Positions 1 through 17,674 of a stretch of 17,674 nucleotides of DNA are shown in pieces. This stretch comes from Prasinococcaceae sp. CCMP 1430 (taxonomy: Eukaryota; Plantae; Prasinodermophyta): assembly GCA_013416795.1 (NCBI GenBank), contig RQSC01000637.1, positions 18,787 to 36,460 on the forward strand. Direction: 5' to 3'. Both the position numbers and the translations under genes were made by a program. Position 1 is the stretch's first letter; each line of letters starts with the position of its first letter. Under the pieces are notes generated by a model, which searched no databases, had not been told where the DNA came from, and saw only the letters and a list, made by a program, of their open reading frames with translations.

Positions 1-680
1 CGCCTCGCGCGCCTCGCGCCGCCATCTCTCGCGCGGGCCGCGGGCGCCCGCGCGGCCCCGCACGCTCGCTCGCTGGAGGACTCCGGCACGACGCGCAAGC
101 GCGCTTTGGGGCGGGGGGATGGGCTGTGTGCGCGCGGGCGGGGTGAGGAGTGCCGGCGCGCCCCCGCGCCGCGCGTCCCAGTGACGCGCGCTAAGGCGCA
201 GTGATGCGCTCAATTCGCCCTACGGTACACAACACGCGGCGTCACAAGTTTAGGTTCATCATTTAGGTTTTAAATTAAAGGGTTTACTCTTTTACACACC
301 ATCGCGAGCCTTGTACCCATCGAAACGACGGTGATGGAATCCTTCGGTGCGTTGGTTGAATCGCATTTCAAATGCGGAATTCGGCGGTGACGGATTCGGT
401 GGGTTCCGAGGTGCGCGTCGTCGGATCGCGAACGAGCGGTGCACGCGCGCCGCGGCGGCTGCGGAGCAGGGTCTCGGCGCAGCGGGTGGGGGCCTCGGCG
501 GCGGCGGAGCGCGTGCGTGCGTGTGCGTGTGGGGGTGGGGGTGGGGAAGGGGAAGGGGGGAGAAGGAGACGCCTGCCTGCCTGCCGCGTGGGGAGCGCGC
601 GTGGGGGGCGGCACACCGCGCGCGCACGCTCGGCACGCTTTTCCCCCACCACCCCGCCCGTCCGCACACCCCGACGAACG

Positions 681-1113
681 ATGGCGGCGACGACGCCGGT
701 GGCGGGTCTCCCGCGGCTGTCTTGCTCGACCGCACCTTGCTCGGCGCGGACGTGTGGCTCTCTGCCGCGGGCGAATCGCGCTCGGACGAGCAGGAGGCGG
801 TGGCTGCGCTCGAGGGTATNCGACGCGCGGCGCTGCGACGCGCGCGCGCTCGGCCGTGCGCGGCGCTCTCGCGGACGCGCGCGCAGGCATGGGGCTCGCT
901 GAGCAGATGGCCGTGGCGACGCCCTTCGTGCTCTCCGCGTCGGTGATCACCGTGTGGGGCAGCTTCGCGCCCGTCGAGGAGGGCTCGATGCCCGAGAAGG
1001 CCGCCGCGGGCCCGTTCACGGCCGAGGCGGAGCTCCTCAACGGCCGCGCGGCCATGGGCGGCTTCGCCGTGCTCATGCTCATCGAGACCTTCTCCGGCAA
1101 GGCCTTCTTCTGA
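681..1113 (+). CDS. ELIP-like (early light-induced / LHC-like chlorophyll-binding) protein, gene model interrupted by an N. Probable exon 681-815 (transit-peptide-like) and last exon 887-1113
   Basis: The last exon follows a GCGCAG acceptor (886) and encodes GMGLAEQ..FVLSASVITVWGSFAP..FTAEAELLNGRAAMGGFAVLMLIETFSGKAFF*. This has the LHC chlorophyll-binding motif ExxNGRxAM preceded by an ELIP-type second helix. ATG 681 opens an S/T/A/R-rich peptide with no acidic residues (MAATTPVAGLPRLSCSTAP..RRRWLRSR) that ends at a GT donor at 816. The first exon is less certain than the last. Confidence 0.8.
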
Positions 1114-1634
1114 TTGCGTCCGGTCAGCGCTCGCTCTGCCCGCTGCGACCTCGCCCACGACGCGCGCTCGCGTGTACACTAATAACATCGCGTTGATGTG
1201 ACAATCGCCTGCCCTTTTGCGGAAGCTGCAAGCTGCGTGCGAGGTGGCGACCGTGCAGGGATGCACGCGCGGCTGTCCTGCCCCTTGTGCGCGTTGCCCA
1301 CAGCCAGCTGGCGGCTGGCGGGCGGGCGGTGTGGCCCGGTCGGGTGCACGTCATGCTCGCGAGTCTCTCGTGCCGGGTGTCGGCGCTCATCGCATATGCG
1401 TTGGCGCAGGCGTTGGCACCCAACATACAAACCCTGATCTGATCCGATCCCTAAATGTTTTGTGTGTGCTGGAAGCGCCAGGCGCTGTTGTGTGAAGTGG
1501 TGGCGCCATGCGTCGTCGCGCCACACCGCACACCCCGTGCGCTGTGCGGGGTGTGTGGTGCCCCACACACCCCGTCGGGTGCGCGGCGAGCGGCACTGCC
1601 GCCTTTGCCCTAGCTCATCGAGCGAGCAGGGGGA

Positions 1635-1910
1635 ATGGCGAGGCTGAGCGGCCTGCAGCGCGACGTGCTCGCGCTGTACCGCCGAGCGCTGCGGCTTGCG
1701 CGCGCGCGCGGCGACCCGGCGCTCGCCGGCGCCGCGCAGCAGCGCGTGCGTGAGGGCGCGAGACGTGTCTCGCGGCGCGACGTGCAGACCATTGAGCACA
1801 TGCTGCGTACGGCGCGCAAGCAGCTCGACCTCGTCGAGGAAAGCAGCGGCGCCACGCGCGTCACGCTGGCCAGGGGTGGCGCGGGTGGGGGATCGCCAGC
1901 GCCGCGATGA
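1635..1910 (+). CDS. SDHAF1: LYR-motif protein, succinate dehydrogenase assembly factor 1 (SDHAF1/SDH6-like)
   Basis: Single exon: MARLSGLQRDVLALYRRALRLAR..RRDVQTIEHMLRTARKQL. The LSGLQ-x2-VL-x-LYR start and the IEH(M/L)LR motif are the SDH6/SDHAF1 signature within the LYR family. It ends in tandem TGA TGA. Confidence 0.9.
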   Translation: MARLSGLQRDVLALYRRALRLARARGDPALAGAAQQRVREGARRVSRRDVQTIEHMLRTARKQLDLVEESSGATRVTLARGGAGGGSPAPR

Positions 1911-2180
1911 TGACGTGCGCTGTGCTGGCGGCTGGCCTTACAGCGGGAGGAGGGGGAGAGGCGGCTGTCGCACTCGCGCGCTCGCGCGCCGCGCCGCATG
2001 TAACATAGCATTCATCGCCACGCACACGACGCATTCGCCGCCTGGCGCCGCCGCCGTCGCATACGCGTAGCCGCTGCGCCTATCTTGCGCAAGCCGTGTT
2101 TTCGGCAGTCGCGCCTGAGAGGTGCTCCACAGTGCGCGCGCCGCGCGCCGTGCGCGCCGTCCTGGCGAGACGCTGGCATC

Positions 2181-4095
2181 ATGGCGCCCAGCGCGCCGCG
2201 CCGCCGACCGCTGGGCGCGCACGCGTCCGCGACGGCGGAGCCGCGCGCGCGGGTGCCGCCGCGCCACCGCGTGTTCTACTTCCGCGAGTGGCTCGCGCGC
2301 ACGTACGGCGCGCTCGCCGGCACGGTGGTGCTCGACGTCGCCGGCGGCAAGGGGGACCTCGCGTGGCTGCTGGCCAATGCCGATGGCGCCGACGCCGTGG
2401 TCGCCGACCCGCGACTCACTGACCACTCCAAGGTAGCGCGCGCGTCGCGCCACCGCTTCATGCTCTCGCGCTCTCGCGAGCACGAGAACAAGGGGCGTGG
2501 CGAGCAATACGCATGCCGAGGCCGGGCGCCGTGTAGCGCGGCGAGCCCGGGCTGCGCTGGCGCTCGCTGCGGCTAGTGAGCGCGCGGCCATCCCGCACTC
2601 GTATCCTGCACGTGTAACCCGCGGCTGACCGACCGACACCGCTGACGCGCACCCGACGTTCGCGCGGGTCGGCGCACAACCACATCCCAGCTCGAGCGGC
2701 TCGCGCTGTGGCACGCGGAACACCCCGAGGAGGCGGCGCGTCGCGCGTCCGCCCACGCGGCAACGCGCACAGATACGCACGCAGCTGCGACTCCCTCAAA
2801 ACCCCCAACCGCTTCCACGCCCGCAGTCGCCACATCCTCGCACGATTCCGCCACACCCCGAGCCACCACGCCCACGCACGCCGCACCCACACCCTCCACG
2901 ATCACCTCTGCGCCCGCGCACGACTCCACGAAACCCACAGCCACGACCAGCACGGCAGAGCATGCCATAATTACCACAGAAAACACAAACGCGGGCCCAC
3001 GCGCGGCCACGGCCGGCGACGGCGGAGCAGCGCCGGTGAGGCGTGCCACAAACGCTGACGCCGGCGGCGGTCACCCAGCGGCAGCGCTCGCGCTGCGGCC
3101 GCCCTTCCTGCGAGCGCGCCACCTACGCACGTTCGTTGACTCCGCGCTGGTCGACGCGCTGGTGGCCGAGCGGCAGCGCCGGCAGCATCGTGGAGAGCGG
3201 CCGCAGGAGGAGGAGGAGGAAGAGGAGCAGGAGGAGGAAGATGGCGCGCAGGCGGCGGGCGACGAGCCCGCACGCACGGCTGAGCGCCGCTCGCCGGGGA
3301 TCGGCGGCTGGGCGTCCTACTGGGCGTCGGCGTCGGCGCGCGCCGAGGCGGAGCTCGCCGCGCCGATGGCGCACCACTCGGCGCCCGCCGCTGGCGCCGC
3401 GCAGGCCGCGGTGGTCGGCACGCCCGATGAGGCGCTGTCGACGCTCGAGCGCACGCGGCTGGTGGTGGGCTTCCACCCCGACCAGGCGACCGAGGCCGCC
3501 GTGGACCTCGCGCTCGCGCTGCGCGTGCCCTTCGCTGTGGTGCCCTGCTGCGTCTTCCCATCGCTCTTCCCCCACAGGCGCACGCGCGAGGGCAAGCCGG
3601 TGGCGAGCTACGACGAGTTCGTCGAGTACCTGCGGGCCAAGGTGGCGGGCGTGCGGTGAGTGCGCTGGCCGAGTGCGTGTGCGAGGATGTGCGCGTGTGC
3701 GTGCTTGTGTGCGCTCCTGGCCTTCCTGACGCAGGCGCGAGCGATACGCGCGCTCGCCACCGCCTCTTCCCACGTGCGCACCCCCCGCCCGGGCTCGCGC
3801 TCACATTGGCAGCACCGCCGAGCTGCCATTCGGCGGGCACGGCCTTCGCGCAGGGGAAGAGCCGCCGCGCTCGATCGTGCTCTACACGCTGCCCGAGGAC
3901 ATTGCTCCTGGCGTCAGCTCGCTGGAGTGCAGCCCCCGCCACGCGCTCGATGCCCCCCCCTGCCCCGCGCGTGCGCGTGAGAACGCCGTCGTGACAACTG
4001 CAGCTGTCGCGAGAGGCGCGCAGCCTGCGTGCGCCCAGCGTCGCGCGCAAGCAGAGCGCGGGGCACTGACGCGCGACATAAGGCATTTACTCTGA
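2181..4095 (+). CDS. Uncharacterised class I SAM-dependent methyltransferase-like protein. Exons 2181-2432, 2691-3655, 3813-4095
   Basis: Exon 1 has motif I VVLDVAGGKGDLAWLL. Exon 2 has LVVGFHPDQATEAAVDLALALRVPFAVVPCCVFPSLFPHR..V..YDEFVEYL. Exon 3 has TAELPFGG..IVLYT. Donors are AAG|GTAGCG (2433) and CG|GTGAG (3656). Acceptors are CCCAG (2690, with GCTGAC branch-like site at 2641) and GGCAG (3812). Phases agree at both junctions. Confidence 0.8.
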
Positions 4096-4129
4096 GCCGC
4101 CGTGACAGCACCTGAAAGCAGCAGCAGCA

Positions 4130-4291
4130 GACGCCGACGCCCAGTAGGACGCCCAGCCGCCGATCCCCAGCGAGCGTCGCTCAGCCGTGCGTGCGGGCTC
4201 GTCGCCCGCCGCCTGCGCGCCATCCCCGTGCTGCTCGCCCTCCTCCTGCTGCTGCTGCCGGCGCTGCTGCCGGCGCTGCCGCTCGGCCACC
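4130..4291 (-). repeat. Inverted, slightly diverged copy of coding sequence 3161-3334
   Basis: The reverse complement reads ggtggccgagcggcagcgccggcagca..gatggcgcgcaggcggcgggcgacgagcccgcacgcacggctgagcg..gggatcggcggctgggcgtcctactgggcgtcggcgtc, as in exon 2 of the upstream gene. Both translate to ERQRRQ..DGAQAAGDEPARTAERRSxGIGGWASYWASAS. Confidence 0.95.
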
Positions 4292-5659
4292 GGACAGTCA
4301 TTACGCGACCGGTACGTTCCGCACGCGGGCGGCCACAGCGCCGCCGCCGCGCGCGCCCCCGCGCGCGCGCCGGGTAGGCTTGGGGAACGCGATCCAATAT
4401 CCAAACAGCGGAAACACCGTCGCATTGGAACTCGATTCCGCCATTTACACCCATTAATATCTCACATCGCAACAATTCGGCTTCGGTGTTTTATGAGGTC
4501 AAAATCAAAATAAAAAATAAATTAAAAAAAGCCGTCGGTGGCACAGGCCAAACAACAGGCAGCAGCAGCAGGACGACCCAAAAAAAAGCACACGAAAGTG
4601 GATTCGGCGCCGGAACCCGCGCGGATTCGGGTCGCGCCGGGCGCGCGCGCGCGGGCCGCGGCTGGCGGGGGAACGCGGGCAATGCGGAGACACCTGCGCG
4701 CCGGGCGGCCCGTTCCCCGAGCGAGAGCACAATGGCCCGCGTTTCGCGGCCGCCTCGCCTTGGCGAAAACGGCGTAACCGAATCCACTTACCTTGGATTC
4801 CCTCCTGGTCGATCGACCAGCATCAGGAGGCAGTCATGGCGAAGCTCATTGCACCTTGAGCCTCGACCTGGCTGCCGGGCCCACAGGGACACGGAGTCCA
4901 AAATTTCTGGCCGGCGAGGACCTGTGCCTGCACAGCCTCGCGCCCACACCTCACCCCCGACCCGGGGGGGAGGGACCCACACACACGACGCACGCGCACA
5001 ACACACGCACACAACGCACACGCTCAAACGCGCGCGCACACGTGCGCGTCGCACGGCCGGCCGGCCGGCCGGCCGGATGTGTGTGGACCGACAGGTGCTG
5101 GGCCACATCCCAGAAGCCCGCCACCGCCAACGGCTGGCTCGCACACGCGACCGCGCATTATTGCACGCTGCTGCTTCGTCCACTTACAACGACGTCGCCA
5201 CAAGTGATCGACGCGCTCGCACCGCGCGCGACCGACCAACGCGCGCACGCCCTCCGCCGCACACGCCAGGGCACGCCGCGCATGCGCGTGGACCGCAAAC
5301 GACGAGCACGGCCCCCGCCGGTCGAGTGCCTCCTTCGTCCTCCTCCCATCGCTGCCTGGGCTGCGCCTGCCTGGCGTCGGCGACATCACTGTCTGTCTGT
5401 TGGCGACCGGCTGGCCTGGCCTGGCGCCCCGCCTCGCGCCGCAGACCTCGACTCGCGACCGCTGCGCCTCGCGTCTCAGTCGACTGCCCTGGCGGATCGG
5501 CAAAAAAAGGCGCATGCGATCGGTCGACCACACCGGGCGACGTCGAGCTGCGCCAGGAGATGCCACGCTGCTTGGCCGATGCCCCGACCGAGCCTTCGCG
5601 TCGCCAATCGGGAAGGAGAGCGCGATCCATGCCTCAAACGCGCGCAGAACTTGCGCTCG

Positions 5660-7120
5660 TTAGAACTTGGTACGCCCGACCTTTCGCCCGTAGGTGCGCT
5701 CGCCGCGCTCGACCGCCGCGGCGGCGTCGCGCAGCACCGCCGCCTTCTCGGCGCGGAAGGCGCGCACCATCGCCGCGCCCTCCTCGCCGCCCTCGCCTTC
5801 CTCCCCGCCTCCTTCCTTCGCCGCCTCCCTGCCCTCGGCGATGTCCACCGCCCGCGAAAAGGCCGCCGCCTCCGTGCGGACCGCCGAGAGCAGCATGTCG
5901 CGCGCTTTGGCGGCGTCGCCGCCGCACGCCGCGCACAGGAGGGCGTCCGCGGGCGCATCGAGCTCGCCGTCGCGCCCCAGCGTCGCTCGCTGGGGCACGC
6001 GCGCCCGCGCGCTCGCGCTGTAGCTCTCGCTGGTGCTCTCGCTGCCGCTCGGGGGGTCCGGCAGCCTCGCCTCGAAGTCCTCGAAGATGTAGACGTCCGC
6101 CGGGTTGTCGCGCTGGCGGACGCAGTGCGCGGGTGGCGGCGATGCACAGCCAGCCGGGCGTCGGGTGTCAGGACCACGAGGGAATTGCGCACGAGCAGCA
6201 GCACGAGCGGACGCGCAGCAGCGAAGAGACGTCCTAGCAGCACGCAACACAGCAGCCAACAACACACAAAAAAGGACGCGCACCTCGACGAAGCCGTAGC
6301 GCATGGCGAGGACGTCGTTGCTCAGCCTGCCGTAGCTGTGCAGGTACTCCTGGCCCTGCTCGCAGTCGGCGTCCGCCCGCAGGGTGAAGGCGTCGCTGCT
6401 GCCGCTGTGCTCGAGCCGCGTGGCCGAGCGCGTTCGGTGGTTGATGGCGTCCACCATCGGGAAGAGGCCGTAGCACATGCGCGCGTCGCCGCCCTCGCCC
6501 CCCTCGCCGTCGCCCCCGTCGGCCTCGTCGTCGCCGAGCAGGTCCTTGGCGACCAGGACCGCCGCGAGCGCGGCGCCTACAGCGCGCACTGGCTCCGGCA
6601 GCGCCTCGTTGCCCGCGGCGAACACGCCCAGCCCGGCGACCGCCGCCCGCGCGGCGAGCGGCGCCTTGGCCACCTCGCGCCCCAGCCCGCCGCTGAAGGC
6701 GCGGCTGAAGACGCAGTCGAGCGCCCACTCGAACTCGTCGCGCGAGAGGGTGCACGCGTCGGGGGCACCCGACTCGCGCGCCGCGCGCAGCCACGCGGCG
6801 GTGGCCTCCGCCTCGTTGGCGACGTCGGCCGCGAGGGGCGGGTAGCACGCCGCCTCCAGCACGCGCCTCGGCAGGCGCGGCGCGCGCGCGCTCACGCGCG
6901 GCAGCGTGTCGACGTACGCAGCGAAGCGCGAGGCGGCCCCCTTGCGGCGCTCGGCCACCAGCGCCAGCGCGAGCTGCGCCTGCCAGGGCAGCCGCACCCA
7001 CGCGGCGTCGGCGCACAGCTCGGGCGCCGCGCTGGGCTCGCCCTCCACCACGTGCAGCACGGCGGAGCGCGGGAGCTCCACGATGGGCTCGCCGCGGCGG
7101 ACGCGCGCGGCCGCGAACGT
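5660..7120 (-). CDS. SET-domain protein-lysine methyltransferase, Rubisco LSMT/SETD3/SETD4-like, 5'-truncated at N7121. Exons 7120-6284 and 6112-5660
   Basis: Motifs in the expected order: AARVRRGEPIVELP, LALALVAERRKGAASRFAAYVDTLP, FEWALDCVFSRAF, LFPMVDAINH, GQEYLHSYGRLSNDVLAMRYGFVE, and a C-terminal helix with FRAEKAAVL. Intron 6283-6113 runs GTGCGC..CGCCAG (171 nt). TAA stop at 5662-5660. Confidence 0.9.
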   Translation of the reverse strand, partial: TFAAARVRRGEPIVELPRSAVLHVVEGEPSAAPELCADAAWVRLPWQAQLALALVAERRKGAASRFAAYVDTLPRVSARAPRLPRRVLEAACYPPLAADVANEAEATAAWLRAARESGAPDACTLSRDEFEWALDCVFSRAFSGGLGREVAKAPLAARAAVAGLGVFAAGNEALPEPVRAVGAALAAVLVAKDLLGDDEADGGDGEGGEGGDARMCYGLFPMVDAINHRTRSATRLEHSGSSDAFTLRADADCEQGQEYLHSYGRLSNDVLAMRYGFVEVRVLFCVLLAAVLRAARTSLRCCASARAAARAQFPRGPDTRRPAGCASPPPAHCVRQRDNPADVYIFEDFEARLPDPPSGSESTSESYSASARARVPQRATLGRDGELDAPADALLCAACGGDAAKARDMLLSAVRTEAAAFSRAVDIAEGREAAKEGGGEEGEGGEEGAAMVRAFRAEKAAVLRDAAAAVERGERTYGRKVGRTKF

Positions 7121-7554
7121 NAGTGGAGGAGAAGCAGGGCTCCGGGGAAGAGATCGACGAAAAGGAGATCGACGGGCGCAAAAGAGGTGCGTGAAAACGC
7201 GGCACGTGGTCGTACACCTGCCGGGGTCGCGTCTGCGCGCCACTGCAAGCGCCGCTCGTGCAAAACGCCGCTGACAAAAATGCAGCACATGCCATGCAGC
7301 GACCGCGTGCCGACACGCTACTCAATGTCCCTGCTGCCCGGTACAGTACGTAGCTACAGTATGGATAAGGCCGCGTTCGGGGCACACCGCCCCCATTCGA
7401 AAAGCCCCACACGACGTCAATTCGCATGCATTCGACGCGGGCTTGCACCCCGGAGGTTTTTGACCTGGTTTCCAATGCGAAACGGAGCCTTCCGCGGTCG
7501 TTTGGAGGCGCGCGGGACTGCGCGCTCGACGTGGTGGTGAGGCGTCGGGGTTCG

Positions 7555-7660
7555 TCGTGGCCTGGTGCCTCCTCGGGCTGACGGTGGTCGTGGCCTCGTG
7601 CCTCCTCGGGCTGGCGGTCAGCTTGGCTAGTACCCCCTCGGGTTGACGGTGATCGTGGCC
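7555..7660. repeat. Degenerate 33-bp tandem repeat (~3.2 units)
   Basis: Units tcgtggcctggtgcctcctcgggctgacggtgg (7555-7587), tcgtggcctcgtgcctcctcgggctggcggtca (7588-7620), a degenerate third unit (7621-7652), then tcgtggcc. Confidence 0.85.
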
Positions 7661-7857
7661 TCCACCACCTCCTCTGAACGAATGATTGAACTGTTCTCCT
7701 CCTTCGCGAATGCGAGCCACGCCGCAGCGGCGCCGGAGCGCGTGCATGGCACGCATACGCGACTGAGGCGGCGCTGCTCGTGATGCTGTACGACTGGCGC
7801 GCGCGCCCCGCCGCCCGGGCGTAGTGGTGCACGTGCAGATTATTACTTAAATTACAG

Positions 7858-7890
7858 GCTAGTCAAGCTAGCTAGCTAGATTTAGCTAGG
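7858..7890. repeat. Short self-complementary (GCTA)n microsatellite in an AT-richer patch downstream of RAD18
   Basis: gctagtcaagctagctagctagatttagctagg. Confidence 0.6.
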
Positions 7891-7981
7891 AGAGCGATCG
7901 CGGTTTGCACTATAGCTGCTGCTCGCATCGCCCCAGCCAGGCACTGGCAGGCCGCCTCACGCAGCAAGCCTTCAGTGTCGG

Positions 7982-10260
7982 TCAGGGCCGGCCCGCCTCG
8001 GGACCGTCCGCCGACGTGCGTCGATAGAATTCGTCGGCGTCCGCGTCAGCGGCTGCGCCCGCTGCGTGAAAGAGCGCATCCACGGGGTCCACGGCATCGT
8101 CGACGACGCCAGCGTCGGCAGCACCGGGCTCGGCGCCGGGCTCGGCACCTGGCTCGGCGTCCGACGGCCGCGCGTGCGCCGCAGGGGGCAGACAAAGCGC
8201 ATTTGCAGCAGCGCCGTGAACAGCCCCGCCCGAAGAGCCCGCGATCGAGTCGCGGCCCGCGATCGGGTCGCACCCCGCGCTCGCGTCACAGCCCGCGATC
8301 GAGTCGCCCGCGTCCATCGAGCCCGACGAGACGACGGCGGGCGTGGGTGGCCGAAGGGCTGCAGGCGCGCAGGACGTGAGCGCCTCCTGCGTGGGGACGC
8401 GCCACGGCATCGGGACCACAGCGCCCGTTCCGTGCTCCGGCTGCTGGTCCTGCCGCGGCTGCAGCTCCTCTCCTCGCTGACCGCCCTGCCCCTGCGGGTG
8501 CTGCTGCTGCGGCTGAGCTCCTCGATGGTGCGCCTGCGCGGCCTCCCTCTCTTTCCTCGCCTTGACCTCCGCCTGTCGTCGGAGCGCCGCGCTCCTCTTC
8601 GCGGCGATTCGCGCGCGCATCTCGTCGGACAGGCGGTTCTCCGCGCCGGCCGCGAGTGCGTCGAAGGAGCCGTCGTTGCCGCGTCCGGCGATCGCGAAAT
8701 TTGCCGCGCCGCTTGGACCTGTTGGGTCGGCACGGTGGGGAGCGGGGGCAAGGGTGCGAGGTGTCAGCGCGATGACTGGGTGCACGGAGGCGGTCTGCGC
8801 TCTTCGAGGCGCACGCGCGACGAGCTGCGTGCACGGAGCACGGCAGCGCACGCGCGCGCACGCGCGCATGCGCGTACCCGCCGTGGCCTCCCACCACTCT
8901 CTTGATGCCTGCTTTTGCTGGACGGCGCAGTAGGCCCGCGCGCGCTCCCCTTTGGCCACTTCGCGCGAGGCCTCCGATCTGAGCCTGTCAGCAGAGCGCC
9001 TCTCGCCGTCGGTCAGATTGACCTGGCCGTCGACGAGCGTGTTGTACCGCGACACGAAGGCTTTGTGACGCGCCTCCAACTCGCTTCGCTCGCCGCTCGA
9101 GTCCAAGCCGTCGCGGCTCAGGAGATCGCGCAGCTGCGTGTCGCGGGCGAAGGCGCGCGGCAATCGAGCCGGCGCGGGGGGTCAGGGCCTCCAGCATGGC
9201 GTGCGCGCGTCACGGGGGATTGCCGACCCGACGCAGAGGGCACGTTGCGCTCCGCTCGCTTCGCGTGCAGAGCTCAAGCAAGGGCTTGAGCTTTCAAGCC
9301 AATGCTCGAGCAGCGCGCACCTTTTTCATCGTGTTGTACTGCGCGTACCACACGTTGGGCATCCGCTTCGCCGGAGGCTCCTGTGTGCGGGCGCGCTTGG
9401 GACCCCCATCGCGGGCGCCGTCCTGCCCGTTCGCGACGCCGCCTTGGGCGCACGCGACGCCGGCGGCAAACTTGGCGGCAGTGGCGCGTGGCACGGGCAC
9501 CGGCCGCGCGCGCTCCGCTCGCCTCGCGTGCGCGAGCTGCTGGAGCAGCGGCCCTCGCACGCGCGCTTTATACAGCGCGGCGACTGCGCCAAGGCTGCCG
9601 ACTGGGTCGCGCGGCGGTGCGAGCGTGGCAGGGCGATCGCCAAGGGAGGCCGGCGCGTCAGCGCCGAAAGTGAAGCACTCGCGCTCACTCGCGGCTCGTC
9701 GCTCGCACGCACGCGCAGGCTCGTCTCGCCGCGCACTCACGCTCGTGCAGGTCGTTGGAGGTGCCCTCGCGGCGACACTGAGGGCAGCTGCCGCGCTCCT
9801 TCTTGGCTGCCTGCGCGCGCGGGCGTTCGGCAGCGCCCTCTCAATCAGCACGAGGCGGACAGGAGAGCGAGAGAGCCTTCGAGGGGCGTGCGCCGCGGAA
9901 CAGCGTACCTGCGCGTCCAGGTGCGAACGTATACACTGGGAGCAGAAGGCGTGGCCGCACGACAGCGCCACCGGCGCGTCGTGCACCTCCCGGCAGATGC
10001 CGCACCGCAGCAGGGCGTCGAGCTCGCGCAGCTCGGGCCAGCCTGCGCGAGGACGCAGGCAGCGCCGCCGCCGCGTGCGGGCGACCGAGATGGCAGCCAA
10101 AGCGCGCGAGAGGGGAGCGCGCCCGCGGGGCGTCAGCGAACGCGTGCTCGCGCCTTTTCAGTGCCCTGGCTGGCGTCTCGCTGGCGGCGCGCCATGGCGG
10201 CGCACACGCACCCACCGCGACGAAGTCCTCGGGCTCGTCGTCAAACTCGGCGTCGGCCAT
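7982..10260 (-). CDS. RAD18: RAD18 E3 ubiquitin ligase (RING + SAP). Exons 10260-10212, 10042-9909, 9810-9741, 9601-9321, 9133-8878, 8718-7982
   Basis: Spliced N-terminus [73 protein letters not shown] is a C3HC4 RING with the Rad18-type L-D-x-LLRC lead-in. It is followed by a helix [12 protein letters not shown] and a SAP domain [31 protein letters not shown]. All five introns are GT-AG with matching phases. Extra introns in the long last exon cannot be excluded. Confidence 0.9.
8237..8308. repeat. 18-bp x4 coding tandem repeat in the RAD18 tail
   Basis: gcccgcgatcgagtcgcg / gcccgcgatcgggtcgca / ccccgcgctcgcgtcaca / gcccgcgatcgagtcgcc. On the minus strand this reads [24 protein letters not shown]. 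Confidence 0.8.
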
Positions 10261-10372
10261 CGCGCCGGCCGAGCGGTGGAAGCCGCAAGGCTCGGCGGGC
10301 GCGCCGAGCCGCCTCCCCTCCCCTCCTCCCAGCCCCTGCGCCAGCGCGCGCGAGCGCGCGATCGCCTGCGCG
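10261..10372. promoter_or_regulatory. Probable bidirectional promoter / shared 5' region
   Basis: Only 112 bp separate the RAD18 ATG (10260, minus) from the dehydrogenase ATG (10373, plus). The interval contains a pyrimidine run cctcccctccctcctccc. No promoter motif was identified directly. Confidence 0.55.
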
Positions 10373-11703
10373 ATGGCGGCGTTCGCGCCGAGCTTCGACG
10401 CAGCCGCGCCAGCCGCGACGCGCGTCGGCTGGATCGGCACGGGCGTGATGGGCTGCTCGATGGCGATGCACCTGATCAAAGCGGGCCACCCGCTTACGGT
10501 GTACAACCGCACGGCGTCCAAGGCGCAGGTGCGCGCGCGAGCGAGCGGCGCGGCCATGCTCCGCGAGAGCAGCCGCGCGGCGCGAGCGCTGCCAGGAAGG
10601 CGCCGGCCGCTGACGTTCGCACGCGCGCGCCCTCGGCGATCCGCAGCCGCTCGTCGACGCGGGCGCGACGTACGTCCAGACCCCCGCCGAGGTCGCGGCG
10701 AACAGCGACGTCGTGTGCACAATGGTGGGCTTCCCCACGGACGTGCGCAGGGTCATCCTCGACGGCGAGACGGGTGTGGTCGGGTCCATGAAGCCCGGCG
10801 CGCTGCTGGTGGACTTCACCACCACCGAGCCGGCGCTCGCGAAGGAGGTGCGCGCGCGCGCGCGCATGCGGCGTGCACGGAGCGCGACCGCCCCGCCCGC
10901 GTCGACCACTGACGTGCTGTCGGCGCGCCGCCGCCCCTGCGCGCCAATCGCACGCAAATCACGCGCAAACGCAGATCGCGTCGGCTGCGTCCGATCGCGG
11001 GTGTGCCGCGCTGGACGCACCCGTCTCCGGCGGGGATGCTGGCGCGCGCAACGCCGCGCTCTCCATCATGTGCGGCGGCGAGCGCAGCGCCTACGAAGCC
11101 GCGCAGCCCCTGCTGGCGCGGCTGGGCACCGCGAGGCTGATGGGCGCCGCCGGGGCCGGCCAACAGACCAAGATGGGCAACCAGATCGCCATCTCCACCA
11201 CCATGGTCGGCATGTGCGAGTCCATGCTGTACGCACACAAGGCAGGGCTCGACGTGGAGGAGTTTCTCGAGGCCATCAGCGGCGGCGCAGCGGGTTCCAA
11301 GTCGCTTGACCTCTACTCGGCGAGGATAGTCAAGAGGGACATGGCGCCGGGGTTCATGGTGCGTGGGTCGACGCCGCATGCTCGCGCTCGCGGCAGCGCG
11401 CGGTAGCACGCGGGGCGTGCGCGTCCGCTGCCGTGCGATTCACCGGCGTGCTGACTCGCCGCGTCACCCGCCGGGCCCTCGCGCGCCTGCGCGCGCTGCC
11501 AGGCCGAGCATTTTGTGAAAGACCTCGGCATTGCGCTCGCCGAGTGCCAACGCATGAACCTGAGTCTGCCGGGGCTCGCACTTGCGCAGAGCCTCTACCT
11601 GGCCGTGCTCGCGCAGGGCCACGGCCGCTGCGGCACCCAGGCGCTCATCATGGCGCTCGAGAACCTGAACAACCACACGCTGCCCGAGGGAAAGGACAAG
11701 TGA
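10373..11703 (+). CDS. NAD(P)-dependent oxidoreductase, 3-hydroxyisobutyrate dehydrogenase / 6-phosphogluconate dehydrogenase (NAD_binding_2) family. Exons 10373-10528, 10647-10847, 10975-11358, 11503-11703
   Basis: Rossmann motif [26 protein letters not shown], followed by [43 protein letters not shown], the catalytic-Lys segment [11 protein letters not shown], and PGFM|[12 protein letters not shown]. Three phase-0 GTGCG..CAG introns. Confidence 0.93.
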
Positions 11704-11843
11704 GGGTCGGCAGCGAGAAACACCATGCGTGGGTACCGCCCAGCGAGAGGCGCAGCCATGCGATGCGATGCCCCGCGTGTATTATTATGAACAACATGCG
11801 GGTTTTATGCCGTCGCGCTCGCGTCGCTCACGCGCGGCGTCAA

Positions 11844-14310
11844 TCACTGGTACAGCATGCGCACTTGCATGGGCCGTCCTTGGCTGCAGGCGTGCGTGAT
11901 CGCCCCGCTCTCTATCGTCCGCTTCGCCCTGCGCCATCGGACGGCGACGTCCGACTGTCGGCGTTCGGAAGCGTGCGACGTCAGTCAGGCTCATGCCACT
12001 CTCTCTCATTCTCTCTTCTCACTTCGCTCACAATACGGACGCGCCGTTCGAATGTATTCTCTCCTCCTGCTACTTCGACGGATGCGAGCGTGCATCTCAT
12101 GTCAGAGGTGTGACCTCGCCACGCCCGGCACCGCCGGGGCGGCGCATGTCCGGGCCGGCGCCCATTGACACGAGCTCGGGCGTATCGATGACGACCGCCC
12201 TCATGGCGTCTTCCGCATTCTCGAAAGCCTCGCATGTCATGATGCGCGACCAGTTGTGTTCGACGAAAGTGTCGCTCTCGCCGAGCGGAGCAAATGCTGC
12301 GTTGGTTTCGACGCTGTGGCCGTGGCTCTCGCCACTGCTCGTCAGGCACTCCGCGGCGATCAGGGCGTCCAGCGGAGCCGCGCTGACACCGCCGTGCGCG
12401 TCGGAGAGCTCGGATTGCGCGTCGTCGACCTCCTCCGCCGCGGCCTGCAGCCGCTCTGATACTGCCCGAGACTCCGCGCGCAGTTCCCTATTCTCGCGAA
12501 CGCTCACCGGAGGGGGGCCGCTGAGGGAGTTGTATTCTGCGCTCTCATCCCAGGCGTGCCCTTTCGCCACCGTGGCCTCTTGCTGCGGCTCGCACGAAGC
12601 TGCGGCGTCGAGATCATCGGCGGCGTCCGCAGCATCGCCTGCGCCCGACGAGCCCGACGAATCTGCCAGAGAGAGACCCAGCACCCTGACAGCCTCCAAC
12701 AGCGACTCCCTCTGGCCGTCCTGAGCGCCTGCACTCCGCGCGCACGCCTCTTCCTTCTCCTCGTCCTCCTTCTTTTCCTGCTGTTGCTGCTGCTGCTGCT
12801 GCAGAGCGTCGACCTGGCACTGCGCCTTCCACAGCCGACCACGCACGTCTCCTGCCTCGCGCCGCGCGGCGGCAGCGCGCTCCTTCGCTCGCACTGCGGC
12901 GTGCGTGGCAGCGCCGAGTTCGCGCTCGAGCGTAGTCACGCGCGCTTGCAGGGCTTCTGCGCGCTTCTCCAAGCTGCGGTCCGACTCGGCGCCAGTTGCC
13001 GGATGCACGCGAAGCCTCGGGGAAGGCATCCGCTTGTTGTCCTGCCCGGGAGGCGGTGACGAGCTACTACGATTGTAGACGTGCGTGACGTCGGACAGAG
13101 CCCCGTCCTCGTCGTCCGAGCTTGCGTCGTCGGCAACGCTCGCGGCGACGCCCTCGCAATCTCCTCGGTGTGGCTCGGCGATGCCAGTGCGCCCGCTGCC
13201 GGCGAGCAGGCGCTTTTTTGGCGCATTTTTGCCTTGCTCCCGATGCGGCGACTCCTCGTGATCCTCTTCGCAGCGCTCGTCGTCGGCAAAGGCCGGCGCA
13301 CCAGCCTCAGTGCTGGGACCCGAAGATGGTGCCAGCTCGTCGTCGGCGAAGGCGAAGTACGCGATCGAGTGGCGGGGAGTTTCGGGACAGCCGCTGTGCG
13401 CCCAAGAGCCGTCGTCGTCGACGTCGCTGTCGCTCTCGTGGGCGAAGACGCCTCCCTCGCCCAAGATGTCGCAGCTTATGGCGCCTTCTTCGTATTCTTC
13501 CTGCCGCTGCCCGTGCTCGTCGTACAGAACGGAGACGGCGCTGCCGCTGGCGGTGCTGGGGCCTGCCGCTGTTGCTGAGGGCGACGAGGGCTCGCGCGCG
13601 TCGTCATCGCGGGCACGGCACGCCGCGCGCCGCGCGGTGCCGTGCGCCTCGACGACAAGCCGCGCATGCTCCTGCGCGCCGGCGCTGCCGCCCCCGGCCC
13701 CGCTGCCGCGCAGAAACGTCAGCGCGCGGGTGCGTGCTGCCCCCTCCGCGTCCGCCTCCAACGACTCCGGCGAGTCGGAGTCGCCGCTCGTGGACAGACG
13801 ACCATCGCCACTGAGCCTGAGCTTCAGACCTTTGGTGGCATCGCCATCCCCGGTCTGCCTCGCGGTCTGCCTCTCGGTGCTGCGCTTGCCGCGGCGCGGC
13901 AGCAGCGGCGCGACCACCAGCGCGGCGAGCGCGGCGGCGGCGCCGATCGCCGCGACTGCGAGCGCGGGCAGCAGCGCCACCGGCGGCGCGGGACGCGCGC
14001 TCTTCGCTGGCGAGGACGTCTCCTCGACGCTGACGAGGCACCTGCTCGTGACCGCCGCGGCGGCGTGGAGCTTCGGGTCGACGGCAGCGACAGCGGGGGT
14101 GGCGCCGCCTCCGACGAGTCCTTCGTGCATGGCGCGGGCGCCCCCCAGCGGCGACGCCCCGGGCGGCGGCGTCCGCAGCTGCGACTCATGCACTTTCGCG
14201 GCCGCCCCGCTGCCTTCTTCGCCGTCCGAGTTCCGCCCCCGCTCCGCCATCCAGCGCCCGCGCCCGCGGCGCTGCGGCGGCGCCCCCTCCTCCATCGCCG
14301 GCGCTCGCAT
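11844..14310 (-). CDS. Hypothetical protein with one predicted transmembrane helix, acidic low-complexity linkers and a coiled coil. Main exon ~14310-12115, possible last exon 11954-11844
   Basis: A ~2.2-kb stop-free frame with protein-like D/E/A/S composition. It has a hydrophobic run LLPALAVAAIGAAAALAALVVAPLL (~13976-13898) and a heptad region LEKRAEALQARVTTLERELG..QCQVDALQQQQQQQQ. The candidate last exon SDVAVRWRRAKRTIESGAITHACSQGRPMQVRMLYQ* follows CTGAC..ACAG and is in phase with a weak GTCACA donor at 12114. Otherwise the ORF stops at 12097. The start codon is uncertain (14310, 14295 or 14250). Confidence 0.6.
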
Positions 14311-14580
14311 CGATCGCCGCCAGCCGCGCCGCGGACGCGTGCCCACGTGTGTGTGCGCGTACGCACGCGTCGCCGTTCGAATCCGCGCGCCCGCCGCTCG
14401 CAACCCAACGGCGCCGGATCGGAGCGCGCGCCCACGCGGCTGTGGCGCTGCGCCCTCCCCCTTCCCCCCACACCACCACCACCCCACCGCCGCCTCACCC
14501 CACCGCGCCGGCGCCGCAGGGGCGAGAGCCCGCGCACCTGCTCCAGCCCGCGGCTGCTATCTTGGCAGGCTGGCTGGCGC

Positions 14581-14650
14581 GGTGTGGTGTGTGTGTGTGT
14601 GTGTGTGTGGTGAGTGAGTGGGTGAGTGAGTGGCGTGTGTGTGTGTGTGA
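14581..14650. repeat. (GT)n/(GAGT)n microsatellite
   Basis: ggtgtggtgtgtgtgtgtgtgtgtgtgtggtgagtgagtgggtgagtgagtggcgtgtgtgtgtgtgtga. Confidence 0.9.
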
Positions 14651-14753
14651 TGGTGTTGGGAGGGGCTGTTGACGCGCGCGCGCATCGAAACGAACGCGCC
14701 GCGCGCATTAAAGCGTTTCAAACGTTCTTTGATTTGTTACAGCTGAAATCAAA

Positions 14754-14765
14754 TGGTATCAGAGC
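14754..14765 (+). mobile_element. tRNA-iMet primer-binding-site-like 12-mer (possible LTR retroelement relic)
   Basis: Exact TGGTATCAGAGC, preceded by CA-aa as at an LTR/PBS boundary. No second LTR and no gag/pol ORF were found. Confidence 0.3.
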
Positions 14766-14802
14766 GCGCGCGCAGCCGCATCCGAACGCAAGGCATGCAC
14801 GG

Positions 14803-14886
14803 GTCCGAACCCGAACCCTCATCACATGATTACAGTAGACTACTAGACTACTGTAGTGGGACTACAGTAGTCACTAGGGTTCGGAC
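14803..14886. repeat. Nested inverted repeat (foldback)
   Basis: Outer arms gtccgaaccc (14803-14812) and gggttcggac (14877-14886). Inner perfect 12-bp stem gactactgtagt-ggg-actacagtagtc (14846-14872). Confidence 0.85.
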
Positions 14887-15243
14887 ATCCTTTCTTTTGA
14901 GACGGGGACCCCCGTGGTGGTGGTGCGTGAAGTCTTTTGTGTGGGGGGTGTACAGAATGGCGTCAGAATCAAAATCAAACGAGGGGCGTTTTGAATGCAA
15001 TTTGACGTGCGGTGTGAGGGGGTGATGGGAATTGGAGTTCAAAAAATTCGGCGCGGGTGTTGGCAGCGCCCGGGGACTCGGGCTGTAGCGACGGCGCTGC
15101 GGCGGCGGGACCACAGCGGCGCCCGCGGGCGCCGGCGAGGGCGGCGCAAGGTACCGTGGCGGGGGGGCCGAGGAGAGGAGGTGCGGCCCTCTGGCGCGGC
15201 CCTCTGGCGCGGAGCGCCGCGCCGCTCCGCTCCGCGCCGCGGA

Positions 15244-15550
15244 GAAATGCTGGGCCGCGCCGGTCTCCTCGATATAGCCCATGCCGCCGTGGACCTGGAC
15301 GCCCAGGCTGGCGACTTCGTTGCCGAGATCGGTGCCGTGCGCCTTGGCGAGCGGGGTGAGCAGCTCGACACGCTTCTCCGCCTCGGCATCGCCGGCACGG
15401 GCGCGATCGAGCTGGCCGAAAGCGTAATAGACCAAAGCCCGTGCCGCCTGGGTCTGCGCCTTCATCCGCAGCAGCATGCGGCGGACATCGGGATGCTCGA
15501 CGATCGCGACCTGTTCGCCGCCGCGATAGCCCTGCACGCGCTCGCGGGCG
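15244..15550 (-). pseudogene. Internal fragment (~100 aa) of a bacterial-type acyl-CoA dehydrogenase gene
   Basis: ARERVQGYRGGEQVAIVEHPDVRRMLLRMKAQTQAARALVYYAFGQLDRARAGDAEAEKRVELLTPLAKAHGTDLGNEVASLGVQVHGGMGYIEETGAAQHF. The HPDVRRMLL, LLTPxAK and QVHGGMGYIEETGAAQ motifs mark the C-terminal helical domain of the long bacterial acyl-CoA dehydrogenase subfamily. Similarity stops abruptly at both ends, with no start codon, no RDARI..YEGTNGIQ segment and no introns. Confidence 0.9.
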
Positions 15551-16869
15551 CCTGGGTGCCGCGCGAGCCGGCGGGGGTTGCCGCCGCCGTTGCCGAGGAG
15601 TTCATCGCAAGGGTCGGAGGAGCGCTGGCGGAGTCCTCCCGCGCGGACTTAACGGCGGCCGGCAATGCGCGCGCGGCGCTCCCGCGCGCCGCCGCGCGCG
15701 GGCGCACGTGCGACGACCAGGAGCGGTCGCGCATACGGCGCTCGCTTCACATCGAGAAGACCCCACTCGAGGTCGAGAGGTGCCTGTCGTCGCTCAACGG
15801 CACTCGTTTCAAAGCGATGGATCGGTGCGCGATCTCCTTCAAAACTCGGTGCCCCGACCCGGACTGGGTGGACGCGCTCCGGCGCACGCCGCCAGAGGGG
15901 CCCGAGCGACCGCGAGCTGGCGGCGGCGCGCCGCGCGCGCGGCGGCTGATGGGCGCTGCGGGTGCCACGGCCAGGCCGCCGGTGGTGGTGGTGCATGTGG
16001 GATGCAACAAGGGCTACGAGGCGGTCGACACGCTGCGCGCAACGACATCCGATCCGGTCTTTGACAGGGCCGCCTGGCTCAAGGCGTTGTCGGGCTCCGA
16101 TACGGCGACCGGGGTCATGAGGGGCGCATGCGGCCAACACCAAGTCCCCTTGCAGGCGAAGCTCTCGAGCGCAGACGTCGCGCGCGCGCCGCTCGTGGAT
16201 GCCGAGGTGCACTGCATCGAACCCATGCCCGTGACCTTCGAGGCGCTCGTGAAGGCTTCGGAGAGCCTCGGCTATGACAAGCGGGGGCTGCGCGTTTCCA
16301 ACGTCGCCATCGCGGATGAGTCAGGCACCGTGAAGTTTCCCGCGCCCGTCGCTGGCGCCAGTGCACAGAGTGTGCTCGGGTTGGAGACGGTCACCGCGGG
16401 CACATGCGAGCAAGTCGTCGCTGCGATGAATGAGGAAGCCGGCGCCGACAAGTTGGAGTGCAGAGATGTGAAGATGCGCACCCTCGATGAGTACGTGGAC
16501 AAAGAGGTCGATAAGGGCCCGATCATCGACATGCTGGTCGTCGACACCGAGGGCTTTGACCCGCTGGTGTTGCGTGGCGCAAAGTCCACGCTCAGCCGTG
16601 TGCGCTACCTCGAATTCGAGTACCACGGCATCGGCCCGTGGGCTGAGACGAAGCTGGCCGACGTGATCGGTTCTCTTGACGACGCGGGCTTCGACTGCTA
16701 CTGGGCGGGGCGAAAGAAGCTGTGGCGGATCACAGGGTGCTTTGATCCACGATATTACGAGTTCCATTTCTGGAGCAACATAGCATGCGTGCACCGCTCG
16801 CAGCGCGGCTGGCACGCCGTCATGGAGGCCGAGGCGAACGAGACGCTCTCGGTGTACGGAGACGCGTAA
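15247..16869 (+). CDS. FkbM-family (Methyltransf_21) SAM-dependent methyltransferase. 5' end uncertain; native sequence starts ~15551
   Basis: VVVHVGCNKGY, VHCIEPMPVTF, VSNVAI, VKMRTLDEYV, IDMLVVDTEGFDPLVLRGA..LSRVRYLEFEYH, LDDAGFDCYWAG..LWRITGC, WSNIACVH. TAA at 16867-16869. The frame is open back through the bacterial fragment. ATG 15247 is the first ATG in the GC-rich part (the ORF track extends the frame to 14995). Confidence 0.85.
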   Translation: MLGRAGLLDIAHAAVDLDAQAGDFVAEIGAVRLGERGEQLDTLLRLGIAGTGAIELAESVIDQSPCRLGLRLHPQQHAADIGMLDDRDLFAAAIALHALAGAWVPREPAGVAAAVAEEFIARVGGALAESSRADLTAAGNARAALPRAAARGRTCDDQERSRIRRSLHIEKTPLEVERCLSSLNGTRFKAMDRCAISFKTRCPDPDWVDALRRTPPEGPERPRAGGGAPRARRLMGAAGATARPPVVVVHVGCNKGYEAVDTLRATTSDPVFDRAAWLKALSGSDTATGVMRGACGQHQVPLQAKLSSADVARAPLVDAEVHCIEPMPVTFEALVKASESLGYDKRGLRVSNVAIADESGTVKFPAPVAGASAQSVLGLETVTAGTCEQVVAAMNEEAGADKLECRDVKMRTLDEYVDKEVDKGPIIDMLVVDTEGFDPLVLRGAKSTLSRVRYLEFEYHGIGPWAETKLADVIGSLDDAGFDCYWAGRKKLWRITGCFDPRYYEFHFWSNIACVHRSQRGWHAVMEAEANETLSVYGDA

Positions 16870-17130
16870 ACGCCGCCCCCTCGCTCGGCGAATCGCGAGC
16901 ATCCGGTCCTCGAGTAATCGGATGGATGATGTTCCGCAAGGCGCGTAGTGTGCATTTAAAAAACGAAAATGAGATCCGCCGGGGAGCTATGCATGTGATC
17001 GCCATCGCTCGTGCTTCGCTCACGCGCACGCAGCCTCCGCCGGCGACTCTGTCATTTCATATTCGTTGTAGGTGCGGCCCGTCGACTCCTCTCTCTCGCT
17101 CTCTCTCCCTCTCCAGCCCCCCGTTCCCCT

Positions 17131-17650
17131 CTAAGGGTGCGCGCCGGGGGCGTCGTGCTGGCGCAGCAGCTCCAGGGCGTGCTCGTGGCCGTGAAGATCG
17201 GCCACGTCTTGCGCCGTACGGCCGTCTTGGGTGCGCGCAGACGTGTTGGCGCCCGCCTCGAGCAGCAGCCTCAGGCAGTCGGGGCGATCTTGCATAGCAG
17301 CGAAATGCAGGGGAGTGTAATCGCGCTCGTCCGCTTTCTCCTTGTCTGCGCCTGCTTCGAGCAGCAGCTGGACGCAGTCGGCATGGCCTCGCATGGTAGC
17401 GAGGTGCAGCGCAGTCCAGCCCTTTGGTCTCGCGTGGCCCGTGTCAGCGCGAATGTCCGCATCGGGCATTATTCCCGCCATCAACATCCTATCTCGGACC
17501 CAGCGGAGCTCCCTCAGCGCCGCGTCGCGCTCCTCGCGCGCCTCCCGCACGCGCTCCGCGTTGGTGCCCAGCGCCTGCGAGGCGAGCAGCAGCGCCTGGC
17601 GCGCAGTCTCCGCCGACGCCTCGCTCACTGCGGCGCCCCGAAGACCGTAC
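17131..17650 (-). CDS. Last exon of an ankyrin-repeat protein (gene continues beyond the window)
   Basis: GWTALHLATMRGHADCVQLLLEAGAD, DYTPLHFAAMQDRPDCLRLLLEAGAN and GRTAQDVADLHGHEHALELL are two full ankyrin repeats plus a capping one. A GCGCAG acceptor ends at 17651. TAG at 17133-17131. Confidence 0.9.
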
Positions 17651-17674
17651 CTGCGCACACGTAGGGCGCGCGTT

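Follow-up and report, generated by a model that had tools for sequence, protein, structure and literature searches.

A Sphingomonas acyl-CoA dehydrogenase gene fragment that replaces the start of an algal methyltransferase gene is probably an assembly artefact

Short runs of bacterial DNA inside eukaryotic contigs have their closest described counterparts in the contaminant-derived chimeric contigs and gap-closure errors of short-read assemblies. These carry near-identical bacterial sequence that shows no decay, they have short exact overlaps at their junctions, they form at sites of poor host coverage, and they escape contig-level decontamination. The first tardigrade genome, for which a claim of 'massive HGT' was disputed, is reportedly an example. 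Common short-read assemblers have a smallest default k of 21, and Sphingomonas is a common reagent contaminant. Other relevant counterparts are genuine captures of DNA at double-strand breaks, such as filler DNA of the NUMT or NUPT type and bacterial-to-eukaryote lateral transfers, which leave a short foreign fragment with junction microhomology, untemplated junction bases and a small deletion of the target.

The window considered here is a 17,674-nucleotide stretch of DNA in which a fragment of a bacterial acyl-CoA dehydrogenase gene had been noticed between algal sequences. The features of this locus are listed below in order of position.

14995 to 15242, plus strand: host sequence that precedes the methyltransferase gene and is collinear with metagenome relatives in the haplotype alignment.
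15231 to 15243, left junction: ragged, with identity to the host up to 15242 and the bacterial run starting at 15244.
15243 to 15528, replaced segment: 286 bp that occupy the site of about 134 native bp (scaffold L081, positions 8254 to 8387, 87% G+C), from the comparison with environmental haplotypes.
15244 to 15549, minus strand: 306-bp slice of a Sphingomonas acyl-CoA dehydrogenase gene (DmdC/AidB-like, 563 amino acids), residues 312 to 413, part of the C-terminal domain only; 97.1% nucleotide and 100% amino acid identity to S. kyeonggiensis S00224 (L002, positions 3001 to 3306).
15529 to 15549, right junction: 21-bp stretch identical in the native alga and the bacterial gene (all five haplotypes; L001, L002, L087).
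15550 to 16869, plus strand: the rest of the host FkbM-family methyltransferase gene (Methyltransf_21), intact, with 97 to 98% protein identity to environmental relatives (Pfam and protein searches).

The minus strand of positions 15244 to 15552 is an open frame of 103 codons that reads G-ARERVQG...AAQHF, and the translations of the two remaining frames show no likeness to an acyl-CoA dehydrogenase. A Pfam search matches the slice to Acyl-CoA_dh_1 (PF00441, E=1.8e-14), which is the C-terminal helical domain, but the match is partial and covers profile positions 44 to 124 of 150. There are solely sub-threshold matches to assorted acyl-CoA dehydrogenase models in an NCBIfam search. In the 563-amino-acid protein of S00224, residue 413 is followed by RDARITPIYEGT. 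The original prediction had described an in-frame internal slice that is cut at both ends and had anticipated how the protein would continue after AAQHF, and both descriptions are borne out.

There are 532 relatives of the slice in a scan that took one genome per bacterial species, and the best 80 of these are almost exclusively from Sphingomonas or Sphingomonadaceae, in agreement with an early impression that the sequence was Sphingomonad-like. Protein identity is 100% in the top two relatives, which are S00224 and a freshwater-type MAG. At the DNA level, the slice is 97.1% identical over 306 bp to S00224 (bacterial best matches at high nucleotide identity had been expected), 96.4% to a JGI metagenome contig and 96.1% to a Logan contig. 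The source names of the relatives are 3-(methylthio)propanoyl-CoA dehydrogenase or AidB-like acyl-CoA dehydrogenase. Judged by sequence, we regard the bacterial origin of the slice as proven.

Set against the Sphingomonas DmdC/AidB-like enzymes of 563 amino acids, to whose residues 312 to 413 its protein is 100% identical, the slice amounts to 18% of the protein and lacks the N-terminal, middle and extra C-terminal domains. Therefore, it cannot be an enzyme. The three-domain acyl-CoA dehydrogenase architecture (N-terminal helical, middle beta-barrel, C-terminal helical) is absent as one gene from the window, where a tblastn search with the full 563-amino-acid protein matched residues 312 to 417 and nothing else. 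Likewise, no further bacterial-like or acyl-CoA dehydrogenase-like pieces were found in the window by blastn or tblastn. The patch has a G+C content of 67.8%, compared with 87% for the displaced native segment and 70.3% for the window as a whole. Separately, there is a library protein (P0017, 2180 amino acids) in which 16 separate stretches match the 103-amino-acid slice at about 32% identity, which is oddly repetitive for this domain.

Every difference between the slice and three of its bacterial matches is synonymous (nine for S00224, 12 for the Logan contig, 19 for the MAG). Among the possible single-base changes in the slice, 25% are synonymous, and the chance of drawing nine out of nine under neutrality is P=4e-6. 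This indicates that the differences arose in bacteria, without decay in the alga, and the neutral substitution or amelioration that would be looked for after a transfer is not seen. From this pattern, the differences are ordinary between-strain variation under selection in bacteria, and the slice has spent essentially zero time evolving as non-coding eukaryotic DNA. Thus far, the earlier description of the fragment as undecayed and as lying between eukaryotic flanks is upheld.

These data bear on the idea that the slice belongs to an acyl-CoA dehydrogenase of the alga itself, as an exon or a pseudogene, or else is an old transferred gene. An AG located just upstream of the first minus-strand codon fits this idea. 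However, a slice that matches a living bacterium at 97% of nucleotides and differs from it only synonymously cannot be old, syntenic relatives (described below) have no such piece, and the tblastn search finds in the window none of the further exons that the original prediction had named as possible counter-evidence. A host exon, with or without more acyl-CoA dehydrogenase exons, was rejected on these grounds, and we consider this reading practically out of the question.

The exact donor was sought with a 45-nucleotide stretch that includes three synonymous variants specific to the window, and there was no match. Three more near-identical bacterial loci were ruled out as the donor, being just 94 to 96% identical. 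Because no exact donor is present in any collection searched, no sequencing run can be linked to the contaminant. The closest known relatives of the donor are soil or freshwater Sphingomonas and not a marine associate.

The plus-strand gene that flanks the patch encodes a methyltransferase of the FkbM family (PF05050 by Pfam search), and a protein search recovers its relatives at 97 to 98% identity in Tara and ENA metagenomes and in Logan assemblies. One Tara relative, scaffold L081, is collinear with window positions 7404 to 17624 at 92 to 97% nucleotide identity, and there are two exceptions, namely the patch and a site near 10370. The native segment with both of its boundaries is common to five of five independent marine metagenome haplotypes (L081, L082, L083, L085 and L086), which are relatives at 92 to 97% identity and not the same strain, and the native N-terminus is kept in at least 12 protein variants from Tara, ENA and Logan assemblies. 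No independent haplotype carries the patch at this site. It is found in the window alone, and is absent from all five DNA haplotypes and from every one of the protein variants. Since positions 15243 to 15528 take the place of 134 bp in L081, between flanks that remain collinear, this is a replacement and not an insertion.

The native segment encodes the start of the methyltransferase, which consists of a Met, a short tail with six arginines and then a hydrophobic stretch with a Kyte-Doolittle value of 2.02 over 19 residues. This arrangement suggests that the native N-terminus is a type II signal anchor. Exactly this start and anchor part is missing from the window, and the methyltransferase is otherwise intact. 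There is a public 306-amino-acid model of the protein (P0271, EukProt), the sole same-strain entry, which is 100% identical to the window and starts at 15949, downstream of the right junction. The model is recorded without a contig, and the collections searched yielded no genomic assembly of the same strain.

Several other observations concern the same gene and its surroundings. The order of genes around the methyltransferase is conserved between the scaffolds L081 to L086 and window positions 12097 to 17658, with a long low-complexity protein gene upstream, and an ankyrin-repeat gene and then a Methyltransf_22 gene downstream. Position ~8290 of L081 has GGG, compared with the ATG start codon of the methyltransferase in the other four haplotypes, and this reflects either an error in sequencing or a variant whose translation begins elsewhere. 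At 90% identity or above, the methyltransferase cluster comprises 23 members, which indicates that the alga or its close kin are common and diverse in marine metagenomes.

A plus-strand ORF of 624 codons (14995 to 16869) crosses the patch antisense and is in frame with the methyltransferase. The antisense strand of the whole bacterial gene is open as well (586 codons in L002), as GC-rich codon usage would lead one to expect, and the chance of falling in frame is one in three. In addition, the N-terminal part read from the window reaches a Kyte-Doolittle maximum of 1.27, compared with 2.02 for the native protein, and the hydrophobic anchor is absent. The antisense frame was therefore rejected as a meaningful new N-terminus. 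The chimeric part of the 624-amino-acid ORF has no match among 5.8 billion proteins. An exact look-up of 12 window ORFs in the 5.8-billion-sequence collection found 0 of 12 present. Four of the 12 were additional start variants of the plus-strand methyltransferase ORF, and three of these four cross the right junction.

The two junctions differ in character. On the right, the bases that flank the 21-bp stretch differ between the alga and the bacterium on both sides, which limits the longest shared match to exactly 21 bp. The same 21-mer is invariant in five of five environmental haplotypes and is native to the host. On the left, there is only a 7-bp in-register match (15231 to 15237), and one orphan base, an A at 15243, a position that is G in the host relatives as well as in the bacterium. 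Neither junction shows an N or a target-site duplication, as had been reported before, and single Ns are located elsewhere, at 820 and 7121. A 42-nucleotide pattern for the right junction has no match among JGI metagenome contigs, and no independent copy of either junction was found in the JGI metagenome contigs or the protein collection.

How readily an alga and a Sphingomonas might share such a stretch was estimated from a k-mer comparison of the window minus the patch with about 478 kb of Sphingomonas loci. The number of shared k-mers drops about threefold with each added base. When extrapolated from k=16 to a pair of complete genomes, one of about 25 Mb and one of about 4.5 Mb, the trend predicts shared 21-mers on the order of thousands, and among matches that reach 21 bp, about two in three are expected to stop at that length. 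The right junction lies in an exact match of host and contaminant that has the k-mer length of an assembler and is mismatched on either side, as looked for in a chimera. A de Bruijn graph with k=21 requires an overlap of this length to join two unrelated sequences.

The locus also combines a displaced segment that is hard to sequence with traces of scaffolding or gap closure, in the form of the 87% G+C of the native segment, the Ns and a segment missing near 10370. The single Ns at 820 and 7121 are isolated within otherwise normal sequence, and are typical of what scaffolders or gap closers leave when joining short-read contigs. For this reason, the window probably derives from a scaffolded short-read product and not a pure long-read one. 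At 10368 to 10372, the window lacks 280 bp with 81% G+C that are present in L081 (3009 to 3288), the sole metagenome relative that covers the site. This segment supplies an ATG and an Ala/Arg-rich extension or presequence that continues in frame into the first exon of a 3-hydroxyisobutyrate-dehydrogenase-like gene (NAD_binding_11). The difference is either a second GC-rich gene start lost from the assembly or a natural indel between GCGCGC runs.

The published G+C content of Prasinoderma coloniale is 69.8%, with which the 70.3% of the window and its marine relatives agree. The genome paper of this species describes a PacBio/NextDenovo assembly of an axenic clone, from which contamination was removed at the contig level by comparing contigs with nr. 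The reporting summary for that genome lists SPAdes 3.10.1, SSPACE 3.0, GapCloser 1.12 and MeDuSa among the software. If the host is this species, these tools and the contig-level screen would speak for an artefact. If the window comes from the long-read assembly of this species, a short-read artefact would be harder to argue. Literature searches on Prasinoderma yielded no specific report of Sphingomonas or of contamination.

A chimera is favoured because 134 bp of native sequence are replaced, the overlap coincides exactly with 21 bp, the displaced segment has 87% G+C and there are single-N gaps. The original prediction had offered a choice between a young insertion and an assembly chimera. 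Of these, the second is the more likely on the same evidence. The further claim that the fragment is truly embedded in algal nuclear DNA is probably wrong, given that all haplotypes have the native segment and given the same 21-bp coincidence, G+C content and gaps. We consider it likely, with good confidence, that the patch is an assembly artefact in which contaminant reads entered the algal path at the shared 21-mer where the native GC-rich part was uncovered, and the gap was then closed.

The events might have proceeded as follows. A Sphingomonas of the S. kyeonggiensis group would have contaminated the sequencing data with a small number of reads, and the first 134 bp of the native methyltransferase gene, with 87% G+C, would have had poor or zero short-read coverage. 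If the assembler used a de Bruijn graph at k=21, the path through the alga would then reach a dead end at the shared 21-mer, with the bacterial path as the sole exit. The contig would extend some 285 bp into the bacterial gene, which is roughly one library fragment, and then end. Scaffolding and gap closing might finally abut this end to the next algal contig, which would produce the ragged left junction and its orphan base. The left junction has no long overlap, and therefore a graph crossing alone fails to account for both ends and a gap-closing step must be assumed. We infer the coverage drop-out, the identity of the assembler and the order of these events.

Another possibility is that the chimera formed before assembly, when template switching or ligation during library preparation joined molecules at the 21-bp identity and the assembler followed the product faithfully. 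This would give the same junction features, and the patch is about one library fragment long. However, a single chimeric molecule gives one junction, yet both ends of the patch return to collinear host sequence. The molecule must also outcompete the correct reads, and so a drop-out in coverage would still be needed. We judge this origin to be quite improbable.

The junctions also permit a biological reading, wherein the GC-rich 5' end of the methyltransferase gene broke in the cultured lineage and was very recently repaired through the 21-bp identity with stray Sphingomonas DNA. The other join would have been left ragged, 134 bp deleted, the start and membrane anchor lost, and the result fixed by a single-cell bottleneck. 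Break repair, too, could leave microhomology on one side and an untemplated base on the other, as seen here, and the junctions contain no N. Moreover, if the host is P. coloniale, the culture was first grown with bacteria and then cloned from single cells. Against this, an identity of 21 bp exceeds what is usual in microhomology-mediated repair and has the length of a standard assembler k-mer, and the closest donors are Sphingomonas from soil or freshwater, of the contaminant type and not a marine associate. The environmental haplotypes are all without the patch, and the searches of JGI metagenome contigs and the protein collection gave no independent copy of a junction. Finally, the patch occupies the hardest site to sequence in a window with N-gaps and another missing 5' segment, which points to a technical cause. 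A real capture, both in its origin by break repair and in the later loss and fixation, is therefore regarded as unlikely.

If the patch is an assembly artefact, the value of the finding lies in curation, in that a public algal assembly holds a bacterial patch of about 300 bp within an otherwise correct contig. Such patches evade contig-level decontamination, destroy true gene starts and may seed false claims of horizontal gene transfer. Here, the methyltransferase has lost its start codon and membrane anchor, and the public model is truncated to 306 amino acids. The signature can be screened for genome-wide, as an exact overlap of length k together with a replaced, extremely GC-rich segment that relatives retain. 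If the patch is real, it is a rare and directly observed capture of bacterial DNA by an alga. Overall, the biological interest of the patch is low, and it is useful as a curation flag.

Like genuine captures at double-strand breaks, the patch is a short foreign fragment with microhomology at a junction, an untemplated junction base and a small deletion of the target. It differs from them in the overlap of exactly 21 bp, in a donor that is a typical contaminant, in its absence from every related haplotype, and in its site, a segment of 87% G+C within an assembly that lacks other 5' ends too. With contaminant-derived chimeric contigs and gap-closure errors, the patch shares the near-identity to a bacterium, the lack of decay, the short exact overlap, the probably poor host coverage and the escape from contig-level decontamination. 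It departs from them in being merely about 300 bp long with collinear host sequence on both sides, and is therefore invisible to screens of whole contigs.
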